Shown here: in pieces, positions 1-64,000 of the stretch | Layout of the letters: each line of letters starts with the position of its first letter | How positions within the stretch are numbered: position 1 is the first letter of the stretch | Source of the DNA: Dehalococcoidia bacterium | GTDB taxonomy: Bacteria > Chloroflexota > Dehalococcoidia > Lucifugimonadales > CATQGZ01 | Length of the DNA: 64,000 bases | Direction of reading: 5' to 3' | NCBI GenBank assembly: GCA_965223945.1 | Contig: CBDCXW010000005.1 | Location: forward strand, 2,244 to 66,243 | Position numbers and translations under genes: made by a program | Notes under the pieces: model-generated | The model's database searches: none | What the model was told of the DNA's origin: nothing | What the model saw: the letters and a program-made list of their open reading frames with translations, nothing else

Positions 1-113
1 GCCTTATCCCTTCTCCCCGCCGCGGGAGAAGGGTAGGATGAGGGGCGTAGAGGAGGCGAGGCAAGCAGGGATCACCCTCACCCCAGCCCTCTCCCGTCAA
101 GGGAGAGGGAGAA
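1..113. repeat. REP-like palindromic repeat cluster (modules M1 + M2)
   Basis: Hairpin CCCTTCTCCC-n5-GGGAGAAGGG near 8-33 and CACCCTCACCCCAGCCCTCTCCCGTCAAGGGAGAGGG at 73-109. The same units recur at 901-1097, 1603-1783, 2929-3040 and 37388-37411/38678-38700. Confidence 0.85.
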
Positions 114-141
114 AGAAATAAGGAAAGGACGGTACTGTACT

Positions 142-900
142 TTGGCTGAGCTCAGGGTGAATCGGGTCAAGCGGAAACTGGCCGAGGGCGGCGTGGCCAC
201 GCTGGTCGGCGGGTCCGGCGGGACCAACACGGGCGACATGATCGAGATGCTGGGGACGATGGGCTTCGACGGGGCCTGGATCGAGACGGAGCACGGGCCC
301 TTCGACTTCGCGGACCTGCCGGACCTCACCAGGGCGTGCGACCTGTGGGGCATGACGTCGGTCGTGCGGGTCAACCTCAACCTGCCGGGCGTCATATACA
401 GGACGCTGGACGTCGGCGCGCAGGGCATCGTCGTCCCGCACGTCGACACGGCGGAGCAGGCCAGGGAGGTCGTCGACGCGGGGAAGTTCGCGCCGATCGG
501 ACACCGGGGAAACTACGGCGGCCGCCAGAGCTTCGGCGTCGAGGACTACCTCACGAGGGCGAATGACGAGACGCTCCTGGTGGTCCTCATAGAGGATGTC
601 GTGGCCATCGAGAACCTGGACGAGATCCTGACGGTGGACAATATCGACTGCTTCTTCGTCGCGCCGGGGGACCTGTCGCAGAGCATGGGCCTGCCGGGGG
701 GCATGAACAACCCGGAGGTGCAGCGGGTGGTCGACGACGCGGTGGCGCGGATCATCGCGGCGGGCCGGGTCGCGGGCAGCCTGGCGTCGATCGAGACGGT
801 CGAGGAGACGATCGAAAAGGGCGCGAGACTCCTGCTGACGAACTGGGACCCGTGGGTAGCCGCGGGCGCGCGCACGTACCTGAACAAGGCCGGCGGGTAG
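142..900 (+). CDS. HpcH/HpaI family class II aldolase
   Basis: 252-aa ORF with TTG start. Family-typical segments are GFDGAWIETEHGP, GIVVPHVDTAEQA and IEDVVAIENLDEIL..DCFFVAPGDLSQSMG. Coding-type codon usage across the full length. Confidence 0.85.
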   Translation: MAELRVNRVKRKLAEGGVATLVGGSGGTNTGDMIEMLGTMGFDGAWIETEHGPFDFADLPDLTRACDLWGMTSVVRVNLNLPGVIYRTLDVGAQGIVVPHVDTAEQAREVVDAGKFAPIGHRGNYGGRQSFGVEDYLTRANDETLLVVLIEDVVAIENLDEILTVDNIDCFFVAPGDLSQSMGLPGGMNNPEVQRVVDDAVARIIAAGRVAGSLASIETVEETIEKGARLLLTNWDPWVAAGARTYLNKAGG

Positions 901-1097
901 ATCACCCTCACCCCAGCCCTCTCCCGTCAAGGGAGAGGGGGTAGGAGCGCCCACGGCGCCGGTACGTAAGGGCTCCCCTCGCGGGAGAAGGCTAGGATGA
1001 GGGGCGTTGAGGGCACGGCCAGGAGCGTCACCCTCACCCCAACCCTCTCCCGTCAAGGGAGAGGGGGTAGGAGCGCCCAGGGCGCCGGTGCGTAGGG
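901..1097. repeat. REP-like repeat cluster (M2-M3-M1-M2-M3)
   Basis: M2 at 903-940 and 1028-1065. M3 (GCGCCCACGGCGCCGGTACGTAAGGG type) follows each M2. An M1 variant lies at about 973-1005. The cluster starts directly after the stop codon of the aldolase gene. Confidence 0.85.
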
Positions 1098-1119
1098 GAG
1101 CGATCATCTTGACTGGCCG

Positions 1120-1341
1120 GTGAAGCCAACCTATGATGAGCGCATGGTTGCCACAGCCGGCACGGAGGACATATCCCGGAGCCTCGGGCGGCTTGAAGGC
1201 CAGGTCGGCAGCATAGAAAAGCGCCTTGGCAGCATCGAGCAGCGGCTCGACCGCGTCATATTCACTCTCTTCGGCTTCGGGGCCGCACTAGCCGCCGGAA
1301 TAGTCGGTATCCTGGTAAAACTGTTCCTCGACGCAGCCTAG
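1120..1341 (+). CDS. small hypothetical protein, N-terminal coiled coil plus C-terminal transmembrane helix
   Basis: 73-aa ORF. It has a heptad-like segment LGRLEGQVGSIEKRLGSIEQRLDRV followed by the hydrophobic FTLFGFGAALAAGIVGILVKLFL. Start codon uncertain (GTG 1120 or ATG 1144). Flanked by REP clusters. Confidence 0.45.
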   Translation: MKPTYDERMVATAGTEDISRSLGRLEGQVGSIEKRLGSIEQRLDRVIFTLFGFGAALAAGIVGILVKLFLDAA

Positions 1342-1404
1342 CGCCTACGGCCCTGCCACGGCGGCGCCCCCAAATGCGATGCAGGCCGCCCCTGCCCCAC
1401 CCCC

Positions 1405-1436
1405 TGGGTTCCGGCCTCCGCCGGAACGACGAGGGC
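1405..1436. repeat. REP-like hairpin module M4 (GGTTCCGGCCTCCGCCGGAAC)
   Basis: Perfect stem TTCCGGC/GCCGGAA with CTCC loop. Variants occur at 1678-1697, 61178-61197 and 63001-63018 (inverted). Confidence 0.7.
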
Positions 1437-1440
1437 GCAC

Positions 1441-2964
1441 ATGACCAACATCGCCTCCATCCTTGAACGACGCCTCGGGGCGTCCCGCGTCGAGCTGCTG
1501 CGGTCGGCCGGCCGCGCCGCGTCGGAGCTGGGCGTGCCGCTCTACCTGGTCGGTGGGTCCGTCCGCGACGCGCTGCTGGAGCGCCTACGGCACCCGTGTG
1601 ATACCCCTCACCCCAGCCCTCTCCCGCAAGGGGAGAGGGGGCCGGACGCTGGGGACCTGGACGTGAGCTTCTTCGTCGTTCCCGCGGAGGCGGGAACCCA
1701 GGGGCGGGGGCACGAAGATACCCCTCACCCCAACCCTCTCCCGCAAGGGGAGAGGGGGCGCCCACGGCGCCGGTACGTAGGGGACGGACTGGCCGAGGCG
1801 CTGGCGAAGGCGCTGGGAGGCGTGGCGTCGGACCGGTCGCAGTTCGGGACGGCGAAGCTGCGCGTGGGCGGCGTGTCGCTGGACCTGGTCATGGCCCGCC
1901 GGGAGACCTACGCCGCGCCGGGGGCGCTCCCGACGGTCGAGCCTGGATCGCTGGCCGACGACCTCGCACGGCGGGACTTCTCGATCAACGCGATGGCGGT
2001 GTCGCTGTCGGCGGAGTCGTGGGGCGACCTGGCGGACCCGTTCGACGGCGCGGGCGACCTGGAGCGCCGGGCCGTCAGGGTGCTGCACCCCGGCAGCTTT
2101 CGCGACGACGCGACGCGGCTGTTCCGGGCGGCGCGGTACGCGGGCAGGCTGGGGTTCGGGCTGGAGCCGGAGACGGAGCGGCTGGCGCGCGAGGGCGCGG
2201 CGTTCATCGACACGATCTCGGGCGACCGGGTGCGTCACGAGCTGGAGCGCATCTTCGAGGAGCCGCGGGCGGCGGACATCCTGCGGATAGCGGACGGCCT
2301 GGGCCTGCTGGGGGCGATACACCCGGCGCTGAGGCCGGCGGAGAGCCCGGAGGCCATCGAGGGCGAGCGGGGCCCGGCGATGCTGGCGGGGCTGGCGCTG
2401 GGGCTGTCGCCACAGGAGGCTGAGGAGGTCGCGGAGCGGCTGAACCTAGGCGCGGAGTGGGCGCGGGTCGTACGGGACACGGCGGCTGTGCGGGAGCTGC
2501 TGCCGGAGCTCGAAGCGGACCTCGCGCCGAGCCGCATATACCGGCTGCTGCACGGCAGGCACGAAGCGGCGCTGTCGGCAGCGCCCACGGCGCCGGTACG
2601 TATGGGGGAGACGCCCACGGCGCCGGTACGTAGGGGGGCAGCGCCCACGGCGCCGGTACGTAGGGGGGCGGCGCCCACGGCGCCGGTAGGTATGGGGGCA
2701 GAGCCCACGGCGGCGCCCACGGCGCCGGTAGGTAAAGGGGCGGCGGCGAACCTGCGGCTGTACCTGTCGCGGCTGCGGCACGTGTCGACGTCGCTGAGCG
2801 GCGGGGACATCGTCGCGATGGGAGTGCCCGAGGGGCCGAGGGTCGGCGAGGTGCTGCGGGAGCTGCTGGAGGCGCGGCTGGACGGGACGGTGGAGTCGGC
2901 GGAGGAGGAGCGGGAGCTGGCGTCGCGGCGCGCCCACGGCGGCGCCCACGGCGCCGGTAAGTAG
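1441..2964 (+). CDS. class II nucleotidyltransferase (CCA-adding enzyme / poly(A) polymerase family) carrying in-frame REP-derived insertions
   Basis: The N-terminal motif LYLVGGSVRDALLER...GDLDV matches the GGxVRDxLL...DxD head-domain signature. Downstream RDFSINAMAV and RVLHPGSFRDDATRLFRAARYA are typical of the family. The ORF is uninterrupted despite REP units at 1603-1641, 1678-1697 and 1719-1783 and a 30-nt tandem array at 2581-2740. The stop codon lies inside REP module M3. Confidence 0.75.
   Translation: MTNIASILERRLGASRVELLRSAGRAASELGVPLYLVGGSVRDALLERLRHPCDTPHPSPLPQGERGPDAGDLDVSFFVVPAEAGTQGRGHEDTPHPNPLPQGERGRPRRRYVGDGLAEALAKALGGVASDRSQFGTAKLRVGGVSLDLVMARRETYAAPGALPTVEPGSLADDLARRDFSINAMAVSLSAESWGDLADPFDGAGDLERRAVRVLHPGSFRDDATRLFRAARYAGRLGFGLEPETERLAREGAAFIDTISGDRVRHELERIFEEPRAADILRIADGLGLLGAIHPALRPAESPEAIEGERGPAMLAGLALGLSPQEAEEVAERLNLGAEWARVVRDTAAVRELLPELEADLAPSRIYRLLHGRHEAALSAAPTAPVRMGETPTAPVRRGAAPTAPVRRGAAPTAPVGMGAEPTAAPTAPVGKGAAANLRLYLSRLRHVSTSLSGGDIVAMGVPEGPRVGEVLRELLEARLDGTVESAEEERELASRRAHGGAHGAGK
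2581..2740 (+). repeat. tandem array of about 5 x 30 nt (REP module M3) inside the nucleotidyltransferase ORF
   Basis: GCGCCCACGGCGCCGGTACGTAGGGGGGCA-type units occupy 2581-2610, 2611-2640, 2641-2670 and 2671-2700, plus a rearranged unit at 2701-2740. They translate as (A/T)PTAPVR(R/M)G(A/E) repeats. Confidence 0.9.
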
Positions 2965-3040
2965 TATCACCCTCACCCCTGCCCTCTCCCGTCAAGGGAG
3001 AGGGGGTAGGAGCGGCCACGGCGCCGGTAGGTAGGGGGCG
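2929..3040. repeat. REP-like repeat cluster (M3-M3-M2-M3)
   Basis: GCGCCCACGGCGGCGCCCACGGCGCCGGTAAGTAG, then CACCCTCACCCCTGCCCTCTCCCGTCAAGGGAGAGGG, then GTAGGAGCGGCCACGGCGCCGGTAGGTAGGGG. Confidence 0.85.
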
Positions 3041-3086
3041 CTCGTGCTAAAATGGGCGGAGCTTTCGAACGCGCCCAGGAACGTGT

Positions 3087-3911
3087 GTGTTGGGGAACCC
3101 CCCGGTCAGAGTCAGAGCTTCCCAGTCGGGCCTTTTTGACGGGTTGAAGGACGTCGCACGGTCGTTCGCCAGGCCGCCGCTGTGGGTCACCCTCGGCTGG
3201 TACGACTTCATGCTGAGGTACAGACGGACGTACCTGGGACCGCTGTGGGAGGTGCTGGTCGTCGGGACGTGGGTGGTAGGCCTGGGCCTGCTGTTCGGGC
3301 AGCTGCTGGAGGAGTCGAAGGACGACTACCTGGTCTACCTCTCGGCGGGGGTGATCGTCTGGTCGTACATCTCGAGCACGCTGACGACTGGCGCGGCAGT
3401 TTTCACGTCGAACGCCAGGGCGATCTCGTCGATCAACAACCCCATGTTCACCTACGTGCTGCGCAACGTGGTGGAGCACTGGACGAAGCTGGCGGTGCAC
3501 CTGCCGATCCTGGTCGGGGTGCTGGCCTGGAGCGGCGAGTGGTCGGGCTGGCAGATGCTGTGGGCACTGCCGGGGCTGGCGATGCTGCTGGCGGCGTCGC
3601 TGTGGGCGGTGCCTCTGTTGGGGTTCGTCGGAGCACGGTACCGGGACCTGGCGCAGATGATCCGGGCGGGCATGCGGTTCCTGTTCTTCGCGACGCCGGT
3701 CTTCTGGTACGCGGACGGGCTGGGGGACCGCGATTTCCTGGCGCACCTGAACCCCTTCACGCACTACCTGGAGCTCGTCCGGGCGCCGCTGACGGGCGAG
3801 ACGGCGACGCTCGTGTCGTGGGCGGTGGTGGCGTCGATCAACGCGGCGGGCCTGGCGGCGTTCGCGGTGACGTACAGCCCCCTGCGGCGGCGGCTGACCC
3901 TGTGGATATGA
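3087..3911 (+). CDS. ABC-2 type polysaccharide export permease (Wzm/TagG/KpsM-like)
   Basis: 274-aa polytopic membrane ORF. The N-terminal segment WYDFMLRYRRTYLGPLWEVL is typical of ABC-2 exporters. Its stop overlaps the start of the downstream ATPase gene (ATGA). The GTG start at 3087 is uncertain. Confidence 0.8.
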   Translation: MLGNPPVRVRASQSGLFDGLKDVARSFARPPLWVTLGWYDFMLRYRRTYLGPLWEVLVVGTWVVGLGLLFGQLLEESKDDYLVYLSAGVIVWSYISSTLTTGAAVFTSNARAISSINNPMFTYVLRNVVEHWTKLAVHLPILVGVLAWSGEWSGWQMLWALPGLAMLLAASLWAVPLLGFVGARYRDLAQMIRAGMRFLFFATPVFWYADGLGDRDFLAHLNPFTHYLELVRAPLTGETATLVSWAVVASINAAGLAAFAVTYSPLRRRLTLWI

Positions 3912-4699
3912 GCATGGACAAAGACTTCGCGATCCGGTTGCGGGACCTGACTATGGAGCTGCCCACGTACGGGCGGGTGAAGCACCCGTCGTGGAACGGC
4001 CTCGGGGCGACGCAGGCGGGAGTGGGCGGACGGCTGAACTTCTCCGACGGCCGGGCGACTGTGACGGCGCTGGACGACGTGAGCGTCGAGATCGCCCGCC
4101 GGGAGCGGGTCGGCTTGATCGGTCTGAACGGCGCGGGGAAGAGCACGATGCTGCGGGTGATGGCGGGGATATACTACCCGACTCGCGGGACGGCGGAGTC
4201 GCGCGGCAGGGTGTCGACGCTGTTCTCGGAGTCGCTGGGCCTGAAGCCGGAGGCGACGGGCATCGAGAACATCATGCTGTCGGGCGTGTCGCTGGGGCTG
4301 ACGCACGGGCGGGTGAAGCAGATGATCCCTGAGATCGTGGAGTTCACGGAGCTCGGGGAGTACGTCCACATGCCGATGCGGACCTACTCGACGGGGATGC
4401 GGGCGCGGCTGGCGTTTGCGGTGGCGACGTCGATCAGGCCGGAGATACTGCTGATAGACGAGATCATCGGCGCGGGGGACATGCGCTTCCAGGCGAAGGT
4501 GAAGGAGCGGCTGGAGGACTTCATGGGGTCGGCGAACACGCTGGTCGTGGCCTCGCAGTCGGAGCAGGTGATCAGGGAGTTCTGCGACCGGGCGATACTG
4601 CTGGAGCGGGGCCGGGTGCGGATGTCGGGCGGCGTCGAGGAGGTGCTGGCGGAGCACCTGGGGAAGCACGGCAGGCGGCGGGGAGCGGGCCGACCGTGA
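3908..4699 (+). CDS. polysaccharide ABC exporter ATP-binding protein (Wzt/TagH/KpsT-like), short form without C-terminal carbohydrate-binding domain
   Basis: Walker A GLNGAGKST, signature YSTGMRARLAFA, Walker B ILLIDE. 263 aa from the ATG at 3908, which overlaps the permease stop. The longer 3182 ORF start lies in another frame over the permease and is rejected. Confidence 0.85.
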   Translation: MSMDKDFAIRLRDLTMELPTYGRVKHPSWNGLGATQAGVGGRLNFSDGRATVTALDDVSVEIARRERVGLIGLNGAGKSTMLRVMAGIYYPTRGTAESRGRVSTLFSESLGLKPEATGIENIMLSGVSLGLTHGRVKQMIPEIVEFTELGEYVHMPMRTYSTGMRARLAFAVATSIRPEILLIDEIIGAGDMRFQAKVKERLEDFMGSANTLVVASQSEQVIREFCDRAILLERGRVRMSGGVEEVLAEHLGKHGRRRGAGRP

Positions 4700-6807
4700 C
4701 GCACCAGCACTCGACGGAGGAAGGCGGGGCCGGGCTCGTGAGGGACCGGGTGTCGCAGCTTCAGGAGAGGATCGAAGGCCTCGAGCGCCAGGTCGAGCTG
4801 GACCGGATGGCACTGGCGCGTCTCCGCAAGAGCCTCGACAGCCGTGCGGGGGAGGTCCGGGTGCTGAGGCACCGCCTCCAGGCGACGCGTTCGAGCGCCT
4901 CGTTCCTCGCGGGCTCGGCGCTGGTGCAGGCCGCGAAGCAGCCGCACACCCTGTGGAAGCTTCCCTTCCAACTCCTCCGGCTGTACCGGTCGAGATCGAG
5001 GCCGACGGCGGGAACCGGCGACGGGAGCGACCCGAACGACCGGTACAAGGACCTTCCCCCAGAGCTCGCCCTGGACCCCTCGGAGTTCGTCAGCCACCCT
5101 CCCCTGCCGATACCCGACGCAAAGGGCAATGGCCCAACCGTGGCGGCCATCCTGGACACGTTCACTGAGTACTCGCTGCGCTATGAGGCGGACCTGCTGC
5201 TTGTGTCGCGGAACGACTGGCGAGCCGAGATGGAGAAGGCGCAGCCGGCGCTCCTGCTCGTAGAGTCGGCCTTCAGCGGCAATAACCGGGAATGGCGGCA
5301 CCTGATCGTCGATTATGAGACCGTCGGGGACAATCCGCTGCGGGAGCTGATCCTGTTCTGCCGCTCCGCGGGGATTCCGACCGTGTTCTGGAACAAGGAA
5401 GACCCGGCGCACTTCGACAACTTCATCGGGGCCGCCAGGGAGTTCGACCTCGTCTTTACGTCAGACGCCGACTGCGTTCCGGTATACAGGGAGGCTCTGG
5501 GACACGAACGGGTATATGTCCTACCATTCGCCGCGCAGCCGCGGATCCACAATCCGTCGAGTGAGGAGGGCTGGCCAAGCTATCCGGTGTGCTTTGCCGG
5601 AAGCTGGGTGGAATACAGATACCCCGACCGCGCCGAGTCGCTCCGTCACCTGCTCGACCCTGCCGTCCCACTCGGCCTGCACATCTTCGACCGCAACCTC
5701 ACGCGACGGGACCTGGGGCCGCACTATCGCTTTCCCGACCAGTATAGGGAGGCGATCAAGGGAACCCTCACCTACGAGGAGATGCTGACGGTCTACCGGT
5801 GCTATGACGTGCTCCTGAACGTCAACACCGTAAGCGACTCCCCAACGATGTTCGCCCGCCGAGTCTTCGAAAGCCTGGCGTGCGGGACGCCCGTCATCTC
5901 ATCAGAGTCGGTCGCCATAAGCCGGATGCTCGGAGAGCACGTCAGGATATCCCGTAGCAGGGAGGACACCGAACGCCACCTCCTGGACCTGATGGGAGAT
6001 GAGGAAGCCCGTGTCCGGGAGGGTCACCTGGCCTACCGCCACGTACATGAAAACCACACCTACCGGCTACGCATAGACGAGGTCTTCCGCAGGACCGGCC
6101 TCGAGCCGCCCGCCTCAGAGCAGCCGTCGGTGAGCGTCCTCATGCCTACCAAGCGCCCTGAGAACGTGGCACGGTGCCTCGACAACTTCAAGAAGCAGAC
6201 GTACCCGGCCAAGGATCTCATCCTCATTCTGAACAATGCAGATTTCGACCTCGACGCTATAAGGAAGGATGTCGAGCTCATTCCCAACGTGCAGGTGCTC
6301 CACATGGACGGACGCACGACTCTGGGACACTGCCTAAACCGCGGCGTCGAAGCGGCGTCTGGCGAATACATCGCGAAGATGGACGACGACGACCACTATG
6401 GGGAGCGGTACCTCTCGGACAGCGTCCTCGCGGCCTCGTTCTCGGACGCGGAGGTCGTCGGCAAGGGGGCCTTCTTCATGTACTTCGAAGAGTCCGATAC
6501 CACTGCCCTGACGGAAGTGACACGGGAGCACACGTTCACTTCTTTTGTAACGGGCGGCACTCTGTTGATACGAGCCGAAGTAGCAAGGGAGAACCCTTTC
6601 GACTCCATTTCGCTAAGGGAGGACACGAACTTCCTTCACGCGGCAGCACAGGCCGGCTGCAAGATCTACTCCGCGGATAGGTTCAACTTCGTACGAGTGC
6701 GGACGCGACGGCTATCAAATCATGCAGACCAGACCCCGGACGCCGGATTCCTGAAAAAGTGCCGAAACCGGACACAGGGCCTCGACCTCGAGCGTGTCCT
6801 GATATGA
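4696..6807 (+). CDS. multidomain glycosyltransferase: N-terminal coiled coil, CgeB-like (GT1-type) domain, C-terminal GT2 domain
   Basis: 703 aa, GTG start overlapping the upstream stop (GTGA). Coiled coil RVSQLQERIEGLERQVELDRMALARLRK. The central region (FWNKEDP..FDLVFTSDADCV..NVNTV.DSPTMFARRVFESLACGTPVIS) resembles CgeB/DUF3880-type glycosyltransferases. The C-terminal SVSVLMPTKRPENV...AKMDDDDHYGERY is a GT2 fold with a DxD motif. Confidence 0.75.
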   Translation: MTHQHSTEEGGAGLVRDRVSQLQERIEGLERQVELDRMALARLRKSLDSRAGEVRVLRHRLQATRSSASFLAGSALVQAAKQPHTLWKLPFQLLRLYRSRSRPTAGTGDGSDPNDRYKDLPPELALDPSEFVSHPPLPIPDAKGNGPTVAAILDTFTEYSLRYEADLLLVSRNDWRAEMEKAQPALLLVESAFSGNNREWRHLIVDYETVGDNPLRELILFCRSAGIPTVFWNKEDPAHFDNFIGAAREFDLVFTSDADCVPVYREALGHERVYVLPFAAQPRIHNPSSEEGWPSYPVCFAGSWVEYRYPDRAESLRHLLDPAVPLGLHIFDRNLTRRDLGPHYRFPDQYREAIKGTLTYEEMLTVYRCYDVLLNVNTVSDSPTMFARRVFESLACGTPVISSESVAISRMLGEHVRISRSREDTERHLLDLMGDEEARVREGHLAYRHVHENHTYRLRIDEVFRRTGLEPPASEQPSVSVLMPTKRPENVARCLDNFKKQTYPAKDLILILNNADFDLDAIRKDVELIPNVQVLHMDGRTTLGHCLNRGVEAASGEYIAKMDDDDHYGERYLSDSVLAASFSDAEVVGKGAFFMYFEESDTTALTEVTREHTFTSFVTGGTLLIRAEVARENPFDSISLREDTNFLHAAAQAGCKIYSADRFNFVRVRTRRLSNHADQTPDAGFLKKCRNRTQGLDLERVLI

Positions 6808-15211: not shown

Positions 15212-16453
15212 ATGAAGATCGCCGTACTCACGCAGAACTTCGCGCCGGAGATGGGCGCGACGGCAACACGTCTGTACGAGCTGACCACCCGGCTGGCGTC
15301 CCGGGGGCACACCGTGACAGTGATCACGGCGATGCCCAACTATCCCACGGGGCGTGTATTCCAGAGCTACCGGGGCAGGCTGCGCGCCGAGGAGGAGATG
15401 GACGGCGTCCGCGTGATTCGGACGTGGATTCACCCGTCCGAGTCGTCGAAGCCCCTTCCCAGGCTTCTGAGCTACCTGTCGTTCATGCTGTCGAGCCTGG
15501 CGCTCGGTTGGAGGGGCCTGGGCAGGCAGGACGTCCTCCTGTTCGACAGTCCGCCGCTGTTTCTGGTCCCATCCGGCCTGGCGCTTGGCCGAATTGCGCG
15601 GGCGCGCGTCGTCATGAATGTATCGGACATCTGGCCAGACGCCGCCGAGCGTCTGCAGCTGCCGCTTGGCAGATGGACGCGGCGGCTCCTTCGGGGCCTC
15701 GAAGAAGCCGGGTACAGAAGGTCGGACGCGGTGACTACGACTACATGCACAGCCCGTGAACAGATCAGTCGGAGGTTCCCGCAGATAGACACGGCTGTCA
15801 TCTCCAACGGCGTTGACTTGGACCTGTTCCGTCCCTCCCTCAGAAATGAGGCTGTCCGCAGCTCGCTGGGAGTCGGTCCTGACGACTTCCTGGTGGGCTA
15901 CTGCGGACTGCACGGTCTGTTCCAGGGGTTGGAGGTCGTGGTCGAGGCTGCAGCCAGGCTCGCTGGGCGTCCAGGGATCAAGTTCGTCATGGTTGGCGAC
16001 GGACCGTCGAAACGGTCGCTCGTTTCGCTTGCGGACAGCAAGGGCGTGACCAATCTGCGTTTCGAGGACACAGTGCCGCGTCCCATGGTCGCGTCGATAC
16101 TGGCCTCCTGCGACGCCGCCGTGGTGCCGCTAGCGGCGGAGCTGCCGGGCACAATGCCGTCCAAGGTGTACGAGGCACTAGCGTCCGGTGTCCCACTGGT
16201 CGTCACCAAGGGATGTGAGGCGGAGGGTCTGGTCAATGAGCACGGCTTGGGACGTGTCTTCACCCCGCTCGACTCGGGAGAGCTCGCCTCAATCATCGTC
16301 GAGCTGACGGACAGTTCCGACAGCATCGATGAGATGAGCAAGAGGTGCCGGGAGCTGTCCGAACGGTTCGACCTGGACCGAATCGCCTCCCACGCCGAGG
16401 AGGTGTTGACGGCGGTATCGGAGGGCAGGCCGCTGCCGGCTTCCGGGCGCTGA
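15212..16453 (+). CDS. glycosyltransferase family 4 (WbuB-like)
   Basis: MKIAVLTQNFAPEMGATATRLYELTTRLASRGHTVTVITAMPNYPTGRV is typical of WbuB-type GT4 enzymes. C-terminal EX7E-like region PSKVYEALASGVPLV. Confidence 0.8.
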   Translation: MKIAVLTQNFAPEMGATATRLYELTTRLASRGHTVTVITAMPNYPTGRVFQSYRGRLRAEEEMDGVRVIRTWIHPSESSKPLPRLLSYLSFMLSSLALGWRGLGRQDVLLFDSPPLFLVPSGLALGRIARARVVMNVSDIWPDAAERLQLPLGRWTRRLLRGLEEAGYRRSDAVTTTTCTAREQISRRFPQIDTAVISNGVDLDLFRPSLRNEAVRSSLGVGPDDFLVGYCGLHGLFQGLEVVVEAAARLAGRPGIKFVMVGDGPSKRSLVSLADSKGVTNLRFEDTVPRPMVASILASCDAAVVPLAAELPGTMPSKVYEALASGVPLVVTKGCEAEGLVNEHGLGRVFTPLDSGELASIIVELTDSSDSIDEMSKRCRELSERFDLDRIASHAEEVLTAVSEGRPLPASGR

Positions 16454-16463
16454 GCTTCAAGGA

Positions 16464-18236
16464 ATGAACGCGATCTGGCGCGTATCGAAATACGGTTTTA
16501 ACTACCCCTGGCTCTTCGGCGGGGCCTACTCGATGAACGTCGCCTCGACGCTCTCCGCCCTGGCGGTCCCAGCACTCATAGGAAACGCGATAGACCGCGC
16601 CCTGGGAAGCGGCAGCCAGATGGAGGTCATGCTTGCCGGACTGGCAATCCTGGGCGCCGGACTGCTCCGCGGGGTTTTTGCATACGTGCAGATTTACCTG
16701 ACCGGCTGGATGACCGGACTGGTAGCGAGAGACCTCCAAGTCCGACTGCTCGACAGGCTCCAGCACCTCAGCTTCGGCTTTCACGACCGGCACCGGACCG
16801 GGGACCTTATGTCGAGGGCTACGGCCGACGTCGACGCGGCGGGTGAGTTCCTGGAGCGCGGCCTGATCCAGACAACTCGGACAGCACTATGGTTCGGCGT
16901 GGTTGCGGTCATCAAGCTGGTCACTAACTGGCAGCTGGCTTTGATAGCGATGGCGTTTCTGCCGCTGTCGACATGGGTGCTGGGGTCGCTCTCGATCAAG
17001 GCCGGCGATGCATTCACCAGGGCCCAGGTCGAGACCGGAAAGATGACGGCAGTGCTCCAGGAGAGCATCGTCGGGATGCGGTTGGCTAAGGCGTTCGGCG
17101 CCGCCTCTCACGAACGAAGAGGGTTCAGGTTGGCATCGGCCGAGGTCACCCGTGCTAACTATAGTGCCTACAAGATACAGCTCTCTCGCGTTACGTTGTC
17201 GACCCATCTGTTCATCGCGGCCGTGGGGGCGCTGCTCTGGTTTGGAGCGCGGGAGGTGGTGTTCGGTCGGCTCACCGAGGGGGAGCTGGCCATGTTCCTG
17301 CTGTACATGGCGCTGCTGCGCCAGCCTGTCCAGACAACCGGCTCGATCGTCGCGGTCTTCGCGGCGACCCGGGCCTCCGGGCGGCGGCTCTTCGAAATAC
17401 TGGATGCCGAGTCGCCCGTGCCGGAGCGCCCGGATGCGCGTCGAGTCGCCAGAACCCAGGGCCGGGTCGCGTTCGAGGGGGTCTCTTTCAGCTACGACTC
17501 CGACTCGGGAACACTCCATAACGTCGACTTCCAAGTCCAGGCGGGGCAGACGGTCGCTCTGCTTGGTGCGCCCGGGTCGGGCAAGACCAGCGTCGTCCAC
17601 CTAGTCCCAAGGTTCTACGACGCAACGTCCGGCCGGGTGACAGTTGACGGAGCGGACGTCAGAGACCTCAGGCTCACGGACCTCCGACGCAACATCGGCA
17701 TAGTGCTCCAGGACGTCTTCATTTTCGGAGCTTCATTCACAGACAACCTATCCTACGGGACCGAGGGAGCGACCGAAGATGAGATCAGGGAGGCCGCAAG
17801 GGTGGCACAGCTTCACGACTTCATCAAGGGCCTGCCCGATAAGTACGAAACGTGGGTCGGGGAGCGCGGCGTGAAGCTGTCCGGGGGCCAGCGGCAGCGG
17901 CTCGCGATAGCGCGCACCATCCTGATCGACCCAGCCATCCTGATACTCGACGACTCCACCTCCAGCGTCGACGTGGAGACGGAGCACAAACTGCAACAGG
18001 CGCTCGCGGAGGTGATAAAGGGACGCACGACCTTCGTCATCGCTCACCGCCTGTCGACGGTCCGCAACGCCGATCTCATTCTCGTGATGGACAGGGGTCG
18101 AGTCGCGGAGCGAGGCACGCACGCGGAGCTTCTGAGCGCGGGCGGACTCTACCGGCGCATCCACGACCTCCAGCTGGTCCCCCAGGACATGGACGCTCCT
18201 CTGATGGACTCGCTGCCTTCTCAGGAGAAGACGTAA
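16464..18236 (+). CDS. ABC exporter, fused permease/ATPase (MsbA-like, type I exporter half-transporter)
   Basis: 590 aa. Six-helix TMD followed by an NBD with Walker A GAPGSGKTS, signature LSGGQRQRLAIAR and Walker B ILILDD. Confidence 0.9.
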   Translation: MNAIWRVSKYGFNYPWLFGGAYSMNVASTLSALAVPALIGNAIDRALGSGSQMEVMLAGLAILGAGLLRGVFAYVQIYLTGWMTGLVARDLQVRLLDRLQHLSFGFHDRHRTGDLMSRATADVDAAGEFLERGLIQTTRTALWFGVVAVIKLVTNWQLALIAMAFLPLSTWVLGSLSIKAGDAFTRAQVETGKMTAVLQESIVGMRLAKAFGAASHERRGFRLASAEVTRANYSAYKIQLSRVTLSTHLFIAAVGALLWFGAREVVFGRLTEGELAMFLLYMALLRQPVQTTGSIVAVFAATRASGRRLFEILDAESPVPERPDARRVARTQGRVAFEGVSFSYDSDSGTLHNVDFQVQAGQTVALLGAPGSGKTSVVHLVPRFYDATSGRVTVDGADVRDLRLTDLRRNIGIVLQDVFIFGASFTDNLSYGTEGATEDEIREAARVAQLHDFIKGLPDKYETWVGERGVKLSGGQRQRLAIARTILIDPAILILDDSTSSVDVETEHKLQQALAEVIKGRTTFVIAHRLSTVRNADLILVMDRGRVAERGTHAELLSAGGLYRRIHDLQLVPQDMDAPLMDSLPSQEKT

Positions 18237-18239
18237 GAG

Positions 18240-19310
18240 ATGAGCACTCGACCAATCGTGCTGGACGACCGTCGGGATCAGAGGCTCTACGACCATAGCG
18301 TCGTCCTGCGGCTGGCGAAGTACCTGAGGGGGCATGGACGCCTCGTGACTATGGGCCTGGCCTCCATCTGCGTATATTCCGCGACCGTCGGCACACTGCC
18401 CTGGCTGGTCAAGCTGGTTGTGGACTCCTACGTCCAGGCACGGGACGTGTCCGCCATAGACCTGGCCGGGGCCGCGTATCTGATCATCGCGACGGTTCAG
18501 ATGGCCACGAGCTATTTTCACAGCCGCCTGAACGCCTTCGTAAGTCTGCAGATGATACAGAACCTCAGGGACGACGCCTTCGATCACATACACAGGCTTT
18601 CCATGTCCTTCTTCGACCGCAACGAGGCCGGACGAGTGATGTCGCGCGTGCAGAACGACACCAGGGAGGTGGAGGGCTTCGTCTCGCTTGCCGTCATGAG
18701 CCTGGCCGACATCCTGAGCATAGCCGGCATCGTCGCGGCGATGTTCATAATGAGCCCAGTGCTGGCGACTATCACCCTTCTCTTCGTGCCTGTCCTCATC
18801 GGAGGCACGTCGATCTGGCAGCGCCTGTTCCGGGAGCCGGTATCAGAGTGGAGACGCGCGTTTGCCGATGTCAACGCCCATCTCCAGGAAACCATATCCG
18901 GGATCAGGGTCGTCCAGAGTCTGAACAGGGAGCGCGATAACCTGCGGCGGTTTACCGGGGTCGCCAACGACAAGGTAGCCGCCCTGCTGAACATGATGCG
19001 GTACCGGAGCGTGCTGCTGCCGTCGATCACAGTCGTGCAGGCCCTTGGAATGGCGCTCGTAGTGACCTTCGGCGGCCTTCTGGTGCTGAACGGCTCCATC
19101 GGTGCGGGCGTCGTGATAGCGTTCGCGATCTACGTCGAGAGGTTCTTCGGGCCGCTCGGCAGCCTCCAGAACCGGTATGGCAGCCTCCACGGAGCGATGG
19201 CCGCGGGCTCGCGCGTCTTGAGCTCCTGGACATCAAGCCAGATATCTCAGACCCGCCCGGAGCCGCCAAGATGCCGCCCGTCAAGGGACAGGTCCACTTC
19301 GAGGGCGTAG
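18240..19310 (+). CDS. ABC exporter half-transporter, transmembrane-domain part of a frameshifted gene
   Basis: The TMD ORF runs normally to ...GSLHGAMAAGSRV (about 19217), then into out-of-frame sequence. The expected continuation LELLDIKPDISDPP is in the -1 frame. Confidence 0.7.
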   Translation: MSTRPIVLDDRRDQRLYDHSVVLRLAKYLRGHGRLVTMGLASICVYSATVGTLPWLVKLVVDSYVQARDVSAIDLAGAAYLIIATVQMATSYFHSRLNAFVSLQMIQNLRDDAFDHIHRLSMSFFDRNEAGRVMSRVQNDTREVEGFVSLAVMSLADILSIAGIVAAMFIMSPVLATITLLFVPVLIGGTSIWQRLFREPVSEWRRAFADVNAHLQETISGIRVVQSLNRERDNLRRFTGVANDKVAALLNMMRYRSVLLPSITVVQALGMALVVTFGGLLVLNGSIGAGVVIAFAIYVERFFGPLGSLQNRYGSLHGAMAAGSRVLSSWTSSQISQTRPEPPRCRPSRDRSTSRA

Positions 19311-20014
19311 GCTTCGAATACCAGCCCGCCGCCCCGGTGCTCCAAGACGTAGATCTGACCGTAGAGCCCGGACAGACCGTCGCGATCGTCGGTCCTACAG
19401 GCGCGGGCAAGACCACGCTCGTGTCTCTGCTGCTCAGGCTCTACGAAACTACGTCCGGAAGGGTCCTCGTCGACGGACACGATGTCCGACACGTCCAACG
19501 CGACTCCCTGGTACACCAGACCAGCATCGTGATGCAGGAGCCGGTGCTCTTCACTGGGACCATCAGGGAGAACATCCGATACAGCCACGATGAGGTGACA
19601 GACGAGGATGTAGAGCGTGCGGCGAGGGTCGTCGGAGCGCACGAATTCATCGAGAGGCTGCCTGGGGGCTACGATACGGAGCTCCAGGAGCGTGGCGGGA
19701 ACCTGAGCCTGGGTCAGCGGCAGCTGGTCAGCTTCGCGCGAGCCCTGGCTGCAGACCCCCGGATACTGGTGCTGGACGAAGCGACCGCGTACGTGGACAC
19801 CTACACCGAGATGCTGATTCAGCGGGGTCTTCGGGAGTTGCTGAAGGGCCGGACGTCTCTGGTTATCGCCCACCGGCTCTCGACGGTCCGTACTGCCGAC
19901 AAGATCGTGGTCATGGACCAGGGGCGGATAGCCGAGCAGGGGACACACGACGAGTTAGTCGCCGCAGGCGGCCTCTACGCCAGGCTCCTGTCGTTCAGCG
20001 AGGGCAATCGGTAA
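19271..20014 (+). CDS. ABC exporter half-transporter, nucleotide-binding-domain part of the same frameshifted gene
   Basis: Walker A GPTGAGKTT, signature LSLGQRQLVSFAR, Walker B ILVLDEATA. This frame stays open upstream of the ATG back to about 19202 and reads RVLELLDIKPDISDPPGAAK-type linker sequence. Confidence 0.7.
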   Translation: MPPVKGQVHFEGVGFEYQPAAPVLQDVDLTVEPGQTVAIVGPTGAGKTTLVSLLLRLYETTSGRVLVDGHDVRHVQRDSLVHQTSIVMQEPVLFTGTIRENIRYSHDEVTDEDVERAARVVGAHEFIERLPGGYDTELQERGGNLSLGQRQLVSFARALAADPRILVLDEATAYVDTYTEMLIQRGLRELLKGRTSLVIAHRLSTVRTADKIVVMDQGRIAEQGTHDELVAAGGLYARLLSFSEGNR

Positions 20015-20144
20015 GACACCGCCTGCTATCCGGCCAAGATGCCTTGTTGAGGGTTGACCGCCGTTGTAGAATGGGCGGCACATATCGGGCTACTTTCCCG
20101 TTCTATAGAACGACCCGCGCGTCAGCTTGCAGGAGGAATGCACA

Positions 20145-21296
20145 ATGGCTACCCGAAAACATGACCCCACTCTGGTCGTCATCCAGCTCAGCGGCGGCAA
20201 CGACTACCTCAATACCATCGTCCCGTTCAACTCCGGCGAGTACTACGACTACAGGCCCACGGTCAACATCGACGGCGACAGCGTTCTGCCCATCGACGAC
20301 GGCCACGGCTTCAACCCCAACATGGCCCCCATCAAGGACCTCTACGACCAGGGCAAGGTCGCCGTCATCAACGGCATCGGCTACCCCAACCCCAACAGGT
20401 CCCACTTCCGCTCCATGGACATCTGGCACACCGCCGAGCCCAACGACATCGCCACCGAGGGATGGCTCGGAAGGGCCACCAGGGACCTCGATCCCACCGG
20501 CGAGAACGTCCTCACCGCAGTCAACTTCGGCAGGGGTCTCCCAAGGGCCCTAGGCGTACGAGGCGTCCCCGTAGCGTCCGTCGGAAACCTCGAGACCTAC
20601 GGCCTCTTCCCTGACCTCAAGGACGAGATGCTCAGAAAGTACGCCCTCGACGCATTCGCCAAGATGTACGGCGGAGAACGCGGCAGGGACGCCGTCATGG
20701 ACTTCCTCGGCCAGACGGGCACCGACGCCCTCAAGGGCGCAGACCTCCTCAGGACAGCCCTCGACAAGTACTCCTCAAACGTAGAGTACGCTGCCAACCC
20801 CATCGCACAGAGCCTCAACGACGCCGCAAAGGTCATGTTCTCTGACCTCGGCACCCGCATCTTCTACACCCAGCAGGGAAGCTACGACACTCACTCAGGA
20901 GAGCTCGCCACCCACGCCTCCCTCATCGGTGACGTCTCCACAGCCGTCGCAGACTTCTACGACGACCTCAAGGAGCACGACCGCGAGGACGACACCCTCA
21001 TCCTCATCTTCTCCGAGTTCGGAAGGCGCATAAGGGACAACGGCTCAGGCACCGACCACGGCTCAGGGGGCGTCGCCTTCGTCATCGGCGGACAGGTCGA
21101 CGGCGGAATGTACGGCGAGTACCCGTCCATCAAGGAGGAGGACCAGCTCGAGGGCGACCTACACTTCAACAACGACTTCAGGTCCACCTACTCGACCATC
21201 CTCGACAGGTGGCTCCACCTCGACGCCGCTCCCATCGTCAACGGACAGTTCGAGCAGCACGGCTTCATCCACAACGGCGGAAACGGCAGGAGCTAG
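20145..21296 (+). CDS. DUF1501 domain protein (sulfatase/alkaline-phosphatase-like fold)
   Basis: LSGGNDYLNTIVP...YRP...GIGYPNPNRSHFRSMDIWHT and GTDHGSGG match the DUF1501 signature. ATG lies 9 nt after AGGAGG. No twin-arginine or other signal peptide is visible. Confidence 0.8.
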   Translation: MATRKHDPTLVVIQLSGGNDYLNTIVPFNSGEYYDYRPTVNIDGDSVLPIDDGHGFNPNMAPIKDLYDQGKVAVINGIGYPNPNRSHFRSMDIWHTAEPNDIATEGWLGRATRDLDPTGENVLTAVNFGRGLPRALGVRGVPVASVGNLETYGLFPDLKDEMLRKYALDAFAKMYGGERGRDAVMDFLGQTGTDALKGADLLRTALDKYSSNVEYAANPIAQSLNDAAKVMFSDLGTRIFYTQQGSYDTHSGELATHASLIGDVSTAVADFYDDLKEHDREDDTLILIFSEFGRRIRDNGSGTDHGSGGVAFVIGGQVDGGMYGEYPSIKEEDQLEGDLHFNNDFRSTYSTILDRWLHLDAAPIVNGQFEQHGFIHNGGNGRS

Positions 21297-21328
21297 AGGA
21301 CAGGACAGCACCGCAGGAGCATCGACCG

Positions 21329-22744
21329 ATGACCAGCCCAGACATCCAGCTGATGGCACACCTGATGAGGCGAGCGGGCTTCGGTGCCCCTCGGCACGAG
21401 CTCGACCAGCTCGTCGACAGAGGCTACGAGAACGTCGTCGAGGACCTCCTCCACCCGGGAGACGCACAGAACCTCCCGGACGACATCATCAGGCGCTTCC
21501 ACGTCGACCAGCACGAGCTCCGACAGCCCGACTCGGCCGCCGCGTACTGGGTCTACCGTATGGCCACCACCCAGTGCCCACTCGAGGAGAAGCTCACCCT
21601 CTTCTGGCACGGACTCTTCGCCACAGGCTACTCCAAGCTCAACCAGGCCAGGACTCACCTCAACCAGATCGACATGTTCAGGCGCCTCGGCCTGGGTAGC
21701 TTCCGGGACATCCTCGTCGAGCTCTCCAAAGACCCCGCCATGATCGTCTGGCTCGACAACCAGGACAACCACGACGGGGCCGTCAACGAGAACTACGGCA
21801 GGGAGCTACTCGAGCTCTTCTCCATGGGCATCGGCTCTTACTCCGAGCAGGACATCAAGGAGTGCGCGCGAGCCTTCACCGGCTGGACCCTCAAGAACGC
21901 CGAGTACATGGCCCAGCGGGCTATGAAGGACTCGATCTGGCCGTACGGCCGCATCTCATGGCACTTCGAGTACCGTGACCACGACCACGACGACGGTCCC
22001 AAGACATTCCTCGGCGAAACGGGCAACTTCAGCGGCGAGCAGATCGTCGACATCATCGTCAGGCAGGAGCCCACCGCTCGCTTCATCTCCACGCGCCTCT
22101 TCCAGTTCTTCGCCGCCGACGAGGTCGACGACGATGCCGAGGACACCATCCGGGAGATGATGAAGGCCTACTTCGACTCGGACTTCGAGATCAGGGCCGT
22201 CCTCAGGACCCTCTTCAACTCCGAGTACTTCAGGTCGGGAAAGGCCCGCTTCGCGCGTGTCAAGGGGCCTGTCGAGCTGGTCGTCGGAGCCCTCAGACTC
22301 GCGGGCATGTGCAGACAGCCCACCCTCGAAATCAACGACATCGCCAACCAGGCCTTCTTCATGGGCCAGGGCCTCCTCAATCCGCCCACCGTCGAGGGCT
22401 GGCACGAGGGCGTCGAGTGGATCAACTCCGGAGCCCTCGTAGACCGCGTCAACTTCGTCGCCAGGTGGCTCGGCGACACCTCCAACCCAGGCGTCCAGGC
22501 CATCATCGACCGGCTCGCCACCATGGACGGCGGCGTGCTCGCGCCTCAGGACCTCGTCGACGGATGCCTCGAGATGCTCGGGCCGCTCCACGTCTCGGGC
22601 GACGCGAGAGACGCCCTCCTCCAGGTCGCATCCGAGGACGGCGACGTCAACCTCGCCGACCGTCAGCCCGGCGACGACGCCGAGCAGCGCGTCGCACAGG
22701 TGCTCAGGCTCGCAGCCTCCTCCCGCGCCTACCAGCTCGCATAG
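21329..22744 (+). CDS. DUF1800 domain protein
   Basis: N-terminal HLMRRAGFGAP, LTLFWHGLFAT and MIVWLDNQDN are typical DUF1800 blocks. It is the usual genomic partner of DUF1501. Confidence 0.8.
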   Translation: MTSPDIQLMAHLMRRAGFGAPRHELDQLVDRGYENVVEDLLHPGDAQNLPDDIIRRFHVDQHELRQPDSAAAYWVYRMATTQCPLEEKLTLFWHGLFATGYSKLNQARTHLNQIDMFRRLGLGSFRDILVELSKDPAMIVWLDNQDNHDGAVNENYGRELLELFSMGIGSYSEQDIKECARAFTGWTLKNAEYMAQRAMKDSIWPYGRISWHFEYRDHDHDDGPKTFLGETGNFSGEQIVDIIVRQEPTARFISTRLFQFFAADEVDDDAEDTIREMMKAYFDSDFEIRAVLRTLFNSEYFRSGKARFARVKGPVELVVGALRLAGMCRQPTLEINDIANQAFFMGQGLLNPPTVEGWHEGVEWINSGALVDRVNFVARWLGDTSNPGVQAIIDRLATMDGGVLAPQDLVDGCLEMLGPLHVSGDARDALLQVASEDGDVNLADRQPGDDAEQRVAQVLRLAASSRAYQLA

Positions 22745-22755
22745 GCCTACGAAGA

Positions 22756-23754
22756 GTGGACTACCTGAAGACCATAGGGATCGTCAACAACGGCTCTAAC
22801 GGTCGAGGCTTTGCGAACCCCTACGACACCGCCCACGCACGCGACGGCCGCATCTTCGTCCTCAACAGGTGCGATGTCAGCAGGCGGGCCGCCATAAGGG
22901 TCGGCATCTGCAACCTCGACGAGGACTACCTCGGCGAGTTCGGATACGGCTTCGGCAACGCCGACGGGCAGCTCGCACAGCCCGTCGCAATGGCCTTCGA
23001 CAGCCAAGAGCGCCTCTACATCACAGACGAGCACAACAACCGGGTATCTATCTTCACTTCTGACGGCGACTTCATCCACAAGTGGGGCGCGCCGGGCAGC
23101 CGCCCCGGCCAGATGAACGGACCCTCTGGCATCGCCATCGACGCCGACGACAACGTCTACGTCGCCGACCAGCACAACCACCGCATCCAGAGGTTCTCCA
23201 CCGACGGCGAGTACATCGACGGCTGGGGAGAGCACGGTTCCCACATCGGTAGCCTCGACATGCCGTGGGGCCTCGCCGTCGACTCCCGCGGCGACGTCTT
23301 CGTCGCCGACTGGCGGAACGACCGCGTCCAGAAGTTCTCCCCCGAAGGCGCCCCGCTCGCCGTATACGGAACGTCGGGACGCGAGCAGGGACAGCTCAGC
23401 AGGCCATCGGCCGTCGCCATCGACGACCTGGGCCTCGTCTACGTCGCCGACTGGGGCAACGAGCGCGTACAGGTCTTCGCCCCCGACGGCTCTCCCGTAC
23501 AGCTCCTCAGAGGCGAGGCCACCCTATCCAGGTGGGCCAGGGACTTCTTCAACGCCAACCCCGACGAGTGGGTCACAAGAGACGTCGCGGACCTCCACCC
23601 GGACCTCCCCGACCACCTCACCGCACCGGACCACCAGTCCTCCCAGACCGAGGCCTACTTCTGGGGGCCCGTCTCCGTCAGGCTCGACCCAAATCAACGC
23701 CTGTTCGTCACAGAGACCAACAGGCACCGACTCCAAATCTACAACACCAACTAG
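22756..23754 (+). CDS. NHL-repeat six-bladed beta-propeller protein
   Basis: Repeated blocks of the type P.G.A.D..G..YV.D..N.R.Q.F...G (for example NVYVADQHNHRIQRFSTDGE and LVYVADWGNERVQVFAPDGS). GTG start assumed. The Arg/Pro-rich upstream extension of the ORF is rejected. Confidence 0.75.
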   Translation: MDYLKTIGIVNNGSNGRGFANPYDTAHARDGRIFVLNRCDVSRRAAIRVGICNLDEDYLGEFGYGFGNADGQLAQPVAMAFDSQERLYITDEHNNRVSIFTSDGDFIHKWGAPGSRPGQMNGPSGIAIDADDNVYVADQHNHRIQRFSTDGEYIDGWGEHGSHIGSLDMPWGLAVDSRGDVFVADWRNDRVQKFSPEGAPLAVYGTSGREQGQLSRPSAVAIDDLGLVYVADWGNERVQVFAPDGSPVQLLRGEATLSRWARDFFNANPDEWVTRDVADLHPDLPDHLTAPDHQSSQTEAYFWGPVSVRLDPNQRLFVTETNRHRLQIYNTN

Positions 23755-23765
23755 ACGGCAGATCG

Positions 23766-24011
23766 ATGTCTATCCGAACAATCATCGACTCCCCGCTGCC
23801 CTGGGCTATAGCAGGGTTCGCCATAGGACTCGCACTCGGCGTAACCGTCATATCCGCCTGGCTGGTAGCCGCCGGACTGATAATCTTCCTCGTCTACCTG
23901 TGGCGCCACGGCCCAGCCGACGACTCGACCGAAGGTCTCCTCATCGCCGCGGGTCCCATCTTCATGATGAGCTGGCTGGTCGGATTCGCCGTCCGCGGAA
24001 TCGCGTTCTAG
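23766..24011 (+). CDS. small integral membrane protein (3 predicted TM helices)
   Basis: 81 aa, hydrophobic segments WAIAGFAIGLALGVTVISAWLVAAGLIIFLVYLW and LLIAAGPIFMMSWLVGFAV. Lies 12 nt after the NHL gene. Confidence 0.5.
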   Translation: MSIRTIIDSPLPWAIAGFAIGLALGVTVISAWLVAAGLIIFLVYLWRHGPADDSTEGLLIAAGPIFMMSWLVGFAVRGIAF

Positions 24012-24110
24012 CACCTTTGCGGCCACCGAGAGAGCACGAGTGTCGGACCAAGCCATCCTGGCCCGGCGTCCGAGGCGCTCCCCAGATGAGTCCCGCCGGG
24101 GCCATTTGAC

Positions 24111-24857
24111 GTGAAGGCGTCCCTCTTCGTCACCTGCATAGTTGACCAGTTCTACCCCGAGGTGGGCGAGAGCACCGTCCGGGTGCTGGAGCGCCTCGGC
24201 GTGGACGTGGACTTCCCGCGAGGCCAGACCTGCTGCGGACAGCCCGCCTTCAACGCCGGGTACTGGAGCGACGCTAGGCCGCTCGCCAAGCGCTTCATCG
24301 AGACCTTCCGGGGCGACAGATACGTCGTCGCCCCATCGGGCTCCTGCGTCACCATGGTCAGGGTCTTCTATGATGAGCTTCTGCACAACGATCCGGGGGC
24401 CAGGGCTAAGGCGCAGAAGCTGGCTCCGCGCGTATTCGAGCTCTCCGAGTTCATCGTAGACGTCATGGGAATCTCAGACCTGGGTCCGCTGGCCTCTCCG
24501 ACCGAGTCCGAGCCGCTGACGACGACGTACCACGAGGCCTGTCACCTGAGACGCGAGCTGGGAGTCATCGAGCAGCCCAGGGCCCTGATGCGGAGCCTGC
24601 CGGGTGTAGAGCTGGCCGAGATGGACCAGGCAGAGGTCTGCTGCGGCTTCGGCGGCACCTTCAGCGTGAAGTTCCCGGACATATCGGGCGCCATGCTGCA
24701 GGACAAGATCGACCACATCCGGGAGTCGGGCGCGCAGGCCGTCGTGGCCTGCGACAGCAGCTGCCTGATGCAGATCGGCGGCGGTCTCGAAAAGCAGGGC
24801 GCGGACGTCCGCCCCGTCCACCTGGCGCGGCTCATCGACGAGCGGCTGTCGAGATGA
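24111..24857 (+). CDS. lutA: L-lactate utilization protein LutA ((Fe-S)-binding, CCG-domain oxidoreductase)
   Basis: N-terminal VKASLFVTCIVDQFYPEVG, CCGQPAFNAGY and CCGFGGTF cysteine-rich CCG motifs. First gene of a lutABC-ordered triplet. Confidence 0.85.
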   Translation: MKASLFVTCIVDQFYPEVGESTVRVLERLGVDVDFPRGQTCCGQPAFNAGYWSDARPLAKRFIETFRGDRYVVAPSGSCVTMVRVFYDELLHNDPGARAKAQKLAPRVFELSEFIVDVMGISDLGPLASPTESEPLTTTYHEACHLRRELGVIEQPRALMRSLPGVELAEMDQAEVCCGFGGTFSVKFPDISGAMLQDKIDHIRESGAQAVVACDSSCLMQIGGGLEKQGADVRPVHLARLIDERLSR

Positions 24858-26275
24858 AACCGGAGACGGCTGAGTTCAAGGCCAAGGCCGCCCAGGCCCT
24901 CGACAGCCCAGGTGTCCAGCAGGCCCTCGGAGGACTCTACCCCGGCTTCCACGCCGCCCGCATCGCGGCGGCCGAGGCGACGGACAACTGGGAGGAGATG
25001 CGCGACAGGGGCCGCGCTATCAAGGCCCACACTCTCGCCAACCTCGACCGGTACCTCGAGCAGGTCGAGGCCAACGTCTTAAAGGCCGGCGGCAACGTGT
25101 TCTTCGCCGCCGACGCCGAGGCCGCCAACCAGTACGTCCTCGACCTTGCCCGTGCAAGGGGCGTGAAGACGGTGATCAAGGGCAAGTCGATGATCTCCGA
25201 AGAGATGGACCTGAACCACCGCCTCCAGGGCATAGGCGTAGAAGCGGTCGAGACCGACCTCGGGGAGTACATCATCCAGCTTGCCGAGGAGACACCCTTC
25301 CACATCGTAGCCCCGGCCATTCACAAGTCGCGCGAAGACGTTGCGGACCTGTTCCACGACAAGCTGGGCGCCCCCCGCTACACCGAGATTACCGATATGG
25401 CGGCCGAGGCGCGCGCTCAGCTACGCGAGAAGTTCATGACCGCCGACATGGGCATCACCGGCGCGAACTTCATGGTCGCCGAGACCGGCACGGTCGTGCT
25501 GGTGACCAACGAAGGCAATGGGCGCATGTGCACGTCCATGCCCCGGGTGCACGTCGCCATAGCCGGCATGGAGAAGGTCATCCCGTCGATTGAAGACCTG
25601 GGGACGATGCTGCGGCTGCTGATCCGCTCGGCCACCGGACAGACCCTCTCCTCCTACGTGACCGCCGTCACCGGGCCGCGCGGCGCGGACGAGGAGGACG
25701 GCCCGGAGGAGTTCCACCTGGTCATCGTGGACAACGGAAGGTCGAAGATGCTGGCGGACCCGCAGCTTCGAGAGGCCCTGTATTGCCTCCGATGCGGCGC
25801 ATGCCTGAATGCCTGCCCGGTCTACCGGAAGGTCGGGGGCCACGCCTATGGGTGGGTCTACAGCGGGCCTATCGGGGCCGTCGTCTCCCCCATGCTCAGC
25901 GGGCTTTCCGAAGGAAGCGACCTGCCATACGCGTCCAGTCTCTGTGGAGCCTGCCGCGAGGCGTGCCCGGTCAAGATCGACATACCCAGGATGCTCCTCT
26001 ACATGCGCAAGGAGGTCTCGGAAGGCGAGACCTATCCTGACCAGAAGAACTCGCCGATGGTGGAGCGCCTGGCCATGAAGGCCTGGAGGCTGTCGGTCAG
26101 CAGCCCGACTATGATGGGCTTCGCCAACCGGCTGGGCCGCATCCTGCAGGTGCCGATAGCCAGGGCGGGCAGGCTCCGGCGGCTTCCGCCGCCCCTGTCC
26201 GGCTGGACGAGGCACCGGACATTCCCGGCGCTCGTCCGGCCCTTCCGGGCCAGATGGAGAAAGAAGGGTGGCTAG
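24854..26275 (+). CDS. lutB: L-lactate utilization protein LutB (4Fe-4S ferredoxin-type)
   Basis: LUD domain followed by CLRCGACLNACPVY and CGACREACPVKI ferredoxin motifs. Overlaps the lutA stop. Confidence 0.85.
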   Translation: MKPETAEFKAKAAQALDSPGVQQALGGLYPGFHAARIAAAEATDNWEEMRDRGRAIKAHTLANLDRYLEQVEANVLKAGGNVFFAADAEAANQYVLDLARARGVKTVIKGKSMISEEMDLNHRLQGIGVEAVETDLGEYIIQLAEETPFHIVAPAIHKSREDVADLFHDKLGAPRYTEITDMAAEARAQLREKFMTADMGITGANFMVAETGTVVLVTNEGNGRMCTSMPRVHVAIAGMEKVIPSIEDLGTMLRLLIRSATGQTLSSYVTAVTGPRGADEEDGPEEFHLVIVDNGRSKMLADPQLREALYCLRCGACLNACPVYRKVGGHAYGWVYSGPIGAVVSPMLSGLSEGSDLPYASSLCGACREACPVKIDIPRMLLYMRKEVSEGETYPDQKNSPMVERLAMKAWRLSVSSPTMMGFANRLGRILQVPIARAGRLRRLPPPLSGWTRHRTFPALVRPFRARWRKKGG

Positions 26276-27023
26276 CTCCCGCGACCAGTTCATGGACACA
26301 GTCCGCAGTGCCCTGCGGAGCGGCGCCGGGGCGGACGTGGACTCCTTCGGCGAGGCGAGCGCGATATCCGCCGCCGCGTCCGACGTCGATGAGAGAGCCA
26401 AGGACGTTCTGAGACAGACCGCGCGGGACAAGCACGACCTGCTGCTCCAGCTGCGGGAATCGGCCGAGAAGGCCGGGGCCGTCGTGTCGATGGCTCGGTC
26501 AATCGAGGAGGCCACCGAGTACGTCGTCTCCGTGGTGCGCAACATCGAGGCCCGCTCTGTCGTCCGCTCCGGCCACGACGTACTCGACCGGCTGGGAATC
26601 GACGCTGCCCTGGCCACGGCGGGCGTCGAGGTGACGGTTTCCGCCGCCCCCCAGGGCGGCGACCGACAGCCCAAGCGTGAAGAGCTCCGGCAACAGGCGG
26701 CGCGCGCGGACGTGGGCATTACGGGAGTGGACTACGCCATCGCCGAGACAGGGAGCTGCGTCATAGTCCCCCGCCCGGGAGTAAGCCGCGCGGTCTCCCT
26801 GCTCCCGCCGGTGCACGTCGCCGTCGTAGAGGCCGGCTGCGTTCTGCCGAGCCTCGACGAGCTGTTCGTACTGAGACGCAGCGACTTCCTCAATGGGAAG
26901 ATGGGCAGCTACATGAACATCATCACGGGCCCAAGCCGCTCGGCGGATATCGAGTACACCATCGTGAAAGGCGTCCACGGACCCGGCGAGGTACACCTCG
27001 TCCTTCTCGATGTAGAGCCGTAG
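26268..27023 (+). CDS. lutC: L-lactate utilization protein LutC (LUD domain)
   Basis: C-terminal GITGVDYAIAETGSCVI...PPVHVAVV...NIITGPSRSADIE matches the LUD/LutC family. Overlaps the lutB stop. Confidence 0.8.
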   Translation: MASSRDQFMDTVRSALRSGAGADVDSFGEASAISAAASDVDERAKDVLRQTARDKHDLLLQLRESAEKAGAVVSMARSIEEATEYVVSVVRNIEARSVVRSGHDVLDRLGIDAALATAGVEVTVSAAPQGGDRQPKREELRQQAARADVGITGVDYAIAETGSCVIVPRPGVSRAVSLLPPVHVAVVEAGCVLPSLDELFVLRRSDFLNGKMGSYMNIITGPSRSADIEYTIVKGVHGPGEVHLVLLDVEP

Positions 27024-27025
27024 AC

Positions 27026-28648
27026 ATGATCGTAACCCAGCGGAACTGCGTGACGGAGTGGCACTTCTCGTCAGGTCCGGCCTACTCAGACCCCTTCAAC
27101 GACGTTGACCTGGACGTACTGTTTACCGACCCGGACGGCGAGGAGCGCCAGGTACCGGCCTTCTGGTCGGGGGAGAGCACCTGGCGCGTCCGGTACGCCT
27201 CGCCCAAGGTGGGCACTCACAGGTGGCGCTCCGAATGCTCCGACCCATCGAACGCCAACCTCCACGGCCGGGAGGGAGCGGTCGAGGTGGTGCCGTACAG
27301 TGGCCGGAACCCGCTGATGCTCCATGGGCCTCTCAGGGTCAGCGAGAGCGGGAGGCACTTCGAGCACGCAGACGGCACGCCCTTCTTCTGGCTCGCCGAC
27401 ACCTGGTGGATGGGCCTGTGCGAGCGGCTTGGATGGCCGGGGGACTTCCAGACGCTGACATCCGACCGCGTCCGCAAGGGCTTCACCGTGATACAGACGG
27501 TCGCCGGCCTCTACCCGGACATGGGGTGGCGCGACCCGCGCCAGGTGAACGAGGCGGGCTACCCGTGGGACGAGGCGTTCAACGCGGTCGAGCCGGCCTA
27601 CTTCGACCACGCCGATCTGCGATTGCACCACCTCGTCAGAAGCGGGCTGGTCCCGTGCATCGTGGCCTGCTGGGGCTACTACCTACCCCTGATGGGCGTG
27701 GAGCGGATGAAGAAGCACTGGCGCAACCTGGTGGCCCGGTACGGGGCCTATCCGGTCGTGTGGTGCCTGGCCGGGGAGGCCTCGATGCCCTTCTACCTGT
27801 CGAAGGACAGGGAGAACGAGGAGCGGCTGCAGATGGAGGGCTGGACCGAGATGGCGGCCTACATGCGGGCAGCCGACCCGTACCGCCGACCCGTCACCAT
27901 CCACCCGTCCGGGCCGGGCTCCTCACGCGAGGATGTGGTCGACACGTCCGACCTGGACTTCATCATGCTCCAGACCGGCCACGCCGACAGGGTCAGCCTG
28001 CCGGACACGCTGCGCATCGTAGCCGAGGAATACGCGGCGGAGCCGGTCAGGCCGATCATCAATGGCGAGGTCACCTACGAGGGGCTGGCCGAGTCGAACC
28101 GCCAGGAGATCCAGCGGTGGATGTTCTGGGCCTGCGTTCTGGGCGGGGCGGCCGGCCACTCGTACGGAGCGAACGGCATCTGGCAGGTGAACCACAAGGA
28201 CGCGCCGTACGGCAGGTCGCCGGGCGGGCAGTCCTGGGGCGACACCGCGTGGGACGACGCCTACGTCCTCCCCGGCTCGGGCCAGCTGGGCCTGTCCAAG
28301 CGGTTCCTTGAGAGGTTCCGCTGGTGGGACCTGCAGCCCCGGCCCGACTGGGTGGAGCACCCGGCGACGCCGGACGAGCCGCACGGCGCCCACGCCGCGG
28401 GCATACCGCGCAAGCTGCGCTTCGTCTACGTGCCCGGCGAGGTCTCAGCCCGCGGCATGAGGACCTGGCGGATCGACATGAAGGGGATCGAGTCGGACGT
28501 CGACTACCACGCCCTCCTGTTCAACCCGGTCAATGGCTCCGAGACCGATTTGGGGCCGGTCGAGCCCGACTCGGAGAGTCGCTGGCGACCGCCGTGGAAC
28601 CGCGCGCCGATCTTCCACGACTGGATAGTAGTGCTGGAGGCGAGGTAG
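27026..28648 (+). CDS. DUF5060/DUF4038-type glycoside-hydrolase-like protein (GH140-like TIM barrel)
   Basis: An N-terminal Ig-like segment (FTDPDGEERQVPAFWSGESTWRVRY) is followed by GTPFFWLADTWW and GFTVIQTV, typical of DUF4038. Confidence 0.65.
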   Translation: MIVTQRNCVTEWHFSSGPAYSDPFNDVDLDVLFTDPDGEERQVPAFWSGESTWRVRYASPKVGTHRWRSECSDPSNANLHGREGAVEVVPYSGRNPLMLHGPLRVSESGRHFEHADGTPFFWLADTWWMGLCERLGWPGDFQTLTSDRVRKGFTVIQTVAGLYPDMGWRDPRQVNEAGYPWDEAFNAVEPAYFDHADLRLHHLVRSGLVPCIVACWGYYLPLMGVERMKKHWRNLVARYGAYPVVWCLAGEASMPFYLSKDRENEERLQMEGWTEMAAYMRAADPYRRPVTIHPSGPGSSREDVVDTSDLDFIMLQTGHADRVSLPDTLRIVAEEYAAEPVRPIINGEVTYEGLAESNRQEIQRWMFWACVLGGAAGHSYGANGIWQVNHKDAPYGRSPGGQSWGDTAWDDAYVLPGSGQLGLSKRFLERFRWWDLQPRPDWVEHPATPDEPHGAHAAGIPRKLRFVYVPGEVSARGMRTWRIDMKGIESDVDYHALLFNPVNGSETDLGPVEPDSESRWRPPWNRAPIFHDWIVVLEAR

Positions 28649-28654
28649 GACAGC

Positions 28655-29641
28655 GTGACCGACACGATACCGAGAGGCATCCGCCCGTCCTTCCCCGTCG
28701 AGGTGCCGAGAAGCCTGGTCCGTGAGAGGTTCCAGGAGCTTCTGGGCCTCGACGAAATTCCGACCTCTGTAGACTTCAGCACCGGCGAGTCACACGAAGA
28801 CGACGGGCTCCGCTTCACCAGTCTTCGTTACGCCAACTACATGGGAGAGACGATCTCGGCTGTGTTGGTCAGGCCCGTTGCCCCAGGAACCGGACCGCTC
28901 CCGGGGGTCGTCGGCATGCCAGGGACGGGCAGCTCAGCCGAGGAGATGATCGATCCCCGGATGTACCGGCCCGTACAGGGGCACGGCCCTCTGCTCGGCT
29001 GGGGCCGCGAACTCGCGAAGAGGGGGTACGCGGTCCTGACCTTCTCCCCGAAGGGCACGGCCGTCCGGCGCAAGACGCGCGACGACTGGGAGGAGGAGAC
29101 GAAGCTGCTGGCGCCCTACGCGAGGCCGCAGCTTGGCATCCTGGCCGACGAGACGATCAGGGCCTCCCTGGTGCTGGCCGCCACCGACGGCATAGACCCC
29201 GAAAGGATTGGCCTGACCGGCATGTCCCTGGGCGGCCTGGCCTCGTGGCTGGCGATGTCGATGGCGCCCTGGGTCCATACCGCCGCTGTCGTCTGCGGCG
29301 TTCTGGGCACGATGGAGCAGATGATCCATCACGGGCAGGTCGAGCGCCACAGCTCGGCCATCTTCATCCCGCACATGCTCCGGTACTTCGACCACCCCGA
29401 AGTCGTGGCGGCCTGCATCGCGCCGAGGCCCTTCATGATGGTCGCGCCGACCGAGGACGACGATATGCCGAGAGAGGGCGTGGACGAGCTGATCAGCGTC
29501 GTGGCGCCGGTATACGAGGTATCAGGACACCCGGAGCATTTTCGGGTCCACCGCCCGCCGGGGATACACACCTACAGGCTGGAGTATTTCGACTGGGTGG
29601 TCGAGTGGTTCGACGAGCACCTGAAGGCGAACGCGGCCTGA
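28655..29641 (+). CDS. alpha/beta hydrolase (dienelactone hydrolase / acetyl-xylan-esterase-like)
   Basis: Nucleophile elbow GMSLGG, a preceding beta-strand/loop pattern PGVVGMPGTGSS, and a C-terminal acid/His region. Confidence 0.7.
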   Translation: MTDTIPRGIRPSFPVEVPRSLVRERFQELLGLDEIPTSVDFSTGESHEDDGLRFTSLRYANYMGETISAVLVRPVAPGTGPLPGVVGMPGTGSSAEEMIDPRMYRPVQGHGPLLGWGRELAKRGYAVLTFSPKGTAVRRKTRDDWEEETKLLAPYARPQLGILADETIRASLVLAATDGIDPERIGLTGMSLGGLASWLAMSMAPWVHTAAVVCGVLGTMEQMIHHGQVERHSSAIFIPHMLRYFDHPEVVAACIAPRPFMMVAPTEDDDMPREGVDELISVVAPVYEVSGHPEHFRVHRPPGIHTYRLEYFDWVVEWFDEHLKANAA

Positions 29642-30010
29642 TGCCTGGGGTCGCCGGACCCATTTCAGTCTAAAGGCGCAAACACTTGGGCTCCCCTCTC
29701 CGATGTCTCTAGGCTCGCTGATAGCCTCATCACCGATTATGAAAAGCTCTTTGGCGAGAACCTTCAGGTAACGCTTCAGACGCGCCTTGGAGCACTGAAG
29801 AACAAGGTCGACCAACAGGGTCAGGTTAATCTCTCGTCTCGGGTTACTGCGCTGGGGGACCGGCTCCCAATCGAGCTCGCGACATTCGACTTGACTGGCC
29901 CTTGCAGGACCTGACTATGATGCTACCATCTCGTTTGGGCTGCCTTTTGAGCCTGAAGACTCCCAATATGGGGAATCCTGGCTTAGACCTGAGACCAGAC
30001 GTCAGACCAT

Positions 30011-31078
30011 ATGGGTAAAAGGACTTTCAGAGAGTTGAAAGCAGACGCGAACGGCAAGATCGAACCTACTGGAACTGGCGAGGACAAGGCCGAAGAACGC
30101 CCGCACGGTTTCTCGGCTGACCAAGAGGCACGGCATGACGGTCAAGCGGAGAGAGGACCCCATGCGGAAGATAGTCGGCCCTTTGAGCCCCTGCGGTCGA
30201 GCTCGGTGAATCGACTGAATCGACTGCAGGACTCGGCGAATCGACTGAGTCGACTGGCGAATTCAGGGATTCTGGACTCGGTGAATGAACTGAGTCGACT
30301 GGCGAATTCAGGGATTCTGGACTCGGTGAATGAACTGAGTCGACTGGCGAGGAATTTCAGTCTCCCGAACCTCTTCGAGTCACCCTTCACGGGATTCCTA
30401 TGGCCTCTACCCCCGCTCGTCAATCCGAAGGCACGAGTGGCCGAAGAACTTGGGTGGGTAGTTCACCGTACCTTGCCAACAACCGTGCTTGAGGATGCTT
30501 CCGAAGACAACCTAGACGAAGCAATAATGACCCACTACAAGGAGCGATGGGCTGAAGTCCGAAGGGAGATCGAACTCGCCACAAGCGGATATTTGATCGA
30601 CGAAGATTCAAAGGAGACCATGAGTCAGATGCTCTCAGCCCACGAATATGGGTTGTACCGCCTAGTGCCGGTGGCGATGATGGTCGAAATAGAGAGGGCT
30701 GTCAGAGTACACTTGTACGGGCAACTCGTAGGGAGGCACCTAGACATCAAAGGGAAAATAGTCGACGAAATAAGCGAGCTCCCGATATCGGCGTTCCAGG
30801 ACATAACCTCAGGCACAATCCAACATGAAACTCTCGAAAATCATCTATACGAGCACATAGACGACGATAGCGACCGGAGCCAGTTCGCGGAAAACCCAAT
30901 CCCGAACCGACATGCGGCAATACACGGGTTGGTTCCCTACTCAACAGAAAAGAGCAGCCTCAACTCCATATTCCTCGCCGACTTCGTCCTTCAGATGATC
31001 ACGGAGATCAAGAAGGAGAAAATTGCCGAAGTCGCAGATATTCTAAGGGGCGGGGTTCTCGGAGCAAAATCAGCGTAG
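30011..31078 (+). CDS. hypothetical protein: disordered N-terminus, tandem SRLANSGILDSVNEL repeats, C-terminal helical domain with candidate HEPN Rx4H motif
   Basis: 355-aa ORF in a visibly lower-GC islet. NRHAAIHG (about 30904-30927) fits the HEPN R-x4-H(-G) catalytic motif near the C-terminal helices. No other family is recognised. Confidence 0.45.
   Translation: MGKRTFRELKADANGKIEPTGTGEDKAEERPHGFSADQEARHDGQAERGPHAEDSRPFEPLRSSSVNRLNRLQDSANRLSRLANSGILDSVNELSRLANSGILDSVNELSRLARNFSLPNLFESPFTGFLWPLPPLVNPKARVAEELGWVVHRTLPTTVLEDASEDNLDEAIMTHYKERWAEVRREIELATSGYLIDEDSKETMSQMLSAHEYGLYRLVPVAMMVEIERAVRVHLYGQLVGRHLDIKGKIVDEISELPISAFQDITSGTIQHETLENHLYEHIDDDSDRSQFAENPIPNRHAAIHGLVPYSTEKSSLNSIFLADFVLQMITEIKKEKIAEVADILRGGVLGAKSA
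30245..30352 (+). repeat. 45-nt tandem repeat (two perfect units plus partial third) inside the 30011..31078 ORF
   Basis: CTGAGTCGACTGGCGAATTCAGGGATTCTGGACTCGGTGAATGAA occurs identically at 30245-30289 and 30290-30334. A third unit matches over its first 16 nt. A degenerate unit lies upstream (about 30200-30244). Confidence 0.9.
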
Positions 31079-31225
31079 ATTGCGCGTCTCTTTCGGCCGG
31101 GGCGGTCTGCGCGTCCATACGCTGGAGTCGCTTCGATTCGGCAGCTTCAGGCACTACTGGGCCGCGATCCTGCTCAGCAGCGGCGTCCAGCAGCATGGGC
31201 ATCCCCTTCTGAACAGTTGCGGGGA

Positions 31226-32920
31226 TTATAACACCGGCTCTTCTCGCCGTAGCCTTTCTATCTCGGCGGCGAACCAGAGGGCCATGCTGCCGCTGCGGTC
31301 GTCGAACCCCGTGAGCGCCTCCCTGTCGAGGTAGTGGCGCAGCGTGAGGCCGTTCCCGGTCCCCGTACAGGCGTCGATGATGTTGCCCCGGTCGTCGATG
31401 CGCTCGGAGACGCCGCGCCACGCCAGCTCGGCAGTCTCCCGGAAGGAGCTGTCCAGCCAGCCCAGTCGCAGGCCGCGTGCGAGGCCGTACCCGACCATGC
31501 AGGTGGCGGTGAGCTCCTGGTAGGAGCCGATGAAGTCAACGACCTGGCGAATCATGCCCGACGTCTCCTGGCGCTCTCGCAGGGCGGCCATCTGCCGGAC
31601 CGCCATCTCCTCGATGCGGCCCCTCTTGGGATGGTCGGCGGGCATGTAGGTCAGCGTCTCCGCCAGGCCGAGAGCCGCGAACCCATTGCCGCGCCCCCAG
31701 TGGAACGGGCCCGTCCGGCTGTGCAGGAACAGCCCGTTGTCCTGCTGGACTCCGGCGTCGAGCAGGAAGTCGGCAAGAATATCGATGCGCGACGCGTCGC
31801 CGGTGAGCGAGAAGCCGCGTCCGAGCACCGCGCTCACGAAGAAGTGGTCCTCGGTCGGGAAGTTGGATCTGGCCGGAGGCGGGGCCTGGCCGGGCCCCTG
31901 GCGGGAGTAGCGGCCCGCGGCCTCTACCAGGATGTCCGAGAACCGGCTGTCTCCTACGGCCTCCGCGAGCTCGTCCCCCCAGACGAAGGCCGCGGAGTTC
32001 TCGCTGATGCCGACTTCCTGACCGTCACGGAAGGCGGATGCACGATCGGCCAGCGGCTCGACCAGGGCGGCGATTTCGGCCGCCGGGGAGGGCGAGTCGG
32101 GTTCGAGGGCCGCCAGACGGAGCCGCCCGCTGATGGCGACTCCCTGCGTGTACACGACCGGCTCGATGGTGCGGCCGTAGGCGGATGTCAGCGCCCTGCC
32201 AATCTCGATGGGCGACCGGGCCCTCCGACGGTCCAGCTCGATGCGGGCGCGCGACGGCACCAAAGCGCCCGACAGCAAGGGCCACAGCCTGTCCAGCTCC
32301 GCCGGTGCCTCTTGAAGCCCTGCCGTGAGCCTGACTCCGGGGACCGAGCCTATGCCCTCCGGCACGCCTCGTCCGATGGCGCCCACGAATCCGTCCGGCG
32401 GCAGGACGGGCGCGGCGTCCAGCGCCGAGGCGAGTGCGCCCGCCGCCTCGTTGACCTCCCACTTCGCGGAGTCGCCCGCCCGAACCTCGATGACCAGGTC
32501 GGGCGCGAGGAGGCAGGTCCAGCGCCAGAGGTAGCGCTCTTCGGGACCGTCGGGGTCGTAGTAGTAACCGCCCTTCGGTGGGTAGGCGGCCTCACTGCTT
32601 CCCGCGCCTCTCCGGGCAGCGAGGTCTGGATAGAGGCATGGCACGGCGGTGAGGGCAGCGGGCGGCTCGCTCCTTCCCGACCATGCCCGCAGGAGATGGA
32701 GCGCGGCGTCGACATCCTCAGCCCGGCCCGACAGGCCCGACACGAGCAACACCCTGGGCCGCCGGCCCGTCCTGGCATAGGCGTCACCGGCCAGCAGAGC
32801 CCGGATGACGTTCTCCAAGCGGGAGACACCGACTCCTGAGAGGCTCCAAAGATCGGGGCGCCTGTCCGCCAGGGCCTCTATTGCCGCAGCGACTCTTGAA
32901 GACATTGGATCGAGGGGCAC
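31226..32920 (-). CDS. GH88/GH105-family unsaturated glycuronyl/rhamnogalacturonyl hydrolase-like protein with extra N-terminal domain
   Basis: The C-terminal half (FHWGRGNGFAALGLAE...RERQETSGMIRQVVD...YQELTATCMVGYGLARG...IIDACTGTGNG) matches the (alpha/alpha)6 YteR/UGL family. Start set at GTG 32920, 6 nt after AAAGGAGG. Confidence 0.65.
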   Translation of the reverse strand: MPLDPMSSRVAAAIEALADRRPDLWSLSGVGVSRLENVIRALLAGDAYARTGRRPRVLLVSGLSGRAEDVDAALHLLRAWSGRSEPPAALTAVPCLYPDLAARRGAGSSEAAYPPKGGYYYDPDGPEERYLWRWTCLLAPDLVIEVRAGDSAKWEVNEAAGALASALDAAPVLPPDGFVGAIGRGVPEGIGSVPGVRLTAGLQEAPAELDRLWPLLSGALVPSRARIELDRRRARSPIEIGRALTSAYGRTIEPVVYTQGVAISGRLRLAALEPDSPSPAAEIAALVEPLADRASAFRDGQEVGISENSAAFVWGDELAEAVGDSRFSDILVEAAGRYSRQGPGQAPPPARSNFPTEDHFFVSAVLGRGFSLTGDASRIDILADFLLDAGVQQDNGLFLHSRTGPFHWGRGNGFAALGLAETLTYMPADHPKRGRIEEMAVRQMAALRERQETSGMIRQVVDFIGSYQELTATCMVGYGLARGLRLGWLDSSFRETAELAWRGVSERIDDRGNIIDACTGTGNGLTLRHYLDREALTGFDDRSGSMALWFAAEIERLRREEPVL

Positions 32921-33056
32921 GTTGACCTCCTTTGGGTGCTGGCAATGATACCGGCTTTGTCCTGCTGACGCTTGACAGACCAGAATATATGTACTACGCT
33001 TCCCCCATGCCAACGACCGACCCCCTACCTGCCGGCGACGTGGGTGTCGAGTAGGT

Positions 33057-33111
33057 GTCCAGCAACTGTCCAGTAAGCGTCCAGTAAGTGTCCAGCGAGT
33101 GTCCAGCGAGC
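33057..33111. repeat. five tandem 11-bp direct repeats GTCCAG(C/T)(A/G)A(C/G)N in a divergent intergenic region
   Basis: Units GTCCAGCAACT, GTCCAGTAAGC, GTCCAGTAAGT, GTCCAGCGAGT and GTCCAGCGAGC are exactly phased at 11 bp. They lie between the divergent genes 31226..32920(-) and 33435..34637(+). Confidence 0.85.
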
Positions 33112-33434
33112 TTCCCGTCCCCAGCTATGAAATCACCAAAAATCCGACAAATTGGACAGATCCGAGGAAAAACTTTCCATTGAGCAGTGCGCGGCCCTGC
33201 CTCACGCAGTGACCTGGCCGCCAATCACCTTGGGTGAAAGGCCGGCGCGAGACTGTTCAGACTTCGTGGGACCTTCCCCGACCGTCGACCGAGTTTAGCT
33301 TTGAGCAAGGCCGTATACCTGCCCTCCGCGGGCATTCGTCCCCTCAACTCTGAACAGCTACCCCCGATGGGAAGGCGGTAGACGGTCGGGCGCGGGCGAT
33401 ACATAATGGTGCCCACCCCACTCTGGAGGGCGCC

Positions 33435-34637
33435 ATGGACCAGCGGAAGAAGATCGCCGCGATCGTCACGACCTATTTCCCCGAATCTCACGCGAACCTG
33501 ATCGTCACCAAGTTCCTGGCCGGGTTCCCCACCGAGGAGGGCGTGATCGAGCCCAGGGTAGACATCGTGTCCATGTACATGGACCAGCTTCACGGAGGCG
33601 ACGTCGGGATGGACACGGCGCGGGAGCACGGGGTCGAGGTCTATCCCAGCATCCGGGGTGCGCTGACGCTGAAGCGGGGCAGCGCGGGCCCCTGGCCGAC
33701 CGCGGACGACTGGGAGGACGGCGAGCTTGCCGTCGACGGCGTGCTCCTCATAGCAGAGCACGGGGACTACCCCTACAACGAGCGGGACCGGCGCCTCTAC
33801 CCGCGCCGCCACATGTTCGAGCAGATATGCGGCGTCTTCTCAGGCTCTGGCCGCTCTGTGCCGGTGTTCAACGACAAGCACATGTCCTACGACTGGAGCG
33901 ACGCGGTCTGGATGTACGACCGTGCGAGGGAGCTCGGAGTCCCTTTCATGGCCGGATCGTCGCTGCCGGTCACTAGGCGGGTCCCGGAGCTGGAGCACGA
34001 GATCGGCACGCCCATCGAGGAGGCGCTGGAGATAGGGTTCATCAACTCGTACAAGACCGGCCTAGACTCGTACGGGTTCCACGGCCTGGAGACCCTGCAG
34101 TGCATGGTGGAGCGGCGAAGCGGGGGCGAGACGGGAATCGCGGCGGTACAGTGCCTGGAGGGCCAGGAGGTGTGGGAGGCCGGCAGGAGAGGCGAGTGGT
34201 CGATGGAGCTCGCGGACGCGGCGGAGGCGCTGTCCGAGCCGAAGAAGGCGGGCCGCAGAGAAGACAACTGCCCCAACCCGGCCGTGTTCCTGCTGGAGTA
34301 TTCAGACGGCCTCCGAGCCGCGTCGCTAATCCTGCCGGGCCATCTGAGCGGGTGGGGGTACGCGGCGCGGGTGAACGGAGCCGTCGAGGCCACGGGGTTC
34401 AATCGGAGAGGCGGGCTGGACCACGCCTTCGGCTACCTCGGCCTGAACGTCGAGGACATGTTCGTCACGGGACGGCCCCGATACCCGGTGGAGCGTACGC
34501 TACTGGTAACCGGGGCACTGGGGTCGCTAATGGAGTCGCGGTACCGGGGGCACGTGCGGATAGAGACGCCGCACCTGAACGTGGCCTACGAGCCCTACAG
34601 GGAGCCTCCGATCCGGCCGGGCGCAGCAGCAGGTTGA
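33435..34637 (+). CDS. conserved hypothetical protein (function not recognised)
   Basis: 400-aa ORF with coding-type composition and GGAGGG 4 nt before the ATG. No diagnostic motif recognised. Confidence 0.5.
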   Translation: MDQRKKIAAIVTTYFPESHANLIVTKFLAGFPTEEGVIEPRVDIVSMYMDQLHGGDVGMDTAREHGVEVYPSIRGALTLKRGSAGPWPTADDWEDGELAVDGVLLIAEHGDYPYNERDRRLYPRRHMFEQICGVFSGSGRSVPVFNDKHMSYDWSDAVWMYDRARELGVPFMAGSSLPVTRRVPELEHEIGTPIEEALEIGFINSYKTGLDSYGFHGLETLQCMVERRSGGETGIAAVQCLEGQEVWEAGRRGEWSMELADAAEALSEPKKAGRREDNCPNPAVFLLEYSDGLRAASLILPGHLSGWGYAARVNGAVEATGFNRRGGLDHAFGYLGLNVEDMFVTGRPRYPVERTLLVTGALGSLMESRYRGHVRIETPHLNVAYEPYREPPIRPGAAAG

Positions 34638-34658
34638 TACGCGCGGGGCCCCTGCCCT

Positions 34659-35870
34659 CTACCCCACCACGTCGCGGAAGACCCTCAGGTAGTTGAGGCC
34701 CAGTATCCGCCGCATCTCCTCGTCGTCGAAGCCTCGCTCGGCGAGCTTGACCGTTATGTTCGGCCAGTCCGTGAAGTCGTTGAATCCGACGATGTGGTAG
34801 TCGTCGGTCAGGCGGTGCTCTTCGAGCCTGAAACCGCTGAAGTTGAACTCGCCGGGCCGGGCCGTGAGCCGGTCGTCGGCCATGCCCTCCGGCCACTCGA
34901 CCATCGAGTCGGTGCCCGGGCCGGGGCCCGCCTTGTCGGTGCCGATCCCGACGTGCTCGATACCCATCACGTTCACGAGGTGCTCGACGTGGGCCGCGAC
35001 ATCGTCGAGAGTGGCCTCCGTCGTCTCCTGGAGGAAGCCGGGTATCGTGACGACCCCGATGAATCCGCCCTGGTCCGCGATGGCCTTGACGAACTCGTCG
35101 CTCTTTCCGCGGTCGTGGTAGCAGACGGAGCTGCTGCAGGCGTGCGAGATGATCACCGGCGAGGTCGAGACCTCCATCGCGTCCCAGCCGACCTTCTCGC
35201 TGCAGTGGCTGACGTCCACGATGATGTTCAGCTCGTTGAGCCGCTCGACGACGGCGTGCCCGAAGTAGGTCAGGCCGCTCTTGTCGGCCTCGGTGCAGCC
35301 GCCTCCGACCAGCGTGCCGATGTTGTAGGTCAGCTGGCACATGCGGAGTCCCATATTGTGGAACACCTCGATGCGGTCCAGCTGGTCGCTGAACGGGGTG
35401 GTGTTCTGGAAGTCGATGATCAGGCCGTGCTTGCCCTCGCGCTGCGCCCTCTCGATGTCGTCGGCGTCGAGTACGAGAAGCATCCGGTCATCGAGCGCGT
35501 CCACGATGGACCGGGCCTGGGCTATGGAGGTCACGGCGTCTTCGAAGGCACTCCCGATGGGGCCCGGACCGGCGTACGTTCCGCAGGCCACATCGACTCC
35601 TGAAGCGTCCCAGAAGTCGATGTACTGCCGCCGGGCCTCCTCCGAGGTCTGTATCTCCCTGGCGGCCATCGCCGCGAGGCGACCGAAGGCCTGGGACTGA
35701 GGCATGCCTCGGGCGTGATACTCCCGCAGCGCGGCCCTCATGTTGTCGTTGAATAGGAAGCCGTTGGTGGCGGGCGGCTGCTGGCTGTCTATTACCAGCG
35801 CGTCCCGGTGGAGCGCCAAAGCCTCCTCAGCGCTTAGTACCGGTCTCATCGTCTGCCTGCTCTGGGTCAT
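34659..35870 (-). CDS. membrane (renal-type) dipeptidase, peptidase family M19
   Basis: VIDSQQP, HNMGLRMCQLTYN, IIVDVSHCSEK, VIISHACSS and HVGIGTDKAG match M19 metal-binding blocks. Start set at the second ATG, 6 nt after GGAGG. Confidence 0.85.
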   Translation of the reverse strand: MTQSRQTMRPVLSAEEALALHRDALVIDSQQPPATNGFLFNDNMRAALREYHARGMPQSQAFGRLAAMAAREIQTSEEARRQYIDFWDASGVDVACGTYAGPGPIGSAFEDAVTSIAQARSIVDALDDRMLLVLDADDIERAQREGKHGLIIDFQNTTPFSDQLDRIEVFHNMGLRMCQLTYNIGTLVGGGCTEADKSGLTYFGHAVVERLNELNIIVDVSHCSEKVGWDAMEVSTSPVIISHACSSSVCYHDRGKSDEFVKAIADQGGFIGVVTIPGFLQETTEATLDDVAAHVEHLVNVMGIEHVGIGTDKAGPGPGTDSMVEWPEGMADDRLTARPGEFNFSGFRLEEHRLTDDYHIVGFNDFTDWPNITVKLAERGFDDEEMRRILGLNYLRVFRDVVG

Positions 35871-35913
35871 CGGCATCCTCCATTGGGCGACTGGATGTCG
35901 CAGAGGCGTCGGC

Positions 35914-36165
35914 CTACGGGCCGTTCTTTCTCGATCCGCAAGCGGCCGCGACCGCGCCCACCAGTACAGCAACCACGAGCGCCAGCTTCAGGGCCGTCAA
36001 CCAGGTGATCTCTCCGGCGACGAGGTCCTCTGAGACCGCACCGGGGAAGACCTCCGGAACGATCCACTCCCACGTGAGCTTGATCGCCGGTGTACCCAGG
36101 ACCAGCAGGGCGACAAACAGCCCGAAGACTCCCGAGCAGCCCACGGAGCAGCCGCGGTTCATCAT
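35914..36165 (-). CDS. small membrane protein (2 TM helices)
   Basis: 83 aa from the ATGATG preceded by AGGAGG at 6-nt spacing. Hydrophobic segments GVFGLFVALLVLGTPAI and LTALKLALVVAVLVGAVAAA. The longer 255-aa ORF extension overlaps the oxidoreductase gene and is rejected. Confidence 0.45.
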   Translation of the reverse strand: MMNRGCSVGCSGVFGLFVALLVLGTPAIKLTWEWIVPEVFPGAVSEDLVAGEITWLTALKLALVVAVLVGAVAAACGSRKNGP

Positions 36166-36178
36166 CGGCGCCCTCCTG

Positions 36179-37276
36179 CTACCGGTCGGTGATGGGGAAG
36201 TGGACGGGGATGTTGCCCGACGCCTGGGACTGCAGCATGCCGAGTATGATCGCCACCGACTTGCGGGCCTCACGGGGGGGAGAGGCGGTCTGGCTTCCCG
36301 TCTCGATGGCCTGGATGAGGTCGGCGACGGCCGCTGGCGTATCGGTGCGCTGCACCATCGGCGTGGGGAGCGTCCTGCCGGCCATGGTGAGCGGGAATAT
36401 GTCCGGGTCCTGCCGCCACACCTGGGCGGCCTGGTTGCCGATCCGGAGGCGGCCCTCCTCAGCATATACGTCCAGCTCGAACTCCGCGGTGGTGCGCTTC
36501 GAGATGTTGATGAACAGCCGAACTCCGTTGTCGAACTGCACCAGGCCGCTGCCGCCAGGGTCGAAGGCGGGGTCTCTGCCGCCATCCCCGGCATAGCGGG
36601 GGCCGTACTCCTGGTGCTCCTCATCGAGCGCGCCGACCACCCACTCCGGCTCGCCTCCGGCGTACCACACAGCCGCGTCAATCAGGTGCGAGCCGTTGCG
36701 GAACAACATCGCCCGGGGTCCGCCGTAGTTGGCGATAATGCGTCTGACCGCGCCGAGGGGTCGTCCTTCGCCGAGATGGGCCCGGGCGCCGTTCCAGTGG
36801 GGGCGGTAGCGTCGAAGATAGTCGACCGTCATCGCCACGCCGTGACGCTCGCTCGCCTCTATCATCCTGTCCATTTCGGCGATGGTCGTCGCCATGGGCT
36901 TCTCGCAGAGGATGCCGCGCACTCCAGCGGCGGCGGCGGACTCGACGAACCGGGCATGTTGATGATCCGAGGTCACCACTCCCAGCAGGTCGATGTTCTC
37001 CTTCGCCAGCATCTCGTCAAAGCCGGCGTAGAACTTGGCGTCAGGCCACTTCCATCCGTAGTTGGCGAGAAACTGGGTGAAGAGCTCCTCCTTGAGGTCG
37101 CAGACCGCGACCACTTCCACACCTGGGGTCACGGCGAAGCCCGACGAGTGGGACAGCGAGGCCGCGACCGAATCGAGGTCCCACTCGATGCCCATGCCGG
37201 TGTGAGCGGGAGCAGTGGGCATGGGGCCGATGCCCATGCCGCCGAGCCCCACTATGGCGGCGCGATACTGTGCCAT
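36179..37276 (-). CDS. Gfo/Idh/MocA family oxidoreductase
   Basis: N-terminal Rossmann-type motif AAIVGLGGMG, the typical ILCEKPMA block, and a C-terminal alpha/beta domain. Confidence 0.85.
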   Translation of the reverse strand: MAQYRAAIVGLGGMGIGPMPTAPAHTGMGIEWDLDSVAASLSHSSGFAVTPGVEVVAVCDLKEELFTQFLANYGWKWPDAKFYAGFDEMLAKENIDLLGVVTSDHQHARFVESAAAAGVRGILCEKPMATTIAEMDRMIEASERHGVAMTVDYLRRYRPHWNGARAHLGEGRPLGAVRRIIANYGGPRAMLFRNGSHLIDAAVWYAGGEPEWVVGALDEEHQEYGPRYAGDGGRDPAFDPGGSGLVQFDNGVRLFINISKRTTAEFELDVYAEEGRLRIGNQAAQVWRQDPDIFPLTMAGRTLPTPMVQRTDTPAAVADLIQAIETGSQTASPPREARKSVAIILGMLQSQASGNIPVHFPITDR

Positions 37277-37387
37277 TCCGATTCCCCTCCTGGTTAAGCT
37301 TGGTCAGAATGCGGGTCAGGGACCTGCCGCTACGACGGGCTAGACGAGCACTGTTTCCATGTGATTCTGGCCGATTGCCCGAAGAAC

Positions 37388-37411
37388 ACCCTCACCCTAG
37401 CCCTCTCCCGT
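37388..37411. repeat. REP module M2, left half (right half at 38678-38700), split by IS481-family insertion
   Basis: CACCCTCACCCTAGCCCTCTCCCGT | IS | CCCGTCGAGGGAGAGGGG. Removing the IS and one CCCGT copy restores a complete M2 hairpin. Confidence 0.85.
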
Positions 37412-38677
37412 TGTATAGACCGGGGACATAGGTTACACATGTTCGGAGACATGGGTTACACCATTAGGCATGGTAATTCTGTTCAGGAGGATGCCCATGC
37501 CATGGAGGGTGGAAACTGTCATGTCTCAACGCAAAGAGTTCGTCGCTCTGGCGCGGTCCGAGGGAGTGATCATGAGCGAACTGTGTTTGCGCAGTGGGAT
37601 CAGCCGCAAGACTGGCTACAAGTGGCTGAGACGATACCTTGAAGGCGGAGAGCAGCGTCTGGATGATCTCCCGAAGCGCCCTCATCACTCCCCGAACCGG
37701 ACGAGCGACGACATGGAGCAGCTCGTCGTAGACCTTCGCCGGGAGCATCCCACTAAGGGAGGACACGTGCTGGCCAGGATACTCAAGGATCGTGGACACA
37801 ACAGTGTGCCGTCCAAGAGCACGATCACGGCCATCCTCAGACGACATCAACTTATCGAGCCATCTGAGAGTCTCAAGCACAAGCCGTATAAGCGCTTCGA
37901 GCACGAGCGGCCCAACCAGCTGTGGCAGATGGACTTCAAGGGGCATATCCCTGTCGTCAGCGGTGGACGTTGCCACCCGCTGACGGTCCTGGACGACCAT
38001 TCGAGGTTCTCCCTGGGTGTGAGGGCTTGTGCAGACGAGAGGACTCAGACCGTCCATGACCATCTTACGTCCATCTTCAGCCACTACGGCATGCCCAATA
38101 CGATACTGGTTGACAACGGCTCTCCCTGGGGCAGCGACGTTGACCACCCCTTCACCCCACTGACAGTCTGGCTGGTCCAACTGGGAGTCAGAGTGGTCCA
38201 CAGTAGGCCATACCACCCCCAGACCCTAGGCAAGCTCGAGCGCTTCCACAGGTCCCTCAAGACTGAGCTGCTCCAGGGAAGCAGATACACCGACCTGTCC
38301 CACTGCCAGAGCAGCTTCGATGGATGGCGAGACTTTTACAACCTCCAGCGTCCTCATCACGCCCTGGACCTCAATACGCCTGCCAGCCGATACACCGTCA
38401 GCCCTCGGCCTTTCCCGGAGACGCTTCCGACCGTCGACTACGACACTGACGACCAGGTACGCTCTGTAGATGTCAACGGCCGAATATCCTTCCTGGGCAG
38501 ATCATTCCCCGTCGGTAAAGCCTTCAGAGGCAAGAGGGTCGCTCTAAGGCCCACACCCACTGACGGCACATGGAAGGTCTTTTTCTCCGTCCAGTCCATC
38601 GCTACCATAGATCTCAATCAATAGAATGTGTAACCCATGTCCCCGAACAACTGTTACCCATCTCTCCGGTCTGTACA
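37412..38677 (+). mobile_element. IS481-family insertion sequence, 1266 bp, 50-bp imperfect terminal inverted repeats, 5-bp target duplication CCCGT
   Basis: IRL TGTATAGACCGGGGACATAGGTTACA... and IRR (reverse complement) TGTACAGACCGGAGAGATGGGTAACA... match at 42/50 positions. Direct repeats CCCGT lie at 37407-37411 and 38678-38682. Contains a single DDE transposase ORF. Confidence 0.9.
37497..38624 (+). CDS. IS481-family transposase (HTH + DDE integrase core)
   Basis: N-terminal HTH (SQRKEFVALARSEGVIMSELCLRSGISRKTGYKWLRRY). DDE core blocks WQMDFKG, ILVDNGSPW and YHPQTLGKLERFHRSLKTE. Start uncertain (37470, 37491 or 37497). Confidence 0.9.
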   Translation: MPWRVETVMSQRKEFVALARSEGVIMSELCLRSGISRKTGYKWLRRYLEGGEQRLDDLPKRPHHSPNRTSDDMEQLVVDLRREHPTKGGHVLARILKDRGHNSVPSKSTITAILRRHQLIEPSESLKHKPYKRFEHERPNQLWQMDFKGHIPVVSGGRCHPLTVLDDHSRFSLGVRACADERTQTVHDHLTSIFSHYGMPNTILVDNGSPWGSDVDHPFTPLTVWLVQLGVRVVHSRPYHPQTLGKLERFHRSLKTELLQGSRYTDLSHCQSSFDGWRDFYNLQRPHHALDLNTPASRYTVSPRPFPETLPTVDYDTDDQVRSVDVNGRISFLGRSFPVGKAFRGKRVALRPTPTDGTWKVFFSVQSIATIDLNQ

Positions 38678-39750
38678 CCCGTCGAGGGAGAGGGGATTTC
38701 TTCCGCTCTGGCCACGGCAACCCGGCGCCCGGTCCGCGAGGACTCGTGGGCGGCGTCGATGATCTCAAGTATCCGGAGCGCGTCGATGGGCGACATGGCC
38801 GCCGGCCTGTCCTCCCGGATGGACTCGACGAACCGCCGCAGCACCGCCACGCCGTCTCCCATCTCGTAGCCGCCGACGTCGTCCGTTTCAAACCGCAGCA
38901 CCTGCGTCACACCGGCGGACCAGTCGGCGCGGGCGCTGCGGACCTCGATTTCGCCGCCCATGTAGTCCCACCTGAGCCACCCGTCGGAGCCGCGCAGTCC
39001 GAAGAAGAGCTGGTGCGGCATCTTGTCGATTGCATATGTGCAGTGCAGGCTTCCGATCATACCGTTGTCGAACCGCAGAGAGACGGCCGCGGTGTCCTCC
39101 ACATCGATCTGCTCGCCGCTGAGAGTGTCGAGGATGGCGGAGACCTCCGAGACCTCCGCGGATGTAGACCAGCGCATGAAGTCGAGCCAGTGGCAGCCCA
39201 GCCAGTGAAGAATGCCTCCACCGTTGCGCTCCGCGCTGAACATCGGATTGTCCGGCCCGCGCGACTGCACGCTCGTCGTCACCCAGCTCGCCTCGATCGA
39301 CACCAGGCTGCCGAGGACACCCCTCTCTATGATCTCCTTGATGGCGAGACCTGCCGGCGAGACGCGGCGCGTGTACCCGGTAGAGAACCTCACGCCGCTC
39401 TTCCTTACGGCCTCGATCGCAGGCATGAGCTCCGCGGCTGTCCGGGCGCAGGGCTTCTCGGCAAATACGTGGACGCCCGCCTCCGCAGCCTGCGTGATGA
39501 ACCGAGCCGTGGTGTCGTTGGGCTGGGTTATCAGGACCGCCTCGGGGCGCTCCTTACGGAGTACCTCGTCGAAGTCGTCGTACACGCCTAGCCCCTGAAA
39601 CTCGGGGGGCAGGAGCGCCCTCGCAGCCGCTGGATCGGGATCGTAGAGCGCCACAAGCTCGATGCCGGGCATGAGGAGGAGAGTCTCTATGTACCCGTCG
39701 CCGTGCGGATAGGCCACGCCGATATGCGCCAGTCGTACCGGATCAGCCAT
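38614..39750 (-). CDS. Gfo/Idh/MocA family oxidoreductase with C-terminal tail altered by the IS481 insertion
   Basis: N-terminal LAHIGVAYPHG Rossmann-like start, VFAEKPCA block, dimerisation domain. The last roughly 20 codons (VQTGEMGNSCSGTWVTHSID) are read from the IS right end. Without the IS the ORF would end ...PSPSTGEG-stop inside REP module M2. Confidence 0.8.
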   Translation of the reverse strand: MADPVRLAHIGVAYPHGDGYIETLLLMPGIELVALYDPDPAAARALLPPEFQGLGVYDDFDEVLRKERPEAVLITQPNDTTARFITQAAEAGVHVFAEKPCARTAAELMPAIEAVRKSGVRFSTGYTRRVSPAGLAIKEIIERGVLGSLVSIEASWVTTSVQSRGPDNPMFSAERNGGGILHWLGCHWLDFMRWSTSAEVSEVSAILDTLSGEQIDVEDTAAVSLRFDNGMIGSLHCTYAIDKMPHQLFFGLRGSDGWLRWDYMGGEIEVRSARADWSAGVTQVLRFETDDVGGYEMGDGVAVLRRFVESIREDRPAAMSPIDALRILEIIDAAHESSRTGRRVAVARAEEIPSPSTGVQTGEMGNSCSGTWVTHSID

Positions 39751-39874
39751 GTTCTGTCCCTGCGTTCCTCGCCATCCGTTCGTCTATCCGGAGCCGTTGG
39801 AAGCGCCCGCCGACAAGCTTACCCGGAATCTGCCGGATTGCAACAGCCTCCGAGCCGACTATTGAGAGCAACTC

Positions 39875-40237
39875 CTACAAGGCCAGCGGCACAACCTTCG
39901 ACCGGCGTATGACCCGATCACGAGTGAGCAACGGAACACCGTGCACGACGCTAGTGGCGGCAATGAGCTGGTCTGCCGGATCGCCCTGGAAGTCGAGACG
40001 GGTCGAAGCGCGCGCGACCGCGAGGTCAATAGGCCACACGTGCAGGCGGCCCAGGGTGCGTGTAACTTCACGGTCGTCAAGATCCATGTCGACACGACCA
40101 AGCTCAACTAGCTTGGCGAGCTCCCACAGCACAATGGCCGAAATGGACCAACGGCCTTGCGCCAGCATCGCCTGCTCAGGCGGACGGAGATGGGCACTTA
40201 CCGCGAAGACGAGGATATGTGTGTCGAGATTAAGCAT
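39875..40237 (-). CDS. vapC: PIN-domain ribonuclease toxin (VapC family)
   Basis: MLNLDTHILV (Asp), WELAKL (Glu), DPADQLIAATS (Asp) and LLTRD form the PIN acidic residue pattern. The ATG overlaps the antitoxin stop by 8 nt (ATGCTTAA). Confidence 0.85.
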   Translation of the reverse strand: MLNLDTHILVFAVSAHLRPPEQAMLAQGRWSISAIVLWELAKLVELGRVDMDLDDREVTRTLGRLHVWPIDLAVARASTRLDFQGDPADQLIAATSVVHGVPLLTRDRVIRRSKVVPLAL

Positions 40238-40448
40238 CTGCGTCCCAGCGGACGCCGGTCCCAAAGATGTCACCTCTGACATTGACCTTGTGCCGCAGAC
40301 TGCCGATCATGTCGGCCCACTGGCGCTCATAGGGAACGACTCGCGCGACCGGCTTGCCATGCTTGGTGACGATCAGCCCATCGTCGTCCAGGTGATCCAA
40401 CAGAGCCAGGCACTGCTCCTTGAATTTTGCCGCGCCAATCGTTTTCAT
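40230..40448 (-). CDS. Phd/YefM-type antitoxin
   Basis: MKTIGAAKFKEQCLALLDHLDDDGLIVTKHGKPVARVVPY is the classical Phd/YefM N-terminal fold signature. Start uncertain (40448 or 40457). Confidence 0.8.
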   Translation of the reverse strand: MKTIGAAKFKEQCLALLDHLDDDGLIVTKHGKPVARVVPYERQWADMIGSLRHKVNVRGDIFGTGVRWDADA

Positions 40449-40579
40449 TAACGGCATACCTCCCTGAAGTGGACATAGTATACGACTGGTCAATAACTTT
40501 GTCCATTTAGAGTCGTCGGTACCGAAAACAAACAGAACCTTGCTTGACCCCACCTAGCCTTCAAAGGGAGCGCCGACAG

Positions 40580-40607
40580 TTGACATCCTTGTGATATATA
40601 ATATATC
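40580..40607 (+). promoter_or_regulatory. putative mazEF promoter with overlapping 7-1-7 palindrome (candidate antitoxin operator)
   Basis: TTGACA at 40580-40585. Perfect palindrome GATATAT-A-ATATATC at 40593-40607 contains TATAAT/TATATC-type -10 candidates. AGGAGG lies at 40613-40618 and the ATG at 40626. Confidence 0.45.
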
Positions 40608-40625
40608 TGTATAGGAGGTACTCGC

Positions 40626-40865
40626 ATGGGCGCGAAGTCGCACATCTCCAGGTGGGGCACCAGTCTGGCCATCCGAATCCCCAAGCCCATTGCGGAGCAG
40701 TGGGGCGTTCAGGAAGGCTCGTCCATAGAGATCGTCCCCCGAGGTGACCAGATCGTGCTGCGCAAGAAGTCCTATGATCTGAACAGCATGCTGGCCCAGA
40801 TCGAACCGGGCAATCTTCATCCCGAACATGATACGGGGCCGTCCCAGGGCCGCGAGGAATGGTAG
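40626..40865 (+). CDS. mazE: AbrB/MazE/SpoVT-family antitoxin
   Basis: SRWGTSLAIRIPKPIAEQWGVQEGSSIEIVPRGDQIVL is a swapped-hairpin AbrB/MazE fold signature. Overlaps the downstream toxin start. Confidence 0.8.
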   Translation: MGAKSHISRWGTSLAIRIPKPIAEQWGVQEGSSIEIVPRGDQIVLRKKSYDLNSMLAQIEPGNLHPEHDTGPSQGREEW

Positions 40866-41200
40866 ACCGCGAGTATGTCCCCGCAAGGGGGGACATCGTG
40901 TGGCTGAGCTTTACGCCTGAGGTCGGCCATGAACAGGCTGGCCACCGCCCTGCCCTGGTCTTGAGTCCAGAGGCCTACAACGAGAAAACCAGCCTGGCGC
41001 TCTTCTGCCCCATCACGTCCAGGGTCAGGGGGTACCCCTTTGAAGTCCCTCTTCCCTCCTCCAGCGCAGTTTCGGGAGTGATACTGGCCGACCAGGTAAA
41101 AAGCCTGGATTGGCGGGCGAGGCACGCCCGTTTCGGGTGCCACGCCGCACGGCAGGTTGTAGGCGAAGTCCTGGAGAAGGTACACGTCCTCCTAGAATGA
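40859..41200 (+). CDS. mazF: MazF/PemK-family endoribonuclease toxin
   Basis: YVPARGDIVWLSFTPEVGHEQAGHRPALVLSP...FCPITSRVRGYPFEVPL...ILADQVKSLDW matches the PemK/MazF SH3-like fold motifs. Confidence 0.85.
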   Translation: MVDREYVPARGDIVWLSFTPEVGHEQAGHRPALVLSPEAYNEKTSLALFCPITSRVRGYPFEVPLPSSSAVSGVILADQVKSLDWRARHARFGCHAARQVVGEVLEKVHVLLE

Positions 41201-41302
41201 CCACCTGGTCCAACATTGAACGACCTCCCCCGCATCGATACAATTGAAATGGGGATACGAACTCCCGCGAGGCATAAGACCAACACCCCAAGAGGCCAAG
41301 AC

Positions 41303-41698
41303 TTGGAGCTAAGCACCTCATACAAGAACATCCAGCCCAACGACGAGGCGGAGCGCTACATACGGAAGAAGGTGGACAGGCTGGCACGCCACCTCAAGCC
41401 GCCCTCAGACGCCAAGCTCGAGATATCCCGGATATCGTCCCGGTCTCCGGAAGACCGGGTGGTGGCTCAGATGACTCTCACGGCCGGCGGCAGGACGCTC
41501 AGGGCTCAGGAGTCGGGGGCGAACCTCTCGGCGGCCATCGACGCGGTCGTCAACGTGATGGACCGACAGATCAGCCGGTACAAGGGGCAGTTCTACCGGA
41601 CCTCCCAGGCCAGGAGGTCGGCCAGAGCGGCCGCTCGCGAGGACGGCCGGACCATCGAAGTCGAAGAACAGGACTCCGACGTTGCGGAGTCCGACTAG
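41303..41698 (+). CDS. hpf: ribosome hibernation promoting factor / RaiA family (short form with acidic tail)
   Basis: YIRKKVDRLARHL...AQMTLTAGGRTLRAQESGANLSAAIDAVVNVMDRQISRYKG matches the sigma-54 modulation/HPF fold. Start uncertain (TTG 41303 after AGAGG, ATG 41249, or ORF start 41216). Confidence 0.75.
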   Translation: MELSTSYKNIQPNDEAERYIRKKVDRLARHLKPPSDAKLEISRISSRSPEDRVVAQMTLTAGGRTLRAQESGANLSAAIDAVVNVMDRQISRYKGQFYRTSQARRSARAAAREDGRTIEVEEQDSDVAESD

Positions 41699-41767
41699 AC
41701 CGGCCTACGTCCCAACGGTCCTTCAGAGTCAGCGGGGCATGGGATTGGACTACTTCGTCCGGCCTCG

Positions 41768-43315
41768 TTACCCAAACGTCCTTTTTAGATACTGCAAGTC
41801 TAGCTCGGGATAGAGAGGAAAACCGGCCAGGAGATCGGAAACGCGCCCGCGCGCGGCAGCGATGACACGGGCGTCGGTCACGTGGCGCGCCTTGCTGGGC
41901 TGCCCGGCCCGCTTGCCCTTGCTAATGACGCTGGGTGTAGTCGCCGAGAGTACGGACGCCATAATTGACGCTATTTCGGCCATCTCGCTGGCGCCCATGC
42001 CCCGACTGGTCAGAGCGGGCGTGCCGAAGCGGAGGCCGGACGTGTACCACGCGCCGTTGGGGTCAAAGGGAATGCTGTTCCGGTTGAGGGTGACGTTGGC
42101 CTCGCGCACCGCCGACTCGGCCTGCCGACCAGTTAGGCCGTACGTGCCGATGTTCGCAAGAATCAGGTGGTTGTCGGTACCGCCCGTCAGGATGTCCATG
42201 CTCTCGTTGATGCACGCCGCTGCCAGAACCGAAGCGTTCTCCACGATAGTGCTGGCGTAGGCCTTGAATTCTTCCCCAGCAGCTTCGGTAAAGGCAACGG
42301 CCTTGGCCACCATGACATGTGGCATGGGGCCACCGAGCACCATTGGACAGCCCTTGTCCACGTATTCGCCGAACTCACCGGTCGAGAGGACCATGCCGCC
42401 GCGCGGACCACGTAAGGTCTTGTGGGTCGTCGTCGTGACGACGTGGGCATGCGCCACCGGATCGTAGGGACCGGTGAACCCCTCGACCTTGCCGGCGACC
42501 AGTCCGGCGAAGTGAGCCATGTCGACCATGAGGACGGCCCCGACCTCGTCCGCGATTTCGCGGAAGATGCGGAAGTCGATCCTTCGCGGGTAGGCGCTGT
42601 ATCCGGCCAAGAGGATCAGCGGCCGGAACGCCTTGGCCTGCCGACGAACCGCATCGTAGTCAATCAGCTTCGTCTCCCTGTCCACATCGTACGACTGTGC
42701 CTCGAACATGGTGGCCGATACGTTATGGCGGTATCCGTGCGACAGGTGGCCGCCCGAGTAGTAGCCCATTCCGAGCATTCTCTGACTTCCGAGTGCATGT
42801 CGAAGCTCAGCCCATTCGGCATCCGACAGCTTGTACGGGTCGGTCTGCCCCACGCTGTCCATGAAGGGTGAGTGCACCCTTGCGGCGAGGATCGCCCAAT
42901 AGGCCACCAAGTTCGCGTCCGCTCCAGAGTGCGGCTGGACGTAGGCGTGCTCTGCACCGAACAACTGCCTCGCCAGGTCAACGGCACGCCCCTCAACAGC
43001 ATCCACGTTCTCGCATCCAGCGTAGAACCGGTGGTAGGGGTACCCTTCGGCATACTTGTCGGTGAATAGGTTCCCCATGGCCAACTGCACGGCAAGGGAG
43101 GAATAGTTCTCCGACGCAATCATCTTGAGGCTGGTCGACTGGTCGACCAGCTCGTCGACGATAGCCGCCGAGATATCCGGCGAGACGGAGCAGATGTGTT
43201 CAAGGGCCGCGAGGTAGGCGACGAACCCGGTGTTCAGGTCTCTACCAGCGGCAACCGCTTCGGAGATATAGTCGGCGAGAGCCGAGGTAGTGGGCATGGG
43301 TGATATCGAGAGCAT
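41768..43315 (-). CDS. glyA: serine hydroxymethyltransferase, long form with N-terminal extension and internal insertions
   Basis: MIASENYSS, YAEGYPYHRFYAGCENVD, VQPHSGADANL and the PLP-lysine motif TTTTHKTLRGPRGG. Start uncertain (43315 or 43297). Confidence 0.9.
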   Translation of the reverse strand: MLSISPMPTTSALADYISEAVAAGRDLNTGFVAYLAALEHICSVSPDISAAIVDELVDQSTSLKMIASENYSSLAVQLAMGNLFTDKYAEGYPYHRFYAGCENVDAVEGRAVDLARQLFGAEHAYVQPHSGADANLVAYWAILAARVHSPFMDSVGQTDPYKLSDAEWAELRHALGSQRMLGMGYYSGGHLSHGYRHNVSATMFEAQSYDVDRETKLIDYDAVRRQAKAFRPLILLAGYSAYPRRIDFRIFREIADEVGAVLMVDMAHFAGLVAGKVEGFTGPYDPVAHAHVVTTTTHKTLRGPRGGMVLSTGEFGEYVDKGCPMVLGGPMPHVMVAKAVAFTEAAGEEFKAYASTIVENASVLAAACINESMDILTGGTDNHLILANIGTYGLTGRQAESAVREANVTLNRNSIPFDPNGAWYTSGLRFGTPALTSRGMGASEMAEIASIMASVLSATTPSVISKGKRAGQPSKARHVTDARVIAAARGRVSDLLAGFPLYPELDLQYLKRTFG

Positions 43316-43467
43316 CAATGTCTGTGAGTAGTCTATCGGCGGCTCTCGCGGGATGTCAACGGCCGTATCTGTCCTCCGCGCCGACGCGCACGCCGCAATT
43401 GGCGAAGTAGCCAAATCATGAACTCCCGGAGAAACGCTCCCGTGCCACCTGCCGAAGCCTTAGCCCT

Positions 43468-44199
43468 CTACCCCGAGTCGGGCTCCAACACAGGGAGCCT
43501 CTGAGCGTCTCCAAGAGCCTGAATGGCCTGCCGCGCCGCCGCCTGCTCCGCCTCCGACTTTCGAGGGCCCGTACCTCTGCCGACGGGTCTCCCGGACACA
43601 AGCACTTCGACATCGAAGGTGCGGGCGTGGTCCGAGCCGCTGGCAGCCACGATCCTGTAGACAGGCAGGGAGCCGTCCATGCTCTGAACCAGTTCCTGAA
43701 GAGCCGACTTCGGATTGGTATCGTGTCCTGCCATGGACGACGATGCCAGCTCCTCAGCCATCGCCTTCAGTAGGAAGCCGCGAGCCACTTCGTAGCCCTG
43801 GTCCTGGAGAATCGCTCCCGTAACCGCTTCGAGTGCGTTGGCGAGATTCGAGTCTCGTTCTCTGCCGCCGCTCTCCGCCTCCCCTCTGCCCATGAGTATC
43901 TGCGGTCCGAGCTCGAGAGACCGTGCGACCCGCGCAAGCGTCTGTCCCCTAACGAGTAAAGCTCTCATCGCGGTGAGCCTGCCTTCCGGCTCATCCGGCC
44001 GCCGACGGTAGAGCTCCTCCGCGACTACCAAGCCGATAACCGCGTCCCCCAGGAACTCCAGCCGCTCGTTCGACTCGTCGAACTCACCGGGGTTCTCATT
44101 CAGGTAGGAGCTGTGTACCAGAGCGAGCCGCAACAGGCTCTCGTCCTTTAGCTCGACGCCTAACGATTCTTTTAGTCGACGTGCGAGTACTCCCGCCAT
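43468..44199 (-). CDS. rnc: ribonuclease III
   Basis: Signature ALVHSSYLNENPG..NERLEFLGDAVIGLVVAEELY and a C-terminal dsRBD (YRIVAASGSDHARTFDVEVLVSGR..G.GTGPRKSEAEQAAARQA). Confidence 0.9.
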   Translation of the reverse strand: MAGVLARRLKESLGVELKDESLLRLALVHSSYLNENPGEFDESNERLEFLGDAVIGLVVAEELYRRRPDEPEGRLTAMRALLVRGQTLARVARSLELGPQILMGRGEAESGGRERDSNLANALEAVTGAILQDQGYEVARGFLLKAMAEELASSSMAGHDTNPKSALQELVQSMDGSLPVYRIVAASGSDHARTFDVEVLVSGRPVGRGTGPRKSEAEQAAARQAIQALGDAQRLPVLEPDSG

Positions 44200-44384
44200 A
44201 CTCGTTGATCTCGTCCCTCGCACTTACCTTGCTCCTCTGCGTCCCATTTACCCCTCCTGAAGGCACCTGCGGCTCAGACGGAGGGGGACCCAGCATGCGC
44301 TTTTTACGCCCGTCAAAGCGGGCTCTGTAACAAGAATTTACCACATCCGCTCTACGTCAGTAACAAACTAGCGGCAGAGTCTAG

Positions 44385-45581
44385 GGATGCTCTGAATAAG
44401 TCCCGGTGGTTTGCGGGATAGTAACATAGGGCCAAGGCCTGAAGACGTGGGAGGCGAGGCAATGAACCAGCCGACGTTTGCGGACTTGGACTACGAGAGC
44501 AAGAAGCGAAAGACTCGCAGGGAGAAGTTCCTTGAGCGCATGGATGGACTGATCCCGTGGGAAGAGTTGGAAGAGCGCATCCGACCGTTCTATCCCAATG
44601 CTGGCCGAGGTCGGCGTCCCTACGAGTTGTCGGCGATGCTTCGCATACACTGCGTGCAGTTGTTCTACAACCTGAGCGACCCTGGGATGGAGGACATGCT
44701 CTACGAGGTCGAATCGGTGAGGCGGTTCGTAGGGCTGAGACTGCCTGGGCCGCTGCCGGACGAGACGACGATTCTGAACTTCCGCCACCTGCTGGAAGAG
44801 CATGCGTTAGGCTCGGGTCTGTTCGAGGAGATCAACCGCTATCTGGAGTCCAAGGGTCTCCGTCTTCAGGAGGGGACGATAGTGGACGCGAGCATCATAG
44901 CGGCGCCCTCATCGACGAAGAATCGGGCTAAAGAGCGCGACCCCGAGATGCACCAGACGAAGAAGGGTAACGAGTGGCACTTCGGGATGAAGGTGCACAT
45001 CGGTGTGGACTCGCAGACGGGAGTGGTGCACAGCATGACCACGACATCTGCGAACGTGCATGACCTGACTGAGTTGCCCCGGTTGCTGCACGGTGGGGAG
45101 TCTCAGGTGTGGGGAGATGCTGGGTATCAGGGAGTTGACAAGAGGCCGGGCAACCGGGGCTTGGATGTGGAGTGGCAGGTCGCGATGAGGCCCGGCCAGC
45201 GTCGGAAGCTGGAGCCTGAGAGTCCTGAGGCGGTGTCGGAGAAGCGCAAAGCGTCGGTCAGAGCTAAGGTGGAGCATCCGTTCCTGTACATCAAGCGGCA
45301 CTTCGGCTACGCCAAGGTCCGCTACAGGGGACTGTCCAAGAACACGCAGCGGCTGATGACGCTGCTGGGGTTTGCCAACTTGATGAGGGCCGAACAGTAC
45401 CTGGCGGCGTGAAACCTTGTATAAGTGCGCCCAAAATCAGGCCTAACGGCGGCGAAACGCCCTGTCAGGGCCGGTTGTAGGCCGAGATTAACCCCCACCA
45501 CGGCGCCATAAGGCAATTCAACGCCCCCAAAACCACTCCGGTCAACTCGGCCCAGCCTGAAGCCGATTGTTCAGAGCATCC
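44385..45581 (+). mobile_element. IS5-family insertion sequence, 1197 bp, flanked by 4-bp CTAG target duplication
   Basis: Terminal inverted repeats GGATGCTCTGAATAAG / GGATGCTCTGAACAAT (reverse complement) have 12 perfect terminal bp. CTAG lies at 44381-44384 and 45582-45585. Size and YTAR-type target fit the IS5 group. Confidence 0.85.
44462..45412 (+). CDS. IS5-family DDE transposase
   Basis: N-terminal MNQPTFADLDYESKKRKTRREKFLERMDGLIPW and GRRPYELSAMLRIHCVQLFYNLSDPGMED are hallmark IS5 blocks. DDE core has DASII.AP, GDAGYQG and KVEHPFLYIKRHFGY.KVRYRGL.KN. Confidence 0.9.
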   Translation: MNQPTFADLDYESKKRKTRREKFLERMDGLIPWEELEERIRPFYPNAGRGRRPYELSAMLRIHCVQLFYNLSDPGMEDMLYEVESVRRFVGLRLPGPLPDETTILNFRHLLEEHALGSGLFEEINRYLESKGLRLQEGTIVDASIIAAPSSTKNRAKERDPEMHQTKKGNEWHFGMKVHIGVDSQTGVVHSMTTTSANVHDLTELPRLLHGGESQVWGDAGYQGVDKRPGNRGLDVEWQVAMRPGQRRKLEPESPEAVSEKRKASVRAKVEHPFLYIKRHFGYAKVRYRGLSKNTQRLMTLLGFANLMRAEQYLAA

Positions 45582-45646
45582 CTAGATGATGGCCAGGCCC
45601 TTCCAGGGCGGTCGAATCTTGCATTATTCAGGGAGGAGGCCTAACG

Positions 45647-45775
45647 ATGAGCGACACTCCCAAGACACCTGAGGACGTGAAGAGGCTTGTCCGTGACAAC
45701 GACATCACGATCGTCGACCTCAAGTTCACCGATCTCCCGGGCACCTTCCAGCACTTCTCGATCCACACAGGGCAC
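45647..45775 (+). pseudogene. 5' fragment (about 42 codons) of a type I glutamine synthetase gene
   Basis: MSDTPKTPEDVKRLVRDNDITIVDLKFTDLPGTFQHFSI matches the GS-I N-terminal beta-grasp start and has a strong RBS (GGGAGGAGG). Homology ends abruptly at about 45775, and the ORF then runs into unrelated AT-richer sequence to the stop at 45829. Confidence 0.7.
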
Positions 45776-45825
45776 CCTCCCTTTTCCGTCCGCAATTATC
45801 GGCCGTGGCGGGCATCAAAAGAAGA

Positions 45826-45854
45826 TTGACACAACTTTCACAAACTGCTATATT
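45826..45854 (+). promoter_or_regulatory. near-consensus sigma70-type promoter (TTGACA - 17 nt - TATATT)
   Basis: TTGACA at 45826-45831, exactly 17-nt spacer, TATATT at 45849-45854. Located in an AT-richer patch about 90 nt upstream of the 45943 ORF. Confidence 0.5.
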
Positions 45855-45942
45855 CCGCTTTCACGCCCGAGGCAACCGGTAGGGTTTTAGTCACTCTCCG
45901 AGTCCCGCAGGCGTCCGCCTCACCAGCGCTTGGATTACCCCT

Positions 45943-46779
45943 ATGTTGGAGCGAGACCGCGAAGCTATTGACTATGTCCTTCACGAAGGCCGGGAGAACG
46001 ACGTAAAGTTCATCCGTCTCTGGTTCACGGACATTCTCGGGAATCTCAAGGGCTTCGCGATAACGATCGAGGAGCTGGAGAGCGCCATGACAAGGGGCAT
46101 GGGGTTCGACGGCTCGACCATAGAGGGGTTCGCACGCTCGTCCGAGCGCGACCTCTACGCCCTTCCGGACCCGAACACCTTCGCCATTCTTCCGTGGCGT
46201 CCCCGCACCAACGCGGTCGCGAGGATGTTCTGCGACATAGTCACGCCGGACGACGAACCCTTCGAGGGAGACCCTAGATTCGTTCTCAGGCAGAACCTGG
46301 AGCGTGCCGCCGCGCTCGGCTACACCAACTACGTTGGGCCGGAGATCGAGTACTTCTACTTCAAGGACTCCACCGATACGCAGAGCCTCGACCAGGGAGG
46401 CTACTTCGATCAGGACTCCAGCGACTCGTCGACCGATCTCAGGCGCCAGACCGTCCTGACTCTTGAAGAGCTTGGCATACCCGTCGAGTCCAGCCACCAC
46501 GAGGTGGCCCCGAGCCAGCACGAGATCGACCTGCCGCCGCCACCGGCCGAGTCGAACGTGTGCGACCTGCCCGAGAGCGAGCGCGACTCTCTGGGGATCG
46601 ACCGCCTACCAGAGAACCTCTGGGAGGCCATCAAGGTGACGGAGAACAGCGAGCTCGTCCATCGGGCTCTGGGTGAAGAAGTCGCCCAGAGCTTCATCGA
46701 GAACAAGAAGATCGAGTGGGACCGGTCCCACTCGGAGGTCAGCGAATTCGAGAAGGAGAGATATATCCCGGTACTGTAG
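45943..46779 (+). CDS. glutamine synthetase type I-like ORF with in-frame deletion of the catalytic core (probable pseudogene or non-catalytic remnant)
   Basis: Colinear with GS-I from the N-terminus through SSHHEVAPSQHEIDL. It then jumps directly to the C-terminal LPENLWEAIKV...IENKKIEWDRSHSEVSEFEKERY. About 180 residues are missing, including the KPxxGxxGSGMH ATP-binding and NSYKRL blocks. 278 aa versus about 445-470 aa expected. Confidence 0.75.
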   Translation: MLERDREAIDYVLHEGRENDVKFIRLWFTDILGNLKGFAITIEELESAMTRGMGFDGSTIEGFARSSERDLYALPDPNTFAILPWRPRTNAVARMFCDIVTPDDEPFEGDPRFVLRQNLERAAALGYTNYVGPEIEYFYFKDSTDTQSLDQGGYFDQDSSDSSTDLRRQTVLTLEELGIPVESSHHEVAPSQHEIDLPPPPAESNVCDLPESERDSLGIDRLPENLWEAIKVTENSELVHRALGEEVAQSFIENKKIEWDRSHSEVSEFEKERYIPVL

Positions 46780-46797
46780 ACACCGGCCTCTTCCGAC

Positions 46798-49700
46798 ATG
46801 AGCACCCATTTCAGTCTCGAAAGCATGCGGAATATCGAGGAGCGCGGGCTTTACGACCCGCGCTTCGAGCATGACGCCTGCGGTGTCGGCCTCGTCGCGA
46901 ACATCAAGGGCGTCAGGTCCCACGACATCGTCAAGAAGGGCATCGAAGCGCTCGTCAACCTGGGCCATCGGGGCGCTTGCGGCTCGGACCCCGAGACTGG
47001 TGACGGCGCGGGAATCCTCCTACAGATGCCCCACGAATTCTTCGCTCAGCAGGCCGAGTCTGCCGGGATCGATCTGCCTGGCTCCGGTCGATACGGCGTC
47101 GGCATGGTCTTCCTTCCACAGAGCTCCGAGGAGCGCCGCCGTTGCGAGGAGATCGTGGAGGAGGTCGTCGCGCGGGAGGGCCAGACTCTCTTAGGGTGGC
47201 GCGACGTCCCCGTGTCTCCCGGCGCAATCGGACGGCTCTCCGCCGAAGTCATGCCGGTGATACGGCAGTTCTTCGTGCTGAAGAGAGCGGACATCGCCGA
47301 CGAGTCCGCTTTCGAGCTGAAGCTCTACGTCATCAGGAAGTCCATAGAGGCCGCCGTACAGGCGGAGGACGGCGTCGACCTAGCCGACCATTTCTATGTC
47401 GCGAGCCTCTCGTCCAACAAGATCGTGTACAAAGGCCTCATCATGGCCTCGCAGATCGAGGACTTCTACCACGATCTGACCGACGGCTCGTTCAAGACCT
47501 CGTTCGCCCTCGTGCACTCCAGATTCAGCACCAACACACTCGGCTCGTGGCGGCTCGCGCACCCGTACAGGTTCATCATCCACAACGGCGAGATCAACAC
47601 GCTGCGTGGCAACGTCAACTGGATGACCTCCCGCCAGTCGATTTTCTCGTCGGAGCGACTGGGTGACGACGTGAAGAAGCTGCTTCCAGTCATTACCCCG
47701 GGCCAGAGCGATACCGCATCTCTGGACAACGCCCTAGAGCTTCTCCTGGCCACCGGTCGCTCCCTGCCGCACGCCATGATGATGCTCATCCCGGAGGTCT
47801 GGGGCGACCATGTCCCGATGAGCCAGGCCAAGCAGGACTTCTACCGTTACCACTCATCCCTTATGGAACCGTGGGACGGGCCCGCGCTTGTCATCGGTAC
47901 GGACGGCAGGAAGGTCTGCGCGGTGCTCGACAGGAACGGCCTCCGCCCCTGCCGGTACCTGGTCACGACGGACGATCTGCTCGTCATGGCCTCGGAGACA
48001 GGGGTCCTCGACATCCCCCCGGAGAACGTGCTGTCCAAGGAGCGCATATACCCGGGTCGCATGTTCCTGCTCGATGGGGACGAGGGCCGCCTGATAGGAG
48101 ACGAAGAGATCAAGGCCGGGCTCTCCGCCCGGGAGCCCTATGGCCGCTGGCTGGAGCAGAACACGGTCGACTTGGATCGGCTGCCCGACCCTTCGCGCGT
48201 GCCCGGTCCAGAATTCGACTCCCTGCCGCAGCGGCAGGCCGCATTCGGCTACACGCTCGAAGACCTTCGCGTGCTCATGGAGCCAATGGCCATCGAGGGC
48301 TCCGAGCCCGTAGGCTCCATGGGGAACGACACACCACTCGCGGTCCTGTCGGACCAGTCCCCGCTCCTCTTCAGCTACTTCAAGCAGCTGTTCGCCCAGG
48401 TCAGCAATCCCCCTCTGGACGCGATCCGGGAGGAGCTTGTCACCTCGCTGGACGTGACGGTCGGAGCGGAGCAGAACCTGTTCGACGAGACACCCGAGCA
48501 CTGCCGCCAGCTCAGGGTAAGACGCCCCGTCCTAAGCAACCGCCAGCTGGAGCAGATCAAGCGGCTCGACACGAGGGGGATTCGCACCAAGACCATCTCC
48601 ACGCTCTTCGAGCCCGGCCTAGGGGCGGGCTCGCTCCTGCGGGCCATGGACCGGGTGTGCGGCGATGCCTCCGCCGCCATCGAGGACGGCTACTCCATAC
48701 TCGTGCTGTCTGACCGGGGCGTCGACCGGCGTCACGCCCCGATCCCAAGCCTCCTCGCGACTGCGGGCGTTCACCACCACCTGATCCGTGAAGGCGTCAG
48801 AACCAGCGCCGGTCTGATCGTAGAGTCGGGCGAGCCGCGAGACGTTTCCCAGCTCGCCCTCCTCATAGGCTACGGTGCCTCCGCCATAAACCCGTACCTC
48901 GCCTACGAGACGCTGGCCGACATGCAGGGGAAGGACGCGTTCATCGAGCCGGTGAGAGGAGACGACGCCGAAGAACACTACGTGAAAGCCCTGCACAAGG
49001 GAATCCTCAAAATAATGTCCAAGATGGGCATCTCGACCATTGAGAGCTACAGGGGGGGCCAGATATTCGAGGCGGTCGGGCTCAACCAGGAGTTCGTGGA
49101 CCGCTACTTCACCTGGACGCCGTCGAGGGTCGAAGGCATAGGCATCGCCGAGGTCGAGGAGGAGTCGAGGCGGCGACACGCACACGCGTACCTGGACCCC
49201 AGGGTCGACGGCAACAGGGAGCTCCGGGCCGGCGGAGCCTACCAGTGGCGGCGCGACGGCGAGTACCACATGTGGAACCCGTACACGATTGCGAAGCTCC
49301 AGCACTCGGTCAGGTCGGAAGACTTCGCGACGTTCGAGCAGTTCGCGAGCCACATCGACAGCCATAGCCGGCAGCTGTGCACCATCCGCGGCCTGCTGGA
49401 TTTCAAGGAGGCGGGCGCGCCGGTCCCGCTGGACGAGGTGGAGCCCGCCTCCGAAATCGTCAAGCGGTTCTCCAGCGGAGCGGTATCCCTGGGATCGATC
49501 AGCCGTGAGGCGCACGAGACCATGGCCATCGCCGCGAACCGGATATCGGCCAGGAGCAACACGGGCGAGGGAGGTGAGGACTACCACCGATACTCGCTGG
49601 ACCCCAACGGCGACTCGCGGAACAGCGCGATCAAGCAGGTTGCCTCCGGCCGCTTCGGCGTAACCATGCAGTACCTGACCAACGCGAAGGACCTCCAGAT

Positions 49701-51369
49701 AAAGATGGCCCAGGGGTCCAAGCCGGGCGAGGGCGGACAGATTCCAGGCCAAAAGGTCGACGAATACATCGGGTGGGTGCGCAACTCGACGCCGGGCGTG
49801 GAGCTCATCTCCCCTCCTCCCCACCACGACATCTACTCCATCGAGGACCTAGCCCAGCTCATTTACGATCTCAAGAACTCGAACCCCGCGGCACGGGTAC
49901 ACGTCAAGCTAGTGGCCGAGGTAGGCGTGGGCACGATAGCCGCCGGGGTGTCCAAAGCACACGCCGATGTCGTCCTTATCAGCGGCGACAGCGGCGGCAC
50001 GGGAGCATCGCCGGAGTCGTCCATTAAGAATGCGGGCCTGCCCTGGGAGCTTGGCGTCGCCGAAACCCAGCAGGTCCTCGTGGCCAACGATCTCCGGGGA
50101 CGGATCGTCGTGCAGACCGACGGACAGCTCAAGACCGGCAGGGACGTGGCTATCGCGTGCCTGCTGGGGGCGGAGGAGTTCGGCTTCGCCACGGCTCCGC
50201 TCATCTCGATGGGCTGCATCATGCTGAGGAAGTGCCACCTGAACACCTGCTCGGTGGGCATAGCGACGCAGGACCCGGAGCTGCGGAAGCAGTTCGCGGG
50301 CAAGCCAGAGCACGTCATCAACTACTTCTTCTTCGTTGCCGAGCAGATGCGGGCCATCATGGCCAGGCTCGGCTTCCGCACCGCGAACGAGATGGTCGGG
50401 CGCGTCGACATGCTGGACGGCAACAAGGCCATCGAGCACTGGAAGGCGCGGAACCTCGATTTATCCGGGCTGCTTCACATGCCGGAGGCCCACTCAGGAG
50501 TCGCTACCTATTGCAGCGAGGAGCAGGACCACGCCCTCGACAAGGCCCTCGACCACACCCTCATCGAGTTGTCCAGGGACGCCTTGGAGAACGGCTCCCC
50601 CGTCTCCATCGAACTGCCGATTCGCAACGCCAACCGCACTGTCGGCACCATGCTCAGCCACGAGGTGACTAAGCGGTATCCCGCCGGACTGCCGGAGGAC
50701 ACCATCCGCATAAGCTTCACCGGCTCCGCGGGCCAGAGCTTCGGCGCCTTCGCCGCGCCCGGCATCTCGATGACCGTTGAGGGCGACTCCAACGACTACT
50801 TCTGCAAGGGCCTGTCGGGCGGCAAGATCGTCATCACCCCTCCCAGGGGCTCCACCTTCGTACCCGAAGAGAACATCATCGTGGGCAACGTGGTCCTCTA
50901 CGGCGCCACCTCCGGCAAGGCCTTCATTCGCGGAATAGCCGGCGAGCGCTTCTGCGTACGCAACAGCGGGGCGGAGGCCGTCGTAGAGGGCGTGGGCGAC
51001 CATGGCTGCGAGTACATGACCCGGGGCCGGGTGGTCGTGCTGGGCCCGACCGGCCGGAACTTCGCGGCCGGCATGAGCGGTGGAGAGGCCTACGTGCTCG
51101 ACGAGAAGGGCCGGTTCCGCGACCTCTGCAACACCGACATGGTCGATCTGGAGCCGGTTGTCGAAGAGAGCGACCGCGCCGCGCTCCGGCGCATGATCCA
51201 AGACCACCTTCGCTACACCGGCAGCGCGACCGCACGCCGCGTCATCGACGACTGGGACCAGATGCTGCCCAGATTCGTCAAGGTGATGCCGATCGCCTAC
51301 AAGCGGGCGCTCCGAGAGAGGGCCGAGGCCAACGCGGCCGTTCCGGCGGGCGGAGTGCCTCATGGGTAA
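46798..51369 (+). CDS. gltB: glutamate synthase large subunit
   Basis: 1523 aa. N-terminal amidotransferase domain [16 protein letters not shown] (Cys-1 after processing), central and FMN domains ([19 protein letters not shown]), and a C-terminal GXGXG beta-helix domain. Confidence 0.95.
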
Positions 51370-52819
51370 GCCAACGGGCTTCATGGAGAAGGGCCGGAGA
51401 AACCCTGACCGCGTGCCAGTCGCGGAACGCGTCGGGAATTACAGGGAGTTCTACAGAAGCTGGACGGAGCAGCAGGCCCGCGAACAGGGCGCCCGCTGCA
51501 TGAACTGCGCCGTACCCTTCTGTCACCAGGGCTGCCCGCTCGGCAACCTCATCCCAGACTGGAACGACCTCGTATATCGCGGGCAGTGGCAGGACGCGCT
51601 CGAAGCTCTCCACGCGACCAACAATTTCCCGGAGTTCACCGGAAGGATCTGTCCCGCGCCGTGCGAGGCCGCCTGCGTCCTCGCCATCAACCAGGACCCC
51701 GTGACCATCGAGCACATCGAGAAAGCGATCTCGGACCGGGGCTGGGAGAACGGCTGGATCGTGCCCCGGCCCCCTGAGAGGCGGACAGGCAAGAGGGTCG
51801 CCCTCGTCGGCTCGGGCCCGGCCGGACTCGCCGCCGCTCAGCAGCTGAACCGCGCCGGACATAACGTGACCGTATTCGAGCGCTCGGAGCGAGTCGGCGG
51901 CCTCCTCAGTCTCGGCATACCCGACTTCAAGCTCGAAAAGCATGTAGTCCAGCGGCGCGTCGACCAGATGTCGGAGGAGGGCGTGGAGTTCAAGACGGGA
52001 GTCCACGTCGGGCGGACCATGCCCGTCAGCGATCTCACAAGCGAGTTCGACGCAGTATGCCTCACGGGCGGCAGCACCGTGCCGCGCGACCTCCACGTCC
52101 CGAACCGCGATCTCGGCGGCATACACTTCGCCATGGACTATCTAACCCAGCAGAACAGGCTGATGGCCGGCGACCACATCCCGCCGGAGGAGCGCATCAC
52201 CGCCGAGGGCAAGCGGGTCCTCATTCTAGGTGGCGGAGACACCGGGGCCGACTGCCTCGGCACAGCCCACAGGCAGGGCGCCGAGGTCGTGCACCAGCTG
52301 GAGATACTGCCGGAGCCTCCGACGGAGCGGACAGCCGACAACCCCTGGCCCGAATGGCCGAAGATTCTCATGTCGTCGGCAGCCCACGAGGAGGGCGGCA
52401 TACGCGACTACAACATCCTGACCAAGCACTTCTCCGGCATCGACGGCGAGGTCAGAAAGCTCCACGGCGTTCGCCTGGAGTGGGGCCCGCCCGATCAGTC
52501 GGGCCGTCCCTCCATGAACGAGGTGGCTAGAAGCGAGTTTGAGATCGAGACAGAGCTCGTCCTGCTAGCCATGGGCTTCCTGCGCCCGGAGCACGACGGC
52601 ATGCTGGCAGACCTCGGCGTCGACCTCGACCGGAGAGGCAACGTCGCCACCGACGAGAACAAGATGAGCAGCGTCCCCAGCGTCTTCGCAGCCGGAGACA
52701 TGGCCAGAGGACAGTCCCTCGTGGTCTGGGCCCTCGCCGAGGGCCGGGAGGCCGCCAGAGGCATCGACCAGTACCTCATGGCAGGCACCAGCCTGCCGAG
52801 AGTGCTCACCAGCGCATAG
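51362..52819 (+). CDS. gltD: glutamate synthase small subunit (NAD(P)H-dependent)
   Basis: MGKPTGFME start, [17 protein letters not shown] Fe-S motif, [23 protein letters not shown]-binding motifs. Overlaps the gltB stop by 8 nt. Confidence 0.95.
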
Positions 52820-52846
52820 CAGAGCCCTAAGAGACGGAGGAGCAGC

Positions 52847-53854
52847 ATGGCAAAGCACAAGATATCCGTTATCGCCCCGACTGATCCCAACCTGACTCTC
52901 GTGGAGGCTGGCCTTGCGGGCCTCGACTACGAGCTGGACGTCAATGTGTGCTCCAGCATCGGAGAGACCATCGAGGCCGTCAAGGGAGCGGACGTCATCA
53001 TCCACATGCTGCTCCCCATGCCGACAGAGGTCGTCGAGGCAATCGACACGGCCCGCGCCATCGTCACAGGCAGCCACGGGTTCGACCGCATAGACTACGA
53101 GACCGCCACCAAGAAGCGGATAATGGTCGTGAACAGCGCGGGCTTCTGCACCGAGGAGGTCTCGAACCACACGATCATGTTCCTCCTGGCCTGCGCCAAG
53201 AGCCTCGTCCAGCTCGACAAGAAGGTGCGAGCGGGCGGATGGAGGACGGACGTCATGCCGGTGCTGCCCCCCATAGACGGGCAGACCCTGGGAATAGTCG
53301 GCCTCGGCAACATCGGCCGAGCCACGGCCCGTAAGGCCCAGGCTTTCGGCCTCCACGTCATCTCGTACGACCCCTACGTCCCAAGCTGGATTCCGAAGGA
53401 GTACCGGGTCGAGATGGTCGCCAGTCTCGATGAGCTCGCTTCGAGGTCGGACTACGTGTCGATACTGGTGCCGCTCAACGGCGAGACGAAGGGATTGATC
53501 GGCGAGTCGTTCTTCGAGGCCATGAAGCCCACGGCCTTCTTCATAAACACCTGCAGAGGACCGACGGTCGACGAGGCCGCGCTGATCAAGACCCTCAAGG
53601 AAGACCGCATCGCCGGCGCCGGCCTGGATGTATTCGAGCAGGAGCCCCCGGCGCGGGACAATCCCCTGTTCGAGCTGGACAATGTGATCCTGACGCCGCA
53701 CTCGGCCGGGACTTCGACCGCCTCCGCTCCGGCGTCGCTCATCAGAGTCGGCGAGGAGACGGCGCGCATCCTTAAGGGCACCTGGCCGATGTCACTAGTC
53801 AACCCCGAGGTGCGGTCCAGCATCGAGGCCCGTCCGTCCGCCGTGACTGCGTAG
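52847..53854 (+). CDS. D-isomer-specific 2-hydroxyacid dehydrogenase family protein
   Basis: NAD-binding LGIVGLGNIGRATARKAQAFGLHVISYDPY. Catalytic region FINTCRGPTVDE...AGLDVFEQEP...NVILTPHSAG. Confidence 0.85.
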   Translation: MAKHKISVIAPTDPNLTLVEAGLAGLDYELDVNVCSSIGETIEAVKGADVIIHMLLPMPTEVVEAIDTARAIVTGSHGFDRIDYETATKKRIMVVNSAGFCTEEVSNHTIMFLLACAKSLVQLDKKVRAGGWRTDVMPVLPPIDGQTLGIVGLGNIGRATARKAQAFGLHVISYDPYVPSWIPKEYRVEMVASLDELASRSDYVSILVPLNGETKGLIGESFFEAMKPTAFFINTCRGPTVDEAALIKTLKEDRIAGAGLDVFEQEPPARDNPLFELDNVILTPHSAGTSTASAPASLIRVGEETARILKGTWPMSLVNPEVRSSIEARPSAVTA

Positions 53855-53872
53855 GGGCTGGTCTCGCCTCCC

Positions 53873-54913
53873 TCACGGCACCGAGAGCACCAGCTTGCCG
53901 AAGAACCCGCGCGCCTCCATCGCCTCGTGCGCCTTCCCGGCTTCGGACAGCGGGAAGGTCTGGTGGACGACACCGCGCAGCACTCCCCTGCCCGCCATCT
54001 CGACGATGCGCGGGAGGTCGGCCATCCGCCCCATGAACGCGCCGAAGACCGTCTGGTTCTTGAGGAAGAGCAGACCCATCTGCAGCTCGGACTTGTAGCC
54101 CGAGGTCACGCCGCAGATCCCGTACCGACCTCCCGCGGCGAGGGACGGCATGGCGTAGGCCCAGGCGTCCGTCCCTACGTGATCGAGCACCACGTCTACC
54201 CCGCGCCTGCCCGTGATCTCCTTGAGCCGGGCACCCGTGTCTTCCCTGGTGTAGTCGATCACCTCATCGGCGCCGAGGTCGCGGGCCAGCCCCGCCTTCT
54301 CCTCGGAGCTGGTAGTGGCTATCACCTTCGCCCCGACCACCTGCTTCGCCACCTGGATCGCCGCAGAGCCGACGCCGCTGGACGCAGAAACGATCAGGAC
54401 GGTCTCCCACGGCCGCAGCTGGGCCCGTCGCACGAGGATCGTCCACGACGGAAGGAATACCGTCGGAATGGATGCCGCCTCCTCGTATGCGAGGCCGTCC
54501 GGGAGTACGACTGCGCTCGTCCCCCGCGCGGTGACAAACTCGGCGTAGCCGCCGTTTCGAGTCGAGCCCAGCATTTCGGGCCGCACGCACAGCTCGTCGT
54601 CGGCGCCGAGGCATTGATCACACTGCCGGCACGTCGCCTTCGGATTGAGCACCACCCGGTCGCCGACCCGCACCCGCGTGACCTCGCCGCCGACCTCGAC
54701 CACGTCTCCAGCCACGTCGGCGCCCAGGACGTGCGGCCCTGAGAACTCCATCCGTGTCCCCCGGACCCCCTGCCGCGTGAACAGGTCCAGGCGATTCAGC
54801 GCGCAGGCGCGGACGCGCACCTTGATTTCGTTGGGTCCGGGCTCTGGCTCGGGAAGGTCGCCGTACTTCAGCACCTCCGGCCCGCCGTGTTCTTCCAGGT
54901 AGACTGCTTTCAA
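53873..54913 (-). CDS. zinc-type alcohol dehydrogenase / quinone oxidoreductase (MDR superfamily)
   Basis: MKAVYLEEHGGPEVLKYGDLPEPEPGPNEIKVRVRACALNRLD, C..C..C structural-zinc-like CRQCDQCLGADDELC, and cofactor motif SASSGVGSAAIQ. Confidence 0.85.
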   Translation of the reverse strand: MKAVYLEEHGGPEVLKYGDLPEPEPGPNEIKVRVRACALNRLDLFTRQGVRGTRMEFSGPHVLGADVAGDVVEVGGEVTRVRVGDRVVLNPKATCRQCDQCLGADDELCVRPEMLGSTRNGGYAEFVTARGTSAVVLPDGLAYEEAASIPTVFLPSWTILVRRAQLRPWETVLIVSASSGVGSAAIQVAKQVVGAKVIATTSSEEKAGLARDLGADEVIDYTREDTGARLKEITGRRGVDVVLDHVGTDAWAYAMPSLAAGGRYGICGVTSGYKSELQMGLLFLKNQTVFGAFMGRMADLPRIVEMAGRGVLRGVVHQTFPLSEAGKAHEAMEARGFFGKLVLSVP

Positions 54914-54926
54914 AATCGATCTCCCC

Positions 54927-55880
54927 TCAGGCCATCAGCGGCCTAACCACAGTGGCAAATCGCTCCATGCGCTCCAACCTGGCATCCAGGTCCGGCGCTC
55001 CGAAGCCCAGCATGAGACAGCCGACGCCCAAGTCTTCAAGCCTGGCTACGTCCTCTGCGATCCGCGCTGGATCCCCGGTCAGGATACGCCTCTCGCCGTT
55101 CGCAAGGAAAGCCTCCCCCGTATCGTCGTACCATGCGACGCTCCAGGCGACCTCTATCTCCGTTGGGTCTCGCCCTGCTTCGGTGGCAAACTCGCGCAGG
55201 CGCGAGACGTACTCCGAGAGCTGCCGGGAAGTCCCCACCGGATGTCTCGGATTGCTCCCGATGGGGTACCACCCATCCCCCAGGCGGGCCGCCCGCCGCA
55301 GGGCGAGGCCGCTCTCACCTCCGATCCATATGGGCGGATGAGGCCTCTGCACCGGCTTCGGCTCAAATATGACGTCTGAGAAGCCAACGTACTCGCCGGC
55401 GAACGCCGGGTTGTCGCTCGTCCAGAGCTCTTTGAAGGCGCGGACGTACTCGTCGGCGACGGCTCCCCGCCGCTCGTAGGCGGGCGCGCCCAGCGCCTCA
55501 AACTCCTCACGCATCCAACCGACCCCGCACCCCGCTATCAGCCGTCCCCCTGACAGCAGGTCGATCGTCGTCAGTACCTTGGCCATGTGGACCGGGCTGC
55601 GGTACGGCAACACCATGACGGACGTCAGCAGGCGCATCGTCGACGTGTGGGCGGCGATGAAGCTGAGAACGGTGAGTTGCTCGAGACAGTCGCCGGGGCC
55701 ACCGCCGTACTTGCCGTCAGCGGTGTAAGGATATCGTGAATCGACGCGGCGCGGGATCACTATGTGGTCGCCGACGCCGACGATGTCGAAGCCCATTCGC
55801 TCGCCGTGCCTGACCAGTCTGGCCAGAGCCTCGGGAGTCGCGCCGTCCCCGCCTATGGGCGCCTCGAATCCAAACCTCAC
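54927..55880 (-). CDS. LLM-class (luciferase-like) F420/flavin-dependent oxidoreductase
   Basis: RFGFE start, GFDIVGVGDHIV, TIDLLSGGRLIAGCGVGWMREEFEALG, PHPPIWIGG. Start set at the GTG 6 nt after AGGAGG, overlapping the upstream gene stop (GTGA). Confidence 0.8.
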   Translation of the reverse strand: MRFGFEAPIGGDGATPEALARLVRHGERMGFDIVGVGDHIVIPRRVDSRYPYTADGKYGGGPGDCLEQLTVLSFIAAHTSTMRLLTSVMVLPYRSPVHMAKVLTTIDLLSGGRLIAGCGVGWMREEFEALGAPAYERRGAVADEYVRAFKELWTSDNPAFAGEYVGFSDVIFEPKPVQRPHPPIWIGGESGLALRRAARLGDGWYPIGSNPRHPVGTSRQLSEYVSRLREFATEAGRDPTEIEVAWSVAWYDDTGEAFLANGERRILTGDPARIAEDVARLEDLGVGCLMLGFGAPDLDARLERMERFATVVRPLMA

Positions 55881-56692
55881 CGCACACCTCCTATGTCCGG
55901 AGCCGAGATGAAGCCCGCCAACGCGTCGAAGTACGAGTCGGCGCCGACCAGGTAGGTGTCGCTGTGTCCGGCGCCCGGAACGGTCAGGAACCTCTTGGGC
56001 TCCCTGGCCGCCTCCCACAACTCGCGGCCCACGTCGATGGGAATAACGTCGTCCCGGTCTCCGTGTATCACCATGAGAGGAGCCTTGACACGGTCGATCT
56101 TCGATAGAGAGTCGAACCGGCTCTTGATGACGACTCCGACGGGAAGCAGGGCGGTAAGCAGCGGGTTGGAGCGCTTCGACATGGCCCGGACGGACGTAAA
56201 CGGCGCCTCCAGTACCAGCGCCCTCGACTCATGCCGTGTCGACATCTCCACGGCGACCGCGCACCCCAACGAGCGACCGAAGAGTACCATCTGCTCCTTC
56301 GGGTCGAATTCGGGCCGCGCCTTCAGGTACGCGATGGCGGCGTCCGCGTCCCTGTACAGGCCCTCCTCAGAAGGCGTGCCGCCGCTTCGGCCGTACCCGC
56401 GGTAGTCGAAGATGAAGACCCCAATTCCGAGAAGACGGTGGAGCATGAGGATGTTCGAAGCCCGATGGCTGATGTTCCCGGCGTTTCCGTGGAGCCACAG
56501 GAGCACCGTATCGGTACGGCCCGGAATGAACCATCCATGGAGGCGAACACCGTCCGAGGCGTCGAAAAAGATATCCTCGAACTCCAGACCCAAGTCGCCT
56601 GGATCGCCCAGCATCTCCCGGCTGGGGAAGAATACAAACAGCCTGTCGAACAAGCTCGTTCCCTGTCTGTTCCTGAAGATAGGCGTACCCAT
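55877..56692 (-). CDS. alpha/beta hydrolase (Bem46/ABHD13-like, S9/S33-type)
   Basis: LWLHGNAGNISHR, FIFDYRGYGRSGG, nucleophile elbow FGRSLG, and C-terminal HGDRDDVIP ... GAGHSD. Confidence 0.8.
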   Translation of the reverse strand: MGTPIFRNRQGTSLFDRLFVFFPSREMLGDPGDLGLEFEDIFFDASDGVRLHGWFIPGRTDTVLLWLHGNAGNISHRASNILMLHRLLGIGVFIFDYRGYGRSGGTPSEEGLYRDADAAIAYLKARPEFDPKEQMVLFGRSLGCAVAVEMSTRHESRALVLEAPFTSVRAMSKRSNPLLTALLPVGVVIKSRFDSLSKIDRVKAPLMVIHGDRDDVIPIDVGRELWEAAREPKRFLTVPGAGHSDTYLVGADSYFDALAGFISAPDIGGVR

Positions 56693-56805
56693 CAGAATGT
56701 AGCATCAATACGGGGGCACGACAACGCACGGGGCGGCCACTGCTATAATCACGCCATCCCGCACCGACTGTCCCGAACGTGTCGAAGGACACTCCACCTC
56801 GCCCG

Positions 56806-57648
56806 ATGATTATCGACTTCCATACCCACATCTTCCCTGCCGACGTGCGCCGGCGAAGGGAGCACTACCTCAAGACCGACTCCACCTTCGCTGAGCTGTA
56901 CTCGGACCCTCGGGCAAGGATGGCCGCCGCAGAGGACATCATCAAGGCAATGGACCGCGACGGCGTGGACGCCTCGGTCGTGATGGGAATAGGCTGGACC
57001 GATCCTGCCTTGGCCCTGGAGGCCAACGACTACATCATCGACTCGGTACGAGCCTACCCGAACAGGCTGATCGGCTTCGCATCGGTGGACCCCGGCAGGG
57101 GTGCACCGGCGGCTACCGAGGTCGACCGATGCACACGCGCCGGACTGCGCGGAGTCGGCGAGCTGCACCCCGACACGCAGTCGTTCGACCTCGGTAGTAG
57201 GGCCGTCATGGCTCCTCTGATGGAGGCGGTCCTGGAGCACGATCTTATCGTCACGACTCACTCCTCCGAGCCGGTGGGCCACATGTACGCCGGAAAGGGA
57301 GAGACGAGGCCTGAGGAGGTCTGGCGGTTCGTCCAGCACTTTCCCAGCGCGCGGATCGTGTGCGCCCACTGGGGCGGCGGCCTGCCGTTCTACGCGTTGA
57401 TGCCCGAGGTGCGCGACGGCCTGGAGAACGTCTACTTCGACACGGCGGCGTCGCCGTTCCTGTACGACTCCCGGGTGTTCGAGGCGGCGGCCGGACTGGT
57501 CGGCCCCGGCAAGATACTCATGGGGAGCGACTTCCCATTGATGCCCGCCGCCCGGCTGCTGGACCAGATAGACGAGTCCGGCCTGTCGGCCGAGGATGCC
57601 AAGGCTGTCAAAGGAGGCAATGGGGCAAGGCTGCTCGGCCTAGCCTAG
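56806..57648 (+). CDS. amidohydrolase-2 family metal-dependent hydrolase (TIM barrel)
   Basis: MIIDFHTHIFP metal-binding start, later HSSEP and CAHWGGG, and MGSDFP near the C-terminus. An alternative GTG start at 56779 is possible. Confidence 0.8.
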   Translation: MIIDFHTHIFPADVRRRREHYLKTDSTFAELYSDPRARMAAAEDIIKAMDRDGVDASVVMGIGWTDPALALEANDYIIDSVRAYPNRLIGFASVDPGRGAPAATEVDRCTRAGLRGVGELHPDTQSFDLGSRAVMAPLMEAVLEHDLIVTTHSSEPVGHMYAGKGETRPEEVWRFVQHFPSARIVCAHWGGGLPFYALMPEVRDGLENVYFDTAASPFLYDSRVFEAAAGLVGPGKILMGSDFPLMPAARLLDQIDESGLSAEDAKAVKGGNGARLLGLA

Positions 57649-57663
57649 CCTGGCTCGCCGACC

Positions 57664-58860
57664 TCAACCATCCCGCTTGGGGTGAAATATTCCGAAGGAG
57701 CTGGTGTAGCTGTGCAGGTAGGTCGAGCCGCCGACCTGCCCTATCTCCCCGTTGCAGAAGAACCCGCCCAGGGGCAGCTGGCCCACCCTGTCGCGGAACA
57801 TGTCCGTATCGTGATCAGCTCTTCCATAAAGGTACGACCCACGGCCAAGACATGAGAAGAGCAGCGCGCCCGAATCGTAGTCTTCCGCCCTGCTGCCAGT
57901 GGCGTAACGAGTAAGCAATTCATCCAGGTCTCTTGCCGATGTCTCGGCATCGCGAAGATGGAACTGCGCGAGCTGTCCCTCTTCCAGCTTCTCTGCCACA
58001 GCGAGCGCCCCCCTGCGGGCGTCGAAGCCCGCCAGGTTCCGGACCAGGAAATCGCCGATCTGCGGCTCTTCGTTGAATGGGTCCATCACGATACCCATGA
58101 AGAGCGATTGCTGCGCAAGCGCCTTGTCCCGCTCGTCCAGGCCAGCGAACGTCTCCCGAAGCGCTTCCATTGCGGGCCGTCCGTCCAGCTCATTGAGGAT
58201 GCTCCCATTGCATCCGGTGATGCGCATTGGCCGGCCAATCGGGCGGCATCCCTGGGCGACTACGGTGTCGACTTCGATGTTGCCGTACATCGCGAGACCC
58301 GCGACGCCCCACCGGTGGACATCCCGGCCCAGGAACAGGGCGTTGCCTTCGGGCCTGGCTGCCCCACTGGCCAGCCCTCCGAGCTTCGGACTCTGGGGGA
58401 AGGCAAAGTCCAGACCGGCGAGCAGCCTGTCCCCGCGTACGCTGAAAGGGTCCGCCAGGAGCAGGAACAGCGGACGGTTCCGTGCCTCGACCTCGACGAC
58501 CGACTCCCACTCGCTGGGGGCCGCGTCTCCATCCGGCAGCACGGACTCGTTGTCGATGTGAAAGGGGACGATCTGCACGCCCCGCAGGTCCGCCGCGGTC
58601 ATCGCGACTCCCGGCCGGTTCTCGACCTCTCTCCCCGATCCTATCACTCCCCCGGCGGAGCAGCCGATTACCATGACCGGCCCCATCTTCTCGTCCACCA
58701 GGGCCGGGACGCGCTCGAACTCGGCCTCATGATGCGCGGAAACGAACGTGACTGCTAGGCTGACGGAGGCCGGAGCTATGTCCTCGTGGATCCGCTCGGC
58801 ACAGTCGCCTATGGCGTCGGCCAAGACAGGCGCCTCGGAAATCGCGGAGAACCATCTCAT
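57664..58860 (-). CDS. FIST (N and C) domain sensory protein
   Basis: From MRWFSAISEAP. VTFVSAHH...VIGCSAGGVIG and C-terminal GALLFSCLGRG..LYG..DHD...LPLGGFFCNGEIG are typical FIST_N/FIST_C blocks. The upstream 217-codon extension of the ORF overlaps thpR on the other strand and is rejected. Confidence 0.75.
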   Translation of the reverse strand: MRWFSAISEAPVLADAIGDCAERIHEDIAPASVSLAVTFVSAHHEAEFERVPALVDEKMGPVMVIGCSAGGVIGSGREVENRPGVAMTAADLRGVQIVPFHIDNESVLPDGDAAPSEWESVVEVEARNRPLFLLLADPFSVRGDRLLAGLDFAFPQSPKLGGLASGAARPEGNALFLGRDVHRWGVAGLAMYGNIEVDTVVAQGCRPIGRPMRITGCNGSILNELDGRPAMEALRETFAGLDERDKALAQQSLFMGIVMDPFNEEPQIGDFLVRNLAGFDARRGALAVAEKLEEGQLAQFHLRDAETSARDLDELLTRYATGSRAEDYDSGALLFSCLGRGSYLYGRADHDTDMFRDRVGQLPLGGFFCNGEIGQVGGSTYLHSYTSSFGIFHPKRDG

Positions 58861-58911
58861 CGCTCTTCCCCCCGTCCACAGTGTAGCAGAGCGCAATGGT
58901 AGGATTCTCCC

Positions 58912-59487
58912 ATGGTCGAGACTGTCAGAGCCTTCGTTGCCGCCGACCTCCCGCCGGAGGTCGTGAACGAGCTTGCGCGGTTGGTTTCTGCCCTGGCCGA
59001 GGCGCGTGTCAGGGGGCTGAGGCCTGTGAGACCCGAGGGCGTACATCTCACGCTCAAGTTCCTGGGCAGCGTGCCGCAAAGCGAGGTCCCGGCGGTAACG
59101 TCCGCCATATCGTCCGTCGTCAAGCAACACCGGCCCTTCGCGCTGGACATCGGAGGCTTCGGGGCCTACCCGGGAGATCACTCGCCGAGGGTGCTGTGGG
59201 CCGGGGTCAGCGGCCCGAAGACGCTGCTCAGACTCCGGGCGGACATCGAAGAGTCCCTGACTTCCCTGGGATTCGCCGCTGACCGACGTCTCTGGTCGCC
59301 TCACCTTACGCTGGCCCGGATCAGAGACGGTACGAGCAAGCGAGACCGGCGACTGGCGTGGGAGGCGCTTGCCAACCTGGAGGCCATTTCGCGAAGAACC
59401 GCCGTCTCCAGCGTCAGCCTCGTGGCCAGCCGGCTCACCGCCAAGGGCGCAGTCTACAGCACCATCGGAAGCTTCAAAATGGCGTAG
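58912..59487 (+). CDS. thpR: RNA 2',3'-cyclic phosphodiesterase (2H phosphoesterase, LigT/ThpR)
   Basis: Two H-x-T-x motifs (HLTLKFLG and HLTLARI) at the expected spacing, and an N-terminal RAFVAADLP. Confidence 0.85.
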   Translation: MVETVRAFVAADLPPEVVNELARLVSALAEARVRGLRPVRPEGVHLTLKFLGSVPQSEVPAVTSAISSVVKQHRPFALDIGGFGAYPGDHSPRVLWAGVSGPKTLLRLRADIEESLTSLGFAADRRLWSPHLTLARIRDGTSKRDRRLAWEALANLEAISRRTAVSSVSLVASRLTAKGAVYSTIGSFKMA

Positions 59488-59504
59488 GACATTAATTCGT
59501 ATTC

Positions 59505-59534
59505 TTGACACTCACATCGCTGAAGTGCTAAGAT
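59505..59534 (+). promoter_or_regulatory. putative sigma70-type promoter upstream of citrate synthase (TTGACA - 18 nt - TAAGAT)
   Basis: TTGACA at 59505-59510 and TAAGAT at 59529-59534. Leaves a leader of about 130 nt before the ATG at 59669. Confidence 0.4.
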
Positions 59535-59668
59535 TCACGCGTCGGCGCAGGCTCTTGCAGACCCTTTTGGACCTCATGATCCATGCCCCGAGGCGTTACC
59601 ACCGCTCTCCGAGACTGGGGCGTAACTTCCCGTAGTCTCTCAAGATCGCTAGGTCTGAGTGCACCGAA

Positions 59669-60808
59669 ATGACCGACAACAACGTCGAGCTCAAGAGGGG
59701 CCTGCGGGACATCTATATCGACCGGACCGAGTCGAGCTTCATCGACGGCAAGGCCGGCAAGCTCCTCTACCGCGGCTACAATATACACGACCTCGCGACG
59801 CAGTCCTCCTTCGAAGAGATCACCTACCTCATGCTGTATGGAGCTCTGCCCACTGCGGCACAGCTCTCTGAGCTGGATGCCACGCTGAGGGCGAGCCGGG
59901 AGATACCCCAACCGGTCATCGAAGTCATCCGGCAGATCGGTCACTCCCACCCAATGGACGTGCTGCGCACCGCCGTTTCGGCGCTCGCGGCTTTCGACCC
60001 CGAGACGGACGACGACTCTCCCGCCGCCTCCCTTCGGAAGGGGGCGCGGATTACGGCACAGGTGCCCACGGTTGTCGCCGCCCACGCTCGGATCAGAGAC
60101 GGTAAGGACGCAGTCGCCCCGGACGAGAATCTCAGTCACGCCGGCAATTTCCTCTACATGCTGTTCGGCGAACTCCCGAAGTCGGAAGACACCAGCCTGA
60201 TCGACCGTGACCTGGTGCTGCACGCCGACCACGGGATCAACGCGTCGGCGTTCACCTCCCGCGTCGCCGCCTCCACCCGTACCGACATCCACGCGGCGAT
60301 CACGGCAGGCGTTGCCGCTCTCAAGGGCCCGATACACGGTGGTGCGGCGGAAGGGGTCATGAAGATGGCCCAGGCGATCGGAAGCAGGGACCGGGTACGG
60401 GACTACGTCAAGGAGCTTCGCAGCCAGGGCAAGCCGGTCATGGGCTTCGGCCACCCCGTATACAAGGCCCTGGACCCCCGGTCCGTTCACCTCAGGGACG
60501 GCGCGAGAGCCCTGAGTGATCGGAAGGGCCGCCCGGAGTGGTTCTCCGTCTTGGAGGAGGTCCTGAAGGTCATGGAGCCGTACGCCAGGAAGGGCGTGCA
60601 TCCGAACGTCGACTTCTGGTCTGGCGCCGTCTACTCGCTCCTCGGCATCTCGGACGACCTGTTCATATCCATATTCGCCATCGGACGTATTCCGGGGTGG
60701 ACATCCCAGATCATGGAGCAATACTCCGCCAACTACATCATCCGCCCGAGGCTGCTCTACAGCGGCCCGATGGATGCAACATACATCCCAATAGATGAGC
60801 GGGCCTAG
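59669..60808 (+). CDS. citrate synthase (small, type I / 2-methylcitrate synthase-like)
   Basis: GLRDIYIDRTESSFIDG..G.LLYRGY.I.DLA, LVLHADHGINAS, GPIHGGAAE and VMGFGHPVYKALDPR are citrate synthase catalytic blocks. Confidence 0.9.
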   Translation: MTDNNVELKRGLRDIYIDRTESSFIDGKAGKLLYRGYNIHDLATQSSFEEITYLMLYGALPTAAQLSELDATLRASREIPQPVIEVIRQIGHSHPMDVLRTAVSALAAFDPETDDDSPAASLRKGARITAQVPTVVAAHARIRDGKDAVAPDENLSHAGNFLYMLFGELPKSEDTSLIDRDLVLHADHGINASAFTSRVAASTRTDIHAAITAGVAALKGPIHGGAAEGVMKMAQAIGSRDRVRDYVKELRSQGKPVMGFGHPVYKALDPRSVHLRDGARALSDRKGRPEWFSVLEEVLKVMEPYARKGVHPNVDFWSGAVYSLLGISDDLFISIFAIGRIPGWTSQIMEQYSANYIIRPRLLYSGPMDATYIPIDERA

Positions 60809-60838
60809 TTGCCCACTACAGGATCGGAGGGAACCGAC

Positions 60839-61039
60839 GTGATAGAGCAGGACAGGCAAACTTCCGACTGTGAGCACCACTGGGTAATCGAGAGCCCCAA
60901 CGGGCCCACCAGCACCGGTGTATGCAAGGTATGTGGAGAGAGCTCAGAGTTCAAGAACTCCATGCCGGGGTCCGGATGGGACCGCAACGGCGCCCACAGG
61001 AAGCGCGCTCGACAGGCCAGCGCGCAGGCGAAGAGATAG
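60839..61039 (+). CDS. small zinc-ribbon-like protein with basic tail
   Basis: 66 aa from the GTG 7 nt after GGAGGG. CEHHW...CKVCG metal-binding-like pairs and a C-terminal HRKRARQASAQAKR. Function unknown. Confidence 0.4.
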   Translation: MIEQDRQTSDCEHHWVIESPNGPTSTGVCKVCGESSEFKNSMPGSGWDRNGAHRKRARQASAQAKR

Positions 61040-61210
61040 GCACCCTAACCTCAAGCTGCCCAACAACCATCAAGCGATCCATAGGGGGAGGATGCCCGCG
61101 GGCATCCTCCCCCTTGCTTTTCACGCAACAGTCCCAAGAGTACCCCGCTACTATGCGGCTTCCACAGGGCCACGGTGATTCCGGCCTCCACCGGAATCCA
61201 GCTTCATGAG

Positions 61211-62398
61211 ATGGACCTGGAAGCACAGATAGAGGCCTGTATCCGGGCCGAAGGCCGTATCACATTCGCCGAGTTCATGGAGGCGGCCCTCTACCACCCG
61301 ACCGGCGGCTTCTACTCGAAGGGAGGCGGCGTCGGCCCCGACTTCTTCACCAGCCCGACCGCCCATCCGGCCTTCGGCGCCCTCATAGCCATTCAGCTTC
61401 GCTCTATGTGGGAGGCCCTGGGTCGGACCTCGCCGATGTACGTCGTCGAGCCGGGCGCAGGGAACGGCCTGCTGGCCGCCGACGTTCTGGCGGCAGCGTC
61501 CGGGAGCTTCGCAGAGGCGCTCGTCTACGTGACCGTCGACCGTGTTGGGAGAGCCACGATTCCGAGCGCGGCACACAGAGTCAAGGCTGAGGGACTCCCT
61601 TTCCGTGGACTCACGGGATGCGTGCTCTCCAACGAGCTCATCGACGCGTTCCCGGTGCACCGTTTCCGCATAGTCGACGGCCGCCTGGACGAGCTGTACG
61701 TCGCATTGGACACCGACGAGGCCCTGATCGACCTCCCAGGCCCGCCCTCATCCGATCTGCACCCTCACATCCGCAGCCTCGACGCGGACCTCCCCGACGG
61801 CTTTAGCGGCGAGGTCTGTCCGGCCATATACCCATGGGCAGCGGAGGTCACCGATGCTCTCGACCGCGGATTCGTCATGACGATCGACTACGGCTACGCG
61901 GGCTCCGAGGTCCTGAGGCCCGACCGCGTCAACGGGACCCTGCAGACCTATCACCGTCACACGCAGGGAGCGGAGCTCTACCAGGCGATCGGCAGCCGGG
62001 ACATCACTGCCGACGTCGACTTCGGACGCCTGGAGGCGGCGGGCGAGGCGGCGGGCTTGCGGACCGTGGGCCGCGTCTCTCAGTCGGATTTCCTCAGGAG
62101 AAACGGCTTCGACGAAATGCTCCACCGGGTCCGACACATGAGCCTTAGCGAGCGGGAGCGCCAAGCCAACCGCATGGGAATGCTCGAGCTGGTAAAGCCG
62201 GAAGGCCTCGGCGGTTTCAAGGTGCTTATCCAGGAGAAGAACACCGGCGTTGACGACATCGGGCAACTCGCCCCGGACTCGTCAGCGGTTAACACGGCGA
62301 ACGTCCCCCTGCTGGGCCCCGACCATACCCCCCTGGCGGCCGGCCGGTACCCTCACGCCGAATGGGAGCCGGGAGACCTCTGGCCCTTCGGCCAGTAG
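61211..62398 (+). CDS. MidA/NDUFAF7-family (DUF185) SAM-dependent methyltransferase
   Basis: ITFAEFMEAALYHPTGGFY, DFFTSPTAHPAFG, VVEPGAGNGLLAADVL and LSNELIDAFPVHRF are characteristic DUF185 blocks. Confidence 0.85.
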   Translation: MDLEAQIEACIRAEGRITFAEFMEAALYHPTGGFYSKGGGVGPDFFTSPTAHPAFGALIAIQLRSMWEALGRTSPMYVVEPGAGNGLLAADVLAAASGSFAEALVYVTVDRVGRATIPSAAHRVKAEGLPFRGLTGCVLSNELIDAFPVHRFRIVDGRLDELYVALDTDEALIDLPGPPSSDLHPHIRSLDADLPDGFSGEVCPAIYPWAAEVTDALDRGFVMTIDYGYAGSEVLRPDRVNGTLQTYHRHTQGAELYQAIGSRDITADVDFGRLEAAGEAAGLRTVGRVSQSDFLRRNGFDEMLHRVRHMSLSERERQANRMGMLELVKPEGLGGFKVLIQEKNTGVDDIGQLAPDSSAVNTANVPLLGPDHTPLAAGRYPHAEWEPGDLWPFGQ

Positions 62399-62415
62399 GC
62401 ATACCCGGAGCGCCT

Positions 62416-62979
62416 CTAAGGATTCAGTCCCAGCTCGGACGCTACAGGCTTCAGCGCGTCGATAACGAAGACGATGTGCTCGTCGAAGCTCACCCCCAGT
62501 TCCTCGGCCCCCATCAGCATGTCCTCGCGGCTCACCGACTTCGCGAACGCCTTGTCCTTCATCTTCTTCTTGACCGACCGGGGCTTGGTGTCTGACAGAC
62601 TCTTGGTCGGCCTGACGAGCGCAACCGCGGTCACGAACCCAGACAGCTCGTCACAGGCGAACAGCGCCTTCTCCATCAGGGTCTCGCGCGGTATGCCCGT
62701 GTGGTTGCCGTGCGACAGGACAGCCCTGACGATCTCCTCAGGAAAGCCGCGCTCCCGCAGGATGTCGGCCCCGAAGTTGGGGTGCGAATCCGGAGTCGGG
62801 CACACCTCCCAGTCGAAGTCGTGGACGAGCCCTGCGATGCCCCACTCTTCCTCGTCCTCTCCCTCCTTGCGCGCGAAGGCGCGCATGCAGGTCTCCACCG
62901 CCAACAGATGCTTCTTAAGGCTGTCGTTTGCGACGTGGTCGTCTACGACCTTCTGGGCGTCTTCCCTCGTAACCATCAT
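62416..62979 (-). CDS. HD-domain phosphohydrolase
   Basis: H...HD pattern (LKKHLLAVE ... AGLVHDFDWE), later HPNFGADIL and LSHGNHTG. Confidence 0.75.
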   Translation of the reverse strand: MMVTREDAQKVVDDHVANDSLKKHLLAVETCMRAFARKEGEDEEEWGIAGLVHDFDWEVCPTPDSHPNFGADILRERGFPEEIVRAVLSHGNHTGIPRETLMEKALFACDELSGFVTAVALVRPTKSLSDTKPRSVKKKMKDKAFAKSVSREDMLMGAEELGVSFDEHIVFVIDALKPVASELGLNP

Positions 62980-63104
62980 GCCTCCTTTTCAAATCCGTCT
63001 TTCCGGCGGAGGCCGGAATCCAGTCCACGGCGGGAGAGGCGGCTCCCAGTGGGAGCGCGGGCGGCTCGCCCGCAGGAGGGCAAGGGCGGCTCTTCGGTCC
63101 TACC

Positions 63105-63959
63105 CTACGCCTCATCACCTCCCGAATCTCCGCTGGACGGCCGCGGCGAGCACCGCCGGGCCGTAGTGATGAAGCCGGTGTGAGAGACCATGCGGTGCGA
63201 GGGACGCACACTCCGTCCTCCGACCTCCCACGGCCGCATCAGCACCTCCATGGTCTCTATCATCTCGAAAGTTCTCTGTTTTCTCAAGGCGTCGGCCAGA
63301 TCGTGCACTTGAAGGATAGTCGGCAGGAAGCTCAGCAGTATGCCGCCCGGCGCCAGCGCTTCGGACACATGGGGGACTGCGTGCCACGGCTCCGGCAGGT
63401 CGAAAACGATCCTGTCCAACCCATCCTGCTCGATCCCCTCGTACACGTCGCCAAGCTTCAGGGTCAGGTTCGCGGCCCCGGGCAACATGTCCTCGACGTT
63501 CGACCTCGCCCGCCTGATCATGTCCTCCCGCACGTCGTAGGAGTAGACGTGGCCGCCCTCTCCGACAGCGCGCAACAACGCGATTGTAACCGCCCCGGAC
63601 CCGGTTCCCGCCTCCAGCACCCTCGCGCCTGGAAAGATGTCCCCATAGATGAGGATCGGCCCAAGGTCCTTCGGGTACACGACCGTGGCGATGCGAGGCA
63701 TCAGCCGGACGAAGTCGGCCATGGTCGGCCTTACCGCCAGTAGCCAGTGCCCCTGAGACGTGACGAGTCTGGACCCGTCCTCGCGGCCCAGCAGGTCAGA
63801 GTGGGCGAAGTTGCCCAGGTGCGTGTGAAACGTCCCGGCGGCGTCAAGCTTTATCAGGTACCTGCGCCCTTTGCGGTCCGTTATCAGCGCCTGGTCGCCC
63901 TCGCGAAAGTGGCTCCGAGTCTCAGTCAAAGGTGGCCCTCCGCGGAGAGGCCCGGCCAT
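63105..63959 (-). CDS. trmI: tRNA (adenine-N1)-methyltransferase (TrmI/Gcd14 family)
   Basis: N-terminal beta-domain FREGDQALITDRKGRRYLIKL..G.FHTH.G...H..L. SAM-binding VLEAGTGSGAVTIALLRAVG..GHVYSYD. Also DRIVFDLPEPW. Confidence 0.85.
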   Translation of the reverse strand: MAGPLRGGPPLTETRSHFREGDQALITDRKGRRYLIKLDAAGTFHTHLGNFAHSDLLGREDGSRLVTSQGHWLLAVRPTMADFVRLMPRIATVVYPKDLGPILIYGDIFPGARVLEAGTGSGAVTIALLRAVGEGGHVYSYDVREDMIRRARSNVEDMLPGAANLTLKLGDVYEGIEQDGLDRIVFDLPEPWHAVPHVSEALAPGGILLSFLPTILQVHDLADALRKQRTFEMIETMEVLMRPWEVGGRSVRPSHRMVSHTGFITTARRCSPRPSSGDSGGDEA

Positions 63960-64000
63960 GCCGTTCCAATCTGCTAGGACTCAGAAGGAGTTCCCAAATT

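What the first reader, a model, noticed from the sequence alone, without database searches (positions are those of the whole stretch)
1585..1790. REP modules inserted in frame around the catalytic DxD motif of a CCA/poly(A)-polymerase-family enzyme
In this family the motif GGxVRDxLLGR is followed within a few residues by the catalytic DxD strand.
Here GGSVRDALLER is separated from GDLDV by about 22 residues (LRHPCDTPHPSPLPQGERGPDA) encoded by module M2.
DLDV is immediately followed by about 38 residues (SFFVVPAEAGTQGRGHEDTPHPNPLPQGERGRPRRRYV) encoded by M4+M2+M3. Family-like sequence then resumes (GDGLAEALAKALGG).
Every insertion keeps the frame and avoids stops, so the 507-codon ORF stays intact.
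Either the enzyme tolerates repeat-encoded loops at its active site, or this is a very recently inactivated gene that still looks intact.
If this is the only CCA-adding enzyme in the genome, the first option would be a striking case of repeat exaptation into an essential enzyme.
Basis: partly seen in the sequence, partly recalled or inferred. Interest (0 to 1): 0.65.

Follow-up and report, generated by a model that had tools for sequence, protein, structure and literature searches.

The report
Repeat-encoded loops inside a tRNA nucleotidyltransferase
A tRNA CCA-adding-type enzyme gene of an uncultured Dehalococcoidia bacterium carries short palindromic repeats inserted in frame at four places, two beside its catalytic strand; this is a striking example of a known phenomenon, not a new kind of system.

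Summary
ORF 1441-2964 (507 aa) is a class II tRNA nucleotidyltransferase, closest to the Thermotoga maritima CCA-adding enzyme. About 100 of its residues are encoded by REP-type hairpin modules that also fill the flanking intergenic DNA.

Orthologues at 53% identity or less (~410 aa) have short loops at the same positions: 5 residues before DLDV and 9 after it. The inserts are therefore acquired, not native.

Closer orthologues in a conserved gene neighbourhood carry different module combinations at the same sites, sometimes in the opposite orientation. Most remain in frame.

Core dN/dS is 0.2-0.45. It is no higher against the insert-free outgroup, and only modestly above neighbouring genes (0.15-0.20). 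AlphaFold2 gives a confident core, with low confidence (pLDDT below 50) only in the four repeat-encoded segments.

This favours tolerated disordered loops over recent inactivation. Exaptation is not shown: the loops are hypervariable, and about 7 of 30 orthologues are truncated or frameshifted. At least three of these (L090, L091, P0028) break inside repeat segments.

Whether this is the genome's only CCA enzyme could not be tested. In-frame REP/RPE insertions are already documented, so this is a new member of a known kind.

The parts
1441..2964 (+). ORF of 507 aa: class II tRNA nucleotidyltransferase (PolyA_pol head + RNA-binding domain), orthologous to ~410-aa Dehalococcoidia 'CCA tRNA nucleotidyltransferase' proteins
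   Evidence: phmmer of the insert-free orthologue P0030 to T. maritima CCA-adding enzyme 3h37, E 4e-51; Foldseek best hit 5hc9, E 4.5e-20
1552..1569 (+). GGSVRD (residues 38-43): the G[GS] helix-start motif of the nucleotidyltransferase fold. G38, G39, V41, R42 and D43 are invariant in 34 orthologues
1579..1653 (+). Insert 1 (residues 47-71, ERLRHPCDTPHPSPLPQGERGPDAG). It consists of a degenerate third-module piece (1582-1596), TGT, then hairpin module 'M2b' (1600-1641) and CCGGAC. It replaces a 5-residue linker
   Evidence: AF2 pLDDT <50 for residues 54-70
1654..1665 (+). DLDV (residues 72-75): catalytic DxD beta-strand. D74 is invariant and D72 nearly invariant. The strand is predicted at residues 73-77
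1669..1783 (+). Insert 2 (residues 77-113). It consists of hairpin module M4 (1675-1704, VVPAEAGTQG), M2b (1717-1758, DTPHPNPLPQGERG) and M3 (1758-1783, RPRRRYV)
   Evidence: AF2 pLDDT <50 for residues 84-112
1882..1884 (+). D148, in the strand SLDLVMAR: third catalytic carboxylate position, invariant in 34 orthologues
   Evidence: aligned to the RIDIATAR strand of 3h37
1969..1977 (+). RRD (residues 177-179), motif B of class II CCA-adding enzymes; invariant
2104..2118 (+). DDATR (residues 222-226), motif D ([ED]DxxR). T. maritima has DDPTR at the same position
2577..2740 (+). Third repeat-encoded segment: tandem array of five M3 units (spacing 30, 30, 30, 42 nt) reading APTAPV(R/G)(R/M)G. It is absent from insert-free orthologues and its copy number varies between relatives
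   Evidence: AF2 pLDDT <50 for residues 388-426
2926..2964 (+). C-terminal tail RRAHGGAHGAGK plus the TAG stop. It is encoded by M3 in its third reading frame, so the repeat supplies the stop codon
1393..1447 (+). Inverted copy of module M4 in the 5' leader, overlapping a GAGGG Shine-Dalgarno-like site and the ATG. It is 82% complementary over 55 nt to 1658-1712 inside the gene
   Evidence: I1; RNA fold keeps this long-range helix in both MFE and centroid structures, z -5.8
900..1098 (+). Intergenic REP cluster upstream (two M2a+M3 composites and one further module): the extragenic counterparts of the in-gene modules
2965..3037 (+). Intergenic M2a+M3 composite immediately after the stop codon

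Best explanation
**What it is.** This is a genuine class II tRNA nucleotidyltransferase gene of the CCA-adding type, in a G+C-rich Dehalococcoidia lineage whose genome is packed with modular REP-type hairpin repeats. The repeats have entered the gene at four permissive positions:
- the linker between the G[GS] helix and the DxD strand;
- the loop after the DxD strand;
- a helix-helix loop in the C-terminal half;
- the C-terminus.

**How the inserts arise and change (inferred).**
- Only insertions that keep the frame and lack stops survive selection.
- Once a site holds a repeat, it attracts further insertions.
- Unequal recombination between modules then changes content and length between close relatives.

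**Effect on the protein (inferred).** The encoded peptides are rich in Pro, Gly, Arg and Glu. They behave as disordered surface loops that leave the catalytic core folded, and the enzyme most likely remains active.

**Shown versus inferred.**
- Shown: repeat origin of the inserts, empty sites in outgroups, turnover between relatives, purifying selection on the core, and a confident predicted core with low-confidence loops.
- Inferred: the insertion mechanism, retained catalytic activity, and true disorder of the loops.
For: **Repeat origin.** The same modules lie in flanking intergenic DNA of the window and of orthologous loci.

**Empty sites.** The insert-free outgroup locus L089 has no module in 9.2 kb, and its gene has short loops. 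All orthologues aligned at 53% identity or less (~410 aa) lack the inserts.

**Orthology.** The neighbourhood HpcH aldolase - small ORF - this gene - ABC2 permease - ABC ATPase is conserved.

**Turnover at fixed sites.**
- Site 1 holds M2b in the window, L082 and L086. It holds M3 in L081, L085, L087 and L088. It is empty in L083 and L084.
- Site 2 holds M4+M2b+M3, M4 alone, M2b alone, M4 in reverse orientation (PAPLGSGLRRNDE), or an unrelated module (DQPWRRGGSETRP).

**Repeat-mediated rearrangements.**
- L081 has a 51-nt duplication bounded by M3.
- L090 has a 117-nt duplication between the two M2b copies.
- P0010's C-terminal domain is replaced by an M3-encoded tail directly after the site-3 array; a deletion between the two M3 blocks is the likely cause.

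**Selection.**
- Core dN/dS over 362 codons is 0.19-0.45.
- Against the insert-free L089 it is 0.25-0.34.
- Neighbouring genes have medians of 0.15-0.20.

**Frame filter.** In-gene M3 spacings are multiples of 3 in 10 of 12 cases, against 9 of 34 intergenic spacings, where the mode is 26 nt.

**Conserved residues.** Catalytic and family motifs are invariant across 34 orthologues.

**Structure.** The AF2 model has mean pLDDT 82.5 and pTM 0.77. pLDDT is below 50 only at residues 54-70, 84-112, 388-426 and 503-507, and strand 73-77 is retained. The best structural matches are the T. maritima CCA-adding and A. aeolicus A-adding enzymes.

**Peptide composition.** The insert peptides are 78-92% P/G/R/E/D/T/H/Q/S/A.
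Against: - No activity or expression data exist.
- The spacing between G[GS] and DxD becomes about 31-32 residues. The nucleotidyltransferase-fold signature is hG[GS]x9-13Dh[DE]h (my knowledge of Holm & Sander 1995 and Aravind & Koonin 1999). The insert therefore sits where the fold is normally rigid and close to the triphosphate site.
- Core dN/dS (about 0.29) is somewhat higher than in neighbouring genes.
- About 7 of 30 close orthologues are truncated or frameshifted. In L090 the break is a 29-nt partial-module duplication, not a homopolymer error.
- Low pLDDT may partly reflect alignment gaps rather than true disorder.
- A second enzyme that would make this gene dispensable cannot be excluded.
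Confidence: 0.72

Rival explanations
1. The gene is decaying. The repeat insertions next to the active site have inactivated or crippled the enzyme, another enzyme or genomically encoded CCA ends cover the function, and the ORF merely has not yet accumulated stops.
For: - About 7 of 30 close orthologues are truncated or frameshifted.
- L090 has two frameshifts and a duplicated catalytic strand. L091 has two frameshifts in site 3. Flanking genes in both loci are intact.
- Core dN/dS is about 1.5-2 times that of neighbouring genes.
- The G[GS]-to-DxD spacing lies far outside the family norm.
Against: - dN/dS is well below 1 in every pair, and is the same against the insert-free outgroup.
- Even the frameshifted copies have clean cores, with dN/dS 0.23-0.47.
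- All catalytic and motif residues are invariant across 34 sequences.
- At least 21 lineages with different insert combinations keep full-length ORFs, although the repeats change rapidly.
- In-gene arrays are restricted to frame-preserving spacings. That restriction requires continuing selection on the reading frame.
Confidence: 0.17
2. Exaptation. The repeat-encoded loops, or the hairpins in the mRNA, have acquired a function. They might modulate tRNA or NTP access. Alternatively, they might regulate translation through pairing of the 5'-leader M4 copy with the in-gene M4 copy, which would bury the ribosome-binding site and the AUG.
For: - The in-gene M2b copy is identical (0 of 42 nt different) between the window, L087 and L088, although core dS is 0.33-0.54.
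- Within the orthologous loci, the GCAAG-loop variant is found only inside the gene.
- The predicted mRNA fold keeps a 55-nt long-range helix over the start site, z -5.8.
Against: - Loop content differs between close relatives, including orientation flips and complete module swaps.
- The upstream module is M3 rather than M4 in L081, L082 and L086, so the long-range pairing is not conserved.
- M2b is not gene-specific. The exact 37-mer occurs in more than 120 unrelated metagenome contigs and, at 95% identity, in E. coli. Its conservation is therefore a property of the repeat family.
- Of the 5 variable positions in M2b, 3 are non-synonymous and 1 is synonymous, so there is no sign of peptide-level constraint.
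Confidence: 0.08
3. The long segments are native variable loops of this enzyme subfamily that only resemble repeats by chance, or they are metagenome assembly artefacts.
For: G+C-rich, Pro/Gly-rich low-complexity sequence can arise without mobile repeats. The sources are metagenome assemblies.
Against: - Module sequences are near-identical to intergenic copies, at 0 expected chance matches.
- Outgroups have short loops.
- The same architecture is recovered in independent assemblies from different samples, some on contigs of 0.65-3.3 Mb.
Confidence: 0.02

Closest known systems
Rickettsia palindromic elements (RPE; Ogata et al. 2000, as summarised in PMC3184786 and PMC3733652)
   Same: Palindromic repeats inserted in frame inside protein-coding genes, including RNA-processing enzymes. 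The host genes remain open, and the elements add extra peptide segments.
   Different: RPEs are single elements of about 105-146 bp in a reduced alphaproteobacterial genome. Here, several unrelated modules of 26-42 bp combine and turn over at four sites of one gene in Dehalococcoidia. No sequence relationship was found or expected.
Intragenic GTAG/CGTC-tagged REPs (Di Nocera et al. 2013, PMC3733652)
   Same: - REPs lie entirely within ORFs as singles, dimers or clusters that encode 20-82 aa.
- Some ORFs carry inserts at two sites.
- The ends of GTAG REPs often supply the TAG stop codon.
- In the Chloroflexota member T. roseum, REPs are clustered in large blocks.
- Here the M3 unit begins with GTAG, supplies the TAG stop, and forms large blocks.
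   Different: That survey does not list a CCA-adding enzyme. It does not describe inserts flanking a catalytic strand, or lineage-by-lineage turnover at fixed sites. Association with a RAYT transposase was not tested here.
Thermotoga maritima CCA-adding enzyme (PDB 3h37/5hc9) and Aquifex aeolicus A-adding enzyme (1vfg/4wc2)
   Same: These are the best sequence and fold matches. They share GGxVRDxLLG, DxD, RRDF(T/S)INAM and DDxTR.
   Different: The solved enzymes have a 5-residue linker before DxD and a short turn after it. The window protein has 25 and 42 residues there, plus a 44-residue array and a repeat-derived tail. It falls below all NCBIfam equivalog cut-offs, so its exact activity (CCA, CC or A addition) is unassigned.
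MITE/REP open-reading-frame fusions in Enterobacteriaceae, Anabaena and Streptococcus (review, Delihas 2011, PMC3184786)
   Same: Small intergenic repeats are fused in frame to chromosomal ORFs, internally or at the 3' end.
   Different: Most of those cases are terminal extensions or disruptions. Here, multiple internal inserts lie within a conserved catalytic domain.

Membership tests
Class II tRNA nucleotidyltransferase / poly(A) polymerase family (Pfam PF01743 + PF12627) | Head-domain and RNA-binding-domain profiles above Pfam gathering scores | tested here: met
   PF01743 scores 60.7 bits against a cut-off of 23, but only profile positions 31-126 align. PF12627 scores 38.7 against 22.
Class II tRNA nucleotidyltransferase / poly(A) polymerase family (Pfam PF01743 + PF12627) | Nucleotidyltransferase-fold signature hG[GS]x9-13Dh[DE]h (residues and spacing) | tested here: not met
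   The residues are present: G38 G39 S40 and D72-L-D74-V. The spacing is about 31-32 residues in the window protein, against 11-12 in the insert-free orthologue P0030. The pattern itself is taken from my knowledge of the literature.
Class II tRNA nucleotidyltransferase / poly(A) polymerase family (Pfam PF01743 + PF12627) | Third catalytic carboxylate, motif B (RRD) and motif D ([ED]DxxR) | tested here: met
   D148, R177-R178-D179 and D222-D223-A-T-R226 are invariant in 34 orthologues. They align to the corresponding T. maritima residues.
Class II tRNA nucleotidyltransferase / poly(A) polymerase family (Pfam PF01743 + PF12627) | Overall fold like solved class II CCA-adding enzymes | tested here: met
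   Foldseek gives 5hc9 at E 4.5e-20 with TM-score (target-normalised) 0.74, and 4wc2 at E 1.2e-19. The model has pTM 0.77.
CCA-adding enzyme proper (NCBIfam equivalogs TIGR02692, NF009814, NF008137; A-adding NF041569) | Score above the curated equivalog cut-off | tested here: not met
   Best scores are 184.8 against 1440 (A-adding), 113.4 against 438.8, 89.8 against 290, and 74 against 451.
CCA-adding enzyme proper (NCBIfam equivalogs TIGR02692, NF009814, NF008137; A-adding NF041569) | Template-independent addition of C, C, A to tRNA 3' ends; sole or essential enzyme in the genome | not testable with these tools
   No assay is possible. The whole genome is not available. There is no tRNA gene in the window or in the close orthologous loci. 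There is no second homologue in the 64-kb window.
REP / GTAG-tagged palindromic repeats | Short (20-40 bp) G+C-rich imperfect palindromes, multi-copy and predominantly intergenic | tested here: met
   M2 has a 9-bp stem, M4 an 8-bp stem and M3 a 5-bp stem. The loci hold dozens of copies, intergenic except in this gene.
REP / GTAG-tagged palindromic repeats | GTAG (or CGTC) tetranucleotide at one end of the unit | tested here: met
   M3 array units read GTAGGGGGGCAGCGCCCACGGCGCCGGTAC|GTAG... M2a is followed by GGTAGGAG. This is met by inspection only; no family model was applied.
REP / GTAG-tagged palindromic repeats | Association with a RAYT (REP-associated tyrosine transposase) gene | not tested
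   Window ORFs were not scanned for PF01797. Only DDE-type transposase genes were seen near orthologous loci.
Rickettsia palindromic elements (RPE) | Sequence membership in an RPE family | not tested
   No comparison with RPE sequences was run. Unit size and host differ: 26-42 bp modules here, against 105-146 bp. The resemblance is functional (in-frame palindromic inserts), not by descent.

The most novel reading that the evidence does not exclude
The repeat segments are not just tolerated passengers. The gene-resident hairpins are maintained because they act in cis on the mRNA. For example, the 5'-leader M4 copy could pair with the in-gene M4 copy to gate translation initiation of the tRNA-maturation enzyme. 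Alternatively, the flexible loops flanking the DxD strand could tune substrate access. Either would make this a domesticated REP inside an enzyme core.
Probability: 0.08. Interest if true: 0.7.

Novelty: new member of a known kind. Interest (0 to 1): 0.45.

Why it matters
**Tolerance of the fold.** One of the most rigid spacings in the nucleotidyltransferase fold is the helix-to-DxD linker. Here it appears to absorb about 20 extra residues, and the turn after the catalytic strand about 33 more. All of these come from selfish repeats, yet purifying selection on the core remains detectable.

**A natural experiment.** The set of orthologues forms a series: empty sites, single modules, composites, orientation flips, duplications and broken alleles. 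This series could be used in three ways:
- to study how REP-type elements enter and restructure coding sequence;
- to study which reading frames survive;
- to map permissive loop positions in class II CCA-adding enzymes.

**A practical warning.** About 20% of this protein is repeat-encoded, and this hides the N-terminal catalytic motif from the Pfam profile match.

Tried and rejected
- **Exact look-up of the window protein's contig.** Not on record, so the source genome could not be scanned for a second paralogue or for tRNA genes.
- **Genome-contig scan with the alignment.** These were useful for taxonomy (Dehalococcoidia) but gave no close-relative DNA. Close relatives were then fetched one at a time.
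- **Cluster look-up.** It gave no names.
- **Protein search with the insert-2 peptide.** The first query was too short. The second found only 2 candidates and did not recover the query's own protein. The question 'how many other proteins carry these modules in frame' therefore stays open.
- **tRNA scans of the window and 60 loci.** Only two doubtful or distant tRNA calls were returned. The L030 call did not show a clean acceptor end. Whether CCA is genomically encoded is unresolved.
- **Rfam.** No family matched anywhere in the window.
- **Literature search for the module strings and PLPQGERG.** No paper was found.
- **Idea that the GCAAG-loop 'M2b' variant is private to this gene.** Rejected after the metagenome scan found more than 120 unrelated copies.
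- **Longer distant orthologues (P0084, P0116, P0075).** Their extra length is N-terminal, probably from mis-called starts, and does not lie at the insert sites.
- **Native-loop and assembly-artefact readings.** Rejected; see the rival explanations.
Full report
**1. The observation**

The window opens with a dense cluster of G+C-rich modular repeats. Within it, ORF 1441-2964 (+) encodes 507 aa.

Pfam finds the PolyA_pol head domain only from profile position 31 onward (residues 117-213), and PolyA_pol_RNAbd at residues 238-298. The N-terminal catalytic motif is present by eye: GGSVRD at residues 38-43 and DLDV at residues 72-75. It is too interrupted for the profile to align.

- a hairpin with stem CCCTCTCCC/GGGAGAGGG at 1603-1641 and 1720-1758;
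- a GTTCCCGC/GCGGGAAC hairpin at 1675-1704;
- GCGCCCACGGCGCCGGTACGTAGGGG at 1758-1783.

The 20-nt arm of the first module occurs 7 times in the window, against none in 100 shuffles. Almost all module copies in the 64 kb lie within the first 3.04 kb.

I add three points:
- Insert 1 starts with a degenerate piece of the third module (1582-1596).
- A tandem array of five copies of that module (2577-2740, spacing 30/30/30/42 nt) encodes APTAPVRRG-type repeats.
- The C-terminal tail RRAHGGAHGAGK and the TAG stop are also encoded by that module.

All three reading frames of this one module are used in the gene: APTAPVRRG, RPRRRYV, and AHGAGK-stop. About 100 of the 507 residues are repeat-derived.

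**2. Acquired inserts, not native loops**

A protein search gave 2013 relatives. Those named by their sources are Dehalococcoidia/Chloroflexota 'CCA tRNA nucleotidyltransferase', and the genome scan gives the same taxonomy.

In a 34-sequence alignment, every orthologue at 53% identity or less (~410 aa) reads GGSVRDLLL-GxxPx-DLDVSx-xGGxxD-FAxxLA. That is a 5-residue linker before the DxD strand and 9 residues between it and the next helix. The window protein has 25 and 42 residues there.

Longer distant orthologues owe their length to N-terminal extensions, not to these sites. It is not met.

**3. Turnover at fixed sites**

I fetched the DNA of nine orthologues, plus two disrupted ones. All lie in the same neighbourhood: HpcH aldolase, small ORF, this gene, ABC2 permease, ABC ATPase.

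Codon-level views and module scans show the following.

Site 1:
- the composite [degenerate M3]-TGT-M2b in the window, L082 and L086;
- M3 alone, in two different frames, in L081, L085, L087 and L088;
- empty in L083, L084 and the outgroup L089.

Site 2, which is occupied in all 25 orthologues aligned at 65% identity or more:
- M4+M2b+M3 (window, L081, L082);
- M4 alone (L086);
- M2b alone (L084, L087);
- M4 in the opposite orientation, reading PAPLGSGLRRNDE (L085, L088);
- an unrelated module, DQPWRRGGSETRP (L083).

The outgroup locus L089 has no module anywhere in 9.2 kb.

Rearrangements bounded by modules are visible directly:
- a 51-nt duplication in L081;
- a nested 24-nt insertion in the M2b arm in L086;
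- a 117-nt tandem duplication between the two M2b copies in L090, which duplicates the catalytic strand;
- in P0010, the C-terminal domain is replaced by an M3-encoded tail directly after the site-3 array, most simply explained by a deletion between the two M3 blocks.

**4. Is the gene still under selection?**

- Nei-Gojobori dN/dS over 362 ungapped core codons is 0.19-0.45 for all pairs, and 0.20-0.37 for pairs that include the window.
- It is no lower against the insert-free outgroup, 0.25-0.34.
- The three neighbouring genes give medians of 0.20, 0.18 and 0.15. The enzyme is constrained, though somewhat less than its neighbours.
- Catalytic and motif residues are invariant across the 34 sequences: G38, G39, R42, D43, D74, D148, R177-R178-D179 and D222-D223-x-T225-R226.
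- In-gene spacings of the M3 module are multiples of three in 10 of 12 cases. Intergenic spacings are multiples of three in 9 of 34, with a mode of 26 nt. This shows that only frame-preserving arrangements persist in the gene.
- Stop avoidance itself is cheap: 5 of the 6 frames of M2b are open.

**5. Structure**

AlphaFold2 with the 34-sequence alignment gives mean pLDDT 82.5 and pTM 0.77. Confidence is above 90 for 331 residues. It is below 50 only at 54-70, 84-112, 388-426 and 503-507, which are the four repeat-encoded segments. The helix at 39-49 and the strand at 73-77 are retained.

Foldseek places the model with the T. maritima CCA-adding enzyme (5hc9, E 4.5e-20) and the A. aeolicus A-adding enzyme (4wc2). 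The insert-free orthologue matches 3h37 by sequence at E 4e-51, with short loops at both sites in the solved protein.

The insert peptides are 78-92% P/G/R/E/D/T/H/Q/S/A.

One caveat: low pLDDT can also reflect sparse alignment columns.

One point of real interest: the fold's signature hG[GS]x9-13Dh[DE]h (from my knowledge of the literature) is stretched to about 31-32 residues here.

**6. Evidence of cost**

Of about 30 close orthologues, seven are truncated or frameshifted: P0010, P0025, P0026, P0027, P0028, P0029 and P0104.

- L090 has a 29-nt partial-hairpin duplication that shifts the frame in site 2, and a second shift in site 3.
- L091 has two shifts inside site 3.
- Flanking genes in both loci are intact.
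- The cores of these copies still give dN/dS 0.23-0.47 with no internal stops.

These are therefore either recent losses or errors confined to repeats. The repeats make the gene fragile, and strict essentiality in every lineage is doubtful.

**7. Exaptation?**

The M2b copy at site 2 is identical over 42 nt in the window, L087 and L088, although core dS is 0.33-0.54. Within the orthologous loci, the GCAAG-loop variant is found only in the gene.

This looked like domestication. However, a metagenome scan found the exact 37-mer in more than 120 unrelated contigs, with G+C from 0.33 to 0.76 and none carrying a homologue of this enzyme. Near-identical copies also occur in Azospirillum, Klebsiella, Deinococcus and 4975 of 5426 E. 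coli genomes, for example in the nrdA-nrdB spacer. The conservation therefore belongs to the repeat family, not to this gene.

A 55-nt, 82% complementary pairing between the 5' leader (1393-1447, covering the likely ribosome-binding site and the ATG) and 1658-1712 survives in both the MFE and centroid folds, z -5.8. However, the upstream module differs in several orthologues. Exaptation remains unproven and, on present evidence, unlikely.

**8. Comparison with what is known**

In-frame palindromic repeats in coding genes are documented:
- Rickettsia RPEs (Ogata et al. 2000, as cited in PMC3184786).
- Intragenic GTAG/CGTC REPs in many species, encoding 20-82 aa, sometimes at two sites per ORF. 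GTAG ends often provide the TAG stop, and T. roseum (a Chloroflexota member) has block-wise clustering (PMC3733652).

The present case shares all of these traits. It differs in four ways: the host gene, the position of the inserts within a catalytic motif, the number of sites, and the documented lineage-by-lineage turnover.

It is a member of the class II nucleotidyltransferase family by domain, motifs and fold. It falls below every NCBIfam equivalog cut-off, so CCA-, CC- or A-adding specificity is unassigned.

**9. Verdict**

This is a genuine and well-documented example of repeat colonisation of permissive loops in a still-selected enzyme gene. It is a new member of a known kind.

What could not be tested:
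- enzymatic activity;
- expression;
- the presence of a second paralogue;
- whether tRNA genes encode CCA.

For the last two, there is no tRNA gene in the window or the close orthologous loci, no second homologue in the window, and the source contig is not retrievable.

Noticed in passing
At 88-97% identity it occurs in Azospirillum, Klebsiella, Deinococcus and Rhizobium replicons. It also occurs in 4975 of 5426 complete E. coli genomes (median 4 copies), for example in the nrdA-nrdB spacer. Many copies are preceded by a second hairpin, TGAGGGGT-n22-ACCCCTCA. It is unexplained why one hairpin repeat is nearly invariant across phyla. It may correspond to E. coli 'BoxC', but that is from memory and unverified.
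   Followed up: partly
window 1393-1447 versus 1658-1712: A 55-nt inverted repeat, 82% complementary, links the 5' leader (including a GAGGG site and the ATG at 1441) to codons 73-91. The RNA fold of 1385-1800 keeps this helix in both the MFE and centroid structures (z -5.8). The upstream module differs in several orthologues, so the pairing is not conserved.
   Followed up: partly
L090:2250-3850: This orthologue has a 117-nt tandem duplication between the two M2b copies, giving two DLDV catalytic strands. It also has a 29-nt partial-hairpin duplication that shifts the frame, and a second frameshift in the M3 array. Its flanking genes are intact. It is probably a repeat-driven pseudogene.
   Followed up: yes
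L082:863-2422; L085:1298-3547: Very large intergenic blocks of M3 and M4 units (30 or more copies, periods mostly 26-42 nt) lie upstream of the orthologous genes. In L082 they are called as 110-aa and 290-aa 'genes' with no Pfam hit, almost certainly spurious ORFs across repeat arrays.
   Followed up: partly
P0010 (protein; no DNA fetched): This orthologue lacks the C-terminal ~80 residues and ends in the M3-encoded tail directly after the site-3 M3 array. That is consistent with a deletion by recombination between the two M3 blocks.
   Followed up: no
window 37390-37409: This is the only module fragment outside the first 3.1 kb: a left arm of M2 (CCTCACCCTAGCCCTCTCCC) without its hairpin partner, in an AT-richer spacer.
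   Followed up: partly
window 1120-1341: A 73-aa ORF with a C-terminal hydrophobic helix lies between the aldolase and the nucleotidyltransferase. A small ORF of 58-93 aa is called at the same position in several orthologous loci (in L083 with a faint DUF7310 mark). Homology between these ORFs was not tested.
   Followed up: no
L082:1-375, L084:352-675, L086:761-3598, L087:1135-1884, L088:2757-3732: DDE-type transposase genes or fragments (IS481, IS66 and DDE_Tnp_1 families) sit just upstream of the orthologous gene in several relatives. The neighbourhood is a general landing zone for mobile DNA.
   Followed up: no
window 1441-2964: The gene's first- and second-codon-position G+C (0.80 and 0.56) stands out from the other 41 predicted genes of the window (about 0.65 and 0.45), reflecting the repeat-encoded and Ala/Arg/Gly-rich content.
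   Followed up: no

Follow-up and report, generated by a model that had tools for sequence, protein, structure and literature searches.

Two open reading frames that lie directly upstream of gltB and gltD, in the 64,000-nt stretch of DNA analysed here (hereafter, the window), are best read as young, non-functional remnants of a conserved amtB-GS1-GS2-gltB-gltD nitrogen-assimilation cluster, in which GS1 and GS2 denote two tandem glutamine synthetase (GS) genes. We place the probability of this reading at about 0.8. It draws on homology and synteny, on the edges of the deletions and their distribution in the population, and on the findings that GS-type constraint has been lost and that gltBD are intact. 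The relevant features of the window are as follows.

44385-45581, + strand: IS5-family insertion sequence of 1197 bp, with its transposase ORF at 44411-45412
45631-45639, + strand: Shine-Dalgarno sequence GGGAGGAGG of the former GS1 gene, read from the sequence, 7 nt before the ATG
45647-45829, + strand: remnant 1 ORF, 60 codons; the GS1 N-terminus followed by an out-of-context tail
45764-45823, + strand: scar of the GS1 deletion (roughly 1.3-1.46 kb) with the leftover GS1-GS2 intergenic/terminator region
45824-45856, + strand: ancestral GS2 promoter; -35 element TTGACA at 45826-45831, 17-nt spacer, TG-extended -10 element TATATT at 45849-45854
45943-46779, + strand: remnant 2 ORF, 278 codons; an internally deleted GS2 gene of the GSI-alpha type
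46798-51369, + strand: gltB, glutamate synthase large subunit, intact
51362-52819, + strand: gltD, glutamate synthase small subunit, intact, with matches to Fer4_20 and Pyr_redox_2

A preliminary description of this DNA had placed two decayed GS genes directly before an intact gltB-gltD pair, and this arrangement is confirmed both by the ORFs and by the complete domain sets of gltBD. In gltB, the domains GATase_2, Glu_syn_central, Glu_synthase and GXGXG are all matched over their full length, and the gene is under constraint, with a pairwise omega of 0.07-0.16 within the species. An Rfam scan of the whole window found no RNA family.

The ancestral cluster in relatives

In the closest relatives (contigs L004, L005 and L006), the syntenic site carries amtB, GS1 (466-479 aa), GS2 (445 aa), gltB and gltD, all in one orientation, with GS1 and GS2 between rnc/amtB and gltB. 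In many other relatives GS1 and GS2 matches occur on contigs of equal size, which indicates that the tandem arrangement is the norm. Homology to the relatives at the DNA level (blastn) spans both scars. Since the GS1-GS2 pair is intact at the syntenic site in the closest relatives, we conclude that both ORFs of the window are deletion remnants.

The window shares with the amtB-glnA-glnA-gltBD cluster of related Dehalococcoidia its gene order, its GS2 promoter element and the downstream genes of L004 and L005, namely those for a 2-hydroxyacid dehydrogenase, an alcohol dehydrogenase and a luciferase-like oxidoreductase; L006 differs past gltD. Unlike that cluster, however, the window has no amtB, its GS1 is cut to about 39 codons, its GS2 is internally deleted, and an insertion sequence lies upstream. 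A 341-aa 'GS' found upstream of GS2 on contig L007, which we had suspected to be a second truncated GS1, is a type II GS.

Approximately codons 1-39 of remnant 1 (45647-45763, through QHFSI) correspond to the N-terminus of the relatives' GS1. At the DNA level, positions 45665-45764 match positions 8284-8383 of L004 at 75% (blastn); the N-terminus was also compared as protein with the GS1 N-termini of L004-L006; and there is a weak match to the Pfam family Gln-synt_N (PF03951), at profile positions 2-23 (E = 0.0016). The preliminary description had credited this remnant with about 42 codons and an excellent ribosome-binding site. The Shine-Dalgarno sequence is indeed present, but the number of codons is closer to 39-40. 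The remnant 1 ORF is 53, 60, 64 or 78 aa long depending on the strain, because of indels in its tail. The scar that follows (45764-45823) does not align to L004, and aligns in part to the sequence just past the GS1 stop codon of L006.

The internally deleted GS2 gene

Remnant 2 covers the whole of Gln-synt_N (positions 1-82 of 82, E = 1.8e-27), and it matches Gln-synt_C (PF00120, 344 positions) at positions 2-105 and along a short C-terminal stretch (E = 2.5e-36). Both Pfam and the alignment agree with the earlier account of an open 278-codon frame that is colinear with GS-I at either end. The catalytic domain is incomplete: aligned to the 445-aa homologues, remnant 2 passes from ...HHEVAPSQHEIDL straight to PPPAESN..., with 167 alignment columns absent. 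The in-frame deletion thus amounts to 501 nt, or 167 codons, rather than the approximately 180 residues first estimated. Its junction lies between 46533 and 46534 (between L197 and P198). In the undeleted allele of the same species (contig L110) the edges can be read directly: GAC CTG precedes the lost block, which runs from CGC to TAC GAG, and CCG CCG follows it.

The missing block corresponds approximately to residues 202-363 of PDB entry 8s59, which, along with 8tfb and 4lnf, is among the structures closest to remnant 2. The motifs GSGMHTHQS, NQWVNSYKRLVP and RRIEYRAPD all fall inside the deleted block; the intact homologues and L110 have all three. The preliminary description had supposed that the metal-, ATP- and glutamate-binding loops were missing together with any adenylylation site. 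The ATP and glutamate motifs are indeed gone, but the metal-ligand motifs PEIEYF and HHE..QHE are kept; and remnant 2 is of the GSI-alpha type, in which an adenylylation loop is presumably not to be expected. That remnant 2 is not a functional GS, as was also proposed, is borne out by the incomplete catalytic domain and the absence of GSGMHxHxS, NSYKRLVP and RxExRxPD, the motifs of the ATP, glutamate and ammonium sites. Without the 167 residues that carry these motifs, remnant 2 would be unable to bind ATP or glutamate or to form the active-site barrel.

Remnant 2 descends directly from the type I-alpha GS, represented by Bacillus subtilis GlnA (4lnf) and archaeal GlnA (8s59, 8tfb). Compared with that type it keeps the full beta-grasp N-domain, about 95 residues from the start of the catalytic domain, and the final ~80 residues. 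Over the retained residues it is 80% identical to an intact 445-aa orthologue, and 87% identical in the N-terminal part. The AlphaFold2 model of remnant 2 has a mean pLDDT of 53 and a pTM of 0.38, with residues 117-202 below 50. The retained core is thus predicted without a confident fold, which is suggestive evidence against a functional product.

Distribution and age of the deletions

Another 26 contigs, from 14 or more metagenomes, show the same two junctions, in long- and short-read assemblies alike. These contigs include SPAdes/Illumina scaffolds (L015, L100-L103 and L109) as well as one contig of 3.33 Mb. It is conceivable in principle that the deletion is an assembly or sequencing error and that the real gene is intact, given that single-base indel errors do occur in some long-read contigs of the species. 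However, an identical junction in 27 contigs, produced from different samples by different assemblers and read types, makes this explanation extremely improbable.

Nor do the short forms constitute a conserved protein family of their own, the other doubt raised by the preliminary description: all of them come from a single species, with identities of 94% or more. The 27 short variants form one species-level cluster at that identity, composed of one 26-member 90% cluster and one singleton. Members of the former are 275-284 aa long, and the 15 that are listed are 97-100% identical to each other. Among the best 120 homologues there are two short cluster representatives (278 and 279 aa), both at least 94% identical to the window, and all other listed GS2 homologues have 428-485 aa. 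Scans for the exact junctions in GTDB genomes and JGI metagenomes returned no match; the nearest GTDB species representatives, in a protein-based scan that gives identity only, are at most 81% identical and belong to other species.

One contig of the same species, L110, has the scar of the GS1 deletion together with an undeleted GS2. Its full 1330-nt GS2 gene contains one extra T, and hence a +1 frameshift, which may itself be an assembly error. The 5' 591 nt of this gene are 100% identical to the deleted alleles of L003 and L104-L108, and show 5-9 differences from the other deleted alleles. Since an undeleted allele shares its 5' haplotype with deleted ones, the GS2 deletion must be young and still polymorphic. 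Split pieces of broken alleles were sought with the C-terminal half as query; only short proteins came back, and from this species just the L110 fragment. Recent pseudogenisation, one of the two possibilities put forward in the preliminary description, thus has in its favour the intact syntenic GS genes of relatives, the scars shared across assemblies, the undeleted allele and the loss of GS-specific constraint described below.

We propose the following order of events. A single deletion would first have removed GS1 from about codon 40 to the terminator; amtB is absent as well. GS2 would then have evolved faster than in relatives, until it was inactivated by the 501-nt deletion, which joined sites with only 1-2 nt of microhomology and happened to leave the frame open. 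The deleted allele is by now the prevalent one in the species, with at least one strain keeping the undeleted, apparently frameshifted, gene. The strong promoter and the open frame would, on this account, be inherited rather than newly selected.

Two alternative details were considered and rejected. A diversity trough at 45583-46100 had suggested that the GS2 deletion is the older of the two, but L110 contradicts this order and troughs occur elsewhere too (52201-53000). A 7-nt direct repeat, GACCTGC, had been a candidate cause of the in-frame deletion; it is found in L006, but it is absent from the undeleted allele of the same species, which has only 1-2 nt of microhomology at the deletion edges.

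Constraint on the retained frame

If remnant 2 still served as a GS-like protein, its amino-acid replacements might be expected to respect the residues that intact enzymes conserve. They do not. Of all columns, 53% are conserved at 90% or more among 118 intact GS sequences, and 11 of the 21 replacements seen within the species lie in these. Among close intact pairs the corresponding share is 9.4% (Fisher p = 1e-6 against the remnant). Replacements in the remnant, such as R65H, D110N, Y129N and Y262S, therefore strike GS-conserved residues at the rate expected by chance. Likewise, the frameshift-corrected L110 protein departs from the conserved residue at 13 columns, where the mean is 5.5, and in-frame length changes are found within conserved motifs: a 21-nt duplication that repeats HEVAPSQ (7 aa, in HHEVAPSQHE), and slippage of a CCG repeat. 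Compared with its intact sister P0003, remnant 2 is also the more distant from 116 of the 117 outgroups (0.265 versus 0.217).

Between the closest strains, the remnant has 6 N and 3 S changes, versus 10 N and 36 S in the flanking genes (p = 0.013). When the 26 contigs, all found by protein identity, are pooled, the remnant has 13 N and 18 S, not significantly different from the 150 and 310 of the intact flanking genes (p = 0.33) and well short of the ratio of 3.3-3.9 expected under neutrality, which speaks against the pseudogene reading. We infer that the low pooled ratio reflects polymorphism older than the deletion, in a recombining population, together with sampling by identical protein. 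A within-species dN/dS for the remnant (omega of about 0.2-0.3) looked constrained, but we dropped it as a test of selection, since the 5' haplotype of L110 is identical to that of deleted alleles and the locus is a recombination mosaic.

These results bear on the suggestion, made in the preliminary description, that the fragment is retained as a non-catalytic decoy. On such a view the 278-aa protein would be a subunit able to bind a working GS, or else a regulator of nitrogen metabolism. In Bacillus, for instance, TnrA and GlnR are regulators bound by GSI-alpha enzymes. All 27 distinct variants have an open frame, the promoter is retained, and the pooled N/S ratio is no higher than that of neighbouring genes, all of which would be compatible with such a role. 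But the allele is confined to one species and arose after the flanking polymorphism, which leaves too little time for the open frame to be informative. Furthermore, none of the 26 deletion-carrying contigs has an intact GS at the locus to act as partner, and the sole undeleted GS2, that of L110, appears frameshifted; a search for GS1 orthologues found no close one on the species' long contigs. Considering also that replacements ignore GS conservation, that the 7-aa duplication falls inside a metal-ligand motif, and that AlphaFold2 does not fold residues 117-202, we find a decoy role unsupported and very unlikely. On the preferred reading, the remnant would have neither an enzymatic nor a structural role.

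The GS2 promoter and expression of gltBD

The consensus-like promoter that had been claimed upstream of remnant 2 is there, and its position is conserved in relatives. In a promoter scan, TTGACA-17-TATATT scores 11/12 with a TG extension, and it is the one such site in the region. The promoter block is identical to L004 positions 9842-9874 at 32 of 33 nt, and L004-L006 and L017 carry its 27-nt core (45826-45852) unchanged, though the flanks do not align. A degenerate form of the element precedes GS2 in many Dehalococcoidia, about 90-240 nt (mostly ~150 nt) ahead of the start. Since the scan found no further promoter-like site from here to gltB, the ancestral GS2 promoter is now the sole recognisable promoter ahead of gltBD. 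With gltB and gltD apparently dependent on it, transcription probably still runs through the 278-codon remnant as the leader of a gltBD operon, and translation of the remnant may continue too.

One may ask whether the open frame might be selected in cis, the peptide being useless but its translation, as far as the native stop codon 18-20 nt ahead of gltB, serving to avoid transcriptional polarity or to couple translation to gltB; gltBD would then be expressed from in-frame alleles only. In the window the gltB start lies 18 nt past the remnant stop, with no obvious Shine-Dalgarno sequence and no other promoter-like site before it. The amino-acid sequence is unprotected at GS-conserved sites, and yet every length change seen preserves the frame: 501 nt, 21 nt, 3 nt, and the +4 and +2 insertions of L003, which lie 31 nt apart and restore the frame as selection for read-through would predict. 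However, one deletion in three leaves the frame open by chance alone. All alleles seen have an open frame, but their contigs were found through the protein, so that broken alleles would have been missed. The L003 insertion pair may be assembly noise, as gltD and the gene after it also show single-base indels on that contig. In L110 the frameshift stops translation ~500 nt before gltB, yet gltBD look intact. Finally, the GS2-gltB spacer of relatives ranges from 79 to 465 nt, which argues that tight coupling is not ancestral. On balance we consider selection on the frame rather unlikely, and prefer to regard the frame as open by chance.

Glutamine supply

Gene decay at a GS locus is, as such, routine. 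Here, though, amtB, GS1 and GS2 have been lost at the locus while GOGAT is kept under purifying selection, and the loss of both GS genes raises the question of where the cell obtains its glutamine. Tentatively, glutamine synthetase may be missing from this species altogether. It would then be a natural glutamine auxotroph, taking up glutamine supplied by a host or community and using GOGAT to make glutamate from it; a weaker version holds that the in-frame remnant is kept translated for the sake of gltBD expression. This proposal strikes us as possible but doubtful. In such a setting the loss of GS may have been tolerated or even favoured, and the deletion allele may have spread as a result. 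If the genome has no other GS, the organism depends on external glutamine, which would be a testable dependency in an uncultured Dehalococcoidia lineage. Moreover, this species still has an undeleted allele, so that the loss can be placed in time within an extant population.

There is a practical consequence as well. Automatic annotation would wrongly call remnant 2 a glutamine synthetase, and JGI already gives it that name. Metabolic reconstructions based on such calls would credit MAGs with an ammonium assimilation that this locus cannot provide.

A literature search for comparable cases gave only that of Blochmannia vafer, an ant endosymbiont. There glnA was lost by deletion while close relatives keep it, and the authors of the study took the loss to mean that ammonia assimilation had become less necessary (Williams and Wernegreen 2010, PMC3017870). 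The two cases are alike in that a GS gene is deleted in one lineage and kept in close relatives. They differ in that B. vafer has a tiny obligate intracellular genome from which glnA is wholly gone, whereas the present genome is larger and IS-rich (one contig of 3.33 Mb), two paralogues are lost, recognisable remnants persist alongside an undeleted allele, and GOGAT is kept.

The insertion sequence upstream

The IS5-family element upstream of remnant 1 encodes a transposase with Pfam matches to DDE_Tnp_1 (E = 6e-28) and DUF772, and is bounded by terminal inverted repeats of 16-20 nt, with the 16-bp sequence GGATGCTCTGAA(T/C)AA. Its target CTAG is duplicated at 44381-44384 and 45582-45585, and the empty site, GAGTCTAGATGATGG, is present in L001. 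The element and the start codon of remnant 1 are 65 nt apart; the insertion is strain-specific, being absent from the species' 26 other contigs. Insertion sequences are inserted upstream of remnant 1 in three strains.

Two decayed glutamine synthetase genes ahead of gltBD

The two short open reading frames that precede gltB and gltD (GOGAT; together gltBD) are most probably pseudogenes of recent origin, left from a conserved amtB-glnA-glnA-gltBD cluster. In relatives, this cluster contains two type I glutamine synthetase genes, which we call GS1 and GS2, the latter of GSI-alpha type. The preliminary description had proposed, as one possibility, recent pseudogenisation of two such genes, and this is borne out by intact, syntenic GS1 and GS2 in relatives, deletion scars shared by many assemblies, an undeleted GS2 allele in the same species, and relaxed constraint. 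The elements concerned are as follows, in window coordinates.

IS5-family element, 1197 bp, 65 nt upstream of remnant 1; this strain only; 16-bp inverted repeats, CTAG duplication, empty site in the same-species contig L001
45647-45829, + strand: remnant 1 (former GS1), open reading frame of 60 aa
45943-46779, + strand: remnant 2 (former GS2), open reading frame of 278 aa
46780-46797: 18-nt spacer between remnant 2 and gltB

Remnant 2 matches a complete beta-grasp domain in Pfam (E 1.8e-27); of the catalytic domain, which has 344 profile positions, it covers only 2-105 and a C-terminal piece (E 2.5e-36). It is colinear with 445-aa homologues as far as ...HHEVAPSQHEIDL, then lacks 167 columns before the alignment picks up again at PPPAESN.... 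The coordinates of the two frames stand as first described; the loss comes to 167 residues rather than about 180. In a DNA comparison with L004, a relative's contig on which both genes are intact, window 45939-46534 corresponds to 9997-10592 and window 46536-47000 to 11095-11592; since these matches flank a gap, 501 nt of GS2 are missing. The nearest solved structures are the GSI-alpha enzymes 8s59, 8tfb and 4lnf, and structure mapping leaves remnant 2 without an equivalent of residues ~202-363. The motifs GSGMHTHQS, NQWVNSYKRLVP and RRIEYRAPD are gone. PEIEYF and HHE..QHE are still present, so that, contrary to the preliminary description, some metal ligands are kept. Downstream, gltB and gltD have full domain sets, and so are intact as reported. 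No further glutamine synthetase-like sequence was found in the 64-kb window.

Remnant 1, upstream of which lies GGGAGGAGG (45631-45639), matches the Pfam glutamine synthetase beta-grasp domain weakly (E 0.0016). Over its first ~39 residues, TPEDVKRLVRDNDITIVDLKFTDLPGTFQHFSI, it can be aligned with the N-terminal ends of relatives' glutamine synthetases (466-479 aa), and window 45665-45764 corresponds to the 5' end of GS1 in L004 (8284-8383, 75%). By the same DNA comparison, the GS1 deletion spans ~1.3-1.46 kb, from about codon 40 into the terminator region. The interval between rnc and remnant 1 also lacks amtB. GS1 orthologues of at least 71% identity were found on none of the species' long contigs, one of which measures 3.33 Mb. 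One feature is of broader interest: amtB and both adjacent glutamine synthetase genes have been lost, with GOGAT kept.

Among intact homologues, P0003 (445 aa, 87% identity over the N-terminal part) is the closest to remnant 2. It is encoded on L004 and L005, where the gene order is rnc (-) ... amtB, GS1 (466-477 aa), GS2 (445 aa), gltB, gltD. There, gltD is followed by genes for a 2-hydroxyacid dehydrogenase, an alcohol dehydrogenase (-) and a luciferase-like protein (-), as in the window; L006, a further relative, shares the core order through gltD and differs in its downstream genes. For many homologues of GS1 and GS2 the contig sizes coincide, and the tandem is therefore common in the group. 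On L007, from a related Dehalococcoidia lineage, a 341-aa type II (eukaryote-like) glutamine synthetase (8858-9883) lies directly 5' of the GSI-alpha gene, in the place of GS1, and gltBD is absent downstream.

Occurrence within one species

The short protein, identical or 94-100% identical, forms a 26-member cluster at 90% plus one singleton, with lengths of 275-284 aa. Using the identical protein, we retrieved 26 contigs from at least 14 samples; among them are short-read scaffolds (L015, L100-L103, L109) as well as several contigs of 0.4-0.8 Mb and the one of 3.33 Mb. Remnant 1, the promoter, remnant 2 and gltB occur in 26/26, as does gltD wherever the contig reaches that far. This recurrence, in long contigs and short-read scaffolds alike, excludes an assembly error as the source of the internal deletion. 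A conserved family of short glutamine synthetase-like proteins is likewise ruled out, since every other homologue among the matches listed has 428-485 aa. Divergence in gltBD among the contigs is at most ~4%, and the nearest GTDB species representatives, named Dehalococcoidia or SAR202, are at most 81% identical in protein sequence.

An undeleted allele and the age of the deletion

A search with the C-terminal half of remnant 2 returned a 123-aa fragment, which led to L110, a contig of the same species. L110 carries remnant 1, the same promoter and an undeleted GS2 of 1330 nt, in which one extra T (CAG CTT T AAG) shifts the frame near codon 275. Single-base indels occur in gltB or gltD of other long-read contigs of the species: L003 has +1/-1 in gltD at window-equivalent 52179/52508 and -1 at 52875, and L014 and L099 also have such indels, which disrupt gltB, gltD or the gene that follows. 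Because these are probably assembly errors, frameshifts in such assemblies, that of L110 included, need care. No further frameshift occurs in ~7 kb of adjoining coding sequence of L110, and its GS2 frameshift is probably real.

L110 reveals the true deletion edges, ...GAC CTG / CGC CAC ... TAC GAG / CCG CCG CCG GCC, with microhomology of only 1-2 nt. A 7-nt repeat seen in the more distant L006 was considered as the cause of the in-frame deletion and rejected, as it is absent from L110; the in-frame outcome is therefore either a one-in-three chance or the product of filtering by effects on gltBD.

Over the 591 nt 5' of the junction, L110 is 100% identical to the deleted alleles L003 and L104-L108, and other deleted alleles differ from it at 5-9 sites. 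The locus is a recombination mosaic. Between-strain diversity is very low (about 0.4-1%) at window 45583-46100 and 52201-53000 (versus L012 and L003), beside stretches of 3-6%, and L013/L014 are separated from L010-L012 by ~80 sites in gltBD and by 1 in remnant 2; such a pattern is a sign that homologous recombination is frequent in this population. Given the 5' identity of L110 and the mosaic, most polymorphism flanking the junction predates the deletion or was exchanged with undeleted alleles. The deletion is young; gene decay here is an ordinary process at an early stage, with the undeleted allele still segregating.

Selection on remnant 2

Pooled over the 26 contigs, remnant 2 has 13 non-synonymous events to 18 synonymous ones; the counts for the flanking genes (gltB, gltD and dehydrogenase) are 150 and 310 (p 0.33), and the neutral expectation is 3.3-3.9 to 1. 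By itself this ratio would point to constraint, but it cannot be read so, because most polymorphism flanking the junction predates the deletion or was exchanged with undeleted alleles, and the contigs were chosen by identical protein. Three other measures do not depend on timing. Remnant 2 is farther than its intact sister, P0003, from 116 of 117 outgroups. Within the species, 11/21 amino-acid changes (among them R65H, I99M, D110N, G152E and, in this window, Y129N and Y262S) hit columns in which 118 intact enzymes show at least 90% conservation, a share equal to the 53% of all columns that are of this kind; close intact pairs place 9.4% of changes there (p 1e-6, the pairs being non-independent). 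Comparison of the closest strains gives 6 non-synonymous to 3 synonymous changes in the remnant and 10 to 36 in the flanks (p 0.013). These sequence comparisons point to relaxation of constraint.

The frameshift-corrected L110 protein departs from conserved columns 13 times, versus a mean of 5.5 in intact enzymes. Since 7/13 of these departures sit in the segment later deleted, constraint had apparently started to relax while GS2 was still undeleted. In L008/L009, the 21 nt that encode HEVAPSQ are duplicated in tandem within a conserved motif (remnant 2 codons ~186-192), and the stretch of CCG proline codons formed at the junction (codons 198-201) numbers 3 or 4, depending on the locus. An AlphaFold2 model of remnant 2 (44-sequence alignment) has mean pLDDT 53 and pTM 0.38, with residues 117-202 below 50, suggesting that the retained core does not fold.

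The promoter and the open frame

The consensus-like promoter noted earlier near remnant 2 is indeed present: TTGACA-17-TATATT with a TG extension (45826-45854) scores 11/12 and is the only such site in 2.8 kb. A 33-nt block that lies 130 nt ahead of GS2 in L004 (9842-9874) has its counterpart at window 45824-45856, and the 27-nt core (45826-45852), TTGACACAACTTTCACAAACTGCTATA, is identical in L004-L006 and L017 (L006 9852-9878; L017 9850-9876), lineages between which the surrounding intergenic DNA is unalignable and synonymous sites are saturated. A degenerate motif, TTGACAC-N4-TT(T)CACAA-N5-TATATT, precedes GS2 in many Dehalococcoidia (many of L018-L064) and a Thermoflexus MAG, mostly ~150 nt upstream (range about 90-240 nt). 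The conserved core and this related motif mark an ancestral GS2 promoter, probably a regulated one: its spacer is also conserved, with TGACA and TCACA 11 nt apart, which suggests a predicted regulator binding site.

No other promoter-like site precedes gltB in the window. The spacer between remnant 2 and gltB is 18 nt here and, from gene coordinates, apparently in L096; elsewhere among the contigs checked, an additional AG brings it to 20 nt. We infer that gltBD is transcribed from the ancestral GS2 promoter, which would explain its preservation. The open frame of remnant 2 needs only youth as its cause, since only 2-4% of random substitutions would create a stop codon; as a less likely alternative, read-through translation of remnant 2 may have a role in cis.

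Insertion sequences and neighbouring variation

Besides the IS5-family element of this strain, IS630-like elements occupy the interval from rnc to remnant 1 in two further strains (L008 5918-9619, L110 918-2068), that of L008 being split by a nested IS21 (istA/istB). The region upstream of the former GS1 is a repeated landing site for insertion sequences, in line with a region that has lost its function. With the IS110-family and IS481-family transposase genes at window 11311-12480 and 37470-38624, the 64 kb hold three insertion sequences.

Between the S30AE gene and rnc, the serine hydroxymethyltransferase gene differs between strain groups (window 41768-43414 (-) versus L008 3659-4903 (+)). 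The two versions, of 509-548 and 414 aa, lie on opposite strands and share 44% protein identity within flanks that are 96-99% identical; the swap looks like gene replacement within one species.
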